64,000 bases of DNA. Source: a virus. Lineage: Duplodnaviria; Heunggongvirae; Uroviricota; Caudoviricetes. Both the position numbers and the translations under genes were made by a program. The stretch lies in IMG/VR virus record IMGVR_UViG_3300042561_002062, positions 85,525-149,524 of that record; one strand, given 5' to 3'. The notes under the pieces are model-generated. The model did not search any database. It was given only the letters and a program-made list of their open reading frames with translations, and was not told the DNA's origin. Position 1 is the first letter of the stretch. The number at the start of each line of letters is the position of its first letter. Positions 1 to 64,000 of the stretch are shown here, piece by piece.

Positions 1-479
1 TCGGTCGTAAGGTAGCTGATCTCTATTGGAAATCTTTGGAGATTATATCAAATGGTGGTTATGATTTCTTAAAACTCAACTTTAGTGAGTTTTTTGGTGA
101 TAACTCTACTCAATGGTCTTGGTATAATGTTCCACAAGATTATAGAAATTCAAGGTGGCCTCTAAATCCAAGACTTCCAAAAATGGGACTCGATCCAAAT
201 GCACCAAAAACTGAATTCAAAAACATCCGTTCTCATAAAGGTCTTGCCTGGGCAGATGGTGAGATTTATTACTCGAACTGGCCACAAATCGTATCAAAAG
301 AGGGAAATCGTAAGATGTTCCTAGAAACAAAATGGGCACATCCTTTTGAGCAGACCTGGATGAGTTATATATACCAAGAAACGATGAAAGGATCTATTAA
401 CCCAGCTATATTACTACTAACTCCTACCGAGCACAATAGATTCGATCACTATAGTAAAGATCTAAGAAAAGAAAGCTAA
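1..479 (+). CDS. 3' portion of a gene that starts upstream of the window; hypothetical protein
   Basis: ORF 36..479 is open in-frame back to nt 3 (no stop), so it is a fragment; no recognisable motif. Confidence 0.5.
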   Translation, partial: GRKVADLYWKSLEIISNGGYDFLKLNFSEFFGDNSTQWSWYNVPQDYRNSRWPLNPRLPKMGLDPNAPKTEFKNIRSHKGLAWADGEIYYSNWPQIVSKEGNRKMFLETKWAHPFEQTWMSYIYQETMKGSINPAILLLTPTEHNRFDHYSKDLRKES

Positions 480-485
480 AAAAAT

Positions 486-1466
486 ATGTACGGAAACGCC
501 TATATCGATCCGAAAGACGCTAAGAATATCCAAGAAGAAGATCCTGAAAAGTTGAAAATCTTCGAAGATAGAATATCTCGTGGAGAAAAGATAGAACCAC
601 GTGATTGGATGCCAAAGGAATACAGGCGACAACTTATTCGTATGATCGAGCAGCACGCTCACTCAGAGATTATCGGTGCTCTTCCAGAAGGCACTTGGAT
701 AACAAGAGCTCCTGGTTTTCGTAGAAAATTAGCACTTATAGCTAAAGTTCAAGATGAAGTCGGACACGCGCAGCTTCTTTACTCAGCAGCTGAAACACTC
801 GGTAAAAGCCGTGAAGAAATGATAAACGATTTGATTTCTGGCAAATCAAAATACTCAAATGTGTTCAATTATCCAGCAAAAACCTGGGCGGATGTCGCTA
901 TTATAGGATGGCTTATCGACGCTGCGGCTATTATCAACCAACTAGCAAACTCAAAGGGTTCGTATGGACCTTATTGTAGAGCTCTTGAACGGATTTGCTA
1001 TGAAGAGAGTTTTCATCTAAAACAAGGTCATTCGAATTCAGTGTATCTAGCAACCGGAACTCCTTTACAAAAACAAATGGTTCAAGAAGCTCTCAATCGT
1101 TGGTGGAAACCGGTTATTCATTTTTTTGGACCACCCGATTCAGATTCGGTTCATTCAGAGAAACTCATCAAGTGGAAGGTTAAGATGAAAACGAACGATC
1201 AGATGAGATTTCAGTTTTTTGATATGTATGTCAATAAAATTCGTGAGATCGATCTTGAAATACCCGATCCTGAGCTAGAAAAGTTACCTGATGGAACTTG
1301 GAAATATTCAGACCCTGATTGGAGTGAGTTCAAGCGTGTAATATCGGGTGACGGACCATGTAACGCAGAGAGACTCGCAGTTAGAAAAAGGGCCGAGGAA
1401 AACGGTGCCTGGGTAAGAAGAGCACTTAAAAGAGCTGATAGTTTCTACACCACACCTTTAGCGTAA
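486..1466 (+). CDS. paaA: 1,2-phenylacetyl-CoA epoxidase subunit A-like ferritin-fold di-iron oxygenase (PaaA family)
   Basis: Near-colinear match from memory to E. coli PaaA: [64 protein letters not shown]; 326 aa. Confidence 0.8.
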
Positions 1467-1484
1467 AATTTTTATATATAGAGT

Positions 1485-1760
1485 ATGAAAAATTTAATGC
1501 TCTTTGAAGATTTTCCTACCTATAGAGATACCAAAAGTGGCGTAAAGATTGTTTATTTTTCTAGTGAAGAGGTAGATAAATATGAACGTGATTGGAACTC
1601 TTTACCTATGAAATATCATCAGAATGAATTTTTTACTAAGATTTGGAATAAGATGAAAAGATCTAAAAGCCTAGCAAGAGGGCAATGGGATCAACTCAAA
1701 TTTCTCTTCGATAATGGTAAATCGATGTATGAAATGGGAGTTCTACCAAAAAAATATTAA
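1485..1760 (+). CDS. hypothetical small protein
   Basis: 91-aa ORF, no motif. Confidence 0.4.
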   Translation: MKNLMLFEDFPTYRDTKSGVKIVYFSSEEVDKYERDWNSLPMKYHQNEFFTKIWNKMKRSKSLARGQWDQLKFLFDNGKSMYEMGVLPKKY

Positions 1761-1893
1761 TTTTTTAGGAAGAGACAACTTTTTTTGGATATATACTATA
1801 CTTTTCTCTAAGAAACCTCAAAAATAATTTCATAAAAAGTTTGGTAATCCAAAAACTTTGTATTATCTTTGTAGTGTTGATTTAACAAACTAT

Positions 1894-1967
1894 CGCGGAG
1901 TAGTAGAAGATGGTATCTCGCCAGGCTCATAACCTGGAGATCGCTGGTTCGAGTCCAGCCTCCGCTA
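1894..1967 (+). tRNA. tRNA-Met (anticodon CAT), initiator-like (C1 mismatched with nt 72, as in bacterial fMet)
   Basis: Anticodon arm ccagg-CTCATAA-cctgg, T arm gctggTTCGAGTccagc, acceptor cgcggag/ctccgct; D stem weak. Confidence 0.7.
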
Positions 1968-1991
1968 CAAAAAAACTTACTCTGTTATCAA

Positions 1992-2064
1992 GCGGGAGTA
2001 GCTCAGTTGGTAGAGCACGATCTTGCCAAGATTGAGGCCGTGGGTTCAAATCCCATCTCCCGCT
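1992..2064 (+). tRNA. tRNA-Gly (GCC)
   Basis: acceptor gcgggag/ctcccgc, D arm gctcagttggtagagc, anticodon loop TTGCCAA, T loop TTCAAAT. Confidence 0.85.
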
Positions 2065-2107
2065 CAAAAATTTGGTGAGAGTAAGTTTTTTGATTATCTT
2101 TGTTGAT

Positions 2108-2130
2108 AGTTCTTTGACATCTTGGAAATA
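2108..2130 (+). promoter_or_regulatory. repeated promoter-like motif GTTCTTTGACATCTTGGAAA (copy 1) upstream of tRNA-Thr
   Basis: Near-identical about 20-nt motif containing a TTGACA hexamer also at 3018..3040 and 4113..4135, each 15-50 nt upstream of a tRNA. Confidence 0.5.
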
Positions 2131-2135
2131 AAATT

Positions 2136-2208
2136 GCCTCTATAGCTATAACGGTAGAGCATCGCACTTGTAATGCGAGGGTTGGCGGTTCGAATCCGTC
2201 TGGGGGCT
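2136..2208 (+). tRNA. tRNA-Thr (TGT)
   Basis: acceptor gcctcta/tgggggc (G-U pairs), anticodon arm tcgca-CTTGTAA-tgcga, T arm ggcggTTCGAATccgtc. Confidence 0.8.
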
Positions 2209-2362
2209 CACAAAAGAAAAAACTTTTTGGTGAGGTTTTATGGATGCAATACCCAGTCCTAAAACTATTCAATGTTCAACGAAAGTTGACCACTCGGTGC
2301 AATACCCGAGACATCTCAAGAGTGATGGGATTTGAGAGGTGTGGAGTTTTTTCTTTTCTTAT

Positions 2363-2436
2363 GGTTCGTTAGTAGAGTTGGTTACAATATCGCACTGTCA
2401 CTGCGAAGGTCATGGGTTCGATTCCCATACGAACCG
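2363..2436 (+). tRNA. tRNA-Asp (GTC)
   Basis: acceptor ggttcgt/acgaacc, anticodon arm tcgca-CTGTCAC-tgcga, T loop TTCGATT. Confidence 0.85.
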
Positions 2437-2651
2437 CAATGAGTAAGAGATACTCAGCAGTCTCACCAAAGACTCATTTAATCTATGGTCGGTTCTAAAG
2501 AGGACATCGTCAACGCCTCTTTCGTGGGATTAAAGGCAGGTAGCAGAGCCTCCCAGTAGCTTGGATGTTTTAATGAGGGATGCCTCGCAGGTTTTTAAGA
2601 AATAGAAAACCGAAATAACTACTCACCTGGGATCTCAGGGTGGGAAAACAT

Positions 2652-2725
2652 AGGGGAATATATCAATTGGTTAGATTACGTGCTTTGGGAGCACGAGGTT
2701 GTGGGTTCGAGTCCCGCTTCCCCTA
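2652..2725 (+). tRNA. tRNA-Pro (TGG)
   Basis: acceptor aggggaa/ttcccct, anticodon arm cgtgc-TTTGGGA-gcacg, T loop TTCGAGT. Confidence 0.85.
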
Positions 2726-2859
2726 CGAGGGTATGCATCGAAAGATGTTGTGAGTAACTCGGGTGAGTACGAAACGGACAACAATTCTAGAAGTCCCTTT
2801 TGAGCGAAACCCTTAGGTTGTAGAGGCAGTGGGTCGACACCTCATACCTTCTCTAAAAT

Positions 2860-2958
2860 AGTCAGGTGGCGAAATTGGTAGACGCTAGCTGGAAAGAGTG
2901 ATTTAGGAGTAATTACTAAGTTGGTTCACTCATATAGGTTCGAATCCTGTCTTGACTA
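2860..2958 (+). ncRNA. aberrant tRNA-like RNA A: Leu-type D arm plus T arm and acceptor, anticodon arm replaced by a 6-bp stem (gagtga/tcactc) enclosing a 24-nt loop
   Basis: 5' agtcagg-tg-gcgaaattggtagacgc ... ataggTTCGAATcctgt-cttgact-a; no 5-bp stem / 7-nt loop anticodon arm can be drawn. Confidence 0.55.
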
Positions 2959-3072
2959 CAAAAAAAAAAATAAAGAAAGTGGCGAAAGTTCAAAAAAAAC
3001 ACCTATATTTGTATCACGTTCTTTGACATCTTGAAAACAACCCAGAAACATCTGTGAAGATATAAGTTTCAT

Positions 3073-3144
3073 GCTCCGTTCGTCTAGGGGTTAGGACACC
3101 AGATTTTCATTCTGGTAACAGGGGTTCGATTCCCCTACGGAGTA
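3073..3144 (+). tRNA. tRNA-Glu (TTC)
   Basis: Colinear with the E. coli tRNA-Glu layout: gctccgt-tc-gtctaggggttaggac-a-ccaga-TTTTCAT-tctgg-taac-aggggTTCGATTcccct-acggagt. Confidence 0.85.
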
Positions 3145-3337
3145 CGGAGATAGACAAACCGCATCTATCGGGTCATTGCTCTAGACCTTTAACAGAGCAC
3201 GATTTATCGGGTTATCGCGAAACCAGGTCTTGGAATCAGAAAGATGACAATTTCTCCAAGTAGTCGGACTTTTTTTTGAGGATGCTCACTTTGTTTTTTG
3301 AAAAAGTAAAAAACAAAAAACTACTACTCACTATAAG

Positions 3338-3368
3338 GGGTAAGTGAGGGTTCCGGATAAAACCGGAA
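3338..3368 (+). terminator. intrinsic-terminator-like hairpin inside the tRNA array
   Basis: ggttccgg-ataaaa-ccggaacc followed by a TTTTCTTTT run. Confidence 0.45.
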
Positions 3369-3380
3369 CTTTTCTTTTAA

Positions 3381-3454
3381 GGGCCCTTAGCTCAGTAGGT
3401 TAGAGCGTCTGACTCATAATCAGGTGGTCGTAGGTTCGAGCCCTACAGGGCCCA
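3381..3454 (+). tRNA. tRNA-Met/Ile2 (CAT), second copy
   Basis: acceptor gggccct/agggccc, anticodon arm tctga-CTCATAA-tcagg, T arm gtaggTTCGAGCcctac. Confidence 0.85.
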
Positions 3455-3516
3455 CAAAATATATACATTCTTGAGTTGAAAAACTTAAAGCTATTATATA
3501 GTATAATACTAACTTT

Positions 3517-3591
3517 GGTCCCGTAGCTCAGTCTGGATGGAGCGACTGCCTTCTAAGCAGTAGGTCATTGGTTCGAATCCAATCGGGATCA
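3517..3591 (+). tRNA. tRNA-Arg (TCT)
   Basis: acceptor ggtcccg/cgggatc, anticodon arm actgc-CTTCTAA-gcagt, T loop TTCGAAT. Confidence 0.85.
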
Positions 3592-3780
3592 CAATTACTT
3601 ATTTGAAAAAAATAAAAAGGAACAAAACTTTTCTAATATATACAATATACACATTATGAAAAATCAAATACATAACCAAATTAGTCTTTATCTCCAGAAG
3701 TGGAATGCGTGTGTATTTGCCAAAAATAAACCGAGGTTAGAAATGTTTTGATACTATAAACAACATAAACTAAAACTTAA

Positions 3781-3810
3781 CCTCGGGACAAAATCTCGAG
3801 GTTTTTTGTT
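3781..3810 (+). terminator. intrinsic-terminator-like hairpin
   Basis: cctcggg-acaaaat-ctcgagg (7 bp incl. G-U) followed by TTTTTTGTTTT. Confidence 0.5.
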
Positions 3811-3814
3811 TTAT

Positions 3815-3886
3815 ACGGGCCTGATGTCAACGGCAGACCGTCTGACTTGCAATCAGAACGATTGGGTTCGATTCCCACAGTGTCCA
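3815..3886 (+). tRNA. tRNA-Cys (GCA)-like, possibly degenerate (acceptor stem does not pair well)
   Basis: Good anticodon arm tctga-CTTGCAA-tcaga and T arm tgggTTCGATTccca, but no convincing 7-bp acceptor; a canonical Cys(GCA) exists at 5636..5706. Confidence 0.35.
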
Positions 3887-3892
3887 CAACAA

Positions 3893-3966
3893 GGGGTAAA
3901 AGCACATAAGGATGTGCAACCGCCAAACGGCGGGTGGCTTGGGTTCGAATCCCAGATACTCCACCA
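3893..3966 (+). ncRNA. tRNA-like element with genomically encoded 3' CCA and no canonical anticodon arm
   Basis: 5' ggggtaa ... hairpin gcac-ataaggat-gtgc, hairpin ccgcc-aaac-ggcgg, T arm ttgggTTCGAATcccag, then atactcc-a-CCA. Confidence 0.4.
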
Positions 3967-3970
3967 TTAT

Positions 3971-4041
3971 TGTCCCCTCGTCTAACGGCAGGACAGCAGA
4001 CTTTGATTCTGCTTATCGAGGTTCGAATCCTTGGGGGACAA
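3971..4041 (+). tRNA. tRNA-Gln (TTG)
   Basis: acceptor tgtcccc/ggggaca, D arm gtctaacggcaggac, anticodon arm gcaga-CTTTGAT-tctgc, T arm cgaggTTCGAATccttg. Confidence 0.8.
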
Positions 4042-4136
4042 CGAAAAAAAAAAAGAAAAAATGCTTGGATCGAGAAAGATATCGCACTATCTTTGTAATC
4101 AAATAGAAGGTAGTTCTTTGACATCTTGGAAAATAT

Positions 4137-4208
4137 GCTCTCGTGGCGCAACGGTGGCGCAGGATACTTATATTATCAAGGTTACAGGTTCGAATCCTGT
4201 CGAGAGTA
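4137..4208 (+). tRNA. tRNA-Ile (TAT) (putative AUA decoder)
   Basis: acceptor gctctcg/cgagagt, D arm gcgc-aacggtg-gcgc, anticodon loop CTTATAT with a 4-bp + mismatch stem, T arm acaggTTCGAATcctgt; preceded by the TTGACATCTTGGAAA motif. Confidence 0.65.
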
Positions 4209-4408
4209 CACGTTCCGAAACAAGACAACGGATAGTGTGCCCTACACGATGAGAAACGGAGTGATGTCCGTATGGGAACGTACATTGGTGTATAGGGATA
4301 ACACCAGGGCAAGTCAGCCCGACCTCGTGAGGACGAATGACTATTCCTAACTCAGTGATGAGGACAGCCGTGACACCGGTAAGTTGGATAGAAGAGGGTG
4401 TCAAACAT

Positions 4409-4555
4409 AGTCAGGTGGCGAAATTGGTAGACGCAGCTGTGATGATTTTGCTGGAAGGTGTAACTCCTTAACAAGTAACTCGCGATTACTGTTTAAATAT
4501 TAGCAGGGTTAATCAGTTCCCAATCATCGTGAAGGTTCGAATCCTTCTTTGACTA
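4409..4555 (+). ncRNA. aberrant tRNA-like RNA B (about 147 nt): same acceptor/D arm as A, with about 105 nt of structured insert closed by a 7-bp stem gatgatt/aatcatc
   Basis: agtcagg-tg-gcgaaattggtagacgc-[insert]-gaaggTTCGAATccttc-tttgact-a; insert has nested stems (tgctg/cagca, ggg..ccc). Confidence 0.5.
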
Positions 4556-4639
4556 CTTGAAAATGGTGAAAAATTCTACCAAGAATTTAACATCTCTTAC
4601 CTATTAAGATTTAGGTGACAGTCGGAATAGACGACAAAT

Positions 4640-4713
4640 TCCTCGGTAGCTCAGATGGTTAGAGCACTTGACTGTTAATCAGGGGGTCGTTGGTTCGAGT
4701 CCAACCCGGGGAG
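4640..4713 (+). tRNA. tRNA-Asn (GTT)
   Basis: anticodon arm cttga-CTGTTAA-tcagg, D arm gctcagatggttagagc, T arm gttggTTCGAGTccaac. Confidence 0.8.
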
Positions 4714-4717
4714 CGAA

Positions 4718-4790
4718 GACTTCGTAGCTTAATTGGTAAAGCACCTGGCTTTTAACCAGGGGAGTAGCGGTTCGACCCCGCTCGGGGTCA
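4718..4790 (+). tRNA. tRNA-Lys (TTT)
   Basis: acceptor gacttcg/cggggtc (G-U pairs), anticodon arm cctgg-CTTTTAA-ccagg, T arm agcggTTCGACCccgct. Confidence 0.8.
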
Positions 4791-4796
4791 CATCAT

Positions 4797-4878
4797 ACCG
4801 ATGTGGCGAAATAGGTAGCCGCGCTAGTCTTAGGAACTAGTGTCTTACGACGTGAAGGTTCGAGTCCTTTCATCGGTA
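4797..4878 (+). tRNA. tRNA-Leu (TAG), type II
   Basis: acceptor accgatg/catcggt, D arm gcgaaataggtagc, anticodon arm ctagt-CTTAGGA-actag, long variable arm, T loop TTCGAGT. Confidence 0.85.
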
Positions 4879-4887
4879 CGAAAATTT

Positions 4888-4962
4888 GCACCTTTAGCTC
4901 AGCAGGTTCAGAGCATTTGCCTTACAAGCAAAGGGTCGCTAGTTCGAATCTAGCAAGGTGCA
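4888..4962 (+). tRNA. tRNA-Val (TAC)
   Basis: acceptor gcacctt/aaggtgc, anticodon arm tttgc-CTTACAA-gcaaa, T arm gctagTTCGAATctagc. Confidence 0.85.
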
Positions 4963-4963
4963 C

Positions 4964-5067
4964 CCACTCTTAGTGTTATGTGGTAAAACACACTGACCTT
5001 TGTGTCGCCTGGTACTGCAGTATCCGAACACAGAGCGAGTAAGTTGGTTCGAATCCAACAGAGTGGA
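4964..5067 (+). ncRNA. aberrant tRNA-like RNA D (about 104 nt): acceptor ccactct/agagtgg, D arm and T arm present, anticodon arm replaced by stem tgtgt/acaca enclosing a 22-nt loop
   Basis: ccactct-ta-gtgt-tatgtggtaaa-acac ... tgtgt[cgcctggtactgcagtatccga]acaca ... gttggTTCGAATccaac-agagtgg-a. Confidence 0.45.
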
Positions 5068-5073
5068 CAATAT

Positions 5074-5165
5074 AGTCAGGTGGCGGAATGGTATCCGTTA
5101 CTAATGTGGGAAGACCCCTGCAATGTTCTTAAACCACACTACAGGTTCGAATCCTGTCCTGACTA
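5074..5165 (+). ncRNA. aberrant tRNA-like RNA C (about 92 nt): same acceptor as A/B, internal stem tgtgg/ccaca enclosing a 24-nt loop
   Basis: agtcagg-tg-gcggaatggtatccg ... tgtgg[24 nt]ccaca ... acaggTTCGAATcctgt-cctgact-a. Confidence 0.5.
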
Positions 5166-5308
5166 CAAAACGCAATGAACAGAAGTATGGAACAAAGACC
5201 AGCGCAGGTCTCCATATGGAGTTAGCACCCTCAGCCTGGGCCCAGAGAAAACTCTGATGAAGCTGTTAAGATTGGAGCGAGATGGGTACTCCAACATTGT
5301 GTTTATCT

Positions 5309-5381
5309 GGTGATGTAGCTCAGTTGGTAGAGCAAGGGACTGAAAATCCCTGTGTCGGTGGTTCGATTCCGTCCATCACCA
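5309..5381 (+). tRNA. tRNA-Phe (GAA)
   Basis: acceptor ggtgatg/catcacc, anticodon arm aggga-CTGAAAA-tccct, T loop TTCGATT. Confidence 0.85.
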
Positions 5382-5390
5382 CACAAATAC

Positions 5391-5472
5391 GCCTGTATCG
5401 CATAGCGGCAATTGCAACTGACTGTAAATCAGTCCTCATTCGAGTCCGGAGGTTCGAGTCCTTCTGCAGGCA
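5391..5472 (+). tRNA. tRNA-Tyr (GTA), type II
   Basis: acceptor gcctgta/tgcaggc, anticodon arm actga-CTGTAAA-tcagt, long variable arm, T arm ggaggTTCGAGTccttc. Confidence 0.8.
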
Positions 5473-5477
5473 CACAT

Positions 5478-5551
5478 TGGAATATAGCTCAGTTGGTTAG
5501 AGCATTTGACTGATATTCAAAAGGTCGCTGGTTCGAATCCAGCTATTCCAA
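5478..5551 (+). tRNA. tRNA-Ile (GAT)
   Basis: acceptor tggaata/tattcca, anticodon arm tttga-CTGATAT-tcaaa, T arm gctggTTCGAATccagc. Confidence 0.85.
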
Positions 5552-5556
5552 CATAA

Positions 5557-5628
5557 GGCCCCTTAGGCTAATGGATAAACTGCTTCGCTACGGACGAAGT
5601 GTTGAACGTTCGAATCGTTTAGGGGCTA
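5557..5628 (+). tRNA. tRNA-Arg (ACG)
   Basis: acceptor ggcccct/aggggct, anticodon arm cttcg-CTACGGA-cgaag, T arm gaacgTTCGAATcgttt. Confidence 0.8.
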
Positions 5629-5635
5629 CAATTCG

Positions 5636-5706
5636 GTACTGTGTCCGACTGGCAAGGTGGGGCTCTGCAAAAGCTCTTATATTGGTTCAAATCCAATCAG
5701 TACCTC
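5636..5706 (+). tRNA. tRNA-Cys (GCA)
   Basis: acceptor ggtactg/cagtacc, anticodon arm gggct-CTGCAAA-agctc, T arm attggTTCAAATccaat. Confidence 0.8.
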
Positions 5707-5714
5707 AAAAATTA

Positions 5715-5786
5715 CGGGTGTGGCTCAATTGGTAGAGCAATGGTCTCCAAAATCATAGGCTGGGAGTTCGAGTCTCTCCACCCGTG
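5715..5786 (+). tRNA. tRNA-Trp (CCA)
   Basis: acceptor acgggtg/cacccgt, D arm gctcaattggtagagc, anticodon arm atggt-CTCCAAA-atcat, T loop TTCGAGT. Confidence 0.85.
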
Positions 5787-5793
5787 CTTGAAT

Positions 5794-5867
5794 AGCGAAG
5801 TAGCTCAGTTGGTTAGAGCACAGGATTCATATCCCTGAGGTCAGCAGTTCAATTCTGCTCTTCGCTA
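5794..5867 (+). tRNA. tRNA-Met/Ile2 (CAT), third CAT species
   Basis: acceptor agcgaag/cttcgct, D arm gctcagttggttagagc, anticodon loop TTCATAT, T arm agcagTTCAATTctgct. Confidence 0.8.
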
Positions 5868-5876
5868 CCCATTTAT

Positions 5877-5951
5877 GGTGGTCGTAGCTCAGATGGTTAG
5901 AGTGCCTGATTGTGGTTCAGGAGGTCGTGGGTTCGATTCCCATCGGTCACC
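5877..5951 (+). tRNA. tRNA-His (GTG) with encoded G-1 and C73
   Basis: g-gtggtcg acceptor, anticodon arm cctga-TTGTGGT-tcagg, T arm gtgggTTCGATTcccat, discriminator C. Confidence 0.85.
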
Positions 5952-5956
5952 CCAAA

Positions 5957-6043
5957 GGAAGATTGGCTGAGAGGTCTATAGCGGCACCCTGCTAAGGTGT
6001 TAGTCGGGAAACTGGCTCATTGGTTCGAATCCAATATCTTCCG
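5957..6043 (+). tRNA. tRNA-Ser (GCT), type II
   Basis: acceptor ggaagat/atcttcc, anticodon arm gcacc-CTGCTAA-ggtgt, long variable arm, T arm attggTTCGAATccaat. Confidence 0.85.
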
Positions 6044-6113
6044 CAAAAAAAAAAACCTGGTTTGTTTTCAAGATTGTCTAGAAACAATTACCTATCTAAA
6101 TTATATACCCAAT

Positions 6114-6563
6114 ATGAAAAGATTCAGAACCGTAGAAGGTCAATATGTTGATGTTGTTGAACATACACTTTCTATTATGAAAAAACATCCGAATATGAAA
6201 GTTCATATCGGAACAGATTCACAAAACCTAGGTATAGAAACCTCGTTTGTGACTGCTATTGCCTACAGGTTTGGAATCCGTGGTGTGCATTACATCTTTA
6301 CAAAAGAAAAAATACCTCTAGTTAGAGATACTTTTTCTAGACTATTTGATGAATGTGCAAGAACTATTGAAATTGCTCAATGGTTTTCTGATAAAATTAA
6401 TGTTGTAGTAGAAATAGATATGGATTACAACCAAGACGAGTTTTCAGTAAGTCATAAACTTATTGGTGCTACTCGTGGTTGGGCACTATCACTTGGATAC
6501 AAAGTAAATGTAAAACCTGATATTCAGATAGCTACAAAAGCTGCGGATTATCATTGTAGATAA
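6114..6563 (+). CDS. hypothetical protein (start moved to the first ATG downstream of tRNA-Ser)
   Basis: Track ORF 5997..6563 begins inside tRNA-Ser; internal ATG at 6114 (MKRFRTVEG...) is the plausible start. Confidence 0.5.
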   Translation: MKRFRTVEGQYVDVVEHTLSIMKKHPNMKVHIGTDSQNLGIETSFVTAIAYRFGIRGVHYIFTKEKIPLVRDTFSRLFDECARTIEIAQWFSDKINVVVEIDMDYNQDEFSVSHKLIGATRGWALSLGYKVNVKPDIQIATKAADYHCR

Positions 6564-6580
6564 AAATATAATTATTATTT

Positions 6581-7333
6581 ATGCATAAAAATTTTTGGAC
6601 AAGATCGAAATCTGGATCATTAGAGACAAGGAACCTAGATAGAGAAAGTAGATGTTTCAATTTTCCAGATTTTTGGGAAGGAAAATATGATATCTACAAC
6701 TATCTTTGGTGGGAAATGTTTGGTTGTTTCGAGTTCGATTCAAACGGATGTGATTATGAAAGAGGGAATTGCACAATTAGAGAAGGCGACATCGTTTTAG
6801 ATCTTGGAGCTAACATAGGTGCTTTTGCACATAGAGCTGAATTTAGAGGGGCATCTAAGGTGTATTCTTTCGAACCAATTATTGAAACTTTCGAGTGTCT
6901 CAAATTGAATAGAGGACCTAAAACTAAAATATTTAACCTGGGTGTTTCTGGTCATAGTGGTTTCGAAAGATTTATTCTAGAGGGCGATTTTAATAGTATG
7001 GGTTCAGGGAGGATGGAAAAAAATATAAATTCAAGTAGTAATACTATCTATGACGAATATTCTTATATTGTAGGTATAAATGAAGTGTTGGCTCTGGATG
7101 ATTTCAGTTTTATAAAAGTGGATATCGAAGGTTGTGAGTACTCTCTTTTAGACAATATTACAGATGAAAATCTATCAAAATTAAGATGTATTGCTGTTGA
7201 GTTTCATGATTCGGAACTTGATAAGACTTATTTACCAAAATTCAATTCACGAACTTCAAATTTAGGATATGAATCATTTACTCTCTATAGAGATCACGGC
7301 CTGACTACAGTCACCTATTCAAAAAGAAATTAA
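6581..7333 (+). CDS. FkbM-family SAM-dependent methyltransferase
   Basis: VLDLGANIGAF..(SAM motif I), YSFEP, IKVDIEGCEYSLL typical of FkbM MTases. Confidence 0.7.
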   Translation: MHKNFWTRSKSGSLETRNLDRESRCFNFPDFWEGKYDIYNYLWWEMFGCFEFDSNGCDYERGNCTIREGDIVLDLGANIGAFAHRAEFRGASKVYSFEPIIETFECLKLNRGPKTKIFNLGVSGHSGFERFILEGDFNSMGSGRMEKNINSSSNTIYDEYSYIVGINEVLALDDFSFIKVDIEGCEYSLLDNITDENLSKLRCIAVEFHDSELDKTYLPKFNSRTSNLGYESFTLYRDHGLTTVTYSKRN

Positions 7334-7424
7334 AAGATCTTTTGTAAAAAATGAATAATAAAAATAATAAAAGACACAATTACTATAAATATTAAAAAAT
7401 AGTTTTTAGCTTTTTCTAATCTAG

Positions 7425-7754
7425 TCAATGACAATTGTTAGATTTTATATCAACTTGTGGTCTTTTAAGTTCTACTTCAATTTCCCAAGTTGATTGTTTT
7501 TCTCGCATATATTTGATTATATTAATAGCAAGGTGATCAAACTTTTCATCTTGAACGATGAATGTTGCTTCTCTGACTATTTTTCCACCATCATAAGCTA
7601 TCTCAATAGCTGACATTTTAGCACAGAGCTCTCCTTGATAATACACATCAGTTCCCTTGTGTGAAAACCCATCAGTTGAAACACCAGAAAGTTTGTTGGT
7701 AGAAGAGCAAGAGAAAAGGAATAATAAAAACAGAGATATAAATATTTTCTTCAT
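7425..7754 (-). CDS. small secreted lipoprotein
   Basis: MKKIFISLFLLFLFSCSS signal peptide with lipobox (LFSC); the upstream ATG of the track ORF is less likely. Confidence 0.5.
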   Translation of the reverse strand: MKKIFISLFLLFLFSCSSTNKLSGVSTDGFSHKGTDVYYQGELCAKMSAIEIAYDGGKIVREATFIVQDEKFDHLAINIIKYMREKQSTWEIEVELKRPQVDIKSNNCH

Positions 7755-7850
7755 AACATAAAAATATATGAAAAAAAATATTATTTGTTTAGAAAAATTA
7801 CTCAAACTTCTTTGTAAAAATATACTAAAAATACAAAAATATAAAACTAA

Positions 7851-9047
7851 ATGTTTAAAATAGCTGATAGAGTATTAAACTTAGAAGAGTCTCAGACCTT
7901 AAATATGGCCGCTAAAGCTAAAAAACTTAAAGATGCAGGAGTAGATGTAATCGATCTAAGTCTAGGTGAACCTGATTTTTTTACACCGGATGTTATAAAA
8001 CTAGCAGCAAAGCAGGCAATCGATGATAATTATTCATCTTACTCACCTGTTCCAGGTTACCTAGACTTAAGAGATGTGATTTGTCAAAAACTCAAAAGAG
8101 ACAACGGTCTAGATTATAAACCTAATCAAATCGTAGTATCTACCGGAGCCAAGCACAGCCTTATGAATCTTTTTCAAGCCTTGTTAGACCCGGGAGACGA
8201 AGTTATTATTCCTACACCTTACTGGGTAAGTTACCTTACAATGGTTCAATTTTCCGAGGGAACACCAGTTACCATTCGTTCAACTTTAGAGAACGATTAT
8301 AAAATAACACCAGATCAGCTTGAAAGGGCTATTACAGAAAAAACAAAAATATTCATCTTTTCTTCACCTTGTAATCCAACCGGTAGTGTTTATTCTCGAG
8401 ATGAACTAGAAGCTCTTTGTCAAGTCTTTAGAAAATATCCGAATATTTTAGTTATTTCAGATGAAATCTATGAGTATATCAATTTTTCTGGTGATCAAAC
8501 TTCGATAGCTTCTCTTGATGGTATGTTAGATAGATGTGTTGTAGTTAATGGTTTATCAAAAGGTTATGCGATGACTGGCTGGAGACTTGGATATTTAGCA
8601 GCACCTATCGAAATAGCATCGGCTGTATCAAAACTTCAGAGTCAATTCACGTCTGGTGCTACTTCCATCACGCAGAGAGCAGCTATTTGTGCTCTTTATA
8701 CTAGACCAGAAGTCATTTCAGACACTATGAGAACTGAGTTTGAAAATAGAAGAAATGTCATTTATGAAAAACTATCAGAAATAAAAGGCCTGAAGCCAAA
8801 TAATCCAGATGGTGCTTTTTATTTCTTTCCGGATGTTTCTAGTTTTTTTGGAAGAAAATACGGAGAGGTAGTCATTGAAAATTCGGATATTCTTTCAGAA
8901 CTAATACTTGAGAAAGCACACATTTCGACTGTTTCTGGATCTGCCTTTGGAGAACCAAATTGTATAAGGCTAAGTTATGCTACTTCTTTAGATAAATTGA
9001 AAATAGCAATAGATAGATTGGATAGTTTTCTTTCTGAACTTGTATGA
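7851..9047 (+). CDS. class I/II pyridoxal-phosphate aminotransferase (aspartate aminotransferase-like)
   Basis: 398 aa; LSLGEPDF, SYSPVPGY, STGAKHSL, PYWVSY, NGLSKGYAMTGWRLGY (PLP-lysine region). Confidence 0.8.
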   Translation: MFKIADRVLNLEESQTLNMAAKAKKLKDAGVDVIDLSLGEPDFFTPDVIKLAAKQAIDDNYSSYSPVPGYLDLRDVICQKLKRDNGLDYKPNQIVVSTGAKHSLMNLFQALLDPGDEVIIPTPYWVSYLTMVQFSEGTPVTIRSTLENDYKITPDQLERAITEKTKIFIFSSPCNPTGSVYSRDELEALCQVFRKYPNILVISDEIYEYINFSGDQTSIASLDGMLDRCVVVNGLSKGYAMTGWRLGYLAAPIEIASAVSKLQSQFTSGATSITQRAAICALYTRPEVISDTMRTEFENRRNVIYEKLSEIKGLKPNNPDGAFYFFPDVSSFFGRKYGEVVIENSDILSELILEKAHISTVSGSAFGEPNCIRLSYATSLDKLKIAIDRLDSFLSELV

Positions 9048-9064
9048 AAAAAAAAAAATAAAAT

Positions 9065-9871
9065 TTGAATATGTATAGAGAAAAAAAAATAAGCCTAAGT
9101 GTAACATCTTGTAAAAGATATGGTCTTTTAGAAAGAGTCCTTAAGGCTTTCAAAGTATTTTGTAAAGATATAGATGTTATAGATAAAGTTCTTTTCTATG
9201 ATGATTCTTCGTCTGAGGAAGATAAAATTAATATGAATAATCTTCTAGAGCAACTCTTTCCAGATAAAGAAAGAATTATTACTCATTTTTATCCTGATTC
9301 TTTCGATCATCGTTTCAGACACGCAGCCATACTCAACGATATGAGGAGTAAATTAACTACTCATGAAATTGACTATATGTTTTTATTAGAAGATGATTTT
9401 TTGTTTATAAATCATTTCTCAATCTCGGAAATGGTAGACCTACTAATAAATCATCAAGAATACGGTCAAGTAAATTTGAGTTTCAGTTGGAAAAATTTTC
9501 CCGAATGGTGTAAACCTAGAGAAATTGGAGATTACTGGGAACTGGTTTATTTCGAAGATAAACCATTATTGGAAAACTTATTTTTAGATGAAGTGGCTGC
9601 TATACAAACACTTAACGGGGTTTGGTATTGGCAAACTTATATAAATTGGCCACACTTCAGTTTACGACCTGGTTTAACATGTGTTAAAAAATTTCTATCT
9701 ATAGAAGATTTTTCTACATCTCATGACACAACTACCACTGGATTCGAATTAGAATTTGCTAAATTATGGTCCAAAAAATATAAATCACTCTGTAGTAAAA
9801 ATGTACATATCATAAATTTAGATCAAAATGGAAGTCAATCTGCCTATCTTTCTAATAACTCTTTGAGATAA
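9065..9871 (+). CDS. hypothetical protein in glycan-modification cluster
   Basis: 268-aa ORF, no confident motif. Confidence 0.4.
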   Translation: MNMYREKKISLSVTSCKRYGLLERVLKAFKVFCKDIDVIDKVLFYDDSSSEEDKINMNNLLEQLFPDKERIITHFYPDSFDHRFRHAAILNDMRSKLTTHEIDYMFLLEDDFLFINHFSISEMVDLLINHQEYGQVNLSFSWKNFPEWCKPREIGDYWELVYFEDKPLLENLFLDEVAAIQTLNGVWYWQTYINWPHFSLRPGLTCVKKFLSIEDFSTSHDTTTTGFELEFAKLWSKKYKSLCSKNVHIINLDQNGSQSAYLSNNSLR

Positions 9872-10003
9872 AAAACTCAAACCACGAGAAAATGAAACTA
9901 TTATTTATAGTGATACTATAATAATAAAGAAAAAAAGATATGAGTAAATATTCTAAATTGAAAAGATTCATACGAAGTAACTAAAATTATTAAATTTTCA
10001 ATA

Positions 10004-11155
10004 ATGGATAAAAAAAACATACCGCTATTTAAAGTATTTATGTCAAAAGATGCGACAAGAAAAGTTGTCGAAGTTCTCGAGAGTGGATATATCGGGCAAG
10101 GTTCTGAAGTAGATAAATTTGAAGATAAATTGAAATCATTTTTCTTACAAGATTATGTAGTTACAACGAATTCAGCCACTTCTGCTATACATTTAGCACT
10201 TCATCTTATAAAAAAAGAAAATAAAAATAGATGGCCTGGTATACGAGTGGATGAGGAAGTTCTTTGTACACCACTAACTTGTACTGCTACAAATTGGCCA
10301 GTTTTGGCTAACGGTTTCAAAATAAAATGGGTTGATATAGATCCCAAAACTTTGAATATAGATCTTGATGATTTAGAGAGGAAAATAACATCATCAACCA
10401 AAGCAATCATGTTAGTTCATTGGGGAGGTTATCCCAATAATTTAGATAGAATAAAAGAAATTCAACAAAAATGTGAAAATCTCTACGGATTTAAACCCTA
10501 TGTTATTGAAGATTGTGCTCACTCTATGGGAAGTAAATTCAGAGGTAAATATTTAGGTAATCATGGTAATATTTCGACCTATAGTCTACAAGCCATAAAA
10601 CACATTACTTCAATAGACGGGGGTTTTATGATTTGTCCAAATAATGAATTATATAAAAGAGCTAAACTATTAAGATGGTATGGTATAGATAGAGAAGGAG
10701 ATAGAAAAGATTTCAGATGTGAAGCAGATGTAGAAGAATGGGGTTTCAAATTCCATATGAATGATGTATCAGCATCTGTCGGAATGTCAAATTTTGATCA
10801 TTTACATGAAATAGTTAGTAAACACAAATCGAACGCACACCACTATGATAATAAATTGAATGATATTCCTGGTTTGACACTTTTAGACAGGCAAGAAGGA
10901 TATGAATCCGCATTTTGGATTTACAGCTTACTTGTTGAGAATCGAGATGATTTCGCAAGATGGATGAAGGAATGTGGTATAGCTACTAGCCAAGTTCATG
11001 AAAGAAATGATAAACACACATGTGTGAAAGACTACAGAACATTTCTGCCTTCATTAGATAAAACAATAAATAAAGTCACTTCTCTACCAGTTGGGTGGTG
11101 GGTAACAAATGAGGATCGTGAATATATCGTAGAATGTATTAAAAAAGGATGGTAA
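10004..11155 (+). CDS. DegT/DnrJ/EryC1/StrS-family sugar aminotransferase (PLP-dependent)
   Basis: 383 aa; DCAHSMGS, STYSLQAIKHITSIDGGFM (PLP-Lys region), overall layout of nucleotide-sugar aminotransferases. Confidence 0.8.
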   Translation: MDKKNIPLFKVFMSKDATRKVVEVLESGYIGQGSEVDKFEDKLKSFFLQDYVVTTNSATSAIHLALHLIKKENKNRWPGIRVDEEVLCTPLTCTATNWPVLANGFKIKWVDIDPKTLNIDLDDLERKITSSTKAIMLVHWGGYPNNLDRIKEIQQKCENLYGFKPYVIEDCAHSMGSKFRGKYLGNHGNISTYSLQAIKHITSIDGGFMICPNNELYKRAKLLRWYGIDREGDRKDFRCEADVEEWGFKFHMNDVSASVGMSNFDHLHEIVSKHKSNAHHYDNKLNDIPGLTLLDRQEGYESAFWIYSLLVENRDDFARWMKECGIATSQVHERNDKHTCVKDYRTFLPSLDKTINKVTSLPVGWWVTNEDREYIVECIKKGW

Positions 11156-11640
11156 AGATAGAAATACTTCCCCTGACAAATCAAGATTTGAAATTTTTTT
11201 CAGAAGTTCGAAACTCTTGTGCCCCAGAATTTCTTCATGATTCTAGACAATTTACTCTAGAAGAGACTATTTTTTGGTTTGAAAAAACAAAACCGGAATT
11301 CTACCTCGCCAAAGTGGATGGTGAAAATGTTGGATATTTTAGAACTTCTAATTTAGATTTGCAAAAAAGCACGATTTACATAGGTTGTGATATAAAAAGT
11401 TCTTATAGAGGAAAAGGATATGGATATATCTTATATAAAAATTTCATCCCCTTCATAAAAGAAAGATACAAACTAAAAATGATATATCTAGAAGTTTTAT
11501 CTAGTAATAAAAGAGCTATAGGATTATATCAAAAATTGGGATTCCAGACAGATACAGAATATACAAATAAAATATATAAAAACGGTATTTTGGTGGATTC
11601 TATAAAAATGTCACTGGTTACTGATGAAAGTATTTTATGA
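11149..11640 (+). CDS. GNAT-family N-acetyltransferase
   Basis: RGKGYGYILYKNFIPF...SSNKRAIGLYQKLGF (acetyl-CoA binding motifs A/B); overlaps the aminotransferase stop. Confidence 0.7.
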   Translation: MVKIEILPLTNQDLKFFSEVRNSCAPEFLHDSRQFTLEETIFWFEKTKPEFYLAKVDGENVGYFRTSNLDLQKSTIYIGCDIKSSYRGKGYGYILYKNFIPFIKERYKLKMIYLEVLSSNKRAIGLYQKLGFQTDTEYTNKIYKNGILVDSIKMSLVTDESIL

Positions 11641-12764
11641 AAAATAATTTTTTAGTTCTTTTGTGTGGTCATGTTGATTCCGAAAAAAAGAAAAATCTTG
11701 TTCTAGAAACATTAGAGGGATTGAAGAAAGAAGGTATAGATGTTTGCTATTGTACTCACACTTCTAACTATTTGGATGAAATATCCAATAAAGTTAAATT
11801 CACTATATTTGATAGTAATAATCATTTTGTTAGTAAATCTGATTATATAGAAAATGTTGATTTATTGGTAGATCTAGAAAAATATCCCGCTTCGGTAAAT
11901 ATCAAATATGAATCCTTTGGAACAATATATGATTTTAGACCGCTTTCACCACATTCTAGATCGGCTTTAAGTTTATTAAAAAACGGGACCATAGTCTCAC
12001 AATCGAATTTGTATGAGTGGTCTGTTTATTTAGAATATGATATACCAACACCAAAATATGGTTATAAGAAATTAATAGAATCAAAAATTTCTATTCTAGA
12101 AAATAAAAATATGGATTGTTTTTATTATAAAAACGACTCAAATGATTATCAATTCCTTTGGGGTGGATTATTCATATTCAGAACCAAACATCTACATAAT
12201 AACCATAAATTTATAGGTCATGACTGGTATGGTTCCTCCCGTAATTGGATTTTGAATTGGCAGCTTGGTTTTTTTGAATCAATATGTCAAAATATATTTG
12301 AATATTCATTTTCTAGTGGTAAAATTCTGGCTGAATCGATAATAAATGATTCTCTAGAACAATGGTCACAAGTTGATTATCATTCCATACAAAAACATTA
12401 CTTCGATGAAAGTTACCAAATAATTGAAAAAATTCTAGAAAAGGGACTTATCCTAGGTCTTTATCCATCAAAATCAGGTAATCAGTATAGCATCAATCTA
12501 TACATAAATTATATTATGCCAGAACAACTTTTGATTTCTAATATTGCTGTTAAAAATGAAAACGAAGTACTCTTTCAAATAGATGAATTATATCCTACCC
12601 CAGGATACTGGTATTTGTGGCCAATAGAATATAATAATTGTAAAAAAGTTGTCTTAGAATATACTATTTCAAGTGGAATTTATACCGAAAATTTATCTTT
12701 GACTCATAATCTAGAATATACAGAAATTATGTATAATAATCTATGTAGAATAGAATTCAATTAA
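11637..12764 (+). CDS. hypothetical protein
   Basis: 375-aa ORF, start overlaps upstream stop (ATGA). Confidence 0.45.
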   Translation: MKNNFLVLLCGHVDSEKKKNLVLETLEGLKKEGIDVCYCTHTSNYLDEISNKVKFTIFDSNNHFVSKSDYIENVDLLVDLEKYPASVNIKYESFGTIYDFRPLSPHSRSALSLLKNGTIVSQSNLYEWSVYLEYDIPTPKYGYKKLIESKISILENKNMDCFYYKNDSNDYQFLWGGLFIFRTKHLHNNHKFIGHDWYGSSRNWILNWQLGFFESICQNIFEYSFSSGKILAESIINDSLEQWSQVDYHSIQKHYFDESYQIIEKILEKGLILGLYPSKSGNQYSINLYINYIMPEQLLISNIAVKNENEVLFQIDELYPTPGYWYLWPIEYNNCKKVVLEYTISSGIYTENLSLTHNLEYTEIMYNNLCRIEFN

Positions 12765-12958
12765 AAAAAAATCAAAATACGCACTATATAGAAATAATAA
12801 AACAAATAATACAAAGAAAAATCTTCCACTGAATATCTATAAATCGCAGTCCTTTACACACATGGTTTTTAGATCTAGTCAATCCTCAAGAAAAAGATAA
12901 GGTTGATTCAGTATCTGATAATTTTAATATAATTACTTTCAATAAAAAACTCAACACG

Positions 12959-13720
12959 ATGAAAAAACTTACGGTTATTGTAATTAGCTATAACTTCGAA
13001 AATTGGATAGAAAAATGCCTATGCTCTATTGTAGAGCAACAAACAAATTTTGATTTTGATATTTTCATAAGAGATGACAATTCAACTGATTCTACCAGAG
13101 AGGTAATCCAAAACTTTGTAGAAAAACAACCAGATATATCAAGATTCAGATTGTTTTTTGAAAATGAAAATTTAGGTGTTAATAAAAATATTGAATTATT
13201 AATAAGTAATTGTCAAAGTCAATATATTTCACATATTGATGGTGACGACTATTTCACTAATCCACACAAATTACAATCTCAAGTAGATTTTTTAGAACAG
13301 AATCCAGAATTTGTAATGCATTCTACCTCTTATTTCCACCACCTGAGTGATGATACTATTCATCCATCTGGTTGGTGGTATGGTCCAGTAAAAAACGTTT
13401 GTGATATTCAAGATATTATAGGCGCAAATTATGTGGGATTCGGTAGGACTTTCAGAAATCTTTTTGACGAGTTCAAAAAATTATGGTCGAATCCAAATTG
13501 GCCAATATTCTATCACGATGATTGGTTTTTGAATTTTTTTATTATGAAGTGGGGGAAATCTTATTTTCCAGATGACTATCCTTCTGGTAATTATAGGATT
13601 ACTACAACGGGTAAATTCGCTCATCTTCCGAATGAGAAAAAAAGCCAGATAGAAGAGGAATGTAAGGTAATTCTAATGAGTGAATACCATAAATTTTTAG
13701 AAGAAAGTAATAGAATTTAA
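12959..13720 (+). CDS. family-2 glycosyltransferase
   Basis: LTVIVISYNFENWIEKCLCSI...IRDDNSTDST...DGDD: canonical GT2 N-terminal motifs (DxD). Confidence 0.8.
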   Translation: MKKLTVIVISYNFENWIEKCLCSIVEQQTNFDFDIFIRDDNSTDSTREVIQNFVEKQPDISRFRLFFENENLGVNKNIELLISNCQSQYISHIDGDDYFTNPHKLQSQVDFLEQNPEFVMHSTSYFHHLSDDTIHPSGWWYGPVKNVCDIQDIIGANYVGFGRTFRNLFDEFKKLWSNPNWPIFYHDDWFLNFFIMKWGKSYFPDDYPSGNYRITTTGKFAHLPNEKKSQIEEECKVILMSEYHKFLEESNRI

Positions 13721-13722
13721 AA

Positions 13723-14748
13723 TTATTTAGCAGAAGATATTTTATCTGAAATATTAATAGCTCGTTGGCCCACCTGCTTGGACCAAGAAGAGTTCATCAG
13801 TTCTTTACTAGCTCGTTTGTAATTTTTTTTGTGTATAAAACTGATGAAGTTTTCAAATTTACTAAATCCAGTAACTCCGATATTGAAAACAATCTCAGTG
13901 ATAGCCGAACGAACATCAAGAGGATGTTCATTGAAGTTTTTTACAACTCTTTTAGCACCTTGAAGAGCATTGTAAATATCATCTGTGGCTAATTTGAAAG
14001 CTTGTTCTTTTGTAAGTTTTGACTTGCCTTTTCTAATCAATACCGGATTCAATCCGAGTTCTTTCAATTTTTTATCTGCATCTTTTCTAGCTAGATTAAA
14101 ACCAATTCCGATTGTTGGGACTTTCCAACCACGAATAGGATCTGGATAAACCTCAAGTTTCACATCTTCGTGTTTTACTACACTATCAAGAGTTGTCTTA
14201 ACTATCGTATTGTCGTTAATTGGTGGTAGTTTAGTAGATTTGATAAGATCTGAAGCTCCTATCTTTGATAAATGTTTTTCTATTCTATCCCTTACATCTG
14301 TATCGAAAATACCCAGTTCCTGCGAAAAGTAATCACCAATATTTTGATAAGTGTATCCATCTGGACTTTTAGAAATTAAGTTGTTTATCGACACCACTAC
14401 ATCTCTAGATGGGATTTCAAGAATTGCTCTTTCTAAATTTTCCTCGTCAGTTCCAAGACCAGATACTGCTTTCTCGAGTCTGTTTAATATATCTTGGATA
14501 TTCACCTCTTTCTTTGGAAACATCACTTGCCAAGTTTCTCTACCAAACATTCCCGTTGGTTCTAAACCTCTCTTCTTTTGGTAAGCTATAAGAAGTTTTT
14601 TGGTATTTTCACCGAAATCTCCGTCAGGATCTTTTATACCTAAACCTCTCTGTAAAGCTTTGACATCATCACCATAATCACCTTGTTTTAATACGCGATT
14701 AAAACCATTAGACTCAAGAATGAATTGTAGAAAAGTTTGTATTATCAT
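13723..14748 (-). CDS. endolysin: peptidoglycan-binding domain + T4-type lysozyme (GH24)
   Basis: N-terminal PG_binding_1 (GDYGDDVKALQRGLG..DGDFGENT); C-terminal TIGIGFNL..LTKEQAFKL..LDVRSAITEIVFNIG colinear with T4 lysozyme. Confidence 0.85.
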   Translation of the reverse strand: MIIQTFLQFILESNGFNRVLKQGDYGDDVKALQRGLGIKDPDGDFGENTKKLLIAYQKKRGLEPTGMFGRETWQVMFPKKEVNIQDILNRLEKAVSGLGTDEENLERAILEIPSRDVVVSINNLISKSPDGYTYQNIGDYFSQELGIFDTDVRDRIEKHLSKIGASDLIKSTKLPPINDNTIVKTTLDSVVKHEDVKLEVYPDPIRGWKVPTIGIGFNLARKDADKKLKELGLNPVLIRKGKSKLTKEQAFKLATDDIYNALQGAKRVVKNFNEHPLDVRSAITEIVFNIGVTGFSKFENFISFIHKKNYKRASKELMNSSWSKQVGQRAINISDKISSAK

Positions 14749-14751
14749 ATC

Positions 14752-15603
14752 TTATCTATTTTCTAAATGTTGTAAGAAATTTTCTATCAACTTATCTGAT
14801 CTTTTAAAGAAAGTTTCATTTTCCCAGAAATCTAAATTTGCCTCGTAGTAAGGAACACCTTTGTTCGTATAAAAAGCTTCTATAAGATTGTCAGGAACTT
14901 CGATACCCGAATATTTGCATTGAAGAACTTGTGGCATAATCGTTGCTTTCGGATCTGAATACCAACTATTTTCTTCACTCTTTGAGAAAGTATCTGGAAG
15001 TTTTCCTCGACCGTAATCATTAGCACCGGCGTCTCCGTGTATATAAAATCCGGCGAATTTGCCTGATAAATGGTTTTTGAGAAGATGATCAGATTTACCC
15101 TCAAGGGAAAGTTTCCCGGTCACCTCGGCATTTTTAATATTTCCTTCACCTAAAACTTTTTTGGCATCTTCTCTTGAGAGTGTCATATTAGCACAGACTA
15201 ATCTATCAAAGAGAGCTTTTACTTGTGAAGAAGGCGCATGCCAGTGAATAGGTGTGAATACAAGAAACCCATCAGATTTTTCTAGTTTGGTATAAACATC
15301 TTCATCATGAAGAAGATCAGGTTTTTTTGGATTCTTTTTTGAGTAGCAATCACAAGCCCAGTGACAATGATAACTTGAAGTTGAAACACATCCTTTGCAA
15401 GGTTGAACCACACTTCCTTTTTTGAAATTAACTGATAAATCGACAAGTTCGAAATCTATAGCAAAAGACCACTTGTCTAAAACATAATTGACGACTTTTC
15501 TTGTTTTGGAAATTTGACCTGGGCAACTATCTTCATCTCTGGAAGAACCTTGAAAGATTACAATATTTGGTTTGGTATCACCGATCTTTCTAATCTTTGC
15601 CAC
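14752..15603 (-). CDS. flavodoxin-fold NAD(P)H-dependent FMN reductase / iron-sulfur flavoprotein-like
   Basis: N-terminal IVIFQGSSR.. flavodoxin-like motif and Cys cluster CKGC..C..C.C. Confidence 0.5.
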   Translation of the reverse strand: MAKIRKIGDTKPNIVIFQGSSRDEDSCPGQISKTRKVVNYVLDKWSFAIDFELVDLSVNFKKGSVVQPCKGCVSTSSYHCHWACDCYSKKNPKKPDLLHDEDVYTKLEKSDGFLVFTPIHWHAPSSQVKALFDRLVCANMTLSREDAKKVLGEGNIKNAEVTGKLSLEGKSDHLLKNHLSGKFAGFYIHGDAGANDYGRGKLPDTFSKSEENSWYSDPKATIMPQVLQCKYSGIEVPDNLIEAFYTNKGVPYYEANLDFWENETFFKRSDKLIENFLQHLENR

Positions 15604-15607
15604 GGCG

Positions 15608-16201
15608 TTATTTACAATTTTTTACGAGAAACTTCTTGAAATCATTTGTTTTAGGATCTGTGTTTGGAAAATAATAACACTCAAATGGTTTTCCACCTAC
15701 GTAGATAGTTTTTGTGAATCCTTTGGGAACACAACCACCGGTTGGTAGTTTATCAAAACTAGAGAAGTCAACATTAATCACTACACTTATATCTTTTTGT
15801 GTTTTTGAGAGATCTCTTTCGTAGGCTTCGAGTAATCTCCAAGCACCTCTATTGAGAACTTCATGCTGTAATACACAATTTAGATATGAAAATGTAGTTT
15901 TGAGAGTTGCTAACTCACAATTAAAGTGAGCAGCTGGAGCTAGATGGCCCTTGTCCCATACGTTTCCTTCATAATCCCGATTATCGGATGTTTTTATAGA
16001 ATCGTTTGTGTAAAAATCAAGACCTTTTCTAGGTGTTTTTCCATCAATGCAAGTTATCTTATAAGAAACACTCAGAGGCTGCTCATAAACTTCAGAATAA
16101 ACTACTTGATATATTTTACAATCTACTTTTACTTCTTTCCTTTGTGCTGAGGCTCCGATACTTACCAGCATCAAAAGACCCAATAATAAGCTCCTAATCA
16201 T
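15608..16201 (-). CDS. secreted DNA/RNA non-specific endonuclease (Serratia NucA family)
   Basis: Signal peptide MIRSLLLGLLMLVSIGASA; active-site motif DKGHLAPAA (RGH/DRGH-N family). Confidence 0.75.
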   Translation of the reverse strand: MIRSLLLGLLMLVSIGASAQRKEVKVDCKIYQVVYSEVYEQPLSVSYKITCIDGKTPRKGLDFYTNDSIKTSDNRDYEGNVWDKGHLAPAAHFNCELATLKTTFSYLNCVLQHEVLNRGAWRLLEAYERDLSKTQKDISVVINVDFSSFDKLPTGGCVPKGFTKTIYVGGKPFECYYFPNTDPKTNDFKKFLVKNCK

Positions 16202-16703
16202 TTTCTTTTTCTCCTAAATTTCTGTTTCTACTACGAATTTTATACCAAAACATATCTAAGATGGTAGAAATAGATTCTCTGTCTAGGTTATCTTCAACAT
16301 TGTATCCAAGATAGTATCCATTTTCTGGATCATACTGAATTATAAGTGGTTCTACATCAAATTCACCCTCTATTGGATCAAATTCATCCTCTACTGGCTC
16401 AAATACTAGCTCGTAGTTTGTAAATGCTGTTTTGAATTTAAGTCCAGCGAAAGTATAGACTTTATCTCCGTTTGTAATCTCTGTGCCGATTGGAAATTCC
16501 GAATAAAATTCTTCTTCAAATCTTTCTCTAGCAAGTTGATTTACACGGGATAATTTTTCTGTTTCTTCACTTGCCACATCACCAGACATTCTCCATTCAT
16601 AATCTTGTGTGCGATCCATGATATCAGAATATGTTTCACTCCTGAGTTCGTTTATTTTTTTATTGAAACCGTTCCAAGAATCAATCTTCGTAGTTTTTTT
16701 CAT
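16194..16703 (-). CDS. hypothetical acidic protein
   Basis: 169-aa ORF. Confidence 0.4.
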   Translation of the reverse strand: MKKTTKIDSWNGFNKKINELRSETYSDIMDRTQDYEWRMSGDVASEETEKLSRVNQLARERFEEEFYSEFPIGTEITNGDKVYTFAGLKFKTAFTNYELVFEPVEDEFDPIEGEFDVEPLIIQYDPENGYYLGYNVEDNLDRESISTILDMFWYKIRSRNRNLGEKEND

Positions 16704-16816
16704 AAAATTTTATCTTTTTTTCTATATATAAAAAAATTCTTCTATTTTTTCTAAATAGACACTTTTTTCTACATATAAAAAAATCCAACTTTTTTAGGGT
16801 TGGATTTTCTTTTGAT

Positions 16817-26631: not shown

Positions 26632-27003
26632 TTAAAAATACACAATTCTAAAACCTTCATGTGTAACAGGACCAGCTGTTACTTTTCCAAATGTGGTATT
26701 TTCAGAAAGAATACCTACTATTTTTCTCTGTAGTAGTTCATTCTCTCGAGTATCTTCTACTGGTGGAGTAATAATACTGAAAGAATTAAGATCATGAAGA
26801 TAGATAAGAATCCAGTCTACAAACTCTTCGCCTAGAGAAGCTTTTAATATTTCTCTGAGTGTTGCCTCTATTTTTACTCTTTTAGACTCAAAATCAGCCC
26901 ATTTGTTGAAGGTGCCTGTGTATTTTCTAGGCCTAGATGATATTTGAAAATCATTATCTACATCGGGATATGAAAAATTCTCGAATTTGGTAATTTTGTT
27001 CAT
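26632..27003 (-). CDS. hypothetical protein
   Basis: 123-aa ORF. Confidence 0.4.
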   Translation of the reverse strand: MNKITKFENFSYPDVDNDFQISSRPRKYTGTFNKWADFESKRVKIEATLREILKASLGEEFVDWILIYLHDLNSFSIITPPVEDTRENELLQRKIVGILSENTTFGKVTAGPVTHEGFRIVYF

Positions 27004-27104
27004 AATAGTATATATAAAAAAAATGGATCTAGTTGCTCTAAAAATATTCTAAATTATTAAACTATTTAGAATCCGAAAATATACTTACTATTAAAAAAAA
27101 CATT

Positions 27105-27518
27105 ATGTCTAACCATCAACCCCTATCAGAAAATTCCAATAAATTTCAGAAAAAATATTTTGATTTTTCTGGTCGCATCACAGGAACAACTTACTTTCTA
27201 AGAGCATTTTTAGCGAATATTCTATCTTTTGTAGCTGGATATTTATGTGGGTATGGATGGGTTCTTAGTTTCACGACCTTGATTTTTGGCGCCATTATGC
27301 TCTTTTTATCTCTTTGGTATAGTCTCGCTACTGTTTATAAAAGAGCAAACGCTATTGATCCGAAAAATGTTCAGTTATGGACCGGAGCAGTAGCGATTAT
27401 AAGTGGTATACTTCTTTTTGATGACGGTGATGGATTTTTTCGAGCTATGAATGTTCTTGGAATCGTAATTCATATTTACTTCATCTTCCAAAACGCAAAA
27501 TCCGAAGTAGAAGCATAA
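27105..27518 (+). CDS. membrane protein
   Basis: 3-4 predicted TM helices. Confidence 0.45.
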   Translation: MSNHQPLSENSNKFQKKYFDFSGRITGTTYFLRAFLANILSFVAGYLCGYGWVLSFTTLIFGAIMLFLSLWYSLATVYKRANAIDPKNVQLWTGAVAIISGILLFDDGDGFFRAMNVLGIVIHIYFIFQNAKSEVEA

Positions 27519-27541
27519 AAAAAAAAGTTAAAAAAAAAACT

Positions 27542-27817
27542 ATGGATAAAATTATTTTAGTATTTTACATATACGTTGGTGATCTTTCTGGAACACAGGT
27601 TGAAGAATTGCTAGATGAGTTGAAGTCACATTATTTTGGTGAGTGGGAAAATGAGAACACATTAGCCTACTGGATACCAATAAATGAAGGTGATACTCGA
27701 GTTGAATGTATCAACCCAAAACTAGTTGGTCCAGAAGAGTATGAGAAGGTGAGCCAAGAGATCGAAAGAGCAAAGGTTTCGTTAGATAAATTCATACAGA
27801 GTAGTAAAAAGTTGTAA
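27542..27817 (+). CDS. small protein, paralog of 39088..39441
   Basis: Shared block TRVECINPKL(V/I)..EEYE. Confidence 0.45.
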   Translation: MDKIILVFYIYVGDLSGTQVEELLDELKSHYFGEWENENTLAYWIPINEGDTRVECINPKLVGPEEYEKVSQEIERAKVSLDKFIQSSKKL

Positions 27818-27847
27818 ACAAAACAAAAAGTTTTCTACGTTTAAGTT

Positions 27848-28981
27848 CTAAACACCAAATCTACTTCTTGTTGCATTGAAATTTCTTAAAATTTCACTAC
27901 CAGACAAAGCTCTAGAATAAATTCTTACTATAGCAATTCTGCCACTCCAAAAAGATACCGGATTTCCACCTGCGTAATGAGCACCAATTCTTAAAGTTTC
28001 AGAGATATAACTAGCACTAACAGACGTTTTTTGATTCACTTGAACACCATCTATATACAGTGTCATCGTATTTGTAGAATCGTTGAAAGTAAGTGCAACA
28101 TGTCTCCATCTATTTGTTTGAAAACTAGCACTACTTACTTCCGTATATTGACCACCTACACCACCATAAAGTGTTCCACTAGATATCCAAAAAACATTAT
28201 TTTCAGAACTTATAATATTTCTGGAATTATCAGTAGCTGAAGCATATACCCAGGCTTCTTTTGTATAATTAGTTCCACTTGAAAGTGGATTTCCAATATC
28301 TACAAAAGTGCTTGTTCCGTTGAAGCCTACACTTTTTATTCCATTTTCTGTGTTATATGAACCGTTTGAAATTTGATGTGTCGTGGAGTCTGTTAAATTC
28401 AACCAACGAGTACTCGTAGAACTCGTGAGCGAAAATGGAATTCCAGCATCGAAGTGTCTTACCAAACCATTGGTTAGAATTGTGTTTGCATTCAAAAAAT
28501 CTTTAAATACTTGAGAAAAATTACCCTTTATAGCTTCAGCACATGTGTTTGGATTTCTCTCAGCGTAACCTTCAGCTGTAGCATCATAAGTTGATAAGTT
28601 AGAGGCCATCAAAGCTCCCCAGTTCAAATAATTTCTTATTTCAGGTGTTGATTGCCATGTATTTTCAGCAGTTTGATGAGCCAAGTTCATTTCTTCAAGA
28701 GTGCTGTTGTCAGGATTTGCAAGATAATTCTGCGCAGCTATGAGCGCATCTTGCATTTTAAGGTTTAATCCCTCGGTTGTCTCTAGACAATCAACTTTCA
28801 TCTGAAGAATTTGATCGTTACTGAAGGTTCCAGATTTTCTTGCGAGCCAGATGAAATAACGACCTCTTTGGTTATTATCAACTGAATATTCTGATGACTG
28901 AGTAGCTACAAAATCAAGAGCATCCGAACAAGCGCCTAGATTGAGTAGATAAGAATATAGAATTGAGTTCGTAGCCGACAT
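27848..28981 (-). CDS. LamG/concanavalin-A-like lectin domain virion (fibre-like) protein
   Basis: C-terminal WRHVALTFNDSTNTMTLYIDGVQV..GRIAIVRIYSRALSGSEI typical Laminin_G_3. Confidence 0.65.
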   Translation of the reverse strand: MSATNSILYSYLLNLGACSDALDFVATQSSEYSVDNNQRGRYFIWLARKSGTFSNDQILQMKVDCLETTEGLNLKMQDALIAAQNYLANPDNSTLEEMNLAHQTAENTWQSTPEIRNYLNWGALMASNLSTYDATAEGYAERNPNTCAEAIKGNFSQVFKDFLNANTILTNGLVRHFDAGIPFSLTSSTSTRWLNLTDSTTHQISNGSYNTENGIKSVGFNGTSTFVDIGNPLSSGTNYTKEAWVYASATDNSRNIISSENNVFWISSGTLYGGVGGQYTEVSSASFQTNRWRHVALTFNDSTNTMTLYIDGVQVNQKTSVSASYISETLRIGAHYAGGNPVSFWSGRIAIVRIYSRALSGSEILRNFNATRSRFGV

Positions 28982-29004
28982 ATAGACTATATATAAATAG
29001 TTCT

Positions 29005-29856
29005 CTATTGTATATTTGCTTCTGTTTTTATTCTTGTTTCTAAAATTTCAATACAAGTTTTATTGATATCAAAAACTATCGAGTTTCTGCCAACTTCTCT
29101 ACTTGCTATAGCAGTTGTTCCACTACCAGAAAAATAATCTACAACTAAATCATCTGGATTACTTGAGGCTAGAATACATCTTTTCACAAGAGCTTTTGGT
29201 TTTTGTGTGTTGTGTTTTTGTAGTGTATTATAGGGTGTTTTTTTGGTCTTAGCGTAACTCTTGACTTCATGCATCGACCAATATGGCACACAAAAATCAT
29301 CCCAAAGATTACCAGGATAAGTTAGTCTTACCTTTTCGCCAGACTCATCTATCCACCAATCTTTATTTTCACCATCTTGATTCTTATAAGGCGCTAGAAC
29401 CTTTTTTTTCAATTTGACCTGGTCAATGTTGAAAGTGTAGTTTGATGGATGTTTAGTGCAGAAGAATATATCTTCGTGCATAGATTTCCAGTTTTTTTGA
29501 CTGCCTCTTCCCTTATCTCGTTTCCAAGTTATTCTATTTTGTATAAAAAATCCACACTTTTCGAGTAGTAAATGAATGTGTGGTGAGTTTTGCCAAGAAA
29601 TACACAGATAAAGAGATCCGGTTGGTTTGAGCTGATTATAGGCTAAATCCAGATATTTTTTTGTCCATAAAAGATAATCTTCAAGAGAGGACCACTGCCT
29701 ATCCCAATCATCACGAGAACCAGACTCCAGATCAGGATTTATTTTTTTCATACCAGAAATAAAGTAGGGTGGATCTAACCAAAATAAATCTACTGACTCA
29801 TCTGGTATATACTCGGGTGATTTTTCAAAAGATAGATTGTAATAAGAAATAGACAC
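29005..29856 (-). CDS. N6-adenine/N4-cytosine DNA methyltransferase (beta class)
   Basis: DPPY catalytic motif (FWLDPPY) preceding SAM motif DYFSGSGTT. Confidence 0.8.
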   Translation of the reverse strand: MSISYYNLSFEKSPEYIPDESVDLFWLDPPYFISGMKKINPDLESGSRDDWDRQWSSLEDYLLWTKKYLDLAYNQLKPTGSLYLCISWQNSPHIHLLLEKCGFFIQNRITWKRDKGRGSQKNWKSMHEDIFFCTKHPSNYTFNIDQVKLKKKVLAPYKNQDGENKDWWIDESGEKVRLTYPGNLWDDFCVPYWSMHEVKSYAKTKKTPYNTLQKHNTQKPKALVKRCILASSNPDDLVVDYFSGSGTTAIASREVGRNSIVFDINKTCIEILETRIKTEANIQ

Positions 29857-29915
29857 TCTACTTATAATCGGGGTAACTTCTTTAGTTTTTTATATATAGA
29901 GAAAAAAAAAGAATT

Positions 29916-30599
29916 ATGAAAAGAATGAAACTTTTTGAAGAGTTCAATCAACTACAAGGTGACAACTTTCAGGAAAATACAAATCGCGAAATTTATATCC
30001 TAATAGGACCTCCAGCAGTTGGAAAATCTACTTGGATCGAAAATAATCTGATGGATAAAAATCCACATATTATCAATAGAGATTTAATAGTAGAACAGGT
30101 AGCCGAAGAAATGGGTCTTACCTACGATGATATGTTTTCAGTTCCAGGTGCGGATAAAAAAGAAGGAGATGTTGATGATAAATTCGGAACAGTAATTAAA
30201 TCACCTAGTTGGATGACTTGGCAAAAACTTTCTTATGATAAAATATCCCAAGCCAACGAAGAAATACAAAGAAGACTTGATAGAAGAATATCAGAAAGTT
30301 CCGGAAAATCTTGTGTTGTAGTTGATATGACTAACATGACTAAAAAATCCAGAAAAGGAATGCTCGATAAAGTTCTAGCAGCTACTGGTAGTGGTTATAA
30401 AAAGATTGCGGTAGATTTTGAGTTTAAAGGATTTGAAGATGTTATATATTCAGCTTCAGAGAAAAGATCACGCGAGTATAAACAAAGAGGTAAGAGTAAA
30501 ACTATTTCGAAGGAAGTATTGAACAGAATGTTTTCACATTACGAAGCTGTTGATGATAGCGAAGGTTTTGACGAGATTATCGTAGTTCCTCATTACTAA
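29916..30599 (+). CDS. P-loop polynucleotide 5'-kinase (T4 Pnk kinase-domain-like)
   Basis: ILIGPPAVGKSTW...NPHIINRD parallels T4 Pnk GCPGSGKSTW..NP..NINRDD. Confidence 0.6.
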   Translation: MKRMKLFEEFNQLQGDNFQENTNREIYILIGPPAVGKSTWIENNLMDKNPHIINRDLIVEQVAEEMGLTYDDMFSVPGADKKEGDVDDKFGTVIKSPSWMTWQKLSYDKISQANEEIQRRLDRRISESSGKSCVVVDMTNMTKKSRKGMLDKVLAATGSGYKKIAVDFEFKGFEDVIYSASEKRSREYKQRGKSKTISKEVLNRMFSHYEAVDDSEGFDEIIVVPHY

Positions 30600-30767
30600 G
30601 TTTTCTTAGTTTTGCTATAATTATTTTCAGTTTTATTTCTCTGATTCTAAGATCCACCACGTGATGCCAATTCTTTACGAATGCTTTATTTTCTTCTTTT
30701 GTGTTCCACATACCCACAAATATAAAAAGAATACCTGAAAATAATATATAAATAAAAAAATATTTCT

Positions 30768-32246
30768 GTGAAATACCTAAAAGTTTATAATAAATTTCAA
30801 AAAGATAGAAGATTATTCGAAGAAGTAGATAATCCAAAAAAAGCAGATCTAGTTGAAAAAGACGTAGAAGATTTTTTTAAAACACTAGAGGAAGCTGCTA
30901 AATCCACAGAAGGAATAAAACAACAATCCTATGGTAATATGACTTACCAAAAATCAGTAGAGTCAATACAAATAGGGCTTCTTCTTCTTGGATACGAACT
31001 ACCTAAGTTTGGTGTTGATGGTCTTTTTGGACCTGAAACAGCAAATGCTATCGAAAAATTTAAAAAAGATCACAAGTATGAAGCCGATAAAAAAAATAAA
31101 GATTTTGGAATTTCAGAAAGTTTAAGAGGTGTAAAATCTTATATACTTGAAGATCTTGAATTGATAGAGTTAGAAGAAACAGATTATACAAATCTAAAAC
31201 ATGACGAAGATGGGACAAAACATGATCTTGTGAGTAAAGTTCTTCTCGATGACATTCAACTAGCAGCCAAAAACGCTGGTGTCGTAGCAAAAATTCACTT
31301 TGCACAACATGGTCACCCATCGATGGGAAACACATCAAGTAAGAGTAGGCACAAAAAAAATATTGCTGTTGATATTTCTTCTATTGATGGACTTGTTTAC
31401 GGACAAAATGGATTCAAAGAAAAAGGTGATAAACTTAAAGACGAACTAGTAAAACTAGGATATAACTTGAACTCAGAATCAGGACATAACAAAGCAGTTC
31501 TATGGCAAACCAATGTGGGTGGTAATCACTTCAACCATCTTCATGTCTCAAATAATACAGGCGCCGAATCACACACAGGCTCTTCGGGTGATTACTCATC
31601 ACCGGTAACTATTATCGAACCTATCTATATATCACTAATGATCGATAAACTTAAAGAGAGAGGTGTCAAATCAACTGATTTACAAAGATATATTGATATA
31701 AAATCAGTTGCATCTGATGAATTTTTCACTCAATTAGACTTGTCTAACGAAAACGATATAAATATTTACGCGCAAATTTGCCAGAAATTTATTGATATGA
31801 ATCCGCCAAATTTATTGAACATCACTGGTGAAATGATGGCTAGTTCAGCTAAAAAATCATTCGATAAATTTGGTTCATATATACCACCTGAATTAGCACT
31901 GGCTCAACTTCTACAAGAAGGTGGAATTGCAAACTCTAGAAGGAGAAGTAGACCTATTAGAACTAAAAATCCATTCAATGTAGGTAATACAGATAGTGGT
32001 GAAAACGAATATCAAGATACTATAGAGGCTGGTATAGATAGATACTACGATCTAGTTGCTAAAAGTTACCTACGAAAAGGTAAAACAGCAGATGATCTCA
32101 TTAGAAATTTTGTAAATAATTCCGGTCTTAGATATGCGTCTAACCAAGGATACGAAGAAGCTCTGGTGAAAATAGTCCCTAGAGTTAAAAATATCTCTGA
32201 TCGAATTTTGAGCTCAACCGAAGTCGAAGCCCAAAAACAGACCTAA
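30768..32246 (+). CDS. multidomain cell-wall hydrolase: PG-binding domain + M15-like peptidase region + glucosaminidase-like C-terminus
   Basis: IQIGLLLLGYELPKFGVDGLFGPETANAI (PG_binding_1); HGHPSMG..H..VD / HFNHLHVS (zinc-peptidase-like His/Asp); LALAQLLQEGG (glucosaminidase motif). Confidence 0.55.
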   Translation: MKYLKVYNKFQKDRRLFEEVDNPKKADLVEKDVEDFFKTLEEAAKSTEGIKQQSYGNMTYQKSVESIQIGLLLLGYELPKFGVDGLFGPETANAIEKFKKDHKYEADKKNKDFGISESLRGVKSYILEDLELIELEETDYTNLKHDEDGTKHDLVSKVLLDDIQLAAKNAGVVAKIHFAQHGHPSMGNTSSKSRHKKNIAVDISSIDGLVYGQNGFKEKGDKLKDELVKLGYNLNSESGHNKAVLWQTNVGGNHFNHLHVSNNTGAESHTGSSGDYSSPVTIIEPIYISLMIDKLKERGVKSTDLQRYIDIKSVASDEFFTQLDLSNENDINIYAQICQKFIDMNPPNLLNITGEMMASSAKKSFDKFGSYIPPELALAQLLQEGGIANSRRRSRPIRTKNPFNVGNTDSGENEYQDTIEAGIDRYYDLVAKSYLRKGKTADDLIRNFVNNSGLRYASNQGYEEALVKIVPRVKNISDRILSSTEVEAQKQT

Positions 32247-32337
32247 TCTTCTTCTTTTCTATTTTTTGACAAAAGAACTATGAAAACTGTCAAAAAGCAG
32301 TAAAGTATGTTTGTAAGTAAGATATGATCTAATCTCA

Positions 32338-32577
32338 TTATTCTGAAAACTCTAAGACTTGATTTATTCTATTTTCTCTAAGTTCTTCGAGAGTAATGAA
32401 TAGACTCATATCACATACCAGATTTTTTCTAGAACCAAAATCTACCGTTCCATATGATCTTTTTGCCCCTTCTAAATACATCCACCCCCTGAAAATAACC
32501 CTGTCTCCAAGTTTGAAAGTATTATGAGGCTTAGTGCTATTGAAAATAAGTATATCTCCACTTTTAATTTTTCTCAT
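32338..32577 (-). CDS. hypothetical small protein
   Basis: 79-aa ORF. Confidence 0.35.
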   Translation of the reverse strand: MRKIKSGDILIFNSTKPHNTFKLGDRVIFRGWMYLEGAKRSYGTVDFGSRKNLVCDMSLFITLEELRENRINQVLEFSE

Positions 32578-32809
32578 AGCTCAAAATACTATCTATTTTT
32601 GCGTCTCTTAGGTATATTTTATAAAGATTGTAGTAATGTTCTGACATCGAAAAATGTGCTCCGCCACTTTCACGCATAAAATAGGTTTCACCTATTTTTT
32701 TATTTTCTGTGATTTTCCACTTTTTGAGAGAATCCATGGGTATATCACACATCTCTCCGTATATACTAATCAAAATCTTCATCTTTGTAGATAGATAATA
32801 ATTCAACAA
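32564..32809 (-). CDS. hypothetical small protein
   Basis: 81-aa ORF. Confidence 0.35.
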   Translation of the reverse strand: MLNYYLSTKMKILISIYGEMCDIPMDSLKKWKITENKKIGETYFMRESGGAHFSMSEHYYNLYKIYLRDAKIDSILSYEKN

Positions 32810-32847
32810 AAGTTTAATATTTCATAAAATAAAAAAAAACATAACCG

Positions 32848-33423
32848 ATGAAAAATATATTTGTAATCTTTTTACTACTTATTCTACCACTACTGGCAAA
32901 ATCTCAAGTTGAGTTTAATGGAATTAGAGTAGGTGAAAGTTTAGAAATCACTAAGAAAAACTTAGTAGAAAAAGGATTCACTCAAAAATTAAGTCAAGGA
33001 AATCTCATTAGTTGGGAAGGCCAAATCAACGCTAGACCTTGTAAAATATACATCGTATCAACACCAAAATCAAAACTTGTTTGGAAACTTTTAGTGATAC
33101 CAGAAACACATACAAGTTGGTCTTCTACCAAAGCTGCAGTAAATAAATATGTTGAAATACTTTCCAAAAAATACGGTGCACCTTCAAATCAATATTTCTA
33201 CTTTAAGACGCCTTATGAAGAGGGTGATGGACACGAAATGCTGGCCCTGAAAACCGATAACTTAGTTTGTATGTATAGTTGGGATATACCAGGTGGTTCT
33301 ATTCTACTTGATATCTCATCGGTTGTGTATCAAGAAGCACAAATACATATCAGTTACGAAGACGCAGAGGTTACTAAAATCAACTTAGAAGAAAAGTCTA
33401 AAATAGATCAAAATACTTTTTAG
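32848..33423 (+). CDS. secreted protein
   Basis: Signal peptide MKNIFVIFLLLILPLLAKSQ. Confidence 0.5.
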   Translation: MKNIFVIFLLLILPLLAKSQVEFNGIRVGESLEITKKNLVEKGFTQKLSQGNLISWEGQINARPCKIYIVSTPKSKLVWKLLVIPETHTSWSSTKAAVNKYVEILSKKYGAPSNQYFYFKTPYEEGDGHEMLALKTDNLVCMYSWDIPGGSILLDISSVVYQEAQIHISYEDAEVTKINLEEKSKIDQNTF

Positions 33424-33473
33424 AAAAATATTTATTTTCTAAAAAAATATATACCTCAAAAAGGATATATTTT

Positions 33474-33743
33474 ATGGAAAAAAATGTTGAATCTCCCCAA
33501 AAGAAACCGGATAGTTTCATCTCTAGAATGTTCAAGGATGAAAATGATATCAACGAAAAATCTATCGTTGGATTTCTAGCTTTTTGTATGATGGTTATTT
33601 GTTTAGCTGTTGATATTTGGACCGGTTTTCACGGTAAAGAGATGCCTATCAATGAATTTGTTTTTGATGGTTTCATGGTTATCACACTGGGTAGTTTTGG
33701 AATTGCCTCAGTTGATAAATACATCACCTCGAAAAAGAATTAA
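33474..33743 (+). CDS. small membrane protein
   Basis: two TM segments. Confidence 0.4.
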   Translation: MEKNVESPQKKPDSFISRMFKDENDINEKSIVGFLAFCMMVICLAVDIWTGFHGKEMPINEFVFDGFMVITLGSFGIASVDKYITSKKN

Positions 33744-34435
33744 TACAGATCTCTGAAAGATTTTAGGTATTTCAGGCCATGTGATTCACCTACTTGAAAT
33801 TTTTTCATTAGAACAAATTTATCGAGTAGCTGTTTAGGTGCTGATTCGTCAAGCAATCTATCAATAATAGCTGAGAGTTGTTTTTTATGAAACTTTTGTA
33901 AATATTCACCGGGTATCGCCTTTAGTTTTAACCATTCACCCGAAGACAAGCTCATAATTTCTTCTGGTGAAAGTGAGGCCAGTTTATCTACTTGTGTTTT
34001 TTCAATATTCTTAACCCAGTCGCTTACGGTATTATCAATATTTTGTATATCTTCCCATTTAACATTTGGATTCCAGATATACCTACAAGTATTCATTGCT
34101 TCTTTAGCGGCTAGATAATTTGGATCTTTTCTAAGTTTTTCTTCATTCCAAGTAAAACGATTATCACCACGTTCAGAGCTCCTTGGATCATCCGCGCCAT
34201 ATCGGTATTTCAATCTTAACTTGAAAGGTTCAAATCTACAAGTCTCAAAAATAGTTACTAAGTCTTTTTCTTCTTGGGTGTTACCACCTTCCTTAAAAAC
34301 ATAAGTTGCTCTAGTCATCATTTGTTGTATTTCGTCGAGTCTTAGAAGTGCGGTGAATAGATCTTTGTAAACAATAAATATTTCATTGTTCCAACCTGAA
34401 GGATCTTTAGCTTCTATTTTTTTTGAGTCTGTCAT
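33740..34435 (-). CDS. hypothetical protein
   Basis: 231-aa ORF. Confidence 0.4.
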   Translation of the reverse strand: MTDSKKIEAKDPSGWNNEIFIVYKDLFTALLRLDEIQQMMTRATYVFKEGGNTQEEKDLVTIFETCRFEPFKLRLKYRYGADDPRSSERGDNRFTWNEEKLRKDPNYLAAKEAMNTCRYIWNPNVKWEDIQNIDNTVSDWVKNIEKTQVDKLASLSPEEIMSLSSGEWLKLKAIPGEYLQKFHKKQLSAIIDRLLDESAPKQLLDKFVLMKKFQVGESHGLKYLKSFRDLY

Positions 34436-34491
34436 ATAGTCTATATATATTTTTTATTGATAGGTGACGTTTTTATCAAAGTGGATGACTT

Positions 34492-35268
34492 TCACAAAAT
34501 AGCTTTTCTTCTAGCATCTTTTACTTTTAAATAAGTATCTTTGAACATAAATACCAGATCATCAATATCTTTATCATAATCACCAAGTATAGATCCATAT
34601 AAAATATTATTTTTTCTTTTTTCAGCTAGTTCTTCAGTAATTTTATCGTAATCTGGCAGTTCGTAAATCTTTTGTGAAACCAACACAGTGATGACCACAT
34701 AAGCAACTTTTCCTAAAAAATTAGTATTGATTTGATTCTTGAGAGTTTCCATTCTTTGAATAGCTTGTTTTACCAAATTTGGCATTCTTGTCATGATAAT
34801 ATTTCCTTGCCTTGGTAACCATAAAAATATCAATGATAATAGAGCAATCGCAAAATATTCCACTTTATCTTCTTCTTTTTTTTCATTTTTATATCTGTAG
34901 CAGTAAGATAAAAAGTGCAAAAAGTCTATGACGAAAGAAGCTACTTGTGTATAACCACCTGGCATAGTATCCAGTGAGGCAGAAAGAAGTTCGATTGCGA
35001 TATCCAGTTGATCTTCACTGAGTTCATCTGGATATTTCATCCCCGCCTTCAATCTTATCCTTCGACCTATAGGCCCTTTATCCCAGAAAAGTTTTTTTTC
35101 TTCGGATGTCAACTCATTCCAATTTGGTAGGAGTTGTCCTGTTTTTTTATCTGCTGTGATATCAATAGTAGGAAGGCTAACACTTAAAGTAGTTGTTGAT
35201 TTTGGTTCTTTTGATTCTGCGACAAAGTTATAAAATTTCTTGACTCTCATCGGTAACTTTTTTTTCAA
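34492..35268 (-). CDS. hypothetical protein with C-terminal TM segments
   Basis: 258-aa ORF. Confidence 0.4.
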   Translation of the reverse strand: MKKKLPMRVKKFYNFVAESKEPKSTTTLSVSLPTIDITADKKTGQLLPNWNELTSEEKKLFWDKGPIGRRIRLKAGMKYPDELSEDQLDIAIELLSASLDTMPGGYTQVASFVIDFLHFLSYCYRYKNEKKEEDKVEYFAIALLSLIFLWLPRQGNIIMTRMPNLVKQAIQRMETLKNQINTNFLGKVAYVVITVLVSQKIYELPDYDKITEELAEKRKNNILYGSILGDYDKDIDDLVFMFKDTYLKVKDARRKAIL

Positions 35269-35382
35269 TAGTATATATAAACTACTCGAAACTTAAATCT
35301 CTATGAAAAGTCTACAAGTGATAATTTTTGTAAAATCCTTACTATCTTTGTAAAAAAAAAATATAAAATTTTACTACAAGAA

Positions 35383-36264
35383 ATGAAAACATTCAACCTG
35401 GCCCATCCCGAAAAATCCGAGGTCAAATTCAAAATAAATCGATTTCCTGACGGACAGCAATCTGTTACTATTGAGGACGCTCCTGCGTTTCTTCAAGGAC
35501 ATGATATCAGAATCAAAAGCCGAATGAATAACTTCAAAGATTTGGAATTGATTATTTGTGCAAACCAAGCGCTACGTAACCTTTTTGTATCATCAGTTAG
35601 TCTTTACCTTCCATACTTCATGGGAGCTCGTTCTGACCGCCGATTCACCGAAGGTGATGTTCACTACCTTAAACAAGTCATTTGTCCTATCATCAATTCT
35701 CAGAACTTCAATAGCATCACTGTATTGGATCCTCACTCTGATGTATTAGAAGCCTGCTTGGATAACTACCAAAAGATCGACAATAGCAGAATTGTAGAGC
35801 AAGCTCTTACTGATATTGACAACAGTGATGGTGCTCAGAACAGAATTGTATTGGTCTCTCCTGATGCTGGGGCTTACAAAAAAATATTTGATGTAGCACA
35901 AAAGTTTGGTATCAATAGGATCATCACCGCCACAAAAGTTCGCGATATTAAGACTGGTAAAATTCTTCACACAGAAATCCCTACTCTAGACCAAGCCGAA
36001 GATCTGAAGTACGTAATTGTTGATGACATCTGTGACGGTGGCCGAACCTTCATTGAACTTGCTAAAGCTATTCACGGTAGCCGTCCTACTGCTAAGGTAT
36101 ACCTGGTAGTTACACATGGTATCTTTAGTAATGGATTTCTAGAACTTAGTAGAGAACTAGAAAAGATCTACTCCTCCAATAGCTATTCTGATCGTAATGA
36201 TATTGAACACGATAGTCAATACACAGTTGCCAAAGAATTCCTCAAACAATTTAACGTATTCTAA
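35383..36264 (+). CDS. divergent PRPP-synthetase homolog (candidate ADP-ribose pyrophosphokinase, Adps-like)
   Basis: PYFMGARSDRRF (Prs PYFGYARQDR-like), VIVDDICDGGRTF PRPP loop, VVTHGIFS; much more divergent than the canonical prs at 22912. Confidence 0.55.
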   Translation: MKTFNLAHPEKSEVKFKINRFPDGQQSVTIEDAPAFLQGHDIRIKSRMNNFKDLELIICANQALRNLFVSSVSLYLPYFMGARSDRRFTEGDVHYLKQVICPIINSQNFNSITVLDPHSDVLEACLDNYQKIDNSRIVEQALTDIDNSDGAQNRIVLVSPDAGAYKKIFDVAQKFGINRIITATKVRDIKTGKILHTEIPTLDQAEDLKYVIVDDICDGGRTFIELAKAIHGSRPTAKVYLVVTHGIFSNGFLELSRELEKIYSSNSYSDRNDIEHDSQYTVAKEFLKQFNVF

Positions 36265-36266
36265 TC

Positions 36267-36674
36267 ATGAAAATTGAAAATTTTGACATAGACCGCATCA
36301 TTGGTATAACCATCTATGATGAAAGAAGGACATCTCACAAGTGGTTGCCTCGCAAAGAAAAGAAATGGTTCTTTGGACTATTCTCAAGAGGATGGCATTC
36401 CGAAGGCTTTTACTCAAACGGATGCTATCGAGAATGCTATGAAAGTGGTTGTTGGGATGCTACACCAAGCAACCAGGAGTGGCTCATCCAGAATGGTTAC
36501 CTTGTAAAATCTGATAACACAGTATGGTCCAGACCTTATGTAACGGTGTATATGGAATCTAAATATGAGGTTAGTAAATCTTTCGATACTCTCGAACAGG
36601 CGATTGAATGGACAGAAGACTTAAAAATGACCACTAACAAAACATTTGAAATTGTAAAACATACGAAATCTTAA
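36267..36674 (+). CDS. hypothetical protein
   Basis: 135-aa ORF. Confidence 0.4.
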   Translation: MKIENFDIDRIIGITIYDERRTSHKWLPRKEKKWFFGLFSRGWHSEGFYSNGCYRECYESGCWDATPSNQEWLIQNGYLVKSDNTVWSRPYVTVYMESKYEVSKSFDTLEQAIEWTEDLKMTTNKTFEIVKHTKS

Positions 36675-36738
36675 TCCACTACACAAACAACCAATTACCA
36701 AATCAATTCAACTAACTAAAACCCAAAAAAAAAAAACC

Positions 36739-37146
36739 ATGTTCATCATTCCATTTCTTGTTATTTGTGTTCATTATGTAGCTGATTTTATTTTTCAAGC
36801 AGAAAAATGGGCAACTACCAAAAGTAAAAGTAACTTATCTCTATTATCACATGTGAGTGTATATTCTACTCTGTGGATATTGCCATCTTATGCTATTCTA
36901 TCAAACCTAAGACCCGGTGAAAGTAGAGAGTGGTATCTGTATAGTACTATTTTATTTTTTATCCTAACTTTCCTTTCCCATTTCATAACGGATTATATCA
37001 CTAGTAGAATTGTTTCAGAGAAGTTTTCTAGCGGAAAATACGGCAGTCCGATTCCAAATTTTGGAGCATTCTCAATAATTGGTCTAGATCAAGTTCTACA
37101 CTACGCACAACTTTTTACTACTCTTTATCTACTAACTGATAAATAA
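36739..37146 (+). CDS. membrane protein
   Basis: 4 TM segments. Confidence 0.45.
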   Translation: MFIIPFLVICVHYVADFIFQAEKWATTKSKSNLSLLSHVSVYSTLWILPSYAILSNLRPGESREWYLYSTILFFILTFLSHFITDYITSRIVSEKFSSGKYGSPIPNFGAFSIIGLDQVLHYAQLFTTLYLLTDK

Positions 37147-37174
37147 TCTTTGATCAATCTATATAATTGAAAAT

Positions 37175-37522
37175 ATGAAAAATCTAATTTTTATTTCTTC
37201 ACCATATACACACGAGGATCCTGTGGTAGTAGAAAAAAACTTTGTCCAAGTAGCAAAATTATCTGCACATTTAACTTCAAAGGGGTACGTCACCTTCTCT
37301 CCGATCGTCTATGGTCATACGCTATTGAGCTTAAGAAAGATGGATGCTGACTGGGAAACTTGGAAATCTTTCTGCTTGACTTTTCTCAAAAAATCTGAGG
37401 AGATCTGGGTCTACAAAATGGATGGGTGGAACCGATCAAGAGGTGTGGCCGAAGAAATAGAATTTGCTATCAAAAATAACATCACAATTAAATACTTAGA
37501 CAATGAACAATTTGATTTCTAA
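37175..37522 (+). CDS. nucleoside 2-deoxyribosyltransferase-fold protein (DUF4406/DUF1937-like)
   Basis: LIFISSPYTHEDP...YVTFSPIVYGH pattern of this Rossmann-like family. Confidence 0.45.
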   Translation: MKNLIFISSPYTHEDPVVVEKNFVQVAKLSAHLTSKGYVTFSPIVYGHTLLSLRKMDADWETWKSFCLTFLKKSEEIWVYKMDGWNRSRGVAEEIEFAIKNNITIKYLDNEQFDF

Positions 37523-38039
37523 AAAATTATCTTACATAGATGGCGACTTAATCAAACTTGCTAAAGAAGGCTTGTTCGATGTGATTGTTCATGGATGTAA
37601 CTGTCACTCAGTAATGGGTGCTGGAATTGCTCCACAAATGGCACAGGCGTTCGGATGTGATCGTTTTGGGATGGAAATGTGGGGGTCCGACATTAATAAA
37701 TTAGGAAACATTGACTACCAAACAGTAGTTCTAGGTGAGCACAGAATTTGGTCACTTAACGATCTAAAGAATAATCGTAACGAACCAGAGCTAACTGTGG
37801 TCAACGCATACACACAATTTAACTATGGTAGAAATCACCCAGACGGAGATGCTCATCCACTTAGCTATGAGGCACTTACTCTATGTATGAAAAAGATTAA
37901 CATGGTGTTCTGTGAAAAGCACATAGGTATGCCCAAGATTGGTTCTGGTCTTGCTGGTGGTGATTGGGATCGTATAGAACATATTATTAGCGTAGAACTT
38001 AGAGATTGTCAAGTCACTATCGTAAATTATAGACCATGA
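37503..38039 (+). CDS. macro domain protein (ADP-ribose binding/processing)
   Basis: DVIVHGCNCHSVMGAGIAPQM ... IGMPKIGSGLAGGDW aligns with macro motifs (VVNAAN..GGGV ... FPAISTGVYG). Confidence 0.6.
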   Translation: MNNLISKKLSYIDGDLIKLAKEGLFDVIVHGCNCHSVMGAGIAPQMAQAFGCDRFGMEMWGSDINKLGNIDYQTVVLGEHRIWSLNDLKNNRNEPELTVVNAYTQFNYGRNHPDGDAHPLSYEALTLCMKKINMVFCEKHIGMPKIGSGLAGGDWDRIEHIISVELRDCQVTIVNYRP

Positions 38040-38887
38040 AAAGATTCAAGATAGGTGGTGTCCCAGAACACTTTAATCTTCCCTGGAGAATGGCCATCGA
38101 AAGAGGTGAGTTCGACCAGATGAGAACAAACATTCATTGGTCAGATATGCCGGGAGGAACTGGACAAATGATCAAAGGTCTTAGGGCGGGATCAATTGAC
38201 ATCGCGGTTTTACTTACCGAAGGAATCACCAAAGCTATCTTGGAAGGTTTACCAGCAGAGATTGTTTCGGTATACGTTCAAAGCCCTCTTACTTGGGGAA
38301 TACATTCACCAGTTGGTTCGGTAAAAGAACTACGGGACTTAGAAGATTCTACATTCGCCATATCCCGAGAAGGATCGGGTTCTCATTTGATGTCGTATGT
38401 ATTAGCTGATAGAGAAGGATGGAAAGCACCGACTGATTTTGAGGTGGTTGGAGATGTTTACGGAGGTCTTTGGGCTTTAGAAAACAACAGGGCAAAAGCG
38501 TTTCTCTGGGAGCGATTTACCACCCAACCTTTCGTGGACTTGGGAAAATGTCAAAGAGTAGGTGAGATCAAAACGCCTTGGCCTAGTTTTGTGGTAGCAG
38601 CTAGATCAGAAGTACTGGAAAGAGAAGCAGATACCGTAAAAATAGTAGTTAGAAAAGTTCTAGAAACAGCACAGAAAGTAAAGAAATGGAGTATTTCTAC
38701 AAATTCACATCCTTCGTGGTCAGCTCAAGAAATCTCTTGGAGATACGGTCTGAAGATAGATCAAGCACAAATGTGGTTAGACCAAACTTTTTGGGCGGAT
38801 AAAGTAGAAGGCTTATCAGAGACTCAGTTGGTTGCCGTTAATGAAACATTAAAAAAACTAAATCTTGTTAATCATGTCACTATCTGA
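38036..38887 (+). CDS. NMT1/THI5-like periplasmic-binding-protein-fold protein (cytoplasmic; MqnA/THI5-type)
   Basis: MKRFKIGGVPEHFNLPW..., no signal peptide. Confidence 0.45.
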   Translation: MKRFKIGGVPEHFNLPWRMAIERGEFDQMRTNIHWSDMPGGTGQMIKGLRAGSIDIAVLLTEGITKAILEGLPAEIVSVYVQSPLTWGIHSPVGSVKELRDLEDSTFAISREGSGSHLMSYVLADREGWKAPTDFEVVGDVYGGLWALENNRAKAFLWERFTTQPFVDLGKCQRVGEIKTPWPSFVVAARSEVLEREADTVKIVVRKVLETAQKVKKWSISTNSHPSWSAQEISWRYGLKIDQAQMWLDQTFWADKVEGLSETQLVAVNETLKKLNLVNHVTI

Positions 38888-39083
38888 TTGTACTGAATGC
38901 TGGCAAACTCCTTGTGAGTGCGGACATGAATTCAAAAACAAAAGTCGAGACTACAAAGAACTGATGACCAAATCTATTAATGGTTTCACAATCAAAGATG
39001 TATTTTTATGGCTTGGAAAAAATGATTATCTTTCAGATGATCCCGAAACTTTGTTTGAAGAATTTATAAAAAGTCAAAAATGA
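38865..39083 (+). CDS. small Cys-containing protein
   Basis: 72-aa ORF (CTECWQTPCECGHEF). Confidence 0.35.
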   Translation: MLIMSLSDCTECWQTPCECGHEFKNKSRDYKELMTKSINGFTIKDVFLWLGKNDYLSDDPETLFEEFIKSQK

Positions 39084-39087
39084 AAAA

Positions 39088-39441
39088 ATGATCACAGAAA
39101 AATTAATAATAGTCTATTATCTCAATATGAGTAGTATGCCAAGGCAAAGGGGACAAGAAATGTTAGCTGAGTTAAGTGCAAATCTCTATCGTTCAATTGA
39201 AGAAGCACACCATATAGTTCTTCCTATAAAGGACGGGGACGGGATCACTCGAGTTGAGTGTATCAATCCCAAACTTATTACTCAAGAAGAGTATGAATCA
39301 GTCGAAGTTTTTTTGAAAAAAGCAGAAGATGCTCTTTCCAATTTTCTAGAAAAAACCAAACCTAATTTGAAAAAAGTAGAAAAAACCAAACCTACCTTCT
39401 TTGAAAAATTAACCGGAGCATTTAAAAATAGAAAATCTTAA
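39088..39441 (+). CDS. small protein, paralog of 27542..27817
   Basis: ITRVECINPKLITQEEYE block. Confidence 0.45.
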   Translation: MITEKLIIVYYLNMSSMPRQRGQEMLAELSANLYRSIEEAHHIVLPIKDGDGITRVECINPKLITQEEYESVEVFLKKAEDALSNFLEKTKPNLKKVEKTKPTFFEKLTGAFKNRKS

Positions 39442-39446
39442 AAAAA

Positions 39447-39923
39447 ATGAAAATAACTAATAAGTACGTATTTTTCTGGGATGGAATTTATTCACAATGG
39501 CACAAAGCCTTAATGGAAATTGATGGAAGCATCTATAACTCCTGTGAACAATACATGATGTATCAAAAAGCGCTTGTTTTTGGTGATGTTGAAATTGCAG
39601 ATAAAATTATGGAAGAAAGCAACCCACGAGAACAAAAGAAGTTTGGTCGTATGATTAAAAACTTTGACAAAGCTATCTGGGATTCTTGTTGTCTGGGTAT
39701 AGTATACCGCGGGAACCTAGCTAAATTCACACAAAATTCCGAACTAGGAGAGCAACTTTTAGAGACCGGCGATCGAATCTTAGTAGAAGCTTCCCCTTTG
39801 GATAAGATTTGGGGAATAGGAATGGGAGAAGAAGATCCAGGTATAGAAGATCCTTCAAATTGGAAAGGTCTAAACCTTCTAGGACAAGCTATTACTTTAG
39901 TAAAGCAGCAAATCAAAACGTAA
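39447..39923 (+). CDS. NADAR-domain protein (YbiA-like; DUF1768)
   Basis: FFWDGIYSQWH...CEQYMMYQKALVFGD...REQKKFGRMIKNFD..W...KFTQN..L...LLETGDRILVEASP.DKIWGIG: full-length NADAR signature. Confidence 0.8.
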   Translation: MKITNKYVFFWDGIYSQWHKALMEIDGSIYNSCEQYMMYQKALVFGDVEIADKIMEESNPREQKKFGRMIKNFDKAIWDSCCLGIVYRGNLAKFTQNSELGEQLLETGDRILVEASPLDKIWGIGMGEEDPGIEDPSNWKGLNLLGQAITLVKQQIKT

Positions 39924-39926
39924 AAA

Positions 39927-40418
39927 ATGAAAATCATCAAACCAACAACTCCAGACCAAGAGATCGAAAAAAATTCAATCACTGTATTTTTGGCCGGATC
40001 AATCGAAATGGGAGCTGCCGAAGACTGGCAGACAGAAATTCCAAAAGTTTTTGAAAATCAACCGGTAACATTTTTCAATCCACGAAGGGATGAATGGGAT
40101 TCTTCTTGGAAACAAGAACAGTCAAATCCACAGTTCAATCATCAAGTCAATTGGGAGATGAATAAGTTAGAGGAATGCGACCTAATATTCATGTATTTTT
40201 CACCAGAGACGAAAAGTCCAATCTCTCTATTGGAACTTGGAATTCACGCCAAAGATTACAAAACGATCGTGTGCTGTCCTGATGGTTTCTGGAGAAAAGG
40301 TAACGTAGAGATTACCTGCACTCGTCACCACATACCTATGTTCAATACGATGAAAGAAGCCGTCGGCGCTTTAAGAACGGCGATATCGGCGAAAAAAAGA
40401 ATTACCCATTTTTTCTAA
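39927..40418 (+). CDS. nucleoside 2-deoxyribosyltransferase-like protein
   Basis: VFLAGSIEMG...DLIFMYFSPE..SLLELG pattern (PF05014-like). Confidence 0.5.
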   Translation: MKIIKPTTPDQEIEKNSITVFLAGSIEMGAAEDWQTEIPKVFENQPVTFFNPRRDEWDSSWKQEQSNPQFNHQVNWEMNKLEECDLIFMYFSPETKSPISLLELGIHAKDYKTIVCCPDGFWRKGNVEITCTRHHIPMFNTMKEAVGALRTAISAKKRITHFF

Positions 40419-40471
40419 AACTATTTTTATCTGGATATTTTTTCTTAATTTTACAAAAAACAAAAACTAAA

Positions 40472-41950
40472 ATGAACCCACTACTTCTTACCGATGGATA
40501 TAAGACAGGCCATCACCAACAATACCCAAGGGGCACAACACTTGTCTATTCTAACTTTACCCCACGATCGAACAAATACGGCCCGAAAGGTTGTGACAAG
40601 GTCGTTTCATTTGGTCAACAAATGGTCATGCAACAACTACACGAAGTTTTTCAAAGAGATTTCTTCTCTAGACCAAAAGATCAAGTATGTGGTGAGATGA
40701 AACAAGAACTCTCGATGTATCTAGGTATAGACTACGATGTTAGCCACTTTGAAGCACTGCACGATCTAGGCTATTTGCCTATCGCAGTTCAGGCGCTCTC
40801 TGAAGGAACGCTGGTTCCTATCAAGGTTCCAGTGTTGACGATCTACAACACTCACCCAGATTTCTACTGGCTGACCAACTACCTGGAGACTATTTTGTCT
40901 AATTTGATGTGGAAACCTATGACAAGCGCAACCATCGCCCACCAGTACAGAAAAGTTCTGACCAAGTGGATGGAAAAGACCGACAAGGAAAACGCCTGGT
41001 TTATTGATTGGCAAGGGCACGACTTCTCTATGAGAGGTATGGACTCTGCCGAAGCGGTAATCTCTTCTGGCTTGGGTCACCTTACATCTTTCTCTGGAAC
41101 CGACTCGCTGCCTGCTATTCACGGAGCCCGCAAGTATTACGGTGCTGAAGGTTTCGTCGCCGGTTCGGTGCCTGCAACCGAGCACTCGGTAATGTGTGCT
41201 GGAGGCAAGGAAGATGAAGAATCCACCTTCCGCCGCTTGCTAGAGACTTACCCCAAAGGAATTCTTTCGGTTGTATCTGATACTTGGGATCTCTGGAGAG
41301 TATGTACTCAACACGTGGTGGCTCTGAAAGAAGAGATCTTAGCCCGTGATGGTAAGTTGGTTATCCGTCCTGACTCAGGCGACCCAGCTGATATTCTTTG
41401 TGGATTAAATACTCGCTCTAAATTGGTAAGTTTGGTAGATGAAGATCATCCCTCATATAAAGGAGTTATTGAATTACTTTGGGATGTATTCGGAGGAACT
41501 GTAAACGAACAAGGTTACAAAGTTCTTGACCCACATATCGGAGCAATCTATGGTGATTCTATCACAATCGAAAGAGCCGACGAAATCTGCAAACGTTTGG
41601 AAGCCAAAGGATTCGCATCAACCAACGTGGTACTAGGTATCGGTTCATTCACTTACCAGTTCAATACTCGTGATACATTTGGTTTCGCTATGAAGGCAAC
41701 CTACTGCGAGATTAACGGTCAAGGCCAAGAGATATTCAAAGATCCTATCACGGACGATGGTACCAAAAAATCTGCAACCGGCTTGCTCTGCGTGACCAGA
41801 GACGAGTACAGCGGAGAGTACATGCTGACGGACCGAGTTGATTGGACAACCGCTCAATCAGGTGATCTCAAAACAATTTACCGTGACGGATCGTTTGAGA
41901 ACACAACTACTCTATCCCAAATACGGGAAAACTTAAAGAAAGACCTATAA
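40472..41950 (+). CDS. nadV: nicotinamide phosphoribosyltransferase family protein (NAMPT/NadV, or the homologous Namat)
   Basis: 492 aa; MNPLLLTDGYKTGHHQQYP, GHDFSMRG, GTDS, RPDSGDP: NAMPT family hallmarks. Confidence 0.8.
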   Translation: MNPLLLTDGYKTGHHQQYPRGTTLVYSNFTPRSNKYGPKGCDKVVSFGQQMVMQQLHEVFQRDFFSRPKDQVCGEMKQELSMYLGIDYDVSHFEALHDLGYLPIAVQALSEGTLVPIKVPVLTIYNTHPDFYWLTNYLETILSNLMWKPMTSATIAHQYRKVLTKWMEKTDKENAWFIDWQGHDFSMRGMDSAEAVISSGLGHLTSFSGTDSLPAIHGARKYYGAEGFVAGSVPATEHSVMCAGGKEDEESTFRRLLETYPKGILSVVSDTWDLWRVCTQHVVALKEEILARDGKLVIRPDSGDPADILCGLNTRSKLVSLVDEDHPSYKGVIELLWDVFGGTVNEQGYKVLDPHIGAIYGDSITIERADEICKRLEAKGFASTNVVLGIGSFTYQFNTRDTFGFAMKATYCEINGQGQEIFKDPITDDGTKKSATGLLCVTRDEYSGEYMLTDRVDWTTAQSGDLKTIYRDGSFENTTTLSQIRENLKKDL

Positions 41951-42852
41951 TGCCAAAGGAACCAATATCAATCAAAGGAGGGCTGCTAGAAACAGTAACC
42001 CACCGTCAAGTGACTAGACCAGATGTAAGGTTAAATTATTTCGAAAACAAAAAAATACCTACAATATCGGAAAATCCATCTCTATTTGATAGAATATCTT
42101 TTGATATCAAGGAGATGAGTTTTTCGGTTGAAAATCACTTAGTGACTACCAATATTCCCAAAAAAACAATAACTGATGTTATTCCGTCTGATTATTTAGC
42201 AAAAGCTACTATTTCGGCCCTATATCAAAAGATGTTAATTGGAACAGAAAAAAGATTGTTTGAAAAATATTCTAAAGTTGCATGGGATAATTATCAAAAG
42301 GGAGTTTCTAAGTGGCAGAAATTCATTCTGTCTCTACTGAAAATGAAAAAATATACCTATGTTGGCAACTCACCCTCTTCACTTCGAGAAAGGATCTACA
42401 TATTATCGAATAAAATATTTGCCTCGACCAACACATCACCGGGTAATTTTGTTATACTGCCACATGGGTTACTTACACTACTAGAAGAAAATCCAAGTCT
42501 TGAATACATAAATCCACAATCAGCAGGTCGTATTCTTGATTTACCAAACTCCAGGTTTGTAAAAAGGGGACGAGTAGGTAATATTTCTGTATACCACGAC
42601 ACTTACGCTAAATGGGATTCACATGATGTGATAGTCGGAAAAACTAGTGAAGGTCACGGCCACCCCGGTATTTATTTTTGTGAGTATTCAAATGAATATC
42701 AAAGTACAGAAGATCACTTATCTCTTGGAATGAAAGTTGGATTAATATCTAAAAACGTATTAGCGGATGTTGGTGACTTGTCAGGTATGTATATAGCAGA
42801 CAAAATTTCAACTAAAGTTAAACCTTGGTGGATGAAAATTCTAGGAATCTAA
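41950..42852 (+). CDS. hypothetical protein
   Basis: 300-aa ORF; ATG overlaps the upstream stop. Confidence 0.4.
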   Translation: MPKEPISIKGGLLETVTHRQVTRPDVRLNYFENKKIPTISENPSLFDRISFDIKEMSFSVENHLVTTNIPKKTITDVIPSDYLAKATISALYQKMLIGTEKRLFEKYSKVAWDNYQKGVSKWQKFILSLLKMKKYTYVGNSPSSLRERIYILSNKIFASTNTSPGNFVILPHGLLTLLEENPSLEYINPQSAGRILDLPNSRFVKRGRVGNISVYHDTYAKWDSHDVIVGKTSEGHGHPGIYFCEYSNEYQSTEDHLSLGMKVGLISKNVLADVGDLSGMYIADKISTKVKPWWMKILGI

Positions 42853-43142
42853 ACAAAACATATATGTCAAAATACAAACCAATAGAAATCACCCCGAAAG
42901 AAAAAGCCGAACAGCTTATAACTTCGGTCATGTTCAGTAAAAGGCAATCTATAGATTACTATGATGGTATTCTAAAACCTTTGCCAACTAATCTCTACTA
43001 CAAAGAATGTGCTCTAGCAATCGTAAGTGAAATATTTCAGTTTATGAAAGATGATGATGAAGAATCTGAAACTTGTTACTGGGCAAATCACCCCAAAACA
43101 TCATTTTGGGTTCAGGTAGAAAGAGAAATTAAAAATATGTAA
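42825..43142 (+). CDS. hypothetical protein
   Basis: 105-aa ORF. Confidence 0.35.
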   Translation: MVDENSRNLNKTYMSKYKPIEITPKEKAEQLITSVMFSKRQSIDYYDGILKPLPTNLYYKECALAIVSEIFQFMKDDDEESETCYWANHPKTSFWVQVEREIKNM

Positions 43143-43146
43143 AACT

Positions 43147-43452
43147 ATGAACAAAGTAATTAGAGATGGTAAAGTAGCAGTTCTTATTTCACGTGGATGG
43201 GGAGCTGGATTTTATACTTGGGGTGCTCCTCTTGAAGCAATATTTGACCCAAAGTTAGTAGAGTTGGTTGAATCAGAAGATTTTGATGGTGCGGTAAAGT
43301 ATGTTGAAACCACTTATTCGGATGTCTATACCGGTGGAGTTGGAAATTTACAAATAGCATGGATAGATGAAGGTGAAGAATTCACAATTGAAGAATATGA
43401 TGGAAATGAAAGTATTCAATTTAAAAGCGAAACATCATGGATCACCGCCTAA
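43147..43452 (+). CDS. hypothetical protein
   Basis: 101-aa ORF. Confidence 0.35.
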   Translation: MNKVIRDGKVAVLISRGWGAGFYTWGAPLEAIFDPKLVELVESEDFDGAVKYVETTYSDVYTGGVGNLQIAWIDEGEEFTIEEYDGNESIQFKSETSWITA

Positions 43453-43525
43453 AAAAATATATAAAATTGAAAGAACAATTAGCCTTCATTGGAACTTATT
43501 TACGATATAAAATCTGGAAACCTCT

Positions 43526-44107
43526 TTGACTATGAAACCAGATCCAAAATTAATTGACTCCATGGCCATGCGATATAGACATGATTTCGGTCTTTTAGAT
43601 CGAAACGAACAAGATTCTATTCGAACAACGATGACACAACTCTGGGAAGAAGTTGCCGGTATCGGGTTTTACAAAATTAATAAAACAAATAATATGAACA
43701 AGATTGAAAGAGCAATTAGTGATATCAAATCACACATCAAATCACTTGATAGTGATATTTTGGCACTAGAAACCGAAAGAAAATCATTCAAAAAACAATT
43801 GGATGCTCTGGAAAGAATTCGAGATGATAATTCTATTCCACACGATGAAAATACTCAAAGTTGGGAAAAAAATTATCCAGGTGGATTCAGTATAAGTTCA
43901 GAACCTGATGAAGTTCCTTATGCGGTCATATGTCCTTGTAACCCAGCAAATGGTGGAAGTGGTATTTGTGGTTGTACTATGGGTAATCAAATGGTTTCTA
44001 ATATAAAAAAATACGTACAGCCAATAACCATAGTCAAAACCACTACAGATACTCACATTGGCATGCCGAATGGAAATGTAACTCCCACTAATTCAAAAAA
44101 AAACTAA
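43526..44107 (+). CDS. hypothetical protein with coiled-coil and Cys-rich tail
   Basis: 193-aa ORF. Confidence 0.4.
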   Translation: MTMKPDPKLIDSMAMRYRHDFGLLDRNEQDSIRTTMTQLWEEVAGIGFYKINKTNNMNKIERAISDIKSHIKSLDSDILALETERKSFKKQLDALERIRDDNSIPHDENTQSWEKNYPGGFSISSEPDEVPYAVICPCNPANGGSGICGCTMGNQMVSNIKKYVQPITIVKTTTDTHIGMPNGNVTPTNSKKN

Positions 44108-44160
44108 ATATTTAAAAAAATATCCGTAACTTTGTTCCAATAATCAAATATATAATCTAT

Positions 44161-44781
44161 ATGTCAGGAATGAAGGTATTATTTTTAGATCATGATGGTG
44201 TAATTTGTCTATATAAAAACTGGGCAAGTCGAACCAAAAAAAGAGCTCAGTGGAGAAGACTCTTTCCTACAGCCTATGCTAATGACGAAAGAGTTCCTGT
44301 CAAGTGGAGATTTGATGATTTTGATTCCGGTGCAATTAAAGTTCTAAATCAGATAATAGAAGAAACCGGATGCGAGATTGTTGTAAGTAGTGATTGGAGA
44401 AGAAATTCTAGTCTTGAAGAGATGGGAGAATACTACCAGTTACATGGCATATTAAAAAGACCCATAGATTTTACTCCAGTTTTTGACCCGAATTGGAGAA
44501 GAGATGGTTTTTTGCCAGGATCGAAAGAATTTCCATGGTCAAGAACTTATGAACTAGAACAAGAAAGATATTTCGAGATCTTGAAATGGTTATCTCTTCA
44601 TCCAGAGGTTAGTAACTATTGTGTAGTAGATGATCTTGATATGGGAAATACTTGGAAAGATTACTCTGGTGAAGGTAAGCGCGATTGGGGATTTCAAAAC
44701 TACGTAAGAACCCCTCTTTCAACCGAGGGAATAAAACAGCTAGGAATAGCACAAAAAATAATAAACATTCTAAATAATTAA
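44161..44781 (+). CDS. HAD-like phosphatase (candidate polynucleotide 3'-phosphatase)
   Basis: VLFLDHDGVI (DxDxV motif I); directly upstream of an RNA ligase. Confidence 0.5.
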   Translation: MSGMKVLFLDHDGVICLYKNWASRTKKRAQWRRLFPTAYANDERVPVKWRFDDFDSGAIKVLNQIIEETGCEIVVSSDWRRNSSLEEMGEYYQLHGILKRPIDFTPVFDPNWRRDGFLPGSKEFPWSRTYELEQERYFEILKWLSLHPEVSNYCVVDDLDMGNTWKDYSGEGKRDWGFQNYVRTPLSTEGIKQLGIAQKIINILNN

Positions 44782-44784
44782 ATT

Positions 44785-45807
44785 ATGGAAAGAAAACTAG
44801 CAACTTTAAGAAGAATAAAAAAACTGATGCCTATTGAAGGAGCAGATGCCATAGAACTAGCTCTTGTGGATGGATGGCAAGTTGTAGTAGCAAAAAATGT
44901 TGGATATCGTCAGGGAGATCTAGTTATCTACTGCGAGATAGATTCTTTTTTACCGATTAGAGAAGAGTTTGAATTTTTACGTAGAACATCTTATAAAAAA
45001 ATGGCAGATAGGGAAGGATTTCTTCTTAAAACTATTCGGCTACGCGGTCAAATTTCTCAAGGTTTGATACTTCCTATTACCGTTCTAGGTGATGATACAT
45101 CTGGATTATACGAAGGTATGGATGTTACTGAAAAATTAGGTATCGTTAAATACGAAGCACCAATACCTGCATCTTTACAAGGAAAGGTTAAGGGTAATTT
45201 TCCATCATTTATTCCTAAAACAGACGAAGAAAGAGTTCAGAATCTAGAAAAAGAATACAATGAACTAAAATTCAGTTCTAAACATCAACTTTACGTAACT
45301 GAAAAATTAGATGGTTCTTCTTATACGGTCTATCTTAATCGTGGTGAATTTGGTGTTTGCTCACGAAATCTTGAACTATTAGAAACAGAGGATAACACCT
45401 ATTGGAAAGTAACCAGAGATCTTAAAATAGAAGAAAAGTTAAGATCACTTGGTAGAAATATATCTCTACAAGGTGAGCTTATTGGTGAAGGTATCCAAGG
45501 AAATCCATACAAACTTCGTGGGCAGACAGTAAAGTTTTTCACCGGATATGATATAGATAGAGGGCAGCGTATTGGTATTCGTGATTTTTTAAATTTACTT
45601 AAAAATCTTGGGCTTGAAAGTGTTCCGGTTCTTCAAATGGGTGATTTTACCCTACCGGAAACTGTATCAGATATGCTAAAATGGGCAGAAGGTCCGTCGG
45701 TTCTTAATCCGAACTTTCCAAGAGAAGGTGTAGTAGTCCGTAGTCTTGATGGAACTGTCTCTTTCAAAGCTATATCAAATCAATTTCTTCTAAAAACAGG
45801 TGGTTAA
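44785..45807 (+). CDS. ATP-dependent RNA ligase (KxDG)
   Basis: VTEKLDGSSY motif I, 340 aa. Confidence 0.65.
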   Translation: MERKLATLRRIKKLMPIEGADAIELALVDGWQVVVAKNVGYRQGDLVIYCEIDSFLPIREEFEFLRRTSYKKMADREGFLLKTIRLRGQISQGLILPITVLGDDTSGLYEGMDVTEKLGIVKYEAPIPASLQGKVKGNFPSFIPKTDEERVQNLEKEYNELKFSSKHQLYVTEKLDGSSYTVYLNRGEFGVCSRNLELLETEDNTYWKVTRDLKIEEKLRSLGRNISLQGELIGEGIQGNPYKLRGQTVKFFTGYDIDRGQRIGIRDFLNLLKNLGLESVPVLQMGDFTLPETVSDMLKWAEGPSVLNPNFPREGVVVRSLDGTVSFKAISNQFLLKTGG

Positions 45808-45819
45808 ACAAAAAAAAAT

Positions 45820-46464
45820 ATGAAAAACATTTATCTGGATGATCAGAGAACACCCCATAATCATCACATGGATTGGGTTGTTGTTAGAAATTACGAACAA
45901 TTCATCGCAGCGGTCGATGCGATCGGACTAGAAAACATTGGACTGATGTCTCTTGATCACGATCTAGGACCATCAGCTATTAGGGAATGGGATCGTAACG
46001 TTCTTAAAAATTATCGTATAGACTACGAAAATATTACCGAAAAAACAGGACTTGATGTAGCAAAATGGATAGTCGATCAGTGGAAATCAGGAAGTCCTGT
46101 GTGTAGAGTTATGATACACTCTTCGAACTGCATTGGTTCAGCAAATATGATGGGTATAATTAATAATTATAAGCACCTTAATAGATTACCACAAGATTGT
46201 AAAAGGTGGGTAGTACCTTTCACACACGAAGATTATCCTGGAGCCACCCCACCTCAAATTTTAGCTGAGCAGCTCCTTAGAAAACTCACGATGTACAAGG
46301 ACTACCCGATAGATTATCTAACTGGACAAGTAGCTAAAACATCTACTTTAAATAATAGTACAGAAGTTATTTTGATGCTGGAAAGTTTCATAGATCTTTT
46401 GGGTGACTACAGCAAAGATGACCTAAAAAAAGTAGTAGATCATATTAAAACTTTGGATATTTGA
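45820..46464 (+). CDS. CPPR-like domain protein (paralog of 19688..20137)
   Basis: IYLDDQRTP..WVVVRNYEQF..SLDHDLGP shared with paralog. Confidence 0.55.
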   Translation: MKNIYLDDQRTPHNHHMDWVVVRNYEQFIAAVDAIGLENIGLMSLDHDLGPSAIREWDRNVLKNYRIDYENITEKTGLDVAKWIVDQWKSGSPVCRVMIHSSNCIGSANMMGIINNYKHLNRLPQDCKRWVVPFTHEDYPGATPPQILAEQLLRKLTMYKDYPIDYLTGQVAKTSTLNNSTEVILMLESFIDLLGDYSKDDLKKVVDHIKTLDI

Positions 46465-46640
46465 TAACTATAAGTTCAATGTCCATAGCTATCTTAATTC
46501 TTCTTTTTGCTACTACTATTTTATCTTATTTTTGGATTAGAGGTATTGATTTTATGAAAGAAAACCATCCGGATTATCGTGGAGAAGACCTTTTTGATGA
46601 AGAAGATGATATAAATGTTCGTTAAACAAAAATTAAAATT

Positions 46641-46934
46641 ATGAGTAAAATTATTTGGGTTAAAAGTCCTACTTTTCAGTTAAATCTTGATGATCCATCA
46701 TGGGTATATTATAATGAAGAATGTTCCGGTAATTGTAAATCTTTCATTGTTCAAACTTATCCGGATGGTGTTCCCGATCCAAACACTGATCAAATTGTTT
46801 ATAAGTATCAACATAATAGAGGAGTTATTCTTGACCTAACAAAATCATCTGAAGCTGAGAAGAGTTCACGTAGTCTTTTCATTATTATATTGATTATTTT
46901 GGTAGTTATTTCTATGTTGATGTTTGTTCTTTAA
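46641..46934 (+). CDS. small protein with C-terminal TM anchor
   Basis: 97 aa. Confidence 0.35.
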   Translation: MSKIIWVKSPTFQLNLDDPSWVYYNEECSGNCKSFIVQTYPDGVPDPNTDQIVYKYQHNRGVILDLTKSSEAEKSSRSLFIIILIILVVISMLMFVL

Positions 46935-46960
46935 TTTACAAAAATGTAAAAATTAAAACT

Positions 46961-47332
46961 ATGATAACTGATAATGAAATTGAAAAAGATGGTAAACGAA
47001 TTAAGAAATTAAGTTTAATCCACGTTGATGGGGATGAAAAACTATGCGATGGGTGTGATGAACGAAAAGTATGTGCATCTTTGAGCTCTATCTCAGGAGA
47101 TGTTTCTATCGTATGTAGAGATTGTTTGAATGAGATTTTAAAACACTTTGAAAATAACAGTAACAGGCCCCAAACATACTTAGGAATGGTTTTGGATGAG
47201 AGAGATGACTATTTTAGGGTAGGATATAGAGAAACAACCGAAATAGAAAAATTGAGAAAATGGAGAAAGGAAATGTTAGAATGTTCTAATGTTATAGAGT
47301 GTAAGATTATTAAAATAGAAGGTTATGAATAA
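46961..47332 (+). CDS. Cys-rich small protein
   Basis: CDGCDERKVC...CRDC. Confidence 0.4.
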   Translation: MITDNEIEKDGKRIKKLSLIHVDGDEKLCDGCDERKVCASLSSISGDVSIVCRDCLNEILKHFENNSNRPQTYLGMVLDERDDYFRVGYRETTEIEKLRKWRKEMLECSNVIECKIIKIEGYE

Positions 47333-47347
47333 CGAAAAAATGAATCA
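47312..47347 (+). repeat. gene-junction direct repeat AAAATAGAA(G/A)GTTATGAATAACGAAAAAATGAATCA (second copy 47961..47996)
   Basis: 36 nt with 1 mismatch; spans stop of one small gene and the overlapping start of the next. Confidence 0.8.
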
Positions 47348-47669
47348 AATTCCACCCGCTATTGAGATAGCAGTCGAGTTTATGAAAAGATCTTTCGGGG
47401 GAACTGAAGTGGAAATCGTCATCGAGGCTTACCGTCAAAATCCTTCCGAATACGCTCCTGCTGGAGCTCTAGGATGTGATGTTCACATAAGCATTCCTAA
47501 TCACGAGATGAAGCCCGTTAAACTTTTTCTCGCTAATTCAATAGCCGAAGATATAGCATTTAATAATATGGGAGGAGCACCCGATCTTGCACAGATGATA
47601 GCAGATGAGATAGTTTTTATGTCCATTAAACCAGAGTATGAAAAACTTAAAAATAAAATAAGGTTATGA
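47325..47669 (+). CDS. small protein (MNNEKMNQ family)
   Basis: start embedded in a repeated 26-nt junction element. Confidence 0.45.
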   Translation: MNNEKMNQIPPAIEIAVEFMKRSFGGTEVEIVIEAYRQNPSEYAPAGALGCDVHISIPNHEMKPVKLFLANSIAEDIAFNNMGGAPDLAQMIADEIVFMSIKPEYEKLKNKIRL

Positions 47670-47977
47670 ACTACACAAGACCGTATGATGAAGAATACAA
47701 AGATGATCCTCAGGATTGGTTAAACGGAGCTTTGATATTTGGGCGGGCGTTGTCCCTCCTTATTGAAGAAGACACTGGAATCGTAGTTGATCTAAAAGGA
47801 GATGCTCAGCTTTCATCGCAGCCCGATGCTAAAAAGGTTGTTGTGTATAGATCACAAGGAATGATATCCATCGACAGCATGAACCGCGATTTACCAGAAG
47901 GATCATTTGTCAAGATACAATCAGAGGATGAACAAAATGACCCAAACATACAACAACGAAAAAATAGAAAGTTATGA
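47666..47977 (+). CDS. small protein
   Basis: translationally coupled (ATGA). Confidence 0.4.
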   Translation: MNYTRPYDEEYKDDPQDWLNGALIFGRALSLLIEEDTGIVVDLKGDAQLSSQPDAKKVVVYRSQGMISIDSMNRDLPEGSFVKIQSEDEQNDPNIQQRKNRKL

Positions 47978-48300
47978 ATAACGAAAAAATGAATCAGATG
48001 ATTGAATCTGCTTGGAAAAAATATGCTGATAGCCATTTCACTCCAGGCAATCCAAATGGGAAACTTCTATCTGAGCAGTTAATGAGTGTGAGACCGATGA
48101 TGCACAACAGGGAAACATTTAGAGCCGAAATACTAAAAAATCCCGATTTTGCCAGTCAGTGGGGATTGAAGATTGAGGAAAGAGAAGTATTAGAGCAAGT
48201 GGACCAAACAAACCCTATCTTAAAGGGAAGTACTGCACTTTATCCTCGTAAACTAATCACAATGACATACAACAACGAAACAATAGAAAGTTATGAGTAA
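47974..48300 (+). CDS. small protein (MNNEKMNQ family)
   Basis: identical first 8 codons as 47325. Confidence 0.45.
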   Translation: MNNEKMNQMIESAWKKYADSHFTPGNPNGKLLSEQLMSVRPMMHNRETFRAEILKNPDFASQWGLKIEEREVLEQVDQTNPILKGSTALYPRKLITMTYNNETIESYE

Positions 48301-48479
48301 AGAAGAAATACAACACTGGATTAATCGTTGGTCAACAATAAAAGGGCCAAGAGCTGAAGCAGTAGTAAACATTTGGAAAAAACACTTAATATATAGAAGA
48401 TATGAATAAAATAGAATTATTTTGGATGAATATGTCTTGTTCAGTCAAAATTGAGATATTTATAAATAAGCACACCTAA

Positions 48480-49265
48480 ATGAAAACAGGAATTTATAAA
48501 ATAATATGTAAAAAAAATAATAAAATTTATATTGGTTCTTCAAATAATATAGAAAGAAGATGGAACACACATATGAATACCTTAGACAAAAAAACACACA
48601 GAAATCCTCATTTACAAAATGCATGGGAATTATATGGAAAAGATGAATTTGTTTTTGAAATAATTGAAATTTGTGAAAGTTATCAGTTAAAAGACAGAGA
48701 ACAATTTTGGATGGATATGACAGGATGTTATAATAGAGAAATAGGTTTTAATAACTCACACAATTCTAATTCTTCTTTTGGGTATAAACATACAGAAGAC
48801 GCAAAAAACAGAATGAGTGAATTAAAAAAAGGATCCAAACAAACAAAAGAAGTTATCGAAAAAAGAATAGAAAAAATGAAAGGTAAAAAGCATACTGAAG
48901 AAACGATTGAAAAAATAAGAACTGGTAAAATTGGCGAAAAGAACCCTATGTTTGGAAAAAAAGAAGATGAAGGACATAAGAAAAAAAGAATGATAAATCT
49001 TTTAAATACAAAAAAATGGAATAGTGGTTTAACTAAAAAAGATGACCCCAGAATAGAAAAATTGGGGTATTGGAAAGGAAAAACAACAAAAAACGCAAAA
49101 AAATGTAAACTTATTGATTTGTTAACAAATGAAATTTGGGAGGAGGATTCAATAAATAAATTATCAAATATTTCTCCACTTAGTAATTCTTCGCTAAGAA
49201 GGTTAATTAAAAACAAAGCCAGTGAAATAATTTCTAAAAAATATAAAATTATAGTAAATGAGTAA
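48480..49265 (+). CDS. GIY-YIG homing endonuclease with NUMOD3-like repeats (I-TevI-like)
   Basis: GIYKIICKKNNKIYIGSS..R..H (GIY-YIG), repeated G..HTEE.K.K motifs. Confidence 0.8.
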   Translation: MKTGIYKIICKKNNKIYIGSSNNIERRWNTHMNTLDKKTHRNPHLQNAWELYGKDEFVFEIIEICESYQLKDREQFWMDMTGCYNREIGFNNSHNSNSSFGYKHTEDAKNRMSELKKGSKQTKEVIEKRIEKMKGKKHTEETIEKIRTGKIGEKNPMFGKKEDEGHKKKRMINLLNTKKWNSGLTKKDDPRIEKLGYWKGKTTKNAKKCKLIDLLTNEIWEEDSINKLSNISPLSNSSLRRLIKNKASEIISKKYKIIVNE

Positions 49266-49905
49266 TAAAGTAGAACTACTATCACATTTCGGAAATGATT
49301 TAATGATAGTTAATGTTGCAAGAGTTAGTTATGGTAAAGAGGTATCAACACTTGAAGAAAAAGATGGTAAATTAATAAATTATCTTGTTAAACACAAACA
49401 CACATCTCCATTCAGACATCCTCAACTTCAGTTCAGGATAACTTGTCCTATTTATGTTGAAAGACAATTATTCAAACACCAAGTCGGATTAAGCGCCAAT
49501 TCAATCAGTGGTAGATATGTTGATTTTAGTGACACTTATTCAACAATACATGAATGGAGGAAACAATCAAAATCATCAAAACAAGGTAGTGAAGGGGTAA
49601 TCGAGGATCAATTTACAGCATCGGAAATTGAAACCAGTATCATAGACTATTGTAAAACTGCGTACCAAAGATTAATCGAACTTGGTGTGTCCAAAGAACA
49701 AGCAAGAACAATTTTACCACTTAATTTAAATACAAGTTTCATTTGGACTGGTAGTTTATTAGCTTTTATCCATCTTTTTAATTTAAGAATCAAACCTGAC
49801 GCTCAACAAGAAACAAGACAAGTAGCTCAAATGATGTTAGATGAAGTAAAAAAGTTGGAAGGTAATCCATTTCAATTAACTATTGAAGCATTTGAATTAT
49901 CTTGA
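49258..49905 (+). CDS. thyX: flavin-dependent thymidylate synthase ThyX
   Basis: RHPQLQFR, ERQLFKHQ, SANSISGRY (ThyX RHR..S....SxR motif). Confidence 0.8.
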   Translation: MSNKVELLSHFGNDLMIVNVARVSYGKEVSTLEEKDGKLINYLVKHKHTSPFRHPQLQFRITCPIYVERQLFKHQVGLSANSISGRYVDFSDTYSTIHEWRKQSKSSKQGSEGVIEDQFTASEIETSIIDYCKTAYQRLIELGVSKEQARTILPLNLNTSFIWTGSLLAFIHLFNLRIKPDAQQETRQVAQMMLDEVKKLEGNPFQLTIEAFELS

Positions 49906-49936
49906 AACACACCCAACAATTAAAAAAATATAAACT

Positions 49937-50272
49937 GTGATTAAAAGTATAAAAACTAAGTGGTTTAATATGACATTTGTGTTGAGACACAGGTGGGAGA
50001 AGAACAGGGACATAGATAATTACACCGTATGGAAACTCAGAAAGGAATATGAACTGGGTATCTGGGTTAAACCATATCTTGCCGTTGGAAAACCAAATGG
50101 TCAATGGGTGGGTAAAAAGATATTCAATAAAGATAATCACGTGAGGGGTTACATGATTGGATTGGATCTGATTGTATGCAAAATGTGGGTTGATATTTCT
50201 GGTGCCAGAGTTCTTGAGATTCCAGTGGATAAAAAAATAATAACCAATGTTAAACTACGAATTATCAAATAA
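49937..50272 (+). CDS. hypothetical protein
   Basis: 111 aa. Confidence 0.35.
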   Translation: MIKSIKTKWFNMTFVLRHRWEKNRDIDNYTVWKLRKEYELGIWVKPYLAVGKPNGQWVGKKIFNKDNHVRGYMIGLDLIVCKMWVDISGARVLEIPVDKKIITNVKLRIIK

Positions 50273-50465
50273 TAACTATAAAATTACCACCACACACGGT
50301 GGAAAATTGATAGGTTACTTTATACCTGATATTGATGGGTTTTATTATTTTAGACCCGAAGAGGGTGACGGATATTGGAACGAACACGGTCTTTTGGAGC
50401 TAGGTAACAAACTCAAAGAGTTGAATGAAAATATGTATGGAACTTTAGAGAAATCAGAAAATTAA
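50247..50465 (+). CDS. hypothetical protein
   Basis: 72 aa. Confidence 0.3.
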   Translation: MLNYELSNNNYKITTTHGGKLIGYFIPDIDGFYYFRPEEGDGYWNEHGLLELGNKLKELNENMYGTLEKSEN

Positions 50466-50467
50466 TC

Positions 50468-51049
50468 TTGAAAAAAAATATGAGCACAACATCACACGCA
50501 AAATTTGAATTAGAATTAGCAGGTTTCTTTGACGAGGACTCTGATTATGGAGGAGCAATCGGAGGAGCAGTTATGGAACTAATGGAAGTATTTGAAAAAC
50601 AAGGACACTCAGGTGGTTCAGCCCCGATTGTAGCATCGCTATTCCATAAATTGGCTAACTACGAACCACTGGGGCCTATTACAGGTAAAGATGAAGAGTG
50701 GGGAGATATTAGAAATATATCAGATGATCCTTGGTATCAAAACAAAAGAGAAACGGGATTGTTCAAACATAAAGATGGTAGGGTTACATATAATAGCGCT
50801 ATTATCAAAAGATGTCCTAGTGGAACAACTTGGTCTGGACCTATTTATATGACCCGAGAAGATGCTATCAACAATTCAAACCGATTTCATAGTTCTTTGG
50901 AAATTAAAGGATTTCCATTTACACCTAAAACATTTTACATTGATTTTTTAGAGGAGGAAATTAAAAAAGATGATTGGATTATGTGGGTGAAAGACTCAAA
51001 ACAATTAGATGAGGTGTGGGAGTATTACAAAAAACCTGATTTTTTATGA
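50468..51049 (+). CDS. hypothetical protein
   Basis: 193 aa. Confidence 0.4.
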   Translation: MKKNMSTTSHAKFELELAGFFDEDSDYGGAIGGAVMELMEVFEKQGHSGGSAPIVASLFHKLANYEPLGPITGKDEEWGDIRNISDDPWYQNKRETGLFKHKDGRVTYNSAIIKRCPSGTTWSGPIYMTREDAINNSNRFHSSLEIKGFPFTPKTFYIDFLEEEIKKDDWIMWVKDSKQLDEVWEYYKKPDFL

Positions 51050-51303
51050 ACAATTACAGAATATTTAGAAGTGTATATGTAGATGAATATGGTAGAGAAA
51101 GAATACCATATTTTTGGATTAAAAAAAGGAAAACCTTTTTAGGAATACTTTATTGGAAGTCCATAAGACATTATGATGGTGGGGAATATACCTACCTTAC
51201 TACATTTGATAATTATGATGATGCTCTTAATTTTATTAAAAATGTGTTAGAAAAGGGGATAAAAACCGATGATACAAATACTAAACTTGCTGGAGTAATC
51301 TAA
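51046..51303 (+). CDS. hypothetical protein
   Basis: 85 aa. Confidence 0.35.
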   Translation: MNNYRIFRSVYVDEYGRERIPYFWIKKRKTFLGILYWKSIRHYDGGEYTYLTTFDNYDDALNFIKNVLEKGIKTDDTNTKLAGVI

Positions 51304-51316
51304 CTGAAATATCCGG

Positions 51317-51550
51317 ATGAAAACAAAAATCCACGTCAATCAACATCACATCCGTTCGAATATAAGTCGTGGAACGGATCTTCCGGTCATAACGGTAAAG
51401 AGGGGTAAGGAAAATATCTACTGTAATGAAGTTGAGATTTTGGGACCAAGTAAAATAGTTTATTGTGGGGCAGGAAAGATAAAGCCACTCTTAAGTTGTG
51501 GAGCAAGAGTGGTAATCGAAACTGAATCTGAAGTCAATATTATTAAATGA
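51317..51550 (+). CDS. hypothetical protein
   Basis: 77 aa. Confidence 0.35.
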   Translation: MKTKIHVNQHHIRSNISRGTDLPVITVKRGKENIYCNEVEILGPSKIVYCGAGKIKPLLSCGARVVIETESEVNIIK

Positions 51551-51755
51551 GATCTTTCGCTTCGTTGAAATCATCTTTCGATAATTTCCAACCATCAACG
51601 TGATCTGCGATGTGACTTCCAGCTTCTTTGAAAGTAGCGTCTGGATTCTTTTTCAAGAAACTTACTAGTTTTTTTCTTATAGCTGGGTGTATACCCTTTC
51701 CTTCGTGAATAGAATCAGTGTTGGAGAAACTTTCAAAACTTTTGATATTTTTCAT
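51543..51755 (-). CDS. hypothetical small protein
   Basis: 70 aa. Confidence 0.35.
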   Translation of the reverse strand: MKNIKSFESFSNTDSIHEGKGIHPAIRKKLVSFLKKNPDATFKEAGSHIADHVDGWKLSKDDFNEAKDLI

Positions 51756-51851
51756 AGTGTTTTTATTTTTTTACATTTTTATATATTAAAAAATAATTGT
51801 CTTTTTTTTCATCTATCAACAAACTTTAAATTACCACAAAATATAAATAAT

Positions 51852-52115
51852 ATGTATGATACTTTAGAGCATGTAGGAGATGGAAATCTCGTAGCTCACA
51901 CACCAGAAGGAACAAAAGAAGTCGGTAAGAATCTAAATGGAATGGTTAGATATACCTACTTTGAGGACTTTACTCTACCACCAATTGGATGGACTTGCTC
52001 ACGTGAAGATTTGTTGAAAGATTACCATAGAAAAGTTTCCGATCAAATTATCCAAGATAGACTTAAAATTTATGATGAAGATCCGGGTAAAAATGATTGG
52101 ATTGAAAAGATCTAA
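51852..52115 (+). CDS. hypothetical protein (start moved to the internal ATG)
   Basis: upstream part of the track ORF overlaps a minus-strand ORF and is hydrophobic junk; MYDTLEHVGDG start. Confidence 0.35.
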   Translation: MYDTLEHVGDGNLVAHTPEGTKEVGKNLNGMVRYTYFEDFTLPPIGWTCSREDLLKDYHRKVSDQIIQDRLKIYDEDPGKNDWIEKI

Positions 52116-52132
52116 AAAGATATATATTTTAA

Positions 52133-53014
52133 GTGAAATCTTTCAACCTTCTTAAACCAACACCACTTGTTAAACTAAATTTTAGTAGAAAAACTATCTG
52201 GGGAAAAGCAGAATATCTCAATCCTTCTGGTTCGGTAAAAGATAGACCAATTAAAAATATCTTAGACAGAGCTCAAGAGGCAGGATTACTCAGAGTGGGT
52301 GATACCATTATTGAAGCTACCAGCGGAAACGCTGGTATTTCTTTTGCTATGATGGCCGCAGAAAGAGGAATGCGTTGTGTGATTGTGATGCCAAGTAACA
52401 TGAGCGAAGAAAGAAAAAAAATGCTCCGAGCTTACGGAGCAGAGCTTATCGAGGTCGATCCGGGAGATTTTGACGGAGCTATCGCCTTACGTGATAAACT
52501 TTCTAGAGAAAACGGATGGTTTAATGGAAATCAATTTCACTCCTCTTGGAATATAGAAGCTCATCAGATAGGAACAGGACCAGAGATAATCTACCAATCT
52601 CGTATGAATTGTTTTATACCTTCATGTTTTGTTTCTGGAACAGGAACAGGCGGAACTATAATGGGCGCTGGAGTTCTACTCAAAGAATACTACACCGGTA
52701 TGAAACTCGTAGCGGTTGAACCAAAAGAAAGTGCAGTAATGAGTGGTGGCACGCCTGGTCTTCACGGTATTCAAGGTATAGGTGATGGGTCTAAATTTTT
52801 AGTTGATCTTCAGGTTTTGGATAGTATAATAACTATCTCAACTGATGAAGCTAAAGAATTTACTCTTGAACTTTCAAGAAAGTTTGGTGTTTTTGTAGGT
52901 TTTTCAGCGGCGGCTAATGTTTTAGCTACATTAAGATTTTTAGAAGAAAATGATCTAGATAACGGAGTTACAATACTCTGTGATAGAGGAGATAGGTATT
53001 TAAGTATGCTCTAA
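52133..53014 (+). CDS. cysK: cysteine synthase / PLP-dependent beta-substitution enzyme (CysK/CysM family)
   Basis: NPSGSVKDR, TSGNAGIS (PLP-binding), GTGGT motifs. Confidence 0.8.
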   Translation: MKSFNLLKPTPLVKLNFSRKTIWGKAEYLNPSGSVKDRPIKNILDRAQEAGLLRVGDTIIEATSGNAGISFAMMAAERGMRCVIVMPSNMSEERKKMLRAYGAELIEVDPGDFDGAIALRDKLSRENGWFNGNQFHSSWNIEAHQIGTGPEIIYQSRMNCFIPSCFVSGTGTGGTIMGAGVLLKEYYTGMKLVAVEPKESAVMSGGTPGLHGIQGIGDGSKFLVDLQVLDSIITISTDEAKEFTLELSRKFGVFVGFSAAANVLATLRFLEENDLDNGVTILCDRGDRYLSML

Positions 53015-53035
53015 CCATATTCACAAAACTATATA

Positions 53036-53982
53036 TTAAAGACTCAGTAACATATCCACCATTTCCTTTGAAGGATAGAGATCATTTTTATCAGTTCTAA
53101 CATTTGTGTGTAACCACATTCCTTTAGTTCTCTCGCAAAGTTCTCTATCCATTAAGTTAAAAGCATCAAATGCGCCTCTTTTTACAATCTCTTGAACAAT
53201 ACCACGTTTAGGATCAATATCGTCTCTTTTGGAAATCTCTAAAATGAGTTGTCTAGTAGATTCAATTTGCCGAGTAGAGTATTTATGCCAAGCTATATGA
53301 CCACGGAAAGGTTTATCTAGAAATTCTATCTGCTCTGAATTGGGTATAACACCGGTGTAGGTATAGTAAGTTTTTTCTTTGCCCCTTTTCCAAACTGTTC
53401 TTCTTGGATTTTCAAGAGTAACGTAATATCCTTCATAAAATAATCCACCAAAGCTACATATTTCTATACCAACACTTTCCATATGCATAGTATTTCTACC
53501 GGTTCCTAAGTGCCATCCCCATCCACCAGTAGGAAATGCCTGAACGATTTGACCGTCATAATCATCGTACAAATCTCTAATGTTTTGACCACCTACTACC
53601 CACTCGGTTGCTACTTCACCTCTCGGGTCTCCCGCCCACCCATCTATGGTATTGAAGGGATTTTCCAACCAGCTGTATGGTGAAGAAATATCCACCATTT
53701 TTTTGTGGGGCCTTGAAAATATTCATCTTTTGGTAGGTATTTTTTTTTGTAAGTAAAAACATTTTGACCAACATCATATCTTTCATAAGAATCGGTTGTA
53801 GCAAGACCCATTGCTCTCCAAGTTTGAGGTCCAACAACACCATCGGCAATTAACCCATTTTCTTCTTGCCATTTCTTTACAGCTCTCTGGGTTGCTCCAC
53901 CAAAAACTCCATCTGCCGGGATATTTAAAAATTCTTGTAGTCTTTTGACTAGTTCAGATATGGATCCAACTTGTAGTATCAT
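53036..53982 (-). pseudogene. frameshift-disrupted endolysin: PG-binding domain + N-acetylmuramoyl-L-alanine amidase (Amidase_2/PGRP)
   Basis: ORF 53644..53982 has PG_binding_1 and ends WIFLHHTAGW (start of the amidase domain); ORF 53036..53698 continues the amidase domain (NTMHMESVGIEICSFGG) in the -1 frame; the shift lies in the overlap around GGAAAATCCC. Confidence 0.65.
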
Positions 53983-54033
53983 ATTAGTTTTTTTTTATTA
54001 TATAGAAAAAAGCTGATACTCGATAAAAATAAT

Positions 54034-54828
54034 TTAATTACCACTCCAATCTCTTAAGTGAGTAAGTAATTCATCTCTAGAGAGTATTTTCATTTTTAAT
54101 CCCATATATTTTACAAATTGAGAAATTCTATCCGGTGAAACGCCCATTGATTCGTAGTCATCGGTGGTGAGTTTCTTATTTGTTGGATCTACTTTTGGTT
54201 TGTCTATTGTGGGTTCTTTATATTTGCTGAATAAAACTTTACCTTCTGTCCATCCAAAAAGTTTATATCTACTCCATAGAGGGGAACTTTTTAGATCATC
54301 TATTGTTCCTTGTCCTATTAGACACTCAGATACTAAAAATTCATAAATTGTCTCTAAAACTTCTTTTTCATTTTCTTCTAATTCATCATAACTTTTGTAA
54401 CTAAACACAAAACGGCAATTTAGGTGTCCAATATTTTCTAACTTTTGATAAGTGATAGAATCCTTTGTTAAATTCAAATATTTTTTCAACATATCGAATT
54501 TGTAAAAAATATCACTTATTCCTAATTCGTAGGACCACCCTAAGTGATAGTTGTCATCAATTTTTATGTTGTATTTGTTTTGGCCATATACGTTTTTAAA
54601 AACGTCTTTATATTCACTAAATGCTACAGCATCCATAAAATTTACACTCTTTCTTTGATTTGGGTAACCTTTTTTTGTAAGAAATTCACTAACAATACTA
54701 CTTCCCCAAAAGTGTTCTTTATAACTTTGAGTAATTTCAAATTCCTCGGCACCATCCCCCTCGGGTCGTTGTGTCATCCTATAGAAAACTTCACTGTTCC
54801 AATTTTCAAATAATTTAATATATTTCAT
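54034..54828 (-). CDS. hypothetical protein
   Basis: 264 aa. Confidence 0.4.
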   Translation of the reverse strand: MKYIKLFENWNSEVFYRMTQRPEGDGAEEFEITQSYKEHFWGSSIVSEFLTKKGYPNQRKSVNFMDAVAFSEYKDVFKNVYGQNKYNIKIDDNYHLGWSYELGISDIFYKFDMLKKYLNLTKDSITYQKLENIGHLNCRFVFSYKSYDELEENEKEVLETIYEFLVSECLIGQGTIDDLKSSPLWSRYKLFGWTEGKVLFSKYKEPTIDKPKVDPTNKKLTTDDYESMGVSPDRISQFVKYMGLKMKILSRDELLTHLRDWSGN

Positions 54829-55039
54829 ATTATAGATTATATATAATTTTTACGGAACAAATAAAGATTGGATCTTTGTATTAAGATTAAATCATCATTT
54901 ATCAATAAAAATTTATAGTTTCTGATTCATTTTCCTTCCAGACTCGAGGAGTTTCTTCTTACTATTAAGTAGGTCAATCAAAAAAAAAGAGGGATTGATT
55001 ACTTTCAATCCCTCTTTAATCAAGTAGAATTTAGCTTAT

Positions 55040-56890
55040 TTATACCTTAGCTACTTCTTCTTGACGCTTTTCAGAAAGTTGCTTTAAGAGCTCCATACCT
55101 AAAAGACCGTTGATTGGACTTGAGTCTCCGTTACCAGAGATAAGAACCTCAGGAATGATTTTGATACCATTCACACCAATCATTTCAGTAACTTTAAGCT
55201 TACCGAAGTTATCTTGACCCATCGCCATAACTTGTTTTTCATAAGCCTCGGCGGTTGATTTACCGATAGCTGCGATTCTATCGGCTTCGGCATCCCCGGT
55301 AAGTCTGATTTCTGTAGCTTGCGCGTCAGCGTTTAGTTTTTTCGCTTCGGCTTGAGCGGCGGCTTCTAGTTTAAGAGCCTGTGAAGCGCCTTCAGCATCT
55401 TTGATCTTAGCTTCAGCTCTACGTTGAGAGATTTCAACAGATTGTTGTGCGGTTACCATTTGATCCTGCATGTTTGCTAGAGCTTTTGCTGATTCAAGAG
55501 TTTTACGCTTATCTTGAGCTCTTCGTTGAGTATCAAAAGTAATCTCTTCTTCAGAGGCAATCTTTCGATCCGTAAGAGTTTTCATAAGTTCACTAGGTGG
55601 TACAATATCACCAATAAGTGTATCTACCGCGTGAACGTTGTATTCTTCTAGAACTTGACTGATTTTTTCTTTCGCCGCGTTTTGACGTTGCTGACGTGTT
55701 GAGAGAAATGAGATCACATCTGAATCTTGAGCTGAGTTTCTAAAGTAGTTACCGATAGTTGGCTCAAGAACTTGGGATACAAGATTAGACATTGATCCAA
55801 ACCTAGCGATTACTTTGGGCGCCTCAGTAGATGGAACGTGAATAATCTGTGAAACATCTAGATTGAATGGGAAACCATCTTGAGAGCGGACAGTAATTGT
55901 ACTCAAGTTTTTATCTAGATTGTGTGATTCGTTACGAGCAGTAGCCCAGTTAAGAACAAGATTTGTAGTAGGAACGATTTCAATTTTCTGTGTGTAGGGA
56001 TTGATTGCGTATTTCCCTGGATCCAAGACCGAAGCCCAAACACCTTTCTGGCCACGTTTTACGATATTACCGTGCTTAAAACCATCACCAGTAGTATCTT
56101 CACCTTCTTCACCAACGTAAGAGATTACCACACCAACGTGACCAATCGGAATAGAAGTCATCGCTGCTTTTTCAATCTCAACTGCCCAGGGGTTCAGTGA
56201 ATAGAGACCTGCTTGGATAACTTGGATTTGAAGACCTCTTTGACCACCCTTGGATAGGAACTTATCAAAATCTTGGAAGTTATTGTGAGATTCAACAATG
56301 GAACCCGCGATAGAACCTACTTCGAGGGGCACCCCGTCAAGCGCAGTTACTACACCTACCATACCATCTTCAATAGATGTAATATCGGTGAGAAAAATCT
56401 CAAAAAGATGTGTGTTTACACGATATACACCATTGTTAAGATATCCAACTTGCTTTCCTCGCTGGCCACCTTTTGTAAGAAAAGCTCTAGCATCTTGATA
56501 ATCATCACAATCCACGTGCCTAGCTAAGATAGCTCCTTTTGGTAGTTGAACACCGTCTTTAGCCGAGATAAGACCCATTTTTCCCTTTGGGATTACTACT
56601 AAAGGTGCTTGATTGATTTCATACTGCCAAATCCAGTAACCCCAGTAAAGACCAGGAGCTAGTGTATCGGCTTGAAATCCTGGTTCATTGTTCAGGGCGA
56701 TAATCTTACCATCAGGTAGAGATTTATTTGCGCCCCAGAGTACAAATTTTTTGGTGACTAGACCAATTTTGTCTTCAGGTATAATAACCATACCGAAAAA
56801 GACCCGTAGTATAAACTTGTAGAATACTACCATGAGGATTGGAATAGTCACCCAGGACCATTCCAAAATGAGTTGAAGAATTTCTGTCAT
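55040..56890 (-). CDS. SPFH/band-7 flotillin-like membrane protein
   Basis: N-terminal TM, SPFH core, long C-terminal Ala/Glu-rich coiled coil (EAKIKDAEGASQALKLEAAAQAEAKKLNADAQA) as in YqiK/flotillin. Confidence 0.7.
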   Translation of the reverse strand: MTEILQLILEWSWVTIPILMVVFYKFILRVFFGMVIIPEDKIGLVTKKFVLWGANKSLPDGKIIALNNEPGFQADTLAPGLYWGYWIWQYEINQAPLVVIPKGKMGLISAKDGVQLPKGAILARHVDCDDYQDARAFLTKGGQRGKQVGYLNNGVYRVNTHLFEIFLTDITSIEDGMVGVVTALDGVPLEVGSIAGSIVESHNNFQDFDKFLSKGGQRGLQIQVIQAGLYSLNPWAVEIEKAAMTSIPIGHVGVVISYVGEEGEDTTGDGFKHGNIVKRGQKGVWASVLDPGKYAINPYTQKIEIVPTTNLVLNWATARNESHNLDKNLSTITVRSQDGFPFNLDVSQIIHVPSTEAPKVIARFGSMSNLVSQVLEPTIGNYFRNSAQDSDVISFLSTRQQRQNAAKEKISQVLEEYNVHAVDTLIGDIVPPSELMKTLTDRKIASEEEITFDTQRRAQDKRKTLESAKALANMQDQMVTAQQSVEISQRRAEAKIKDAEGASQALKLEAAAQAEAKKLNADAQATEIRLTGDAEADRIAAIGKSTAEAYEKQVMAMGQDNFGKLKVTEMIGVNGIKIIPEVLISGNGDSSPINGLLGMELLKQLSEKRQEEVAKV

Positions 56891-56993
56891 ATTTGTTTTT
56901 GTTTAGAATACAAATATATAAATATTTCCAGAAAAGTTCCAAATTAATTGGGAAATATTTTTAGAACTAGATAATTGATATGTGAAATTTCTT

Positions 56994-57752
56994 TCAAATT
57001 TTTGTAACCGTATTCTCCCAAACGTTAACACCTCTTAGTTGATATCGGAGTATCCACCTTTCTAATGCGAGACCGCACCTTTCTATATGATGTTTGTGTA
57101 TTATTTCTGGTGTAGGTGAAATATTTTCAGCCAATCGATAGTAATGCATTTTTTCATATAGATCATAATATTTAGACATTGTTGAAGAATCACCATAAAC
57201 AAAAAGATCACCCACACCACCACACCAATCAAAACCGTGTGGTATTTTTATTATTCCCTCGTTTATTTTTTGAATGTTTGGATTCTCGAGAAACTGAAGA
57301 TCGAATCTACTACCTATAACTACATCATACCTGAAACTATTTTTTGTCTCCCATTCTTCTCTTAGTTTATTGGCTGAGAATTTTTTATACCACATAGAAA
57401 AAATATTCAAGGTTTTAGTTTGTGAATCTTGGTCTATTCTCGAGTCGAGTAATCCCACCTCTCTTTCAAGAAATTGCTTAGAAAATTCGGTGAAGCAGTC
57501 CGCTTGAAAACTTATGGGTGCATACATCTCTAATATCTCATCAATATTTGAATCATCCTGTGGTGTTACTCCAAACCAAGAAGATGGAACTATGTTTTTC
57601 GAATCAGTCCATGAACTTATAAAAACATCAGGATTTAGTGTATTCAATAGAAACTCCTTTATAGAAGGATAGCACAATTTTGCATCTCTGAACTGACCAG
57701 ATAGAAGAAGTGCTACCTTCATACTAATTTTTTCACAAAAGAAATACCCCAA
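56994..57752 (-). CDS. hypothetical protein, paralog family LSGQFR...PDVFISSW
   Basis: MKVALLLSGQFRDAKLCYPSIKEF..PDVFISSWTD shared with two other genes. Confidence 0.45.
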   Translation of the reverse strand: MGYFFCEKISMKVALLLSGQFRDAKLCYPSIKEFLLNTLNPDVFISSWTDSKNIVPSSWFGVTPQDDSNIDEILEMYAPISFQADCFTEFSKQFLEREVGLLDSRIDQDSQTKTLNIFSMWYKKFSANKLREEWETKNSFRYDVVIGSRFDLQFLENPNIQKINEGIIKIPHGFDWCGGVGDLFVYGDSSTMSKYYDLYEKMHYYRLAENISPTPEIIHKHHIERCGLALERWILRYQLRGVNVWENTVTKI

Positions 57753-58375
57753 TCAAGAGGACTTTCACAACATTTTTCCACCGAGAACATATCTGGTCTA
57801 AAAAGATCAACTATTTTAGATGGTCCTGGATGTACATTGGTGTCGTGATACACAATATATCCTCCAGGTTTTACCATTTCAACCCATAGTAACTCATCTA
57901 TAACTTGATTTATCGAATGCCAACCGTCAATAAAAAGAAAATCAATTTCAGTGATCTCTAGCTCTCTAAATTTTTCTAGAACTCTTTGATAATATTCACT
58001 TTTTGAAATCAATGTATGTGTATTTGGAAATTTATGATCTAGGAAACTTTTATCGTCTATATCAATTCCAAGATATATTGTCTCTGGTGTTTTATACTTT
58101 GTTAGAATATATGTTGAGGTATTCTCGAAATTATTTCTAGATACACCTATTTCTACAATAACACCCGACTTTATATTTAATGAGAGAAATCTTTCGAGTA
58201 ATTTGAGTTGGTTACAATGTGAAAATTCTTGGTATGTTTGATACCCTGTTTGATTAGATATCAAACCATTATAATATATGGCAGACCAAATTTCAGGTGC
58301 GTCTTTGTTATCCATGTCATCGTTGAATGTTCTTGGATCTTCGACCAAGAATTTATTTATTAGTTGTTTTCTCAT
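57719..58375 (-). CDS. class I SAM-dependent O-methyltransferase (TylF/MycF/CmcI-like)
   Basis: VVEIGVSRN, IDFLFIDGWHS...GGYIVYHD. Confidence 0.6.
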   Translation of the reverse strand: MRKQLINKFLVEDPRTFNDDMDNKDAPEIWSAIYYNGLISNQTGYQTYQEFSHCNQLKLLERFLSLNIKSGVIVEIGVSRNNFENTSTYILTKYKTPETIYLGIDIDDKSFLDHKFPNTHTLISKSEYYQRVLEKFRELEITEIDFLFIDGWHSINQVIDELLWVEMVKPGGYIVYHDTNVHPGPSKIVDLFRPDMFSVEKCCESPLDWGISFVKKLV

Positions 58376-58383
58376 ATTTTTTT

Positions 58384-59628
58384 TTAAAAATATCTATAGG
58401 CCAGATCGGGATTGAAATCCCTGTTCCCCCATTTTTGAATAGCTTGTAAATACTCATTTTCTTGATAGTGACCGTTTATTGATTGAATCATAGCAAGACC
58501 TCCTGCTTTTGTACCACTCGGGTGACCATGCATAGCCCCACCTACGTTAGCCATCCAATCAAAACTACCTAGAGATTGATTGATAAATCTAACAAGACCA
58601 GGATGCATACCACAACTCAAGGCCGGAACAATATTATAGTTCCATAAAACACTCAACGAAGTTTTCAGTTCTTCTTCGTCTTGATTCATGTATCCACCTA
58701 TCATACCAGCATGTATAGAATCTACACCAGACCAACCTGCTATTTTACAAATGACTGGCCAATATATATGAAAAGGCGCTCGTCTATCGGTGAAAAACTT
58801 ATCACCACTTTTTTGAAAATGTATCCACATCTTTGGATTTTGTTTTCTGATAGCTCTGTAAACACCAAGACCACTCCAAACATTGATGTGAATACCGTTA
58901 CCTCCACCATCTTCAACAAGTTGAGCTCTTTGTAGAGCATATGGACTATCACCATTAATACAAAAACAATAAATCACATTTGGTGCATTTTTTTCTAACC
59001 ACCTTGATATTAATGGAACTCTTATATGCAAAGGGCAGTGGTCGGGATTTCCAAGAAGTTCATCTTCTTTGATGAAATTGACTCCTCCTTCAACCATTTC
59101 GATAACAGCTCTGAGTAAAACTTCAGGAGACATACCTACTTTAGGTTTTATTATTCCTCCAAAAAATGGTTTTTTGTGAACTCCGTTGAATTTTCTAAAT
59201 CCATCTATACCATAAGCTGGTTTAAGCCTAAACATAGATTCAATATTTTCTGGAAGAGTAATATCTAAAAGATGACAACTTTCGATTTCTAGAATATCTA
59301 CTTGACCACCTGCTGTATGACATAGGATTTGAGAGATGCCATCTTCTTCTAAATCTAGGTTCGCTAGTGGAAAAGCTATCTCTACAATAGACTCATTCAC
59401 GAGTCTAAGTTCAGATTCTTCTGCTAAAATTCTACAAGAGTGGTTTTCAAACATCTCGTCTGTTTCCCATACACTTCTATTTTTGGGATTTCCGATACTT
59501 TGACCTATAGCAAGATTAAGCGAAGCTTCGGCCACAGAAGTTTTTCCTCTTAGAAAATATTTAGCTATAAAATATTTTTCTAGATCAAGATCTTTTCGAT
59601 TACAAAATAAATTTATCATACTATTCAT
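58384..59628 (-). CDS. RuBisCO large-subunit-like protein (likely form IV RLP)
   Basis: GGIIKPKVGMSPEVLLRAVIEMVEGGVNFIKEDE aligns with RuBisCO GTIKPKLGLS..GGLDFTKDDE (K175, K177, K201, D203, E204 conserved; T173 replaced by I); DSIHAGMIGG = HIHAGTVVG; VGGAMHGHP = GGGTLGHP. Confidence 0.65.
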   Translation of the reverse strand: MNSMINLFCNRKDLDLEKYFIAKYFLRGKTSVAEASLNLAIGQSIGNPKNRSVWETDEMFENHSCRILAEESELRLVNESIVEIAFPLANLDLEEDGISQILCHTAGGQVDILEIESCHLLDITLPENIESMFRLKPAYGIDGFRKFNGVHKKPFFGGIIKPKVGMSPEVLLRAVIEMVEGGVNFIKEDELLGNPDHCPLHIRVPLISRWLEKNAPNVIYCFCINGDSPYALQRAQLVEDGGGNGIHINVWSGLGVYRAIRKQNPKMWIHFQKSGDKFFTDRRAPFHIYWPVICKIAGWSGVDSIHAGMIGGYMNQDEEELKTSLSVLWNYNIVPALSCGMHPGLVRFINQSLGSFDWMANVGGAMHGHPSGTKAGGLAMIQSINGHYQENEYLQAIQKWGNRDFNPDLAYRYF

Positions 59629-59969
59629 TATATCTCATACTTATCACTAGTTGATGATGGAGTTTTTATAATCACTAATTTACAATCTTCAAGAAAAACT
59701 GGATTTGCAATTTCCCAAGGCTCTAGTATAAAAATATCTCCAGAATTGAGTTCTCTATCTTGTATAATCATTCTTCCCTCAATAAGAAGATTTATCTCGG
59801 TTGATATTTTGTGATAATGTGTAGCCCAAATCTCACCTTTAGTATGAGTTTTATAACATACCTCGAAATCTTTTGTTCTAAAAGCGGATGGTGTGAAATC
59901 TCCAACAAACCAACCACCTATCATGTCGTTAAATTTTTCTATTTTCATAAAATGTTTTTGATATACCAT
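59628..59969 (-). CDS. cupin-fold protein (sugar isomerase/epimerase-like)
   Basis: 113 aa, two beta-barrel His motifs (HYH..E). Confidence 0.45.
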   Translation of the reverse strand: MVYQKHFMKIEKFNDMIGGWFVGDFTPSAFRTKDFEVCYKTHTKGEIWATHYHKISTEINLLIEGRMIIQDRELNSGDIFILEPWEIANPVFLEDCKLVIIKTPSSTSDKYEI

Positions 59970-60673
59970 TCTAAATCCTCGGGTGTACCGATAGGCCAGT
60001 GAAGATTATAGAAAAATGGTAATATTTTTTTATCCTCCTCTATAAGATAATTATAGGTTGGTGCGATGTAAAATTCGCCGTTACATCGTACATCATCACG
60101 AATAGTTTTATCTGCAGATCTCAGGAAATCATGACCATCTTTCCAGAAATGTAAACCATTGGTGGCAATGTTACTTATTCTTTCCTTTTCTCTTACGAGT
60201 GTTATCCATCCTCTTTCATCTAACTTTACATATGAATTTTTATGGGAGTTTGATATAAATGTTCCTAATAGACCATCCAAGTTATTATGGTTTATAAAAT
60301 TAAAAATATTGTCTAAATTGAAATCCTGAATGATTTGATCACAGTTGATGATCATAAGAGGTGACCTAGAAATGTACTCTCTAGCTAAAAGTGTTGTTGA
60401 AAGCGGACCTTCAGTTAATCTATCTAGAGAAATAATTCTTGGTGATTGGCAAATCTGGTTCAAGAGATTCGTTAAAAATCCATCTTCCAAAATTTCACCT
60501 TGGACTAAGAACGTCAAATTTTTAGTAATTCCTAAATTTTCTACTACTCTTTCTATCATAGGTTTTCCATTTATAGGTATAAGTGGTTTAGATAGTGTAT
60601 ATCCACTATCTAAAAATCTTTTACCAAGACCTGCCATCGGTATAATCACTTGTAAATCTTCTTTATAGATCAT
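59945..60673 (-). CDS. sugar-phosphate nucleotidyltransferase (GT-A-fold NTP-transferase)
   Basis: VIIPMAGLGKRF..LSKPLIPINGKPMI N-terminal nucleotide-binding signature. Confidence 0.7.
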   Translation of the reverse strand: MIYKEDLQVIIPMAGLGKRFLDSGYTLSKPLIPINGKPMIERVVENLGITKNLTFLVQGEILEDGFLTNLLNQICQSPRIISLDRLTEGPLSTTLLAREYISRSPLMIINCDQIIQDFNLDNIFNFINHNNLDGLLGTFISNSHKNSYVKLDERGWITLVREKERISNIATNGLHFWKDGHDFLRSADKTIRDDVRCNGEFYIAPTYNYLIEEDKKILPFFYNLHWPIGTPEDLEWYIKNIL

Positions 60674-62051
60674 ATTCTTTTATTTTTTTAAGGTAGTTGA
60701 ATAATCTCAAACTACCACTTTCTAAATTATAAAAATGGTTTTTCATCCAGAATTCTAAGTTCAAAGAATAACATCCTTGTTCATTATTTGATTCAAATAC
60801 AATAGTTTCTATCTTTTCTAATATTGGTGTAGGTATTGTTCTTATTATATTTAGAGCATCAATTCTTGAAGAAATCCTGAAGAAATCAACTTTATCTATT
60901 TCTAAATAATCGAATAATTTTATCCAATCTATATCTGGTGAAATTTTCAAAGGCACAACATTATCTCTATCTAGAACATTGTTTGCCAAACATGAAAAGA
61001 GGTGAGAATCCTCCTCTAAACTAAAAACTCGACTTGCTTTTTTTGCAACCCTATATGAAAAAAAACCATAACCGGCTCCTAAATCAATCACTACATCCTG
61101 ATCATTTACCTGGCATCCAAATCCTTCCCAAAGAGTTCCATTTCCAAAATAAGAATAAAAACTATCTTCATAAAATTCTCGCTCTATAGGATTAAAATTA
61201 TCAATATATTCAGTATGGGACAAAGTAGTATCATATAAATATCCCGAATCTTTATCAAAAACTCTCCACCTTTTTTCTAGCTCAACATTTAACATAAAGG
61301 AATATCTTAATTTTATTTTACTATCAAATCTTTCCAATACTATATTATTATGAGATAAATGGTAGCTTAGTATTATATGATTATTATGCTTCAATGTTTT
61401 TCCTACTTTATGATGTGGTTTGTTATAATTTAATCGGTAGTGATGTATGTGACGGAAAAGTTGACACACTTTATCAACAACAGATGAAGAACCCCAAAAA
61501 AATAGATCACCCAAACCACCATCATAATCATATCCACTCGCAAATTTTATTGTTTTAGGATTTATTGTGTTTACTAAAATAGGTTCGAAAAATTGAAGGT
61601 CAAATCTACAAACTATTACAACATCGTACAAAAACCCACACTTTCTTTCCCAGTCTTGTTTTAGTTTATTACATCTCATTATTTTATACCATTTACCCAA
61701 AAGTCTCATACAACCATCTCTTTCTTCATCACTTTGAGGGTCTGTAGATTCTATTATTTTAGAAAAATGTCCTCCAGGTTTAGGATCATAGGTTTCTAGT
61801 TCGAAAGAAATAGGATTATATAGTTCAACTACTTGAGTATGTGTAATATCATTTTCTGAAAATTGAGTATCGTACATAGCGTGTTGAACATCCAATGGGT
61901 TTTTCCAAGAACTTATAAAAATATCTGGTTTGTGAATATCAATAATATTTTTTTTGATACTTGGATAGCATTCCAAAGCATTTCTGTATTTCCCAGATAG
62001 ACACAAAGCTACTCTCACGGTATAATATCTTTTTTTGGTATAGCTATCCAA
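60663..62051 (-). CDS. two-domain protein: N-terminal LSGKYR...PDIFISSW paralog domain + C-terminal FkbM-family methyltransferase
   Basis: VRVALCLSGKYRNALECYPSIKK..PDIFISSW; C-terminal VVIDLGAGYGFF.. VFSLEED.. Confidence 0.6.
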   Translation of the reverse strand: MDSYTKKRYYTVRVALCLSGKYRNALECYPSIKKNIIDIHKPDIFISSWKNPLDVQHAMYDTQFSENDITHTQVVELYNPISFELETYDPKPGGHFSKIIESTDPQSDEERDGCMRLLGKWYKIMRCNKLKQDWERKCGFLYDVVIVCRFDLQFFEPILVNTINPKTIKFASGYDYDGGLGDLFFWGSSSVVDKVCQLFRHIHHYRLNYNKPHHKVGKTLKHNNHIILSYHLSHNNIVLERFDSKIKLRYSFMLNVELEKRWRVFDKDSGYLYDTTLSHTEYIDNFNPIEREFYEDSFYSYFGNGTLWEGFGCQVNDQDVVIDLGAGYGFFSYRVAKKASRVFSLEEDSHLFSCLANNVLDRDNVVPLKISPDIDWIKLFDYLEIDKVDFFRISSRIDALNIIRTIPTPILEKIETIVFESNNEQGCYSLNLEFWMKNHFYNLESGSLRLFNYLKKIKEYDL

Positions 62052-62209
62052 AGTACTAAATAAAATAAAACAGCGGGAAAGTTAGTGAAAAAAAGAAGTG
62101 ATAAAAATATAACTCTCCAGATCACCGGATCGGTATCAGTGTAACTTGCAAGTCCTTGGCAAACACCACTCAAATTGTCAGCATTTGGCTCTCTGTATAA
62201 TTTTTTCAT
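62015..62209 (-). CDS. PspC-domain small membrane protein
   Basis: LYREPNADNLSGVCQGLASYTDTDPVIWRVIFLSLLFF...WIAIPK is the PspC signature. Confidence 0.65.
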   Translation of the reverse strand: MKKLYREPNADNLSGVCQGLASYTDTDPVIWRVIFLSLLFFTNFPAVLFYLVLWIAIPKKDIIP

Positions 62210-62328
62210 AAGTTGATATATTTATATTTAGTAAAATGATAAATATCCTTAACTTAAAAAAAATCAATATTACAAAGTCTACCTAAATTATATTACCCTC
62301 TATAGGTATGAAAATAACTACTGGGCGA

Positions 62329-63162
62329 TCAAAGAGTTTGTTTATCTAATTTTTTTATTGCCAAAAACCCGTCGAAAGTTTCTACAACCCTTGCTGAATC
62401 CCTTCTGTTCCACATTTTATCAAGAGATAATAGCTTGTTTTTATCGATACCACAATTTCTGTTGGATATTTTCCCTTCATTGAAAAGTGCGATCATTTCT
62501 TCCATACTTAACGTAGGGTGATGTTTATCGAATTTTGGATCTGGGTGTGACCATCCGAATTTAAGTAGCCAGTTGATAAGTGCTTTTTTATTGGTGTCTT
62601 TGTAATCTTCGACCGTTCCGTTACCACTTCTCTTGGATAGTTTTTTTCCACCCTCAAAAAGAAGTCCCGCGTGAATAACCTCTGGAAAAGGTTTATCACC
62701 TTCAACTCTACAGATTTCTTCCCAGATTTTTTGCTGTTTCGGAAGATTGTTGATATGATCAACACCACGAATAATGTGCGTGATATCATAGTCGTAATCA
62801 TCTAGAATAGAACAAAAGTTATAGGTAGGAAATCCATTATTTCGAAGAATGACCATTTTATAATCACCCATATCAAGTTCTATACCGTTTTCACCGGGTG
62901 TTCCGATTTTTTCAGCAACTTCTTTATACCTATCCAACCTTTCAGATTGTCTAAAAGTAAGATCATAATCTAAACCAAAATTTTCCATTTGTTCGTAGAT
63001 ATAATCTATCCATTCGGGTCTGTTTCTTTCTTGGTCAGTATCATCGATACGAAGTATGAACTCACCTCCGTTAGCTCTAGCCATTAGATAGTTTAAAAGC
63101 GCTGTTCTTAAAGTTCCCAGGTGAAACTGACCGGTTGGACTTGGAGCTACTCTTGTTTTCAT
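62329..63162 (-). CDS. gluQ: glutamyl-Q tRNA(Asp) synthetase-like truncated class I GluRS (GluQ-RS/YadB-like)
   Basis: RVAPSPTGQFHLGTLRTALLNYLMARANGGEFILRIDDTDQER (HIGH-region GluRS core), 277 aa with no anticodon-binding domain. Confidence 0.7.
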   Translation of the reverse strand: MKTRVAPSPTGQFHLGTLRTALLNYLMARANGGEFILRIDDTDQERNRPEWIDYIYEQMENFGLDYDLTFRQSERLDRYKEVAEKIGTPGENGIELDMGDYKMVILRNNGFPTYNFCSILDDYDYDITHIIRGVDHINNLPKQQKIWEEICRVEGDKPFPEVIHAGLLFEGGKKLSKRSGNGTVEDYKDTNKKALINWLLKFGWSHPDPKFDKHHPTLSMEEMIALFNEGKISNRNCGIDKNKLLSLDKMWNRRDSARVVETFDGFLAIKKLDKQTL

Positions 63163-63388
63163 AAGTGATATTTTTTTAGATTATATATAAAACAAAAATA
63201 CTCAAAAAAAATCTTTCATCCAAAACTTTCATGAATTATCTGGAAAGATTATTTTTTGACATAAACATTTCTTGTCTATTCGCAACTAACCTAGGTTTAT
63301 CCGTATTTTATTGATAGTTTTTACTGGGAAATGAAATTATCGAGAAATGAAAAAATATATATAACTTCATAAATTATAATAGTTAAAA

Positions 63389-64000
63389 ATGGCAGATTTA
63401 CCAATTTCAGGACTCTCTTTTAGTAATACTTTAACCGGAGCTGAAGAAATAGCAGTCGTTCAGGACGGCATTACCAAAAAAACATCGGTCACTTCTCTTT
63501 TATATACACCCGGTAATACTTTCGGACTTTTCGCCCAGACCTATAATAGTGCCACAGTGAGTGGAACTACTTCAGAATCATCCTTGATAGGAGCTGGTGT
63601 GGGTTCTCTATCTATCCCTGCGAACGGATTCAAAATAGGTGATAGCTACCGAGCAGACTTCGGGGGTCTTCTTTCATCACAAAACAATGATACAATACAG
63701 ATCAGAGTAAAAGCAGGTTCGACTATTTTAGCGGATAGTGGTCTACAAACAATGTCAACAGCTACGAATGATGTCTGGCAGTTTTCTATCAATTTCACGG
63801 TTCGTTCGCTCGGAGTAGCTGGAACTGCATCGATTGTATCTCTAGGAGTATTTCATACTACAAAACAATCCAACGGCGCTCCTCAAGGTTTTGCATTTAA
63901 CACAGTCAACAGCACTACTTTTGATACTACAGTGAGCAATACTTTAGATGTTACCGTGCAGTTTAGCTCTACCAGACTTAGCAACTCAATCTATACAGAT
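63389..64000 (+). CDS. 5' portion of a structural (fibre-like) protein gene continuing past the window
   Basis: ATG at 63389, open to the window end; Ser/Thr/Gly-rich beta-type composition. Confidence 0.5.
   Translation, partial: MADLPISGLSFSNTLTGAEEIAVVQDGITKKTSVTSLLYTPGNTFGLFAQTYNSATVSGTTSESSLIGAGVGSLSIPANGFKIGDSYRADFGGLLSSQNNDTIQIRVKAGSTILADSGLQTMSTATNDVWQFSINFTVRSLGVAGTASIVSLGVFHTTKQSNGAPQGFAFNTVNSTTFDTTVSNTLDVTVQFSSTRLSNSIYTD

Follow-up and report, generated by a model that had tools for sequence, protein, structure and literature searches.

What would a tailed phage gain from the catalytic subunit of phenylacetyl-CoA epoxidase if it encodes none of the other subunits of the complex? 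This question is raised by an open reading frame near the start of the stretch of DNA analysed here (the window), which comprises 64,000 nt of the IMG/VR record IMGVR_UViG_3300042561_002062 (Caudoviricetes; positions 85,525-149,524 of the record). All coordinates are window positions unless a contig is named, and L-numbers (L001, L002 and so on) designate related contigs or loci that were compared with the window. The gene and its immediate surroundings are as follows:

36..479, plus strand: 3' part of the upstream gene, truncated by the window start; ends 6 nt before paaA and is not a Paa gene
486..1466, plus strand: paaA, catalytic di-iron subunit of 1,2-phenylacetyl-CoA epoxidase, 326 aa, with ATG start; assigned from family, structure and residue matches
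1485..1760, plus strand: ORF of 91 aa with no assigned family, 84% conserved in L006 and L007
1894..6044, plus strand: array of 23 tRNA genes (25 by Rfam), directly 3' of paaA

A sequence-only reading had described the ORF at 486..1466 as PaaA-like along its full length, and the family and structure searches bear this out. The protein matches Pfam PF05138 (PaaA_PaaC) over residues 36-309 (E=1.8e-78; 263.8 bits against a cutoff of 28.5), the sole Pfam family at E<=1, and the NCBIfam equivalog TIGR02156 (PaaA) over the whole of its 289 positions (437.3 bits against a cutoff of 280). By contrast, the PaaC model TIGR02158 reaches 58 bits on the same ORF, below its cutoff of 133, and no NCBIfam models beyond those of PaaA and PaaC match. 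The best matches in the PDB are the PaaA proteins of E. coli and Klebsiella, with the E. coli chain 3pvr_A aligned to residues 25-314 with one gap and ~52% identity (E=1.2e-103), while PaaC chains come next at ~1e-5. No chain of the benzoyl-CoA epoxidase BoxB appears in the PDB search at E<=1e-3, where only PaaA, PaaC and one PaaC-like chain were matched, so that the protein is to be placed with PaaA and not with BoxB; the Pfam and NCBIfam models of other ferritin-like di-iron oxygenases, such as the tRNA hydroxylase MiaE, gave no match either.

The active site is complete. In E. coli PaaA the two irons are coordinated by E42, E72, H75, D126, E155 and H158, a lysine bridge is formed by K68 with E49, E72 and D126, and K103 and F108 act as substrate door and phenyl-orienting residue, respectively (PMC4498308). 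All six ligands are present in the window protein (E61, E91, H94, D145, E174 and H177), and the bridge K87/E68, the door K122 and the phenyl-orienting F127 are likewise intact. The equivalents of the ligands, of K68/E49, of K103 and of F108 are invariant among the 130 members of the clade described below and among 80 bacterial homologues. For Leu286 of the review the mapping is ambiguous, with a glutamate found at that index in the chain used. The start MYGNAYIDP and a 24-residue N-terminal extension are also found in PaaA of Bacteroidota, which indicates that the start codon is right. As judged from its sequence, the ORF is a full-length bona fide PaaA, for which epoxidation of phenylacetyl-CoA is predicted.

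The surroundings of the gene are those of a phage, as had likewise been proposed. Besides the tRNA array, the window encodes nicotinamide phosphoribosyltransferase (NAMPT), two PRPP synthetase paralogues, two Rnl-type RNA ligases, a virion structural protein, a DNA methyltransferase and endolysin-like genes, it has genes in common with IMG/VR viral contigs, and no bacterial housekeeping gene was found among 24 window ORFs checked against family libraries. No terminase, portal or clear capsid gene lies within the 64 kb, and the visible part probably belongs to a much larger genome. NAMPT and the two PRPP synthetases form an NAD salvage set (22768-23874, 35383-36264 and 40472-41950). The two RNA ligases and a phrog_850 “RNA-binding protein” form a group of RNA-repair-type genes (18114-19577 and 20167-21180, minus strand; 44785-45807, plus strand), which fit the large tRNA complement. 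The latter consists of 24 genes, namely the 23 of the array, among them three tRNA-Met(CAT) and one tRNA-Ile(TAT), and a single tRNA-Leu at 17448-17532 on the minus strand; Rfam adds weak tRNA-like matches at 2860-2958 and 3817-3886, and the same array is kept in L006. No close cultured relative was found: when the first 20 kb were compared with phages at the nucleotide level, the only matches were very short ones to tRNAs and one of 108 nt to an aminotransferase gene of Flavobacterium phages. For the host, tblastn searches with the virion protein and an RNA ligase gave only distant cyanophage and Streptomyces-phage matches, and a search of the window for the T9SS sorting domain, a Bacteroidota marker, gave nothing significant. 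The window belongs to a large phage, the hosts of which are probably freshwater Bacteroidota.

Neither neighbour of paaA is a partner subunit, in agreement with the earlier impression that the upstream partial ORF and the 91-aa ORF do not look like PaaB, PaaC or PaaE. Neither searches of Pfam, NCBIfam and PHROGs nor the HMMs from Bacteroidota proteins and hhalign revealed Paa similarity in the upstream ORF. It corresponds, at 94% identity, to the C-terminus of a Methyltransf_21/HtrL_YibB-type protein of 798 aa in L006 (L006:2962-5358), and is also 56% identical to a 357-aa protein encoded there between the 798-aa gene and paaA (L006:5384-6457). The size and position of the 91-aa ORF would suit a cryptic PaaB, but this assignment was ruled out by HMM search and hhalign: no Pfam, NCBIfam or PHROG family matches, and the hhalign probability against PaaB, PaaC, PaaD and IscA profiles is at most 1.2%. 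Synteny with the window is seen in L006 and L007, where PaaA is 93% identical and the neighbouring proteins are 76-93% identical. L006, the closest syntenic contig, shows 6.4 kb upstream of paaA, and this region holds a carbamoyltransferase and methyltransferase/glycosyltransferase-type genes, with no paa operon. Of the two observations that the sequence-only reading had named as refuting it, missing iron ligands and a full paa operon just upstream, neither was made, the latter as judged from L006. An extra ORF of 128 aa follows paaA in L006. The ORFs added or missing around paaA in L006 relative to the window indicate that the flanks differ by insertions and deletions between close relatives. 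No terminator-like site was seen between paaA and the tRNA array, and a promoter and terminator scan around paaA gave nothing above shuffles. An FMN_red gene (14752..15603) was considered as a reductase partner and rejected, as it lies 13 kb away on the opposite strand and has L006 as its only other carrier.

The absence of visible PaaB, PaaC and PaaE, which the sequence-only reading had remarked upon, holds for the entire window and beyond it. Searches by phmmer with Acinetobacter PaaB-K/Z seeds and with profile HMMs from 54-65 Bacteroidota PaaB, PaaC and PaaD proteins revealed no PaaB, PaaC, PaaD or PaaE in the 64 kb or in 16 related phage loci, the sole match to the PaaC model being the paralogous PaaA itself. 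The Acinetobacter seeds for PaaE, PaaZ, PaaF, PaaG, PaaH, PaaJ and PaaK found nothing in the same set, so that no PaaE-like reductase lies near paaA in the window or in these 16 loci. At least six further clade loci, and L168 besides, came from a metagenome scan with mostly bacterial operon loci in its output; the six clade loci were searched with the PaaB, PaaC and PaaD profiles only, and gave nothing. A pattern scan of IMG/VR with PaaB and PaaC alignments returned zero viral relatives, whereas PaaA was found there on 6 viral contigs, the longest of 295 kb. paaA is without partner genes in every phage-like locus examined (the window, L002-L010, L091-L106, L098/L099 and L168).

The bacterial relatives are organised differently. 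The order paaA-B-C(-D) is found in 65 of the 80 nearest genome loci, mostly with paaD, and a TetR (PaaR-like) regulator adjoins paaA in 51 of these 65 clusters, such that the conserved Bacteroidota module is TetR-paaA-paaB-paaC-paaD (L011-L090). Within 8 kb of paaA none of the 80 bacterial loci has a PaaE-, PaaK-, PaaH- or PaaJ-like gene, and in a few of them a PaaG/F- or PaaZ-like gene is nearby. In 13 bacterial loci an ORF of ~470 aa is inserted between paaA and paaB, and L025 has an ORF of 521 aa in a comparable position, with a T9SS sorting domain.

Where the phage gene stands among these relatives is seen from the phylogeny. The 80 closest sequences in species-representative genomes belong to Bacteroidota, Ignavibacteria and Kapaibacteria and are 71-76% identical by tblastn (up to 77% in the alignment), while over 120 metagenomic protein clusters are 78-96% identical. 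Neighbour-joining groups the window protein with those of the phage loci and the metagenome clusters in a single clade (130, later 136 sequences; 96/100 bootstrap), in which the subgroup of the window has 100/100; the clade has no genome-derived member and is nested among PaaA of Bacteroidota and Ignavibacteria. The contigs of all eight clusters that were inspected, together with four IMG/VR contigs of 112-295 kb, are low-GC and phage-like and carry paaA alone. A PHROGs scan of large ORFs from the sister loci gave almost no matches; these loci are regarded as viral on the grounds of IMG/VR membership, shared genes and gene content. The metagenome dataset that yielded the syntenic phage contig L006 (Ga0194121) is also the source of L011, a paaABCD contig and the best bacterial match. 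Other metabolic genes are seen near paaA in individual sister contigs, namely a 4HBT hot-dog thioesterase of the PaaI superfamily 7 kb upstream (L095:468-893), a TspO/MBR protein directly upstream (L096:7536-7997) and an S-adenosylhomocysteine hydrolase (L168:5790-7094).

A second type of lone PaaA, of proteobacterial kind, is encoded on two of the 6 IMG/VR contigs with PaaA (L098:9977-10912 and L099:2691-3638). These proteins are 66-71% identical to PaaA of E. coli and Acinetobacter and 51-52% identical to the window protein, and represent a separate acquisition event for this one subunit. Both contigs are AT-rich, with SegE-type GIY-YIG (homing-endonuclease-like), DUF7487 and Mom-like genes as neighbours, and in L099 paaA is flanked by a tmRNA and five tRNAs. 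PHROGs has no PaaA family, and INPHARED holds no genuine phage PaaA. The tblastn matches in the latter, two “Acinetobacter phage MD-2021a” records of 328-379 kb (CAKLQH020000001.1 and CAKLQF020000001.1; L001), were rejected as a bacterial chromosome with a complete paa operon; housekeeping genes accompany the operon at the locus, and the records are probably bacterial or chimeric. In the literature one PaaA CDS has been listed among viral contigs of a freshwater virome, with no analysis of context, partners, phylogeny or conservation (PMC9554406). Apart from this passing mention, phage PaaA is essentially undescribed.

The mislabelled Acinetobacter chromosome illustrates that bacterial DNA does get recorded as phage, and the window gene could by the same token have entered a phage contig as a piece of bacterial DNA through mis-assembly, or else be a recent, functionless passenger. 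Either is extremely improbable in view of the same gene being found in the same place in the independent assemblies L006 and L007, with phage genes on both sides. Furthermore, pairwise dN/dS within the phage clade is 0.02-0.065, that is, below 0.07, at dS values from 0.5 to saturation, and GC3 of phage paaA (20-34%) tracks the 31-35% GC of the phage genomes. Among the four bacterial paaA genes measured, GC3 is 59-64% in L011 and L025, from which the phage genes differ, and 32-35% in two low-GC bacteria. A host-derived metabolic gene that is kept in a phage by selection is by definition an auxiliary metabolic gene, and these sequence data place paaA in that class, with a presumed benefit to the phage.

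How little the protein has changed bears upon its substrate. The 80 bacterial proteins show conservation of 95% or more at 188 alignment columns; the phage clade retains 178 of these, and the remaining 10 are conservative swaps of the I/V, M/I, R/K or L/I type. The only diagnostic features of the clade are the substitutions V210, I211, S219 and T271 and a short indel near the N-terminus. Helices B and C, which form the PaaA-PaaC four-helix bundle (PMC9493321), were placed on window residues 40-109 via the positions of the iron ligands, following the helix description in the same paper. Over this stretch the consensus of the phages equals that of the operon-bearing bacteria at 69 of 70 positions; as both helices also bear iron ligands, their conservation is not specific to PaaC docking. 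Phage paaA is thus an old, maintained and compositionally adapted gene in which nothing hints at a change of substrate or of quaternary structure.

This picture argues against the suggestion of the sequence-only reading that a lone PaaA-like oxygenase in a phage had been repurposed for a nucleotide, a sugar or a tRNA base. The location of the gene, between a methyltransferase/glycosyltransferase-type gene and the 23-tRNA array, could be taken as a clue to such a substrate, and paaA has tRNAs beside it in L096 as well as in L099, of the independent lineage. However, the neighbours of paaA vary between phage lineages, and in 7 of 13 phage loci scanned there is no tRNA in the fetched locus, so that neither sugar-modification genes nor tRNA arrays are conserved neighbours of paaA in the related phages. 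tRNA arrays and auxiliary genes often share plastic regions of large phage genomes. The residues of the pocket for the CoA substrate, including the equivalents of F108 and K103, are unchanged, the protein scores as a PaaA equivalog, and the constraint on it is that of PaaA from bacterial operons. Since 178 of the 188 conserved positions and 69 of the 70 docking-helix consensus positions are retained, dN/dS is low and GC3 is phage-like, the suggestion is unsupported, and we regard repurposing as very unlikely.

What the retained subunit could do for the phage is constrained by the biochemistry of the bacterial complex. E. coli PaaA on its own is insoluble, owing to a hydrophobic interface with PaaC, and PaaA, PaaB, PaaC and PaaE are all required for epoxidation in vitro (PMC4498308; PMC9493321). 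As the E. coli subunit is neither soluble nor active by itself, and the PaaC-docking helices are unchanged in the phage protein, the latter is expected to assemble with partners from the host. We therefore consider it moderately likely that paaA is an auxiliary metabolic gene that provides a replacement catalytic subunit for a complex of host PaaB, PaaC and reductase. An ancestor of the phage group would have taken paaA from a paaABCD cluster of the Bacteroidota/Ignavibacteria type, and the captured gene would then have been kept under strong purifying selection. During infection, phage PaaA would assemble with PaaC and PaaB of the presumed host, receive electrons from the host reductase, and replace or add to the catalytic subunit, such that epoxidation of the phenylacetyl-CoA ring could go on and downstream catabolism could yield acetyl-CoA and succinyl-CoA. 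This subunit replacement is the most economical reading, since docking helices and active site are unchanged and paaB and paaC are present in the likely host group.

The consistent solitude of the gene can also be read in another way, namely that phage PaaA acts without PaaB and PaaC, for example as a BoxB-like homodimer, on phenylacetyl-CoA or a close aryl-CoA, with a generic reductase of the host as electron donor or, in sister phages, perhaps an adjacent IscA-like [2Fe-2S] protein in this role. Such an enzyme would also fit a lone catalytic subunit in at least two phage lineages, which acquired it independently and in each case took paaA only, as it would the occurrence of paaA alone in every phage-like locus examined and the lack of viral PaaB or PaaC in IMG/VR. 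PaaA and PaaC, moreover, share a fold and form a pseudo-symmetric dimer (PMC4498308). Lone chromosomal paaA genes point in the same direction: in 11 MAG loci, mostly labelled Kapaibacteria or Ignavibacteria (L017, L028, L035, L036, L039, L042, L046, L049, L062, L083 and L087), no paaB, paaC or paaD lies within 8 kb of paaA, and the gene sits in a conserved synteny of FG-GAP/ASPIC, PAP2, HmuY-like, paaA, MazG, LytR, M23 peptidase, MurA-like and TonB receptor genes, so that a lone PaaA may be viable in cells. Against this stand the insolubility of isolated E. coli PaaA and the need for PaaB, PaaC and PaaE in vitro, and had the quaternary structure changed, traces of this should be visible, whereas the interface helices are not remodelled and only four substitutions are diagnostic. 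A partner-independent oxygenase is therefore considered doubtful, and the more specific proposal of a self-sufficient aryl-CoA epoxidase module, in phages often accompanied by an A-type iron or Fe-S carrier, that works with a non-PaaE electron donor and without PaaB and PaaC slightly more doubtful still. If true, a self-sufficient PaaA would overturn the requirement for a PaaBC scaffold, and would represent a minimal aryl-CoA epoxidase with which phages reshape aromatic or signalling metabolism of the host.

In many sister phages paaA has a companion of another kind. An A-type carrier of the IscA/ErpA type (PF01521; 111-112 aa), with the usual three cysteines and assigned to phrog_17776 (“unknown function”), follows immediately 3' of paaA in at least 16 clade loci (L002-L005, L009, L010, L093-L097, L100, L101, L103, L104 and L106), and overlaps paaA by 1-4 nt in those with called genes. 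In the divergent phage-like contig L168 the order is reversed, with the carrier (L168:3811-4257) immediately upstream of paaA, so that the pair is found in at least 17 related loci with carriers of 111-148 aa. It is absent from the window, from L006-L008, L091 and L092, and from the bacterial paa loci. PaaD is needed in vivo for a reason that has been left unexplained (PMC9493321), and we infer that the carrier could help in metal loading, parallel to this need for PaaD. In the sister phages a translationally coupled carrier would help to load metal onto newly made PaaA or onto its reductase.

Returning to the replacement of a host subunit, the benefit to the phage could also be other than carbon and energy: PaaA together with host partners would lower phenylacetyl-CoA and thereby rewire host regulation, or act in detoxification. 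PaaR/PaaX-type repressors have phenylacetyl-CoA as their effector, and the compound is also a signal linked to stress and quorum responses; the frequent TetR (PaaR-like) neighbour of bacterial paaA is consistent with such a role. In other bacteria phenylacetyl-CoA has been tied to signalling and virulence, and a reverse, deoxygenase role of the complex controls the epoxide (PMC9493321). Such signalling has no support in Bacteroidota, however, and while sequence analysis cannot separate this benefit from the metabolic one, we deem it improbable.

With PaaA supplied to a host complex as the favoured reading, oxidation of the aromatic ring of phenylacetyl-CoA would be added to the metabolic steps that phages carry. 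The gene is not a single case, but belongs to a large, old and conserved clade in big freshwater phages and was acquired a second time elsewhere. That the catalytic subunit alone is carried suggests that in vivo PaaA is what limits the epoxidase or is its labile component, and the recurrent coupling to an IscA/ErpA-like protein points to metal loading as the bottleneck. Phage infection of lake Bacteroidota may thus affect the turnover of phenylalanine-derived and other aromatic carbon.

Compared with known systems, phage PaaA resembles that of E. coli and Klebsiella (PDB 3PVR, 3PW1 and 4IIT) in sequence (~52% identity) and in the identity of the six ligands and of the counterparts of K68/E49, K103 and F108, but differs from it by the lack of paaB, paaC, paaD and paaE and by extensions of 24 residues at the N-terminus and 12 residues at the C-terminus, both of which also occur in Bacteroidota. 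PaaA of Bacteroidota and Ignavibacteria (e.g. L011 and L025) is closer, with the same length and termini and 68-82% identity across the clade (at most 77% for the window), and the TetR-paaABCD lineage of these bacteria is the likely donor and host group. There, paaA stands in an operon with paaB, paaC, paaD and a regulator, whereas phage paaA has an AT-rich codon usage, forms a separate clade and carries the four diagnostic substitutions. BoxB is a di-iron aryl-CoA epoxidase of the same superfamily that is active without partners of the PaaB/C type (PMC4498308), and as such a model for the partner-independent reading. The window protein, a PaaA equivalog, has no detectable sequence match to it in the PDB search at E<=1e-3. 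Cyanophages carry psbA, which encodes the D1 subunit of a multi-subunit host complex and is under purifying selection. By analogy, phage paaA would be a further case of a lone catalytic or labile subunit of a host complex that is carried by a phage, although protein and pathway are unrelated to those of psbA.

Follow-up and report, generated by a model that had tools for sequence, protein, structure and literature searches.

The window, which is the whole 64,000-nucleotide stretch of phage DNA that was analysed, is filled with phage and auxiliary genes and carries a dense tRNA array, whose units are all on the + strand according to ARAGORN. The canonical tRNAs, called by ARAGORN at default settings and by the Rfam tRNA model, are listed below; the last one is a solitary gene outside the array, called by ARAGORN, and the box upstream of it comes from a TAnnTTTG search.

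1894..1968, + strand, tRNA-Met(CAU), initiator-like, with a C1xU72 mismatch
1992..2065, + strand, tRNA-Gly(GCC)
2136..2209, + strand, tRNA-Thr(UGU)
2363..2437, + strand, tRNA-Asp(GUC)
2652..2726, + strand, tRNA-Pro(UGG)
3073..3145, + strand, tRNA-Glu(UUC)
3381..3455, + strand, tRNA-Met(CAU)
3517..3592, + strand, tRNA-Arg(UCU)
3971..4042, + strand, tRNA-Gln(UUG)
4137..4209, + strand, tRNA-Ile(UAU)
4640..4714, + strand, tRNA-Asn(GUU)
4718..4791, + strand, tRNA-Lys(UUU)
4797..4879, + strand, tRNA-Leu(UAG), with A1:U72 as in the chassis RNAs described below
4888..4962, + strand, tRNA-Val(UAC)
5309..5382, + strand, tRNA-Phe(GAA)
5391..5473, + strand, tRNA-Tyr(GUA)
5478..5552, + strand, tRNA-Ile(GAU)
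5557..5629, + strand, tRNA-Arg(ACG)
5635..5706, + strand, tRNA-Cys(GCA)
5714..5787, + strand, tRNA-Trp(CCA)
5793..5871, + strand, tRNA-Met(CAU), the third CAU species
5878..5954, + strand, tRNA-His(GUG), with encoded CCA
5957..6044, + strand, tRNA-Ser(GCU)
17448..17532, - strand, tRNA-Leu(UAA), with a TATATTTG box 11 nt upstream

A sequence-only reading had described this region as a phage tRNA array, and this is supported, as are its 19 amino acids, its three CAU species and the initiator-like mismatch in the tRNA at 1894. It overcounted the canonical tRNAs at 27, since ARAGORN at default settings gives 23 in 1894-6044, to which one non-canonical tRNA-Ala is added. Alanine, reported as the only amino acid missing, is missing for default callers only, and a tRNA-Ala(UGC) sits at 3817-3886. 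Three more matches, at 2860-2958, 3817-3886 and 5074-5165, score low with the Rfam tRNA model yet exceed its gathering score. The T-loop pattern GGTTCRANYC matches 27 times in the whole window (1.6 expected), and its 25 copies inside the array, together with four tRNAs with variant T-loops, make 29 tRNA-shaped units. The AT-rich codon usage fits the anticodon set: ATA makes up 36% of Ile codons and AGA 60% of Arg codons, and their counterparts, tRNA-Ile(UAU) and tRNA-Arg(UCU), are in the array.

The non-canonical tRNA-like elements that had been noticed number six (N1-N6), and five of them (N1 and N3-N6) have tRNA acceptor and T arms and lack an anticodon.

2860..2958, + strand, N1, Leu-chassis tRNA-like RNA, acceptor AGUCAGG/CUUGACU, A73, 49-nt insert
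3817..3886, + strand, N2, non-canonical tRNA-Ala(UGC), G3:U70, 3' acceptor strand with a bulged nucleotide, 4-bp T stem
3893..3966, + strand, N3, alanine-type acceptor (G3:U70, A73, encoded CCA) and T arm
4409..4555, + strand, N4, Leu-chassis tRNA-like RNA, 98-nt branched insert
4964..5067, + strand, N5, anticodon-less tRNA-like RNA of a second type, acceptor CCACUCU/AGAGUGG, long arm with terminal tetraloop
5074..5165, + strand, N6, Leu-chassis tRNA-like RNA, insert unrelated to the same-slot insert of close relatives

N2 scores 32.4 bits with the Rfam tRNA model and is called by ARAGORN in relaxed mode; its G3:U70 pair is invariant in four homologs, which show compensatory changes at 7 pairs. 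In N3, the D and anticodon arms are replaced by two hairpins, with a tetraloop at the anticodon position, and the fold has a z-score of -3.2. ARAGORN reports N3 as 'tRNA-???', and its tmRNA match is weak and covers only the tRNA-like domain (18.3 bits versus a gathering score of 47). Such weak Rfam matches in the array (YrlA with 21-29 bits, the tmRNA tRNA-like domain with 18 bits) would allow N3, and perhaps the chassis RNAs, to be Y-RNA-like or tmRNA-like partners of a Ro/TROVE-like DUF2828 protein, and a DUF2828/DUF7788 protein (PHROG 'RNA-binding protein') is indeed encoded in an RNA-repair cassette 12 kb away. This is very improbable, as the YrlA and tmRNA scores are far under the gathering scores of 69 and 47, the YrlA matches overlap ordinary tRNAs, N3 has neither a tag reading frame nor pseudoknots, and no DUF2828 homolog was found in roughly 300 fetched loci. 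It also counts against this idea that the termini of YrlA RNA are in its Ro-binding stem, and those of the array RNAs in the acceptor stem.

N1 has a Leu-type D arm and a T arm and no anticodon loop, and N1, N4 and N6 each keep the acceptor stem, Leu-type D arm and T arm of tRNA-Leu, with a variable structured insert replacing the anticodon and variable arms. Their family, which combines this tRNA-Leu-like frame with a hypervariable insert, is found at at least 212 IMG/VR loci. Among the 151 unique units obtained by a 5'-anchored scan, position -1 is U in 127/150, position 73 is A in 130/151 and position 74 is C in 145/151, and ARAGORN assigns anticodons, scattered and implausible ones, to 31 only. 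When only the D and T arms serve as anchors, the units have acceptor stems that vary yet remain paired: 7/7 pairs covary and 96% of cells are paired, with a covariation score of 0.56 versus 0.15 in shuffles (0/500). The insert is swapped like a cassette; the 148 inserts fall into 114 clusters, and relatives have unrelated inserts in the N6 slot though the flanks are 87-100% identical. Neither a common motif nor a consistent closing helix was found in the inserts, no antisense target was found within the window, and no protein gene is consistently linked to these RNAs. No Rfam family or paper describing them was found, and the family is apparently a large, undescribed one.

The low tRNA-model scores or missing calls and the absent anticodon arm are what decaying tRNA pseudogenes would show, and N1 and N3-N6 could then be functionless duplication debris in a fast-evolving array, given that phage arrays turn over and tRNA order differs among relatives. 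Such decay is highly improbable for a frame that is nearly invariant over at least 212 loci while its middle gets replaced, that covaries at all seven acceptor pairs and that retains the processing-related positions -1, 73 and 74; compensatory changes in N5 and in one insert family also argue against it. Alternatively, the Leu-chassis units could be tRNA-Leu genes with short introns, whose splicing restores a decoding tRNA. Group I introns occur in bacterial tRNA-Leu genes, and the intron mode of ARAGORN can force calls on N1, N4, N5 and N6. These forced calls give four identities (Val, Phe, Thr and Cys) for one frame, and a shared anticodon stem cannot be reconstructed, because the sequence adjoining the D and T arms is unconserved. 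At 20-170 nt the inserts are below the size of group I or II introns, and no endonuclease that splices short tRNA introns is known from bacteria, so this explanation is extremely improbable.

The phage carries two RNA-repair cassettes, and its RNA-repair genes comprise two ligases, two cREC domains, a HAD phosphatase and the DUF2828 protein, a heavy investment that points to conflict over tRNA. In such a conflict the chassis RNAs could be decoys, whose conserved top half (acceptor, T arm, elbow and Leu-type D arm) titrates a host protein that binds tRNA bodies, such as a tRNA-cleaving defence nuclease or leucyl-tRNA synthetase, and whose functionless insert varies only to escape cleavage. Conservation limited to the frame fits this, and the anticodon is not needed by several tRNA nucleases or by LeuRS, being dispensable for the E. 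coli enzyme. A pure decoy is unlikely, with some appreciable chance of being correct: an insert family preserves its structure through compensatory changes within the insert, the 3-7 different versions per phage genome would be superfluous, and most members of the family occur singly, in small phages that lack tRNA arrays. The Leu-chassis frame is most plausibly a natural 'tRNA scaffold', which would provide processing and stability for a variable functional RNA module. The leading guess is that these modules bind or decoy host factors in a tRNA conflict, because the phage also has the two RNA-repair cassettes. As the inserts offer no shared motif, target, helix or linked gene, the idea of a functional cargo rests on conservation in small insert families (3-5 sequences).

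The second type of anticodon-less RNA, N5, has homologs at four fetched loci, where both its acceptor and its long arm show compensatory changes. Between the tRNAs there are also GC-rich 'spacers', at least three of which are, by their conservation and predicted folds, conserved structured RNAs.

2210..2362, + strand, sp2210, structured spacer RNA candidate (folding z-score -3.9)
2438..2651, + strand, sp2438, conserved structured spacer RNA of about 214 nt
2727..2859, + strand, GC-rich spacer (46% GC), possible RNA
4210..4407, + strand, sp4210, conserved spacer RNA with homologs at six loci
5167..5308, + strand, sp5166, conserved structured spacer RNA of about 140 nt

A long terminal helix closes sp2210, in which two hairpins show the same loop, GCAAUACCC; no homologs of it were found among the fetched loci. 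The homologs of sp2438, at five loci, have 70-81% identity and conserved hairpins. The conserved blocks of sp4210 are ACGAUGAGAA, UAUUCCUAAC, GGACAGCC and ACACCUGUAAGUUGGAUAGA, and sp5166, when aligned with four loci, has compensatory changes in four helices. Any function of these and of all other non-tRNA RNAs of the island is putative.

The signals that may control transcription of the array are promoter boxes, found by the TAnnTTTG search, a repeated 20-nt motif and two terminator-like hairpins. The sigma-A promoter consensus of Bacteroidota is TTTG / TAnnTTTG.

1840..1871, + strand, P1, predicted Bacteroidota-type promoter: TTTG, 20-nt spacer, TATCTTTG; 22 nt before tRNA-Met
2071..2102, + strand, P2, predicted promoter: TTTG, 20-nt spacer, TATCTTTG
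2109..2128, + strand, boxA-like antiterminator copy 1 (GTTCTTTGACATCTTGGAAA)
3004..3011, + strand, P3, predicted -7 promoter box TATATTTG
3018..3037, + strand, boxA-like antiterminator copy 2, one mismatch
3346..3378, + strand, terminator-like hairpin GUUCCGG-AUAAAA-CCGGAAC, then U-run (by folding; stem 3350-3369, T-run 3370-3378)
3779..3813, + strand, terminator-like hairpin of 10 bp, then U-run (by scan; hairpin and T-run 3779-3803)
4088..4095, + strand, P4, predicted -7 promoter box TATCTTTG
4113..4132, + strand, boxA-like antiterminator copy 3

The TAnnTTTG boxes start at 1864, 2095, 3004 and 4088, and two of the four have TTTG exactly 20 nt upstream. The 20-nt motif occurs three times, as the sequence-only reading had it (0.01 expected by chance), 7, 35 and 4 nt before tRNA-Thr, tRNA-Glu and tRNA-Ile(UAU), and its copies start 6, 6 and 17 nt after the ends of P2, P3 and P4. 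The same reading took it for a promoter, in which the perfect TTGACA would be the -35 element of a sigma-70-type or phage-modified polymerase starting just before the tRNA, and the three repeats, each upstream of a tRNA, are in keeping with that. The TTGACA lies 10-45 nt before the mature tRNA 5' ends, and it cannot be a -35 element because the motif is downstream of the TAnnTTTG boxes and 4-35 nt before the tRNA; for two of the three copies, a -10 box placed 16-18 nt further on would be inside the mature tRNA. A scan gave no sigma-70-type promoter at any copy, Bacteroidota sigma-A boxes sit just upstream of the motif, and the identical 20-mer is found in CRISPR leaders and 16S-23S spacers (see below), which makes a promoter very improbable.

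Most likely, the 20-nt motif is a boxA (Nus-factor) antiterminator copied from the host. The exact 20-mer is present in 27 IMG/VR contigs, mostly heading tRNA runs. A point against boxA is that three viral contigs have a canonical promoter downstream, not upstream, of it. In genomes, the identical 20-mer lies upstream of CRISPR arrays at 12 loci, mainly of Bacteroidota and one in a Chlorobiota MAG, in the same orientation and 67-208 nt before the first repeat. It is also found in the 16S-23S spacer of two genomes, both proteobacterial MAGs, some 60-70 nt upstream of the 23S rRNA. An exact-match search found none in Bacteroidota rRNA leaders, rRNA operons being rare in MAGs. About half of the 41 genome matches lack an informative context, and chance could account for a few. 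CRISPR leaders and 16S-23S spacers are known places of boxA, so these positions, with those at the head of tRNA runs, form a boxA signature. The boxA/Nus antitermination of CRISPR arrays has been demonstrated (Stringer et al. 2020, PMC7665894); the boxA calls of that study include CGCTCTTTGACATCGTGAAA, and TTCTTTGACA is contained in 8 entries of its supplementary table.

Both hairpins previously proposed as terminators are real, the one near 3338 being seen by folding and unlisted by the scan. That they partition the array cleanly is unsupported, because neither a recognisable promoter nor a boxA precedes tRNA-Met(3381) or the N2-N3-Gln group, which come directly after the hairpins.

The best explanation of the locus as a whole, to which we give a probability of about 0.7, is that a phage infecting a member of the Bacteroidota carries a non-coding RNA island at 1840-6045. 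The island would provide a nearly self-sufficient decoder set, made of the 23 canonical tRNAs, the non-canonical tRNA-Ala and the tRNA-Leu(UAA) elsewhere in the window, with five anticodon-less tRNA-like RNAs and at least three conserved structured spacer RNAs interleaved among the decoder tRNAs. From sequence features we infer its promoters, its boxA function, and the processing and stability of its RNAs. Host RNA polymerase would start at the TTTG-N20-TAnnTTTG promoters, and in three units the boxA element would be the first thing transcribed. If boxA acts here as it does in rRNA operons and CRISPR arrays, its nascent RNA would bring in NusB/NusE and further Nus factors, and the Nus-bound polymerase would resist Rho, which otherwise terminates long untranslated transcripts. 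Every unit with an acceptor/T-arm minihelix would next be excised by RNase P together with an enzyme for 3' processing, and the structured spacers would come free as by-products of processing. A pyrimidine at -1, a purine at 73 and C74 are common to the tRNAs and the tRNA-like RNAs of the array.

The jumbo- or megaphage character suggested by the sequence-only reading is more than a 64-kb stretch can support, and the closest IMG/VR relative is a 105-kb contig. The order of the tRNAs varies among relatives, and phage arrays are known for such turnover.

The tRNA island on the + strand holds 23 tRNA genes in an unbroken run from 1894 to 6044 (ARAGORN, default settings), out of 24 in the window, and these 23 cover 19 amino acids. 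All of them are also found by the Rfam tRNA model with 50-78 bits. The sequence-only reading had counted 27 canonical tRNAs, which is too many against the 23 of ARAGORN. The remaining gene, which has a TATATTTG box 11 nt upstream, lies far from the array:

17448-17532, - strand: solitary tRNA-Leu(UAA), found by ARAGORN

Three extra weak matches to the Rfam tRNA model exceed its gathering score of 29 (2860-2958, 3817-3886 and 5074-5165). Matches to the T-loop pattern GGTTCRANYC number 27 across the window, against an expected 1.6, and 25 of them are within the array; four array tRNAs have variant T-loops, and therefore the array comprises 29 tRNA-shaped units, 23 canonical and six non-canonical. 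The latter, named N1 to N6, bear out an earlier remark on several non-canonical tRNA-like elements, and although mentioned there in passing they are the most interesting part of the array:

2860-2958, + strand: N1, tRNA-like RNA on a tRNA-Leu frame (Leu-chassis), which matches the frame throughout
3817-3886, + strand: N2, non-canonical tRNA-Ala(UGC), 32.4 bits with the Rfam tRNA model against a gathering score of 29
3893-3966, + strand: N3, unit that combines a T arm with an acceptor of the alanine type (G3:U70, A73, encoded CCA)
4409-4555, + strand: N4, Leu-chassis RNA, which matches the frame throughout
4964-5067, + strand: N5, second anticodon-less type, whose acceptor differs and whose long arm has a tetraloop at its end
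5074-5165, + strand: N6, Leu-chassis RNA, which departs from the frame only in the 3' half of its D arm

When N2 and the solitary tRNA-Leu(UAA) are included, the phage can supply 25 decoders, and all 20 amino acids are covered; under strict wobble rules these decode 79% of codons across 60 ORFs of the window, with Ser UCN and Gly GGR as the main gaps. ATA makes up 36% of the Ile codons and AGA 60% of the Arg codons, and these are read by the array tRNA-Ile(UAU) and tRNA-Arg(UCU), respectively; the codon usage of the phage agrees with the array anticodons, in line with the usual reading of codon compensation. In itself the array is an ordinary phage tRNA cluster, which is a known kind. Like the clusters of T4, T5, KVP40, mycobacteriophage cluster C and huge phages, it is a dense single-strand run with about one tRNA per amino acid, and its anticodons, including the two just named, are skewed to U34/G34 for AT-rich phage codons. 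Unlike in those clusters, about one third of its 4.2 kb is not tRNA, being made of anticodon-less tRNA-like elements and conserved structured RNAs, and its transcription units appear to be headed by a boxA. A megablast search with the array against deposited phage genomes returned short tRNA-level matches only and no close relative.

A 20-nt motif that contains TTGACA has copies at 2109, 3018 (with one mismatch) and 4113, whereas 0.01 copies are expected by chance. Its copies end 7, 35 and 4 nt before a tRNA, so their number and their position just upstream of tRNAs are as the sequence-only reading had described. The interpretation given there, a promoter-like motif, is wrong in an informative way. 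A sigma-70 scan is empty at all three copies, and at two of the three the -10 element for the TTGACA would fall inside the tRNA. TAnnTTTG, the Bacteroidota -7 promoter element, occurs instead on the + strand of the array at 1864, 2095, 3004, 3510 and 4088, with TTTG placed exactly 20 nt upstream of the first two boxes, and the promoter type predicted in the window is that of the host and is not sigma-70-like. The motif copies begin 6, 6 and 17 nt past such a box, and since they follow the boxes and precede the tRNAs, the motif would be the first thing to be transcribed.

The core of the motif, GUUCUUUGACA, is close to the boxA consensus GYUCUUUNACA. Published boxA calls contain TTCTTTGACA or CTCTTTGACA (PMC7665894), and the table of Stringer et al. 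2020 has calls such as CGCTCTTTGACATCGTGAAA and AGTTCTTTGACAATCAAAAT (PMC7665894). The exact 20-mer is found in 27 IMG/VR contigs, mostly a few nucleotides ahead of the first tRNA in a run, which is Gln at +5 or +6 or Val at +5. A scan with one genome per species gave 41 loci. In 12 of them, mainly from Bacteroidota with one Chlorobiota MAG, the 20-mer lies 67-208 nt upstream of the first CRISPR repeat and in the same orientation; two have it in the 16S-23S spacer, some 60-70 nt upstream of the 23S rRNA, and three ahead of tRNA runs. The 12 CRISPR leaders and two rRNA spacers thus carry the identical sequence in cellular operons that use boxA, while the exact-match genome scan recovered none in Bacteroidota rRNA leaders. 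The tRNA set, the motif copies with their positions and the sharing of the 20-mer with CRISPR leaders and rRNA spacers are direct observations.

Because of its position, its presence in CRISPR leaders and rRNA spacers and the published boxA calls, the motif GTTCTTTGACATCTTGGAAA is best read, with high probability, as a boxA that would keep RNA polymerase going through long untranslated tRNA transcripts. Untranslated CRISPR arrays are shielded from Rho by boxA/Nus antitermination, and 52 of 187 genera, most of them from the Proteobacteria, Bacteroidetes and Cyanobacteria, have a boxA between cas2 and the CRISPR array (Stringer et al. 2020, PMC7665894). As in rRNA operons and CRISPR arrays (PMC7665894), the motif would stand just after a promoter, here a predicted one, and at the head of a putative long untranslated multi-unit transcript. 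Unlike those boxA elements, this candidate heads predicted phage tRNA units, in three copies within 2 kb; a literature search turned up no earlier account of boxA from such arrays. Phages whose tRNA islands were driven by boxA would need the Nus factors of the host to avoid Rho while their untranslated RNA is made, and the mechanism shown for rRNA and CRISPR arrays would then extend to phage tRNA islands, with a simple genetic handle. One context does not fit a simple leader of untranslated RNA: in three IMG/VR loci (L003, L024 and L025) the exact 20-mer is followed downstream by a canonical promoter, TTTG-N19-TATTTTTG, and then by an ORF for a four-helix bundle.

By eye, this four-helix-bundle protein is like the Avd protein of diversity-generating retroelements. 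In six Bacteroidales CRISPR leaders (L147, L149, L155, L165, L168 and L181) the distance from the 20-mer to the first repeat downstream is constant at 135-137 nt, and repeated TTGTCG motifs stand on both sides of the 20-mer. The L168 copy is directly 3' of a small ORF that looks cas2-like. A human faecal phage contig (L303, MT835665.1, around 2440-2570) has a TACTTTTG box, then the boxA-like variant GTTCTTTACAGAAAA and then tRNA-Asn, which is the promoter-boxA-tRNA order of the window array.

Among the non-canonical units, N2 is the closest to a tRNA. It forms a cloverleaf with the anticodon loop CUUGCAA (UGC) and the alanine identity pair G3:U70, and ARAGORN calls it tRNA-Ala at a relaxed threshold only. 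Homologs are present in three IMG/VR contigs. In the alignment of four homologs 97% of the cells are paired when one nucleotide is bulged from the 3' acceptor strand, seven pairs have changes on both sides and G3:U70 is invariant, which argues for a conserved non-canonical tRNA-Ala and against debris. Close relatives have a canonical tRNA-Ala(UGC) in a Met-Ala-Thr-Gly block, which is rearranged in the window. The earlier statement that only Ala is missing from the array therefore holds for the default ARAGORN calls and fails once N2 is taken as the tRNA-Ala(UGC).

The other five units (N1, N3, N4, N5 and N6) have a 7-bp acceptor and a 5-bp T stem with a TPsiC-type loop. They receive no tRNA call from ARAGORN at default settings, and in place of an anticodon arm with a 5-bp stem, a 7-nt loop, U33 and an anticodon they have tetraloops or branched inserts. 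N5 is conserved in four other contigs, with compensatory changes. N3 has two hairpins in place of the D and anticodon arms, one of which ends in a tetraloop, and its fold has a z-score of -3.2. It resembles a bare tRNA-like domain of tmRNA or an acceptor minihelix of tRNA-Ala by its alanine-type acceptor, its T arm and its lack of an anticodon. Unlike tmRNA, it has no mRNA-like part and no pseudoknots. A tmRNA was rejected for N3, which scores 18.3 bits with the Rfam tmRNA model against a gathering score of 47, gives no hit in the tmRNA mode of ARAGORN and is only 74 nt long. A viral scan for orthologs with the N3 3' end returned only ordinary tRNA-Ala, tRNA-Tyr or tmRNA-like genes.

N1, N4 and N6 have in common the acceptor AGUCAGG/CYUGACU and a standard T arm, and their D arm differs little from the one in tRNA-Leu; across positions 4-27 the consensus chassis frame is a 96% match to annotated phage tRNA-Leu genes. 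Unrelated sequence of 44-98 nt takes the place of the anticodon and variable arms. The family was defined, from 5' to 3', by a 7-bp acceptor, UG, a GCGRAAU(U)GGUAGACGC D arm, a variable insert, U, an RCAGG-UUCGAAU-CCUGY T arm, the 3' acceptor strand, A73 and C74. The 5' 16-mer of the frame is present in at least 120 IMG/VR stretches, with up to five copies each, and a 5'-anchored scan of the fetched loci gave at least 151 unique units of 69-278 nt. Their frame is almost invariant, with ACAGGUUCGAAUCCUGU in 77 and CCUGACU in 127. Most units have U at position -1 (127 of 150), A at 73 (130 of 151) and C at 74 (145 of 151), a context shared with the real tRNAs of the array. Of the 151, ARAGORN recognises only 31 as tRNAs, and the anticodons that it assigns (such as AGG, AAU, ACU and AUA) are scattered and for the most part implausible; automatic tRNA counts in phages would be inflated or distorted by such elements.

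A second scan, anchored on the D and T arms only, gave at least 93 unique units, for which ARAGORN made no call in 73, an implausible one in 14 and a tRNA-Leu call in six; on inspection these six have no convincing anticodon arm. The acceptor stems of this set vary in sequence yet stay paired, with 96% of the cells paired, and they have a covariation score of 0.56, whereas shuffles give 0.15 (none of 500 reaches 0.56) and slid registers at most 0.09. Because the stems differ and covary at all seven pairs, the chassis frame is under selection as an RNA helix. Two known kinds of RNA were rejected for these units. They are not intron-containing tRNAs, as removal of the insert restores no single consistent anticodon arm. 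They are also not YrlA or another bacterial Y RNA, since N1, N4 and N6 end in an acceptor stem and not in a Ro-binding stem; the best YrlA match in the array has 28.7 bits against a gathering score of 69 and overlaps ordinary tRNAs.

The 148 inserts fall into 114 clusters. At the N6 slot, which lies between N5 and the spacer that follows, four other loci (L009, L021, L007 and L027) have flanks 87-100% identical to those of the window and an unrelated insert, which looks like cassette exchange and not drift; the unit in L007 and L027 has an extra 33-nt hairpin inside its D loop. This rapid turnover suggests a role in an arms race. A pure decoy, whose insert has no function of its own, is an unlikely explanation. 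No sequence motif shared among the inserts was found, a closing helix at the insert base is as frequent as in shuffled inserts (17% against 16%), and the inserts of N1, N3, N4, N5 and N6 have no antisense targets within the window beyond the level of shuffled sequences. In insert families with several members the helices stay paired via compensatory changes. The reading of the chassis as a natural tRNA scaffold for functional RNA cargo is preferred, tentatively and at less than even odds.

At least 289 chassis units are present in at least 212 of the fetched loci, of which 23 are large tRNA arrays and 132 have no other tRNA nearby. No protein gene is consistently linked to them, the top clusters being made up of ordinary genes from the replication module of a single phage group. 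Rfam lacks a model for the family and scores its members as weak tRNA, and no paper describing it was found in the literature, so that a large family of tRNA-Leu-framed RNAs with hypervariable inserts is apparently undescribed. No clear member was found among deposited or cultured phages, where a search with the concatenated frame gave only ordinary tRNA-Leu and T-arm matches.

Ponchon and Dardel reportedly engineered a tRNA scaffold for recombinant RNA, in which a foreign RNA replaces the anticodon arm. As in that scaffold, where they serve tRNA-like processing and stability, the acceptor, D and T arms are kept in the chassis; unlike this laboratory design, the chassis is natural, multi-copy and hypervariable. 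The family would give the engineered scaffold a natural counterpart and provide a large collection of structured phage RNAs that is still untouched.

Four odd tRNA genes of the cultured Flavobacteriia jumbo phage Tenacibaculum phage pT24 (L187, LC168164.1, record positions 191520-192477), annotated Sup, Undet, Pro and Undet, lie in the same kind of region, and two near-identical units among them have an 8-bp "anticodon" stem. This phage could be an experimental system for non-canonical phage tRNA-like RNAs.

Several gaps between the tRNAs are GC-rich (44-50% against 35% in the window) and conserved in other contigs. Four of these spacers hold structured RNA candidates, none of which has an Rfam match at E ≤1:

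sp2210, 2210-2362, + strand: strongest folding signal in the array, z = -3.9
sp2438: 214-nt multi-hairpin RNA, present in five other contigs
sp4210: conserved blocks in six contigs, usually between two tRNA-like units there
sp5166: aligned with four relatives, with compensatory changes in four helices

Conservation and covariation are directly observed for three spacer RNAs as well as for the tRNA-like frames. The fourth, sp2210, has no homolog among the fetched loci; it is closed by a 13-bp A/U-rich terminal helix, and two of its hairpins share the loop GCAAUACCC, which has the look of a protein-binding site present twice. Small RNAs other than tRNAs are known to be encoded together with the tRNAs of phages, and their function is unexplained (PMC3014915, PMC9697503). 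The extra RNAs of the array are, by description, like these in being non-tRNA and located beside phage tRNAs (PMC3014915, PMC9697503), and differ in forming large families in phages with Bacteroidota-type promoters, one of them with a defined tRNA-Leu frame. They offer a comparative entry to the 50-year-old question of the purpose of non-tRNA RNAs in phage tRNA regions, such as RNAC and RNAD of T4.

Two terminator hairpins had been proposed near 3338 and 3781, and both are recovered: the segment 3350-3378 folds as described, and a scan finds a hairpin with a T-run at 3779-3803. On the + strand, tRNA-Met(3381) and N2 (3817) begin 2-14 nt past these hairpins, which look like terminators, and neither is preceded by its own TAnnTTTG box. 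Termination there may be leaky, a boxA-modified polymerase may read through, or the hairpins may be processing signals and not terminators. A 31-codon ORF (MKNQIHNQISLYLQKWNACVFAKNKPRLEMF) lies at 3656-3751 on the + strand, between tRNA-Arg and the terminator at 3779. C74 follows nearly every tRNA or tRNA-like unit of the array, position -1 can pair with 73 in most, and the full CCA is encoded only by tRNA-His and N3, which together suggest a shared 3'-end maturation route that needs a CCA-adding enzyme.

The overall picture is that of a tRNA/RNA island with a boxA, processed units and a chassis scaffold, to which we give a probability of about 0.7. Host polymerase would initiate at the TAnnTTTG promoters, and the nascent boxA would load Nus factors and block Rho. 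RNase P and a 3' processing enzyme would then excise each unit that has an acceptor/T minihelix, and the chassis would serve as a natural tRNA scaffold for variable RNA modules. A broader proposal, likewise tentative and at less than even odds, is that the chassis RNAs are a widespread unrecognised class of phage non-coding RNA, in which the top half of a tRNA scaffolds fast-changing structured modules, one to seven per phage. The cassettes would be swapped between phages via the conserved frame, and their modules would target factors of the host, for instance by inhibiting or decoying them in tRNA/RNA-repair conflict. Together with the spacer RNAs, many phage "tRNA arrays" would then be multi-purpose RNA islands transcribed via a borrowed host boxA.

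The genes around the array belong to phage DNA rich in auxiliary functions, which include NAMPT, two PRPP-synthetase-like proteins, an Acb1/2H-phosphoesterase-like protein, lysozymes and a DNA methylase. Three features concern RNA or its neighbourhood:

6114-6563, + strand: RNaseH-like PF04308 gene, directly after the last array tRNA
18114-21180, - strand: RNA-repair cassette 1, with DUF2828/DUF7788 (PHROG "RNA-binding protein"), cREC and a T4 Rnl1-like ligase
44161-46464, + strand: RNA-repair cassette 2, with a HAD_SAK_2 ("Swiss-army-knife") domain, a PHA02142-type RNA ligase and cREC

The PF04308 gene is next to the array in ten IMG/VR loci, with 77-81% amino-acid identity, and is the only gene syntenic with the arrays of close relatives; its product could take part in array processing. 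The literature on DUF2828 is uninformative. An AAA_33 kinase-like gene (29916-30599) and the 2H-phosphoesterase/Acb1-like gene (25063-25605) may belong to the same RNA-repair theme. The NAMPT gene (40472-41950) and the two PRPP-synthetase-like genes (22768-23874 and 35383-36264) point to a phage NAD+ salvage module, a kind that has been reported for gastrointestinal jumbo phages (PMC11662467).

Follow-up and report, generated by a model that had tools for sequence, protein, structure and literature searches.

Four families of structured non-coding RNAs between the tRNA genes of large uncultured phages

The tRNA island of the phage DNA analyzed here, a stretch of 64,000 nt that we refer to as the window, contains four unrelated, conserved and folded non-coding RNA families, sp1 to sp4. 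All four lie on the plus strand: sp1 (2438..2651, ~214 nt) fills the whole slot from tRNA-Asp to tRNA-Pro, sp2 (2727..2859, ~133 nt) extends from tRNA-Pro to tRNA-like element A, sp3 (4210..4407, ~198 nt) from tRNA-Ile(UAU) to tRNA-like element B, and sp4 (5166..5308, ~140 nt) from tRNA-like element C to tRNA-Phe. By sequence matches, the families are present in hundreds of uncultured large phages. An earlier note on this DNA had proposed structured non-coding RNAs in a phage tRNA cluster at these places, and conservation together with covariation bears the proposal out for all four stretches. We consider it probable that sp1 to sp4 are independent, trans-acting stable RNAs that are released by tRNA-processing enzymes, and that sp4 is a homo-oligomer.

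Our annotation with ARAGORN and Rfam placed tRNA-Asp at 2363-2437, tRNA-Pro at 2652-2726, tRNA-Ile(UAU) at 4137-4209 and tRNA-Phe at 5309-5382, together with three tRNA-like elements on the plus strand. Element A (2860..2958; Rfam tRNA 32.6 bits) forms the downstream boundary of sp2, element B (4408-4558, or more narrowly 4409..4555) is the downstream neighbour of sp3, and element C (5074..5165; Rfam tRNA 35.4 bits) is the upstream neighbour of sp4. They belong to one family, TL, with the common frame AGUCAGGUGGC...GGUUCGAAUCCUGUCYUGACUA, and in close relatives the element at the place of C has a wholly different interior. Given these boundaries, the four stretches are complete inter-tRNA slots on the tRNA strand, and the coordinates and the placement between tRNAs given for them earlier were correct. 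The tRNAs of the island have no encoded CCA. The GC content of the slots had been described as raised over a background of about 30%. The enrichment is genuine (0.44, 0.46, 0.50 and 0.47 for sp1 to sp4, values reached by only 0.6–4% of 170-nt segments elsewhere in the window) and GC is not uniform, but the background is 34.8% over the window. The mean GC of the tRNAs is 52%.

The structural evidence comes from relatives. A search for conservation in related phages recovered homologues of sp1 to sp4 among 462 related loci from IMG/VR, whose viral contigs measure up to 465 kb, and pairing was expressed as the percentage of cells that pair with the observed partners versus partners that had been slid. 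For each family, none of 500 shuffles reached the observed covariation score. The slots had also been called rich in hairpins. By folding energy this is near chance, with weak z-scores of -1.4, -1.4, -0.5 and -2.1 for the window copies of sp1 to sp4; by covariation with relatives it holds. Of the two hairpins quoted as examples, ttggagcgagatgggtactccaa is the covarying helix P4 of sp4, and cactcggtgcaatacccgag lies at ~2293-2312, outside all four stretches, in a Thr-Asp spacer that has no detectable homologue.

Homologues of sp1 were found in 151 of the 462 loci, and the matches listed place its 5' motif on more than 118 IMG/VR contigs. Over 35 sequences, 85.1% of the cells are paired, compared to 35–45% with slid partners. 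The fold begins with a 5' hairpin (2441-2455) and a second hairpin (2459-2474), the loop of which forms a pseudoknot with 2486-2489; all five pseudoknot pairs covary in these sequences. A hairpin at 2499-2520, the pairing of GGGAUUAAAGG (2526-2536) with CCUCCC (2549-2554), and hairpins at 2575-2586 and 2590-2611 follow, and the last hairpin (2624-2642) carries an AUCUC loop able to pair with the loop of the 5' hairpin. The terminal nucleotides are highly conserved (AAUGAGUAAGAG at the start, GGGGAAACAU at the end). A tRNA or tRNA-like gene is located within 12 nt upstream of 61% of the sp1 elements and within 12 nt downstream of 81%. The settings of sp1 across phages are Asp-Pro, TL-TL (as in locus L138, between two tRNA-like elements), TL-Gly and TL-Leu, and between Asp and Pro it is present in some close relatives and absent in others. 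An nhmmer search with the sp1 profile identified a second, diverged sp1-like element (3172..3332, plus strand, E = 1.2e-6) in the tRNA-Glu to tRNA-Met spacer, with weak homologues in 7 loci; as read from the sequence, it is followed by a hairpin and a T-run at ~3345-3378. This element was missing from the earlier list of stretches.

The sp2 family is small, with 7 members, and was found in 6 of the 462 related loci. Its cells are 97.3% paired, compared to 36–63% with slid partners, and both sides have changed in 12 pairs. A closing helix (2727-2735 with 2843-2851) encloses a hairpin at 2736-2747, a long-range helix between GGG (2761-2763) and CCC (2810-2812), within the strings located at 2760-2765 and 2808-2813, and a nested arm at ~2776-2796; a terminal hairpin is located at 2829-2843. 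All 7 members start directly behind the 3' end of a tRNA or tRNA-like element, and in 5 of them a tRNA-like element follows downstream.

Homologues of sp3 occur in 98 of the 462 loci, and more than 118 IMG/VR contigs carry its motif among the matches listed, which include some chance matches to the sp3 pattern. The RNA consists of a hairpin at 4214-4232, a hairpin at 4235-4247 with a GCCC loop that forms a pseudoknot with GGG at 4272-4277, a hairpin at 4256-4271, a variable middle, the conserved CUAUUCCUAAC, a hairpin at 4351-4362, GGACAGCC, and a 3' hairpin (4372-4402), the loop of which is conserved. In 38 sequences, 79.9% of the cells are paired, compared to 35–45% with slid partners, and all four pseudoknot pairs covary. 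The RNA starts with CACGUU, directly behind either a tRNA-like 3' end or an AT-rich, promoter-like box that ends at ACGUU, and in several loci a T-run comes after its 3' hairpin, as in a terminator. Some sp3 copies, as far as their sequences tell, are probably stand-alone genes with a promoter-like box and a terminator of their own.

The earlier suggestion that sp2 and sp3 might be part of the same molecules as elements A and B is disfavoured. Elements A and B each close their own 7-bp acceptor stem, and helices internal to sp2 and sp3 close these RNAs or form their ends. What comes after sp3 varies among relatives (a tRNA, a tRNA-like element or a terminator), and the flanking partners of sp1 differ as well.

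The sp4 family was found in 135 of the 462 loci. More than 118 IMG/VR contigs among the matches listed contain its core motif, whereas among 185,579 genomes the core was present on only 4 small MAG contigs. Over 54 sequences, 90.1% of the cells are paired, compared to 29–45% with slid partners. Helix P1 (5169-5177 with 5295-5303) is 99% paired. The P2 arm (5185-5217) ends in an apical hairpin (5197-5210) with the loop AGCGCA, which is GUCGAC in 50 of the 54 sequences and has the variants GUGCAC and GCGC, and CACCC (5226-5230) pairs with GGGU in the loop of the covarying P4 hairpin ttggagcgagatgggtactccaa (5272-5294). Between them lies a palindromic decamer, CUGGGCCCAG (5236-5245), that is 97.8% self-complementary. 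At least eight variants of it occur, all self-complementary, and all five pairs covary, including the two central adjacent bases (GC in 51 sequences, CG in 2, AU in 1). It is an RNA-level rather than a DNA-level feature because G-U pairs are present. Since the decamer covaries through its centre, which no intramolecular hairpin would account for, these palindromes suggest RNA–RNA self-association, and sp4 looks built for pairing with copies of itself; conserved palindromes were not found in sp1, sp2 or sp3. For some members of the family, the decamer has an alternative pairing with a downstream segment (only 64% paired), and it could be a switch instead of a dimer interface. In the window and in close relatives sp4 lies directly 5' of tRNA-Phe, and across phages it precedes Phe, Met, Glu or TL, with a tRNA or tRNA-like gene within 12 nt upstream in 52% and downstream in 65% of the cases.

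None of the four slots matches a catalogued RNA or contains a conserved reading frame. Rfam 15 (4227 models, including RNase P, tmRNA, group I/II introns, Y RNA, 6S, GOLLD, ROOL and the self-cleaving ribozymes) yielded only tRNAs when the window was scanned at gathering scores, and no match inside the four stretches came up when 1750-6150 was scanned permissively, with E up to 5. The Rfam scan that the earlier note had called for thus neither turned the stretches into tRNAs nor assigned them to a known family. ARAGORN, at default settings or with introns of 0–400 nt and a lowered threshold, and RF00005 found no tRNA in them, and the covarying helices define folds other than the cloverleaf. The absence of a plausible ORF was also confirmed: mechanical ORFs of at most 78 aa overlap the stretches, but the homologues have no conserved reading frame, since their stop-free frames vary in frame and strand and the peptides are unconserved. 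A blastn comparison of sp1, sp3 and sp4 with 50,697 GenBank phage records, T4-like phages included, returned nothing.

Of 391 elements counted, 332 have a tRNA within 1 kb and 59 do not, compared to only 34% of the locus bases within 1 kb of a tRNA. The strand is that of the nearby tRNAs in all 332, and opposite in none. Where tRNA or tRNA-like genes flank the elements, they are usually 1–6 nt away, and the elements begin 0–2 nt past tRNA or tRNA-like 3' ends. The sp elements have several features of the phage tRNA-island RNAs, the kind that includes T4 species 1 and 2, GOLLD and ROOL, namely a phage genome, a place in or beside a tRNA cluster on the tRNA strand, a covarying fold and a non-coding nature; from their boundaries, they may also be cut from the tRNA precursor and accumulate as discrete stable species.

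Based on this anatomy, we propose that sp1 to sp4 would be co-transcribed with the tRNAs in polycistronic precursors, and that the maturation enzymes of the adjoining tRNAs and tRNA-like elements would free them by "tRNA punctuation". RNase P, in cutting the 5' end of the tRNA that follows, would make the 3' end of an sp RNA, and its 5' end would result from 3'-end processing of the preceding tRNA, presumably of the RNase Z type because no CCA is encoded. Such a release by RNase P and RNase Z, as the earlier note had suggested, fits the strand and the abutting boundaries. Where a flanking tRNA is lacking, the same RNA would be produced from its own promoter to its own terminator hairpin, a mode that some relatives may use for sp3. 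Once mature, the RNAs are predicted to be stable, compact and pseudoknotted, with many invariant unpaired bases, which would suggest an action in trans on a specific partner. With its two self-complementary sites, the 6-nt palindromic apical loop and the 10-nt palindrome, sp4 would most likely act as a homodimer or higher homo-oligomer, like ROOL and GOLLD. As to the target, we can only guess at tRNA or translation metabolism, or counter-defence; within the window, we found no targets complementary to the conserved loops.

The regular boundaries could also have another meaning. One or more of the modules might be a self-cleaving ribozyme that cuts at one of its ends, 5' or 3', and thereby matures the adjacent tRNA, in the manner of theta ribozymes. 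The modules do start 0–2 nt past tRNA or tRNA-like 3' ends with conserved termini (AAUGAGUAAGAG and GGGGAAACAU in sp1, CACGUU in sp3), the tRNAs lack an encoded CCA, and ribozymes typically have pseudoknotted cores in which unpaired bases are invariant. Moreover, the phage encodes an RNA ligase (44785-45807) with PHA02142 OB-fold and RNA_ligase domains, which we read as the DRB0094 type, and theta-ribozyme phages show a 140-fold enrichment of ligases annotated as "DRB0094 family" (PMC10879173). However, no Rfam ribozyme family was matched with E up to 5, and a loose home-made pattern of the HDV-like fold, an approximate test, found nothing at any tRNA 3' end; its 3 matches, compared to 1.85 expected from shuffles, all lie at one terminator hairpin. 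The modules are two to four times the size of theta ribozymes, and stand-alone sp3 behind a promoter-like box has no upstream tRNA to cut. The distance that applies to theta ribozymes (within ~5 nt of a CCA-less tRNA 3' end) is found here, though position alone does not confer membership. We regard this explanation as unlikely.

The association with tRNAs raises the question of whether the stretches are cis-acting parts of the precursor, such as folding insulators, processing guides or attenuators, with no life after cleavage. Beside tRNAs they always lie on the tRNA strand, and in the window, as in close relatives, tRNA-Phe directly follows sp4. Yet one and the same module, sp1 or sp4, has different tRNA neighbours across phages, close relatives without sp1 between Asp and Pro retain both tRNAs, and stand-alone sp3 genes exist. 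Pseudoknots, invariant loops and putatively intermolecular palindromes exceed the needs of a spacer, and a purely cis-acting role seems improbable to us.

The modules might instead be Y-RNA-like partners of a phage Ro-like protein, acting with the phage RNA ligases in RNA repair or quality control; this we judge very unlikely. The window encodes a 487-aa protein of phrog_850, "RNA-binding protein" (E = 8e-144; DUF2828, DUF7788), whose gene adjoins an Rnl1-like ligase. Y RNAs of bacteria and phages are described as tRNA-linked and tRNA-like (PMC4201824), and sp2 and sp4 are closed by a terminal 5'/3' stem, as in Y RNAs. On the other hand, the Y_RNA and YrlA models of Rfam (RF00019, RF02553) match only true tRNAs (YrlA at E 0.003–0.46 in the scan of 1750-6150), a search beside the Ro-like gene found no Y RNA, and that gene occurs in only 1 of 374 module-bearing loci, whose flanks reach at most ~7 kb. 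The phrog_850 protein has no PDB sequence match, and "Ro-like" is a reading of its annotation. Finally, decayed tRNAs, intron-split tRNAs or small coding genes, with a GC content due to tRNA-derived composition, are scarcely credible: degenerate tRNA-like elements abound in the array and ORFs overlap the stretches, but compensatory changes keep non-cloverleaf folds, no tRNA was detected in the slots even with introns and a lowered threshold, and the stop-free frames differ among members.

Stable RNAs released from tRNA precursors have a precedent, to which the earlier note had already drawn the analogy. The T4 species 1 and 2 (rnaC, rnaD) are small stable RNAs of unknown function among phage tRNA genes, processed by the host tRNA-processing enzymes from the same precursors. 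The sp RNAs also lie between phage tRNA genes and would likewise be processed from a precursor. They differ in that blastn shows no sequence relationship of sp1, sp3 and sp4 to the T4 RNAs. The sp RNAs also make up four families that include pseudoknots, and they are spread across hundreds of uncultured large phages. Another comparison is with GOLLD and ROOL, heavily structured, pseudoknotted phage or prophage RNAs of unknown function. They are "often near tRNA islands" and assemble into homo-oligomers by kissing loops with covarying intermolecular pairs (PMC12286853). sp4 too has covarying self-complementary loops, from which we infer a possible oligomer, but sp1 to sp4 measure 130–215 nt compared to 500–800+ nt (a 3- to 6-fold difference), and the Rfam models of GOLLD and ROOL do not match them with E up to 5. 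Theta ribozymes, which are minimal HDV-like ribozymes starting within ~1 nt of the 3' end of CCA-less phage tRNAs, have predicted hosts that are ~90% Bacteroidota and co-occur with a DRB0094-type RNA ligase (Kienbeck et al. 2024, PMC10879173). The sp modules share the start at CCA-less tRNA 3' ends and, by our reading, a ligase of that domain type, but they are much larger, reach up to the 5' end of the following tRNA as well, and, by the approximate pattern, the HDV-like nested double pseudoknot with its catalytic C is found at no tRNA end here. YrlA and Y RNAs are similarly non-coding and linked to tRNA genes, with a protein annotated as Ro-like in the same genome, but the sp modules have no tRNA-like domain and no YrlA or Y_RNA match. 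The HIV-1 dimerization initiation site is a hairpin loop with a 6-nt palindrome (GCGCGC or GUGCAC) and unpaired flanking purines that nucleates homodimers. The P2 loop of sp4, GUCGAC plus A with the variants GUGCAC and GCGC, resembles it as a structural analogy only, since the molecules are unrelated, the biological settings differ, and the design principle alone is common to both. In our best reading, by analogy, the sp RNAs may be small relatives in kind of T4 species 1 and 2, GOLLD and ROOL.

A plus-strand tRNA island occupies positions 1890-6045 of the window and comprises 23 standard tRNAs together with several aberrant tRNA-like elements. Four of its slots are filled by non-coding RNA families, all on the plus strand: sp1 (2438-2651) lies between tRNA-Asp and tRNA-Pro, sp2 (2727-2859) between tRNA-Pro and the tRNA-like element TL_A, sp3 (4210-4407) between tRNA-Ile(UAU) and TL_B, and sp4 (5166-5308) between TL_C and tRNA-Phe. 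Around the island lie genes of a large phage, encoding glycosyltransferases, NAMPT, PRPP synthetase, two RNA ligases, an endolysin-like protein and a phrog_850 'RNA-binding protein', and the window sequence recurs in many metagenome assemblies. The earlier note had singled out the four stretches as GC-rich, and their GC contents of 0.44, 0.46, 0.50 and 0.47, respectively, against 0.348 for the window bear this out; such values are matched by just 0.6-4% of 170-nt windows elsewhere in the window, and the mean for the island tRNAs is 0.52. Its view that the stretches hold no plausible ORF also stands, as open frames without stops turn up in varying frames and on either strand from member to member, with unconserved peptides. 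The folding energies are unremarkable against shuffled controls (z of -0.5 to -2.1), and thermodynamics alone is thus insufficient for a claim of structured RNA. Of the hairpins quoted in that note, the one at 5272-5294 on the plus strand proved to be a conserved helix of sp4, whereas the other, at about 2293-2312, is part of the Thr-Asp spacer instead of the four stretches listed, and lacks homologues. This spacer (2210-2362) has the top folding z in the island (-3.5), with no detectable homologue in the fetched loci.

The case for structure is carried by covariation. Helices were read from MAFFT alignments, which were not structure-fitted, and the named pairs were counted against slid partners and shuffles. 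For sp4 (54 sequences), 90.1% of the cells are paired versus 29-45% with slid partners, and the closing stem P1 is 99% paired, with 7/8 pairs changed on both sides. For sp1 (35 sequences), the corresponding values are 85.1% versus 35-45%, and all five pairs of a pseudoknot between a hairpin loop and a downstream strand covary (5/5). Similarly, sp3 (38 sequences) is 79.9% paired versus 35-45%, and its loop-to-downstream pseudoknot covaries at 4/4 pairs. The small sp2 family (7 sequences) is 97.3% paired versus 36-63%, with 12 pairs changed on both sides. In each of the four families, the observed covariation score was reached by 0/500 shuffles. A second pseudoknot and a GGGAAUAAAGG/CCUCCC helix in sp1 are our reading by eye, and stand outside the covariation count because MAFFT misaligned the central sp1 region. 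No sequence similarity is shared among the four families.

Can these RNAs be assigned to a known class? None of the four stretches matches an Rfam family, either at gathering thresholds or permissively (E up to 5). An HDV-like or theta ribozyme was also considered, and here a loose home-made pattern gave no match at the tRNA ends; the negative result matters since phage theta ribozymes are located in just such places (PMC10879173). Missed tRNAs would be another possibility, and ARAGORN, run with introns allowed and a lowered threshold, did return extra tRNA-like elements, none of them inside the four stretches. Coding potential is contradicted by open frames that are inconsistent from member to member, and a hammerhead-like CUGAUGA in the sp4 of the window is unconserved in relatives. 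The T-box-like GGGUGG at the sp1 3' end and the RNase P-like and Y-RNA-like resemblances were impressions, unsupported by any Rfam model. The conserved loops have no antisense targets within the window, where the only matches are the elements' own antisense strands. No description of sp1-sp4 was found in the literature searched, a comparison outside which lies the catalogue of 10,006 candidate viral structured RNAs (PMC10690425). Structured RNAs of unassigned function in phage tRNA clusters are a kind already known, of which sp1-sp4 seem to be new families.

All four families recur in related phage genomes, as the earlier note had led us to look for. Twenty-three IMG/VR loci with the same kind of island were reached via the RNaseH-like (DUF458) gene that directly follows the island, and in these relatives sp1 is 70-94% and sp4 83-90% identical (BLAST and nhmmer); sp2 and sp3 homologues were found in more distant loci, fetched through the TL motif. 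For sp1, sp3 and sp4, motif scans of IMG/VR yielded >118 contigs per family among the matches listed, and for sp2 they yielded 6 true extra copies. Among 462 related loci, sp1 occurs in 151, sp4 in 135, sp3 in 98 and sp2 in 6; sp1 and sp4 co-occur in 48, and sp1, sp3 and sp4 in 7 more. By blastn, sp1, sp3 and sp4 have no match in GenBank phages, and the tRNAs are the sole matches of the whole array there. The sp4 core was detected in just 4 short MAG contigs out of 185,579 prokaryotic genomes. Synteny searches via the PaaA-like gene led to relatives at 77% identity without a tRNA array beside that gene, and no relatives of the 91-aa upstream ORF were found. Between Asp and Pro, sp1 is polymorphic for presence or absence among close relatives, which offers natural 'knock-outs' for comparison.

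Gaps in the arrays of relatives also vary. A Glu-Met gap of 450 nt interrupts tightly packed tRNA runs in four loci (L130, L132, L134 and L139), L135 and L137 have 209 nt between Gly(GCC) and Gly(UCC), and each insertion is found in some close relatives and missing from others, which suggests more modules or small genes moving in and out of the islands. In the window, the Glu-Met spacer (3146-3380) holds a second, diverged sp1-like element (3172-3332), followed by a hairpin and a T-run; its low GC content (39%) is probably the reason why it had been passed over.

The positions of the elements bear on whether they are cis-acting spacers or RNAs in their own right. All 332 elements with a tRNA within 1 kb lie on the tRNA strand (332/332), and 85% of the elements, versus 34% of the locus bases, are within 1 kb of a tRNA. 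On array maps, the modules are separated by 1-6 nt from the tRNA or TL gene at either end; such a gene lies within 12 nt upstream and downstream of 61% and 81% of sp1 copies, and of 52% and 65% of sp4 copies. Most sp3 copies begin with CACGUU straight after the ...CUGACUA of a TL element. The partners of one module differ between phages, and in one locus (L138) sp1 sits between two TL elements. In several sp3 copies without an upstream TL element, an AT-rich TAnnTAAAG-type box ends at ACGUU and a T-run follows the 3' hairpin, which to judge from the sequence is the ordinary layout of a stand-alone small-RNA gene. The strand bias, tight gaps, varied partners and stand-alone sp3 copies argue for discrete trans-acting RNAs and against cis-acting spacers. 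They also argue for module ends that would be set by transcription signals or by processing of the flanking tRNA-like structures.

These tRNA-like structures, TL_A (2860-2958), TL_B (4408-4558) and TL_C (5074-5165), all on the plus strand, share one common frame: an invariant AGUCAGG/CCUGACU acceptor, discriminator A, a Leu-type D arm and the T arm ACAGG-UUCGAAU-CCUGU, around a hypervariable middle. The family spans 158 loci in all (e.g. L138:980-3290), with 280 copies, representing 214 unique sequences, of 71-278 nt and up to 9 per locus. The interiors fall into 166 clusters, including 133 singletons, with no consistent anticodon, and at one syntenic site they are entirely different among close relatives. 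TL elements border sp modules and small ORFs alike. They may serve to punctuate processing, or as a scaffold displaying variable RNA.

Other unusual tRNA-like genes were noted in the island. The element at 4964-5068 combines a CCACUCU/AGAGUGG acceptor and a normal T arm with a long, irregular central part, and its 89-98% identity across 12 related loci exceeds the conservation of most neighbours. A 74-nt element (3893-3966) resembles the tRNA-like domain of tmRNA alone (Rfam tmRNA, 18.3 bits, E = 1.7e-4, sub-gathering), with a GGGG start, a G3-U70 pair, a T arm and an encoded CCA, and two short hairpins replace the D and anticodon arms; it adjoins a weak tRNA-Ala(UGC) (3817-3886) whose acceptor stem is mismatched. 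Homologues of the two occur in 5 and 10 loci, respectively. The anticodon UAU is uncommon in bacterial tRNA-Ile; the island encodes such a tRNA (4137-4209), kept in relatives' islands, alongside three CAU tRNAs and tRNA-Ile(GAU). A 14-nt motif, TCTTTGACATCTTG, occurs three times in the window (2111, 3020 and 4115), 13-40 nt 5' of tRNA-Thr, tRNA-Glu and tRNA-Ile(UAU), and in relatives also upstream of tRNA-Gln; at two sites (2111 and 4115) it is preceded by a TATCTTTG box. As a candidate promoter or leader signal, the motif would split the island into transcription units, and we infer a resemblance of the TAnnTTTG box to Bacteroidota promoters.

Possible protein partners are encoded in the window. 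The phrog_850 'RNA-binding protein' (DUF2828 and DUF7788; 18114-19577, minus strand) is possibly Ro-like, and beside its gene lies that of an Rnl1-like RNA ligase (20167-21180, minus strand); a second ligase, with PHA02142 OB-fold and RNA_ligase domains (44785-45807, plus strand), is DRB0094-type by our reading. The three proteins jointly hint at a toolkit for RNA repair or tRNA-end healing. The vicinity of the Ro-like gene gave no Y RNA, and Ro-like and RNA ligase genes are co-located with modules in just 1, 12 and 2 of 374 loci (15-kb excerpts). The DUF458 gene (PF04308; 6114-6563, plus strand), at the island edge in the window, is inside the islands of relatives; it is present in 58/374 loci, which were retrieved by means of tRNA-island RNA motifs or the DUF458 gene itself, and its product is a candidate island-associated nuclease. 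We regard all of these as tentative leads.

We propose that the sp modules are co-transcribed with the tRNAs and would be released by RNase P at the next tRNA and by 3' processing of the previous one. The freed modules may fold into compact pseudoknotted RNAs that act in trans, sp4 possibly as a homo-oligomer. Phage tRNA islands are usually viewed as a supply of tRNAs for codon usage or anti-defence, and to our knowledge the other RNAs of such islands are few (T4 species 1/2, GOLLD, ROOL), with no known function. One island with four further classes, each with invariant loops and, on our reading, pseudoknots, and none in Rfam, points to a larger catalogue of 'orphan' structured RNAs, and three of the four each span more than a hundred uncultured large phages. 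Embedding in tRNA arrays and release by tRNA enzymes may indicate a general phage route to stable RNAs.

Conserved palindromes are found only in sp4. The GUCGAC loop of sp2 is confined to the window copy, and therefore no dimer claim is made for that family. In sp4, the apical loop of the P2 arm reads GUCGAC followed by A in 50/54 sequences; one sequence has GUGCAC instead, and the subgroup to which the window copy belongs has AGCGCA. The decamer of the P3 arm (5236-5245) is self-complementary in 97.8% of cells and has at least eight variants, including CGAGGCCUCG, CGAUGCAUCG, CUGGGCCCAG, CGGUGCACCG and CGAGCGCUCG. All of its pairs covary (5/5), including the central adjacent one (GC 51, CG 2, AU 1), and seven G-U pairs break the DNA palindrome and keep the RNA pairing. 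An alternative intramolecular helix with half of the decamer is just 64% paired. Since neighbouring bases are unable to pair inside one hairpin, the simplest reading of the covariation is that two molecules pair as a 10-bp duplex. Having two self-complementary sites, sp4 could form dimers or larger assemblies, by analogy with ROOL and GOLLD, likewise phage RNAs near tRNA islands, which form homo-oligomers through kissing loops (PMC12286853). At about 140 nt, sp4 would be a small, tractable system for natural RNA-RNA self-assembly, and its covarying palindromes point to compensatory mutants.

A joint reading, which we offer tentatively and consider somewhat doubtful, is that sp4 forms RNA-only self-assembling units, that the TL elements are the punctuation releasing them, and that phage tRNA islands are general production lines for structured RNAs. 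The GUCGAC loop, akin to the DIS kissing loop, and the palindromic 10-bp duplex would give each sp4 molecule two self-complementary faces. Once freed from the tRNA precursor, the RNA might form dimers, rings or cages, with the TL elements, invariant in frame and otherwise hypervariable, releasing the other modules as well. Such structures would parallel the nanocages of ROOL and GOLLD in miniature and would have evolved independently of them.

Follow-up and report, generated by a model that had tools for sequence, protein, structure and literature searches.

Results

tRNA-like elements at the locus

The window, the whole 64,000-nt stretch of DNA that was analyzed, contains within a tRNA array several tRNA-like RNA genes, together with a more distant protein gene bearing on their interpretation:

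2860..2958, plus strand: element A, Leu-type tRNA-like chassis, 72.7 bits with family model R1; 5' frame 2860-2885, insert 2886-2933 (linker 2886-2895, P1 2896-2901/2926-2931, U48 at 2933), 3' frame 2934-2958
3893..3966, plus strand: Ala-type anticodon-less tRNA mimic, tRNA model 28.4 bits, z -3.06
4409..4555, plus strand: element B, chassis as in A, 51.9 bits with R1; 5' frame 4409-4434, insert 4435-4530 (96 nt; P1 4441-4447/4522-4528, additional hairpin at about 4474-4490), 3' frame 4531-4555
4797..4878, plus strand: genuine tRNA-Leu(UAG) of the same array, 42.6 bits with R1
4964..5067, plus strand: element D, second anticodon-less tRNA-like class, 16.8 bits, full length; acceptor CCACTCT/AGAGTGG, D arm GTGT/ACAC, long hairpin, T arm GTTGG/CCAAC
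5074..5165, plus strand: element C, same chassis with a 4-bp D stem, 72.9 bits with R1; 5' frame 5074-5098, insert 5099-5140 (P1 5105-5109/5134-5138), 3' frame 5141-5165
18114..19577, minus strand: predicted Ro60/TROVE-vWA-like protein, Pfam DUF2828 and DUF7788

Direct reading of the sequence confirmed that elements A, B and C begin with AGTCAGGTGGCG(A/G)AAT(T)GGTA at these coordinates. The ends given in the first-pass annotation, ..AGGTTCGAATCCT..(C/T)(C/T)TGACTAC, also stood, except that the "(A/T)(C/G)GG" placed before TTCGAAT was slightly off; the 5' strands of the T stems are ATAGG in A, GAAGG in B and ACAGG in C. Each element has a 7-bp acceptor with U3:A70, a Leu-type core, a D arm with G18G19, the T-loop consensus, U8/A14 and a 15-48 pair, and in none did Rfam or ARAGORN find an anticodon arm with a 5-bp stem and 7-nt loop (U33, purine 37). 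The earlier observation that acceptor, Leu-type D arm and T arm are intact and that the anticodon arm is missing was thus borne out. In its place are the hairpins GAGTGA/TCACTC in A (6 bp around 24 nt), GATGATT/AATCATC in B (7 bp around 74 nt) and TGTGG/CCACA in C (5 bp around 24 nt), as had been described, although the insert of B measures 96 nt and not about 105 nt.

In the Rfam search that had been proposed, A and C scored 32.6 and 35.4 bits with the tRNA model (gathering score 29) and were not folded as ordinary tRNAs: acceptor, D arm and T arm were aligned end to end, and a local end of 33-35 nt stood for the whole anticodon arm. Element B was missed by the Rfam search, though family model R1 scores it, and ARAGORN made no call on A, B or C in the window. 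The next-best R1 score behind these three belongs to tRNA-Leu(UAG), which is likely the kind of ancestor behind the chassis and whose T arm resembles that of element B.

All three inserts recur elsewhere. A homologue of the element A insert lies in a metagenome contig (L214; 92% over 114 nt) and a near-identical copy of element C with the same insert in a MAG contig of a Bacteroidia bin (L136), both with unrelated flanks; the insert class of B occurs in nine further contigs, with a conserved core and one variable hairpin site.

Element D has the architecture of A-C with a different acceptor, as had been noted, and its D arm differs too. Copies are present in 7 IMG/VR contigs, with the order of neighbors tRNA-Val, D and Leu-type element kept in six, and show compensatory changes in the hairpin. 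The RNA at 3893-3966 is tRNA-like with G3:U70, a D arm, a T arm and an encoded CCA, but the claim that it has no anticodon arm has to be amended, since a 5-bp stem is present at the anticodon position and is capped by a 4-nt loop. An exact relative was not found in IMG/VR. Its tRNA-Ala-like domain with G3:U70 and CCA end is also what a tmRNA would have; this identity was rejected, as the RNA is only 74 nt long, the tmRNA model gave 18.3 bits at the ends only (gathering score 47), a mRNA-like domain with tag ORF and pseudoknots is absent, and ARAGORN found no tmRNA.

A widespread phage family with a constant frame

A 20-base 5' pattern matched at least 120 viral loci in IMG/VR. The 3' half, which lies outside this query, was nearly invariant among the matches listed, so that the recurrence of A, B and C is far beyond chance. 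A narrower pattern found 61 loci, 7 of them shared with the first 120 listed, from which we roughly estimate a family of about 1000 loci; the Leu-type frame thus occurs on some 1000 contigs of uncultivated phages, by the same rough estimate, and also on MAG contigs. Among 185,579 species genomes it matched only MAG contigs, mostly in Bacteroidota bins, and because of these bins the hosts are probably Bacteroidota. The sole isolate-genome match, in Thalassotalea, has no T arm and was discarded as a chance match. The frame is absent from 50,697 GenBank phages, and a literature search returned no match; this family of phage tRNA-like small-RNA genes is apparently undescribed so far. A phage carries from one to about nine elements with differing cargos (the L009 array has nine paralogues with different inserts). 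Element-carrying phages have almost no proteins in common, and among the matches listed no protein family lay beside elements in more than 11/120 flanks.

Among these listed matches the T arm reads ACAGG-TTCGAAT-CCTGT in 63/120, CCTGACT is found in 101/120 and discriminator A in 105/120; U48 is present in 107/115. Some members have non-Leu D arms, and the acceptor/T minihelix is the best-conserved part across variants even where the D arm changes. About 30% of family members are given arbitrary anticodons by ARAGORN. In the 53 distinct frames that it did not call as tRNA, each acceptor and T pair was paired in 87-96% and occurred as up to five standard types; the exception was the innermost T pair, an invariant G-C. 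For A2, 98.7% of cells were paired vs 85% in shuffles, and double changes numbered 222 vs 29. This covariation of the acceptor and T arms supports selection and not decay. It agrees, together with insert conservation within classes, with the earlier view of genuine anticodon-less tRNA mimics that are not simple pseudogenes.

The flanks are tRNA-like as well. U(-1) was found in 151/190, A(-2) in 135/190 and A(-4) in 144/190 element 5' flanks, and a C follows the discriminator in 180/190 elements and in 23/23 bona fide tRNAs of the window, which also favor U at -1, so that leader and trailer are like those of its genuine tRNA genes.

Diversity and conservation of the inserts

Inserts range from 20 to 229 nt, and the insert often occupies the variable-arm position. 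Grouping by similarity divided the 188 unique inserts into at least 148 unrelated classes, 27 of them with two or more members; because similarity defined the classes, their conservation figures carry an ascertainment bias. Chassis and cargo are conserved as one unit: in 22 same-cargo pairs whose flanks are at random level, cargos are 88% and frames 94% identical, and inserts of one class sit in genomic contexts unrelated to one another. Cargo helices contain compensatory changes. Structure in the inserts is weak but significant (mean z -0.6, p 5e-9), and more of them than expected carry a helix directly adjoining the T arm (121/186 vs 87). The cargos share no k-mer, and complementarity of the A, B and C inserts to the window was at chance level only. 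At one orthologous locus (L027/L097) the flanks are 88-90% identical and the insert has diverged almost beyond alignment, for which relaxed constraint could be an alternative explanation.

The inserts had also been read as small introns in unusual tRNAs, a reading that we reject. Anticodon-stem halves are absent beside them, anticodon-like hairpins within them occur at chance level (4/188 vs 4.5 +/- 2.1 expected), and the shortest inserts, at 20 nt, count against it. A group I intron test yielded no exon halves that would restore an anticodon stem-loop and matched no intron family.

A Ro60-like protein

The ORF at 18114-19577, with a probable true start giving 472 aa, had been called Ro60-like. 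Its AF2 model (pLDDT 73.6) supports this assignment, predicting a HEAT-repeat ring with a vWA fold. Foldseek matched the model to 9kop (E 9e-8), to the Ro60 of phage phiLo (9l5y, E 4e-7), to Rsr (2nvo) and to human Ro60 (9nen); by sequence, the ORF had no match in the PDB.

Discussion

On sequence comparison, we give about an even chance to the hypothesis that elements A, B and C, members of a large phage-specific family, are stand-alone small RNA genes that arose from tRNA-Leu, with the tRNA part as scaffold and the insert as effector. The constant part (7-bp acceptor, U8, A14, A15, G18G19, 3-bp D stem, U48, T arm, discriminator A) would be a chassis with all that is inspected in a tRNA by RNase P, by the enzymes for the 3' end and CCA addition and by bacterial LeuRS. 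The acceptor/T minihelix and the elbow are recognized by RNase P and RNase Z as well as by the CCA-adding enzyme, and E. coli LeuRS can do without the anticodon and variable arms but requires A73 and the core tertiary pairs. The chassis is thus predicted to let the RNA be excised from its transcript just as the adjoining tRNAs are, to confer a nuclease-resistant L-shaped fold, probably to provide a CCA end, and perhaps to permit leucylation. The cargo module would take the place of the anticodon arm and often of the variable arm too. Each cargo class would form a small RNA domain of its own, conserved and structured, that probably binds host or phage factors, or acts as a decoy for them, in a conflict over tRNA or translation. 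A bolder version, which we consider somewhat unlikely, is that in freshwater Bacteroidota phages a chassis processed by RNase P and chargeable by LeuRS displays hundreds of swappable modules, exchanged as cassettes and each hitting a different host factor. If true, this would be an RNA-based arsenal for counter-defence or host takeover, with a logic comparable to that of protein anti-defence islands.

Overlapping in part with the scaffold hypothesis, and in our judgment unlikely, is the explanation that the acceptor end is what matters: the RNAs would be non-decoding mimics charged by LeuRS (by AlaRS for 3893-3966), with an insert that only tunes them, serving as a sink or decoy for synthetases, EF-Tu or acceptor-targeting defence toxins, or as amino-acid donor for a non-ribosomal transferase. 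LeuRS and AlaRS ignore the anticodons of their tRNAs, and the mimics of the window copy a Leu type (A73, A15/U48, G18G19) and an Ala type (G3:U70, encoded CCA). The pronounced conservation of the acceptor/T minihelix despite D-arm changes and the phage genes for tRNA repair and anti-defence (Rnl1-like ligase, cREC, 2H phosphoesterase, kinase) fit as well. Charging, however, leaves unexplained the covarying insert helices, the conservation of inserts within classes and the presence of up to nine copies with different inserts in one phage, and the non-Leu D arms of some members also speak against it. These same insert data, which a mere cleavage signal would not need, make it improbable that the fold is a cut signal for RNase P and RNase Z in polycistronic transcripts, releasing a functionless RNA. 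Mitochondria and MALAT1/mascRNA are precedents for tRNA-like cleavage signals. Solitary elements would suit such a role (other tRNAs are absent from the locus in 72/112), as would an orientation shared with the upstream gene in 81/97, the tRNA-like leader and trailer, and elements that lie very close to neighboring ORFs, such as that of L027, 8 nt past a stop codon and 8 nt ahead of the terL start; but the arrays of the window and of the L009 type place elements among tRNAs, with no ORFs to separate.

A partnership with the Ro60-like protein, in which the RNAs would be bound to the phage TROVE ring and connect it with host nucleases, had been suggested and now appears very improbable. YrlA and Y RNAs (RF02553) are anticodon-less mimics of the tRNA acceptor, D and T arms that also occur in phages, where phage Ro60 binds phage-encoded Y-like RNAs (PMC4201824, PMC12135203). 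Like the family they are non-coding, and the window does encode a predicted Ro60 fold. Yet in YrlA the RNA's own termini form the Ro-binding stem at the place of the anticodon stem and the acceptor stem is loop-closed, whereas A, B and C have the reverse topology, with their ends in the acceptor stem. Neither the YrlA nor the Y_RNA model of Rfam matches any of the three, and the highest-scoring YrlA matches in the region (21-29 bits, gathering score 69) bridge adjacent tRNAs. YrlA is encoded beside rsr; the TROVE gene of the window is 13-15 kb from the elements on the opposite strand, and a search beside it for a Y-like RNA found none. Among seven viral loci with TROVE homologues, 0/7 have a family member within 10 kb, and among some 200 element loci a TROVE homologue is nearby only in L128, about 2.3 kb off; TROVE homologues, at least 7960, far outnumber the approximately 1000 element loci. 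The supposed likeness of CUUGACUA in element A to the Ro-binding stem of Y RNA concerns a minority variant only, the consensus being CCUGACUA (101/120 of the matches listed). We see hardly any likelihood that the elements are non-functional or selfish DNA, that is, tRNA-Leu pseudogenes, small-intron tRNAs or a MITE-like cassette whose ends serve only its spread. Near-identical frames in unrelated contexts of phages with almost no common proteins, insert turnover at orthologous loci and, in one case, an 8-bp direct repeat around the L027 element would agree with mobility. Overall, however, the distribution of direct repeats at the flanks equals that of a shuffled-pair control, as opposed to the target-site duplication of a MITE; the tertiary positions of a tRNA are preserved, the helices of acceptor, T arm and cargo covary, and the intron findings above weigh against the small-intron variant.

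To our knowledge, no explanation has been given for the anticodon-less tRNA-like RNAs of phage tRNA clusters, the first known of which was T4 species 1 RNA. T4 species 1 RNA (rnaC) and species 2 RNA (rnaD) lie inside a phage tRNA array like the elements of the window, and in rnaC, whose anticodon arm is missing, the terminal stem is acceptor-like and is adjoined by a canonical T arm, CCGGGUUCGAAUCCCGG. They differ in that their sequence is unrelated to the family (in a comparison made without model R1), a Leu-type D arm is absent, and they are single genes and not carriers of interchangeable inserts; against Rfam they reach 17.5 bits at most, with the tRNA-Sec model. The mascRNA of MALAT1 and the tRNA-miRNA-encoded RNAs of MHV68 likewise have no working anticodon, are processed by RNase P and RNase Z and carry modules, but they are eukaryotic or herpesviral, and their modules lie downstream of the tRNA-like part, whereas those of the family are inserted within it. 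The tRNA-like domain of tmRNA and Ala minihelices are charged without an anticodon. They share with 3893-3966 a top half with G3:U70 and CCA, in contrast to U3:A70 and the Leu-type core of A, B and C, and tmRNA demonstrates the principle of a functional insert borne by a tRNA body, although 3893-3966 with its 74 nt has no mRNA-like ORF or pseudoknots.

Ponchon and Dardel reportedly engineered a tRNA scaffold for recombinant RNA expression. Such scaffolds (reviewed in PMC5937877 and PMC7961669) resemble the family in that a structured RNA replaces the anticodon arm and gains tRNA-style processing and stability, but they are man-made, on tRNA-Lys or tRNA-Met bodies, and the family is natural, on a Leu-type body. 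If the scaffold hypothesis is true, the synthetic scaffold would have in this family its first equivalent from nature.

With about 1000 natural examples of clear modular anatomy, the question of anticodon-less phage tRNA-like RNAs becomes tractable by comparative genomics and simple biochemistry. The family also suggests that phages of hosts without Hfq-type sRNA biology have many small structured RNAs that are still unexplored. Since Rfam scores members as tRNA and ARAGORN assigns anticodons to many of them, tRNA counts of metagenomic phages, and the codon-usage arguments built on them, are contaminated.

The near-invariance of the acceptor/T-arm sequence goes beyond pairing and is not accounted for by the need for a scaffold alone; it hints at a sequence-specific partner or at recent horizontal spread.

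Results

A tRNA chassis without an anticodon arm

We describe a phage family, roughly estimated at 1000 loci, in which the anticodon arm of one constant tRNA chassis (acceptor, D arm and T arm) is replaced by any of at least 148 inserts, each conserved in its own right and interchangeable with the others. tRNA-like non-coding RNAs as such are already known, among them T4 species 1 RNA, YrlA, the tRNA-like domain of tmRNA and mascRNA. This family appears to be undescribed, and neither concept-based nor sequence-string searches of the literature returned a description of it or a paper with its sequences. The tRNA-like elements of the window are as follows.

2860-2958, element A, Leu-type
4409-4555, element B, Leu-type
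5074-5165, element C, Leu-type
4964-5067, element D, second tRNA-like class
3893-3966, Ala-type tRNA-like RNA

The first-pass annotation had proposed shared start and end sequences for A, B and C, intact acceptor, D and T arms, and no anticodon arm. The shared ends were borne out on direct reading. tRNA assessment was performed using ARAGORN and Infernal: A and C were aligned end to end by the Rfam tRNA model (32.6 and 35.4 bits), which jumped the anticodon-arm region by a 33-35-nt local end, and ARAGORN made no tRNA call on A, B or C. The closing helices proposed for the inserts were confirmed, with 6 bp in A, 5 bp in C and 7 bp in B. The Leu-type chassis displays U8, A14, A15 and G18G19, a 3-bp D stem (GCG/CGC) like that of bacterial tRNA-Leu, the T loop TTCGAAT and discriminator A, and the last insert position is U (U48). 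Element D follows the plan of A-C, as previously noted, with another acceptor and D arm. The description of 3893-3966 stood in part: it is tRNA-like with an encoded CCA, but a 5-bp stem with a 4-nt loop does occupy the anticodon position. This Ala-type mimic also has G3:U70, a D arm and a T arm. The chassis covariance model, R1, scored A, C and B at 72.7, 72.9 and 51.9 bits; real tRNA genes of the window ranked below them, first those for tRNA-Leu (42.6 and 38.7 bits) and after these tRNA-Ile(UAU), whose T arm is the same. This ranking fits descent of the family from phage tRNA-Leu.

On the sequence evidence, the chassis has been under selection as an RNA structure. Pairing is maintained in 87-96% at every acceptor and T position among the 86 R1 matches that are not ARAGORN tRNAs (53 distinct frames), and across those frames up to five standard pair types occur per acceptor or T pair, with the innermost T pair an invariant G-C. 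In the full chassis alignment, which is model-fitted and inclusive of true tRNAs, 98.7% of cells are paired versus 85% in shuffles, double changes number 222 cells versus 29, and slid controls collapse. The leader carries U(-1) in 151, A(-2) in 135 and A(-4) in 144 of 190 cases, and the trailer begins with C in 180 of 190. These leader bases agree with the known leader preferences of bacterial RNase P. Since the leaders match RNase P preferences and the trailers those of the window's tRNAs, we infer that the elements should be processed like neighboring tRNAs. Anticodon-like hairpins (5 bp with a 7-nt YU-NNN-R-N loop) were found in 4 of 188 inserts versus 4.5 ± 2.1 in shuffles. ARAGORN nonetheless "calls" 33 of 112 pattern-defined elements as tRNAs, with scattered and arbitrary anticodons that represent an annotation hazard.

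Size and distribution of the family

A 5' query pattern, AGTCAGGTGGCGRAAT(N)GGTA, was scanned against IMG/VR and matched more than 120 loci. The 3' half, which lies outside the query, is nearly invariant among the 120 matches listed (ACAGG-TTCGAAT-CCTGT in 63, CCTGACT in 101), and discriminator A, followed by C, occurs in 105 of them. A narrower 26-nt pattern gave 61 loci, seven of which are among the first 120; this overlap implies a family size of the order of 1000 loci, which is a rough figure because it depends on those seven. Lakes are among the sources of the matches, and the Lake Mendota series contributed many. A search of 185,579 species genomes gave 17 matches, 16 of them on MAG contigs, and approximately nine fell in Bacteroidota bins (Sediminibacterium, Chitinophagaceae, Flavobacterium, Saprospirales). 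The sole isolate-genome match was rejected as a chance match. In 50,697 GenBank phage records only generic T-arm matches were found, and no family members. Exact-pattern IMG/VR scans for the A-type insert, the C-type insert and 3893-3966 returned zero matches; homologues of the A and C inserts were instead recovered by scanning metagenomes and genomes.

When applied to the fetched loci, R1 produced 207 matches in 100 loci, including variants with altered acceptor or D arms. One array (L009) holds nine elements in 3.8 kb between tRNA-Ile(UAU) and tRNA-Leu(UAA). Some members bear a second insertion, either a hairpin within the D loop or a hairpin-bearing segment that splits the acceptor 3' strand (L147:1957-2127, L151, L036:4982-5151, L035:1690-1824; L020, L026, L059, L130). 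In L020, the split strand reads CCTGTC, about 50 nt, then TTGACTAC.

Insert classes, conservation and turnover

Inserts range from 20 to 229 nt in length (median 54). A search for a common motif by k-mer enrichment found none, with no k-mer in more than 23 of 103 inserts. As a population the inserts show mild structure (mean z -0.6, p 5e-9), and a helix directly adjoining the T arm, where tRNA-Leu has its variable arm, is enriched (121 of 186 versus 87 ± 6). Clustering of 188 unique inserts resulted in 148 classes, 27 of them with two or more members. Compensatory changes occur within classes, as in L107/L163/L195 (GGGTAC..GTACTC versus GGTAAC..GTTATC), L012/L176 and L010/L169, while in L016, a class of six members, three closing-helix pairs and four T-stem pairs have changed on both sides. 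Nine contigs contain homologues of the B insert, in which the core is conserved and a single site accepts different hairpins; the C insert has a homologue in a MAG contig (L136), and the A insert in a metagenome contig (L214; 92% over 114 nt, flanks unrelated). Element D recurs in seven contigs, across which its long hairpin covaries, and the order tRNA-Val, D, Leu-type element is kept in six.

In 22 same-class pairs with random-level identity over 100-nt flanks, median identity was 94% for the chassis and 88% for the insert, the latter biased upward because classes were defined by insert similarity. Conversely, at one orthologous locus (L027/L097) the flanks are 88-90% identical and the insert is nearly unalignable. 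Taken together, these comparisons indicate rapid insert turnover among related phages, combined with conservation of inserts as units where the surrounding sequence is unrelated. When compared with the 64-kb window, the inserts of A, B, C and D showed complementarity only as chance matches of 11-12 nt.

Accessory genes and the Ro60-like protein

The accessory region downstream of the tRNA array encodes the following.

18114-19577 (-), DUF2828/DUF7788 protein (Ro60-like)
19688-20137, cREC
20167-21180, T4 Rnl1-like ligase
25063-25605, 2H/Acb1-like phosphoesterase
29916-30599, kinase of tRNA-ligase type
PRPP synthetase and DNA methylase

A tRNA-repair and anti-defense gene set (cREC, Rnl1-like RNA ligase, phosphoesterase, kinase, PRPP synthetase) spans 19688-21180, 25063-25605, 29916-30599 and 22768-23874. 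Homologues of cREC occur near elements in approximately 8 of 200 loci (L081, L152, L154 and L174 among them).

Pfam assigns DUF2828 and DUF7788 to the 18114-19577 protein, and no sequence-level PDB match was found for it. Its AlphaFold model (pLDDT 73.6) gave full-length matches to several Ro60/TROVE structures, including the "Trove domain" entry 9kop (E 9e-8), 9l5y (Ro60 of Thermus phage phiLo), D. radiodurans Rsr and human Ro60. The first-pass assignment is borne out by these matches, through which the modeled protein is recognized as Ro60-like. As listed, the ORF starts at TTG and encodes 487 aa, which is probably 15 codons in excess; close homologues, at 87-99% identity, have 472 aa.

Known Ro60 partner RNAs, such as bacterial YrlA (PMC4201824) and phiLo Yrl1 and Yrl2, encoded just upstream of Ro60 (PMC12135203), have genes beside Ro60 and termini that form the Ro-binding stem. 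In contrast, the termini of the window's elements sit in their own acceptor stem. The kinship to YrlA or Y RNA proposed earlier failed in an Rfam search with both models, neither of which matched the elements, and no Y RNA was found beside the TROVE gene by Rfam or by direct reading of 17420-18130 and 19500-19700. Nor did the proposed TROVE linkage hold, as seven viral loci with TROVE homologues had no element within 10 kb, and only one of approximately 200 element loci (L128) had a TROVE homologue nearby. A trans interaction of the Ro60-like protein with the elements in this phage is possible.

Genomic context and proposed mechanism

The loci analyzed cover 15 kb or less each. For 72 of 112 elements no other tRNA lies within the flank examined, and accompanying tRNAs are on the same strand in 40 of 40. 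The upstream gene is co-oriented in 81 of 97 cases, and several elements lie just upstream of terminase genes. Clustering of 1632 ORFs from 120 loci revealed no linked protein gene: the largest family was present in 11 loci and none was consistently adjacent. Proteins of the window are seldom present at element loci. The L027 element (5738-5862), shared with L097, begins 8 nt past the upstream stop, ends 8 nt ahead of the large terminase ATG and is bounded by the direct repeat AAAAGATT, an isolated case within the family.

RNase P, 3'-processing and CCA-adding enzymes, T-loop modification enzymes, EF-Tu, and the Leu and Ala synthetases read exactly the part of a tRNA that is kept here, and the part replaced by inserts is exactly what they ignore. 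On this basis, we interpret the members of the family as small RNAs built on a tRNA chassis. Elements would be excised from the transcript as tRNAs are, the L-shape would stabilize the excised RNA, the 3' end would probably be CCA-tailed, and the RNA may be leucylated, with the insert acting as a putative class-specific effector module.

A partly overlapping explanation, that the elements are chargeable mimics with Leu or Ala identity, stays alive because the tRNA identities imitated by the array's anticodon-less mimics, Leu and Ala, belong to the three that need no anticodon. Partnership with Ro60 is less likely, given the placement of the termini, the lack of YrlA, Y_RNA or TROVE-adjacent Y-like matches and the near absence of TROVE co-location. 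Also less likely are pure processing punctuation, a collection of pseudogenes or introns, and selfish cassettes; target-site duplications around elements were at chance level only.

The tRNA array and its conserved spacers

The window is phage-like DNA of low GC content (approximately 33%), and the tRNA array itself has 42-47%.

1894-6044 (+), dense array of 23 tRNAs (ARAGORN)
17448-17532 (-), tRNA-Leu(UAA), 24th tRNA (ARAGORN)

No credible ORFs were found inside the array. The trailer of the tRNA-like elements is that of the window's bona fide tRNAs, in which C directly follows the discriminator in 23 of 23; a complete CCA follows in two only, tRNA-Val (4888-4962) and tRNA-His (5878-5951). 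Alanine is the sole amino acid missing from the ARAGORN list, and 3817-3886 (+), which ARAGORN missed (G3:U70, imperfect acceptor stem, Rfam 32.4 bits), is probably the array's otherwise missing tRNA-Ala(UGC). The Ala-type mimic lies directly downstream of it. The variable loop and T arm of tRNA-Ile(UAU) (4137-4208, +; also L009:9-81) are exactly those of the family (UUACAGGUUCGAAUCCUGUC), and this tRNA borders element arrays in other phages. These two features suggest that the chassis and real tRNAs share an ancestor or have exchanged sequence by gene conversion.

Between tRNA-Ile(UAU) and element B lies a conserved non-coding RNA of approximately 200 nt (4205-4412, +) that no Rfam family matches. 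Its 5' and 3' domains are kept, its center varies, and two hairpins show compensatory changes; homologues in L146, L101, L023 and L189 each abut tRNA or tRNA-like genes. Two GC-rich spacers of the array are also conserved in other viral contigs and are probably additional small RNAs: 2415-2653 (+) aligns to L114 at 85% and to L146 at 78% identity, with homology stopping just before their tRNA-like elements, and 5166-5308 (+) has DNA-level matches in L191, L188 and L214.
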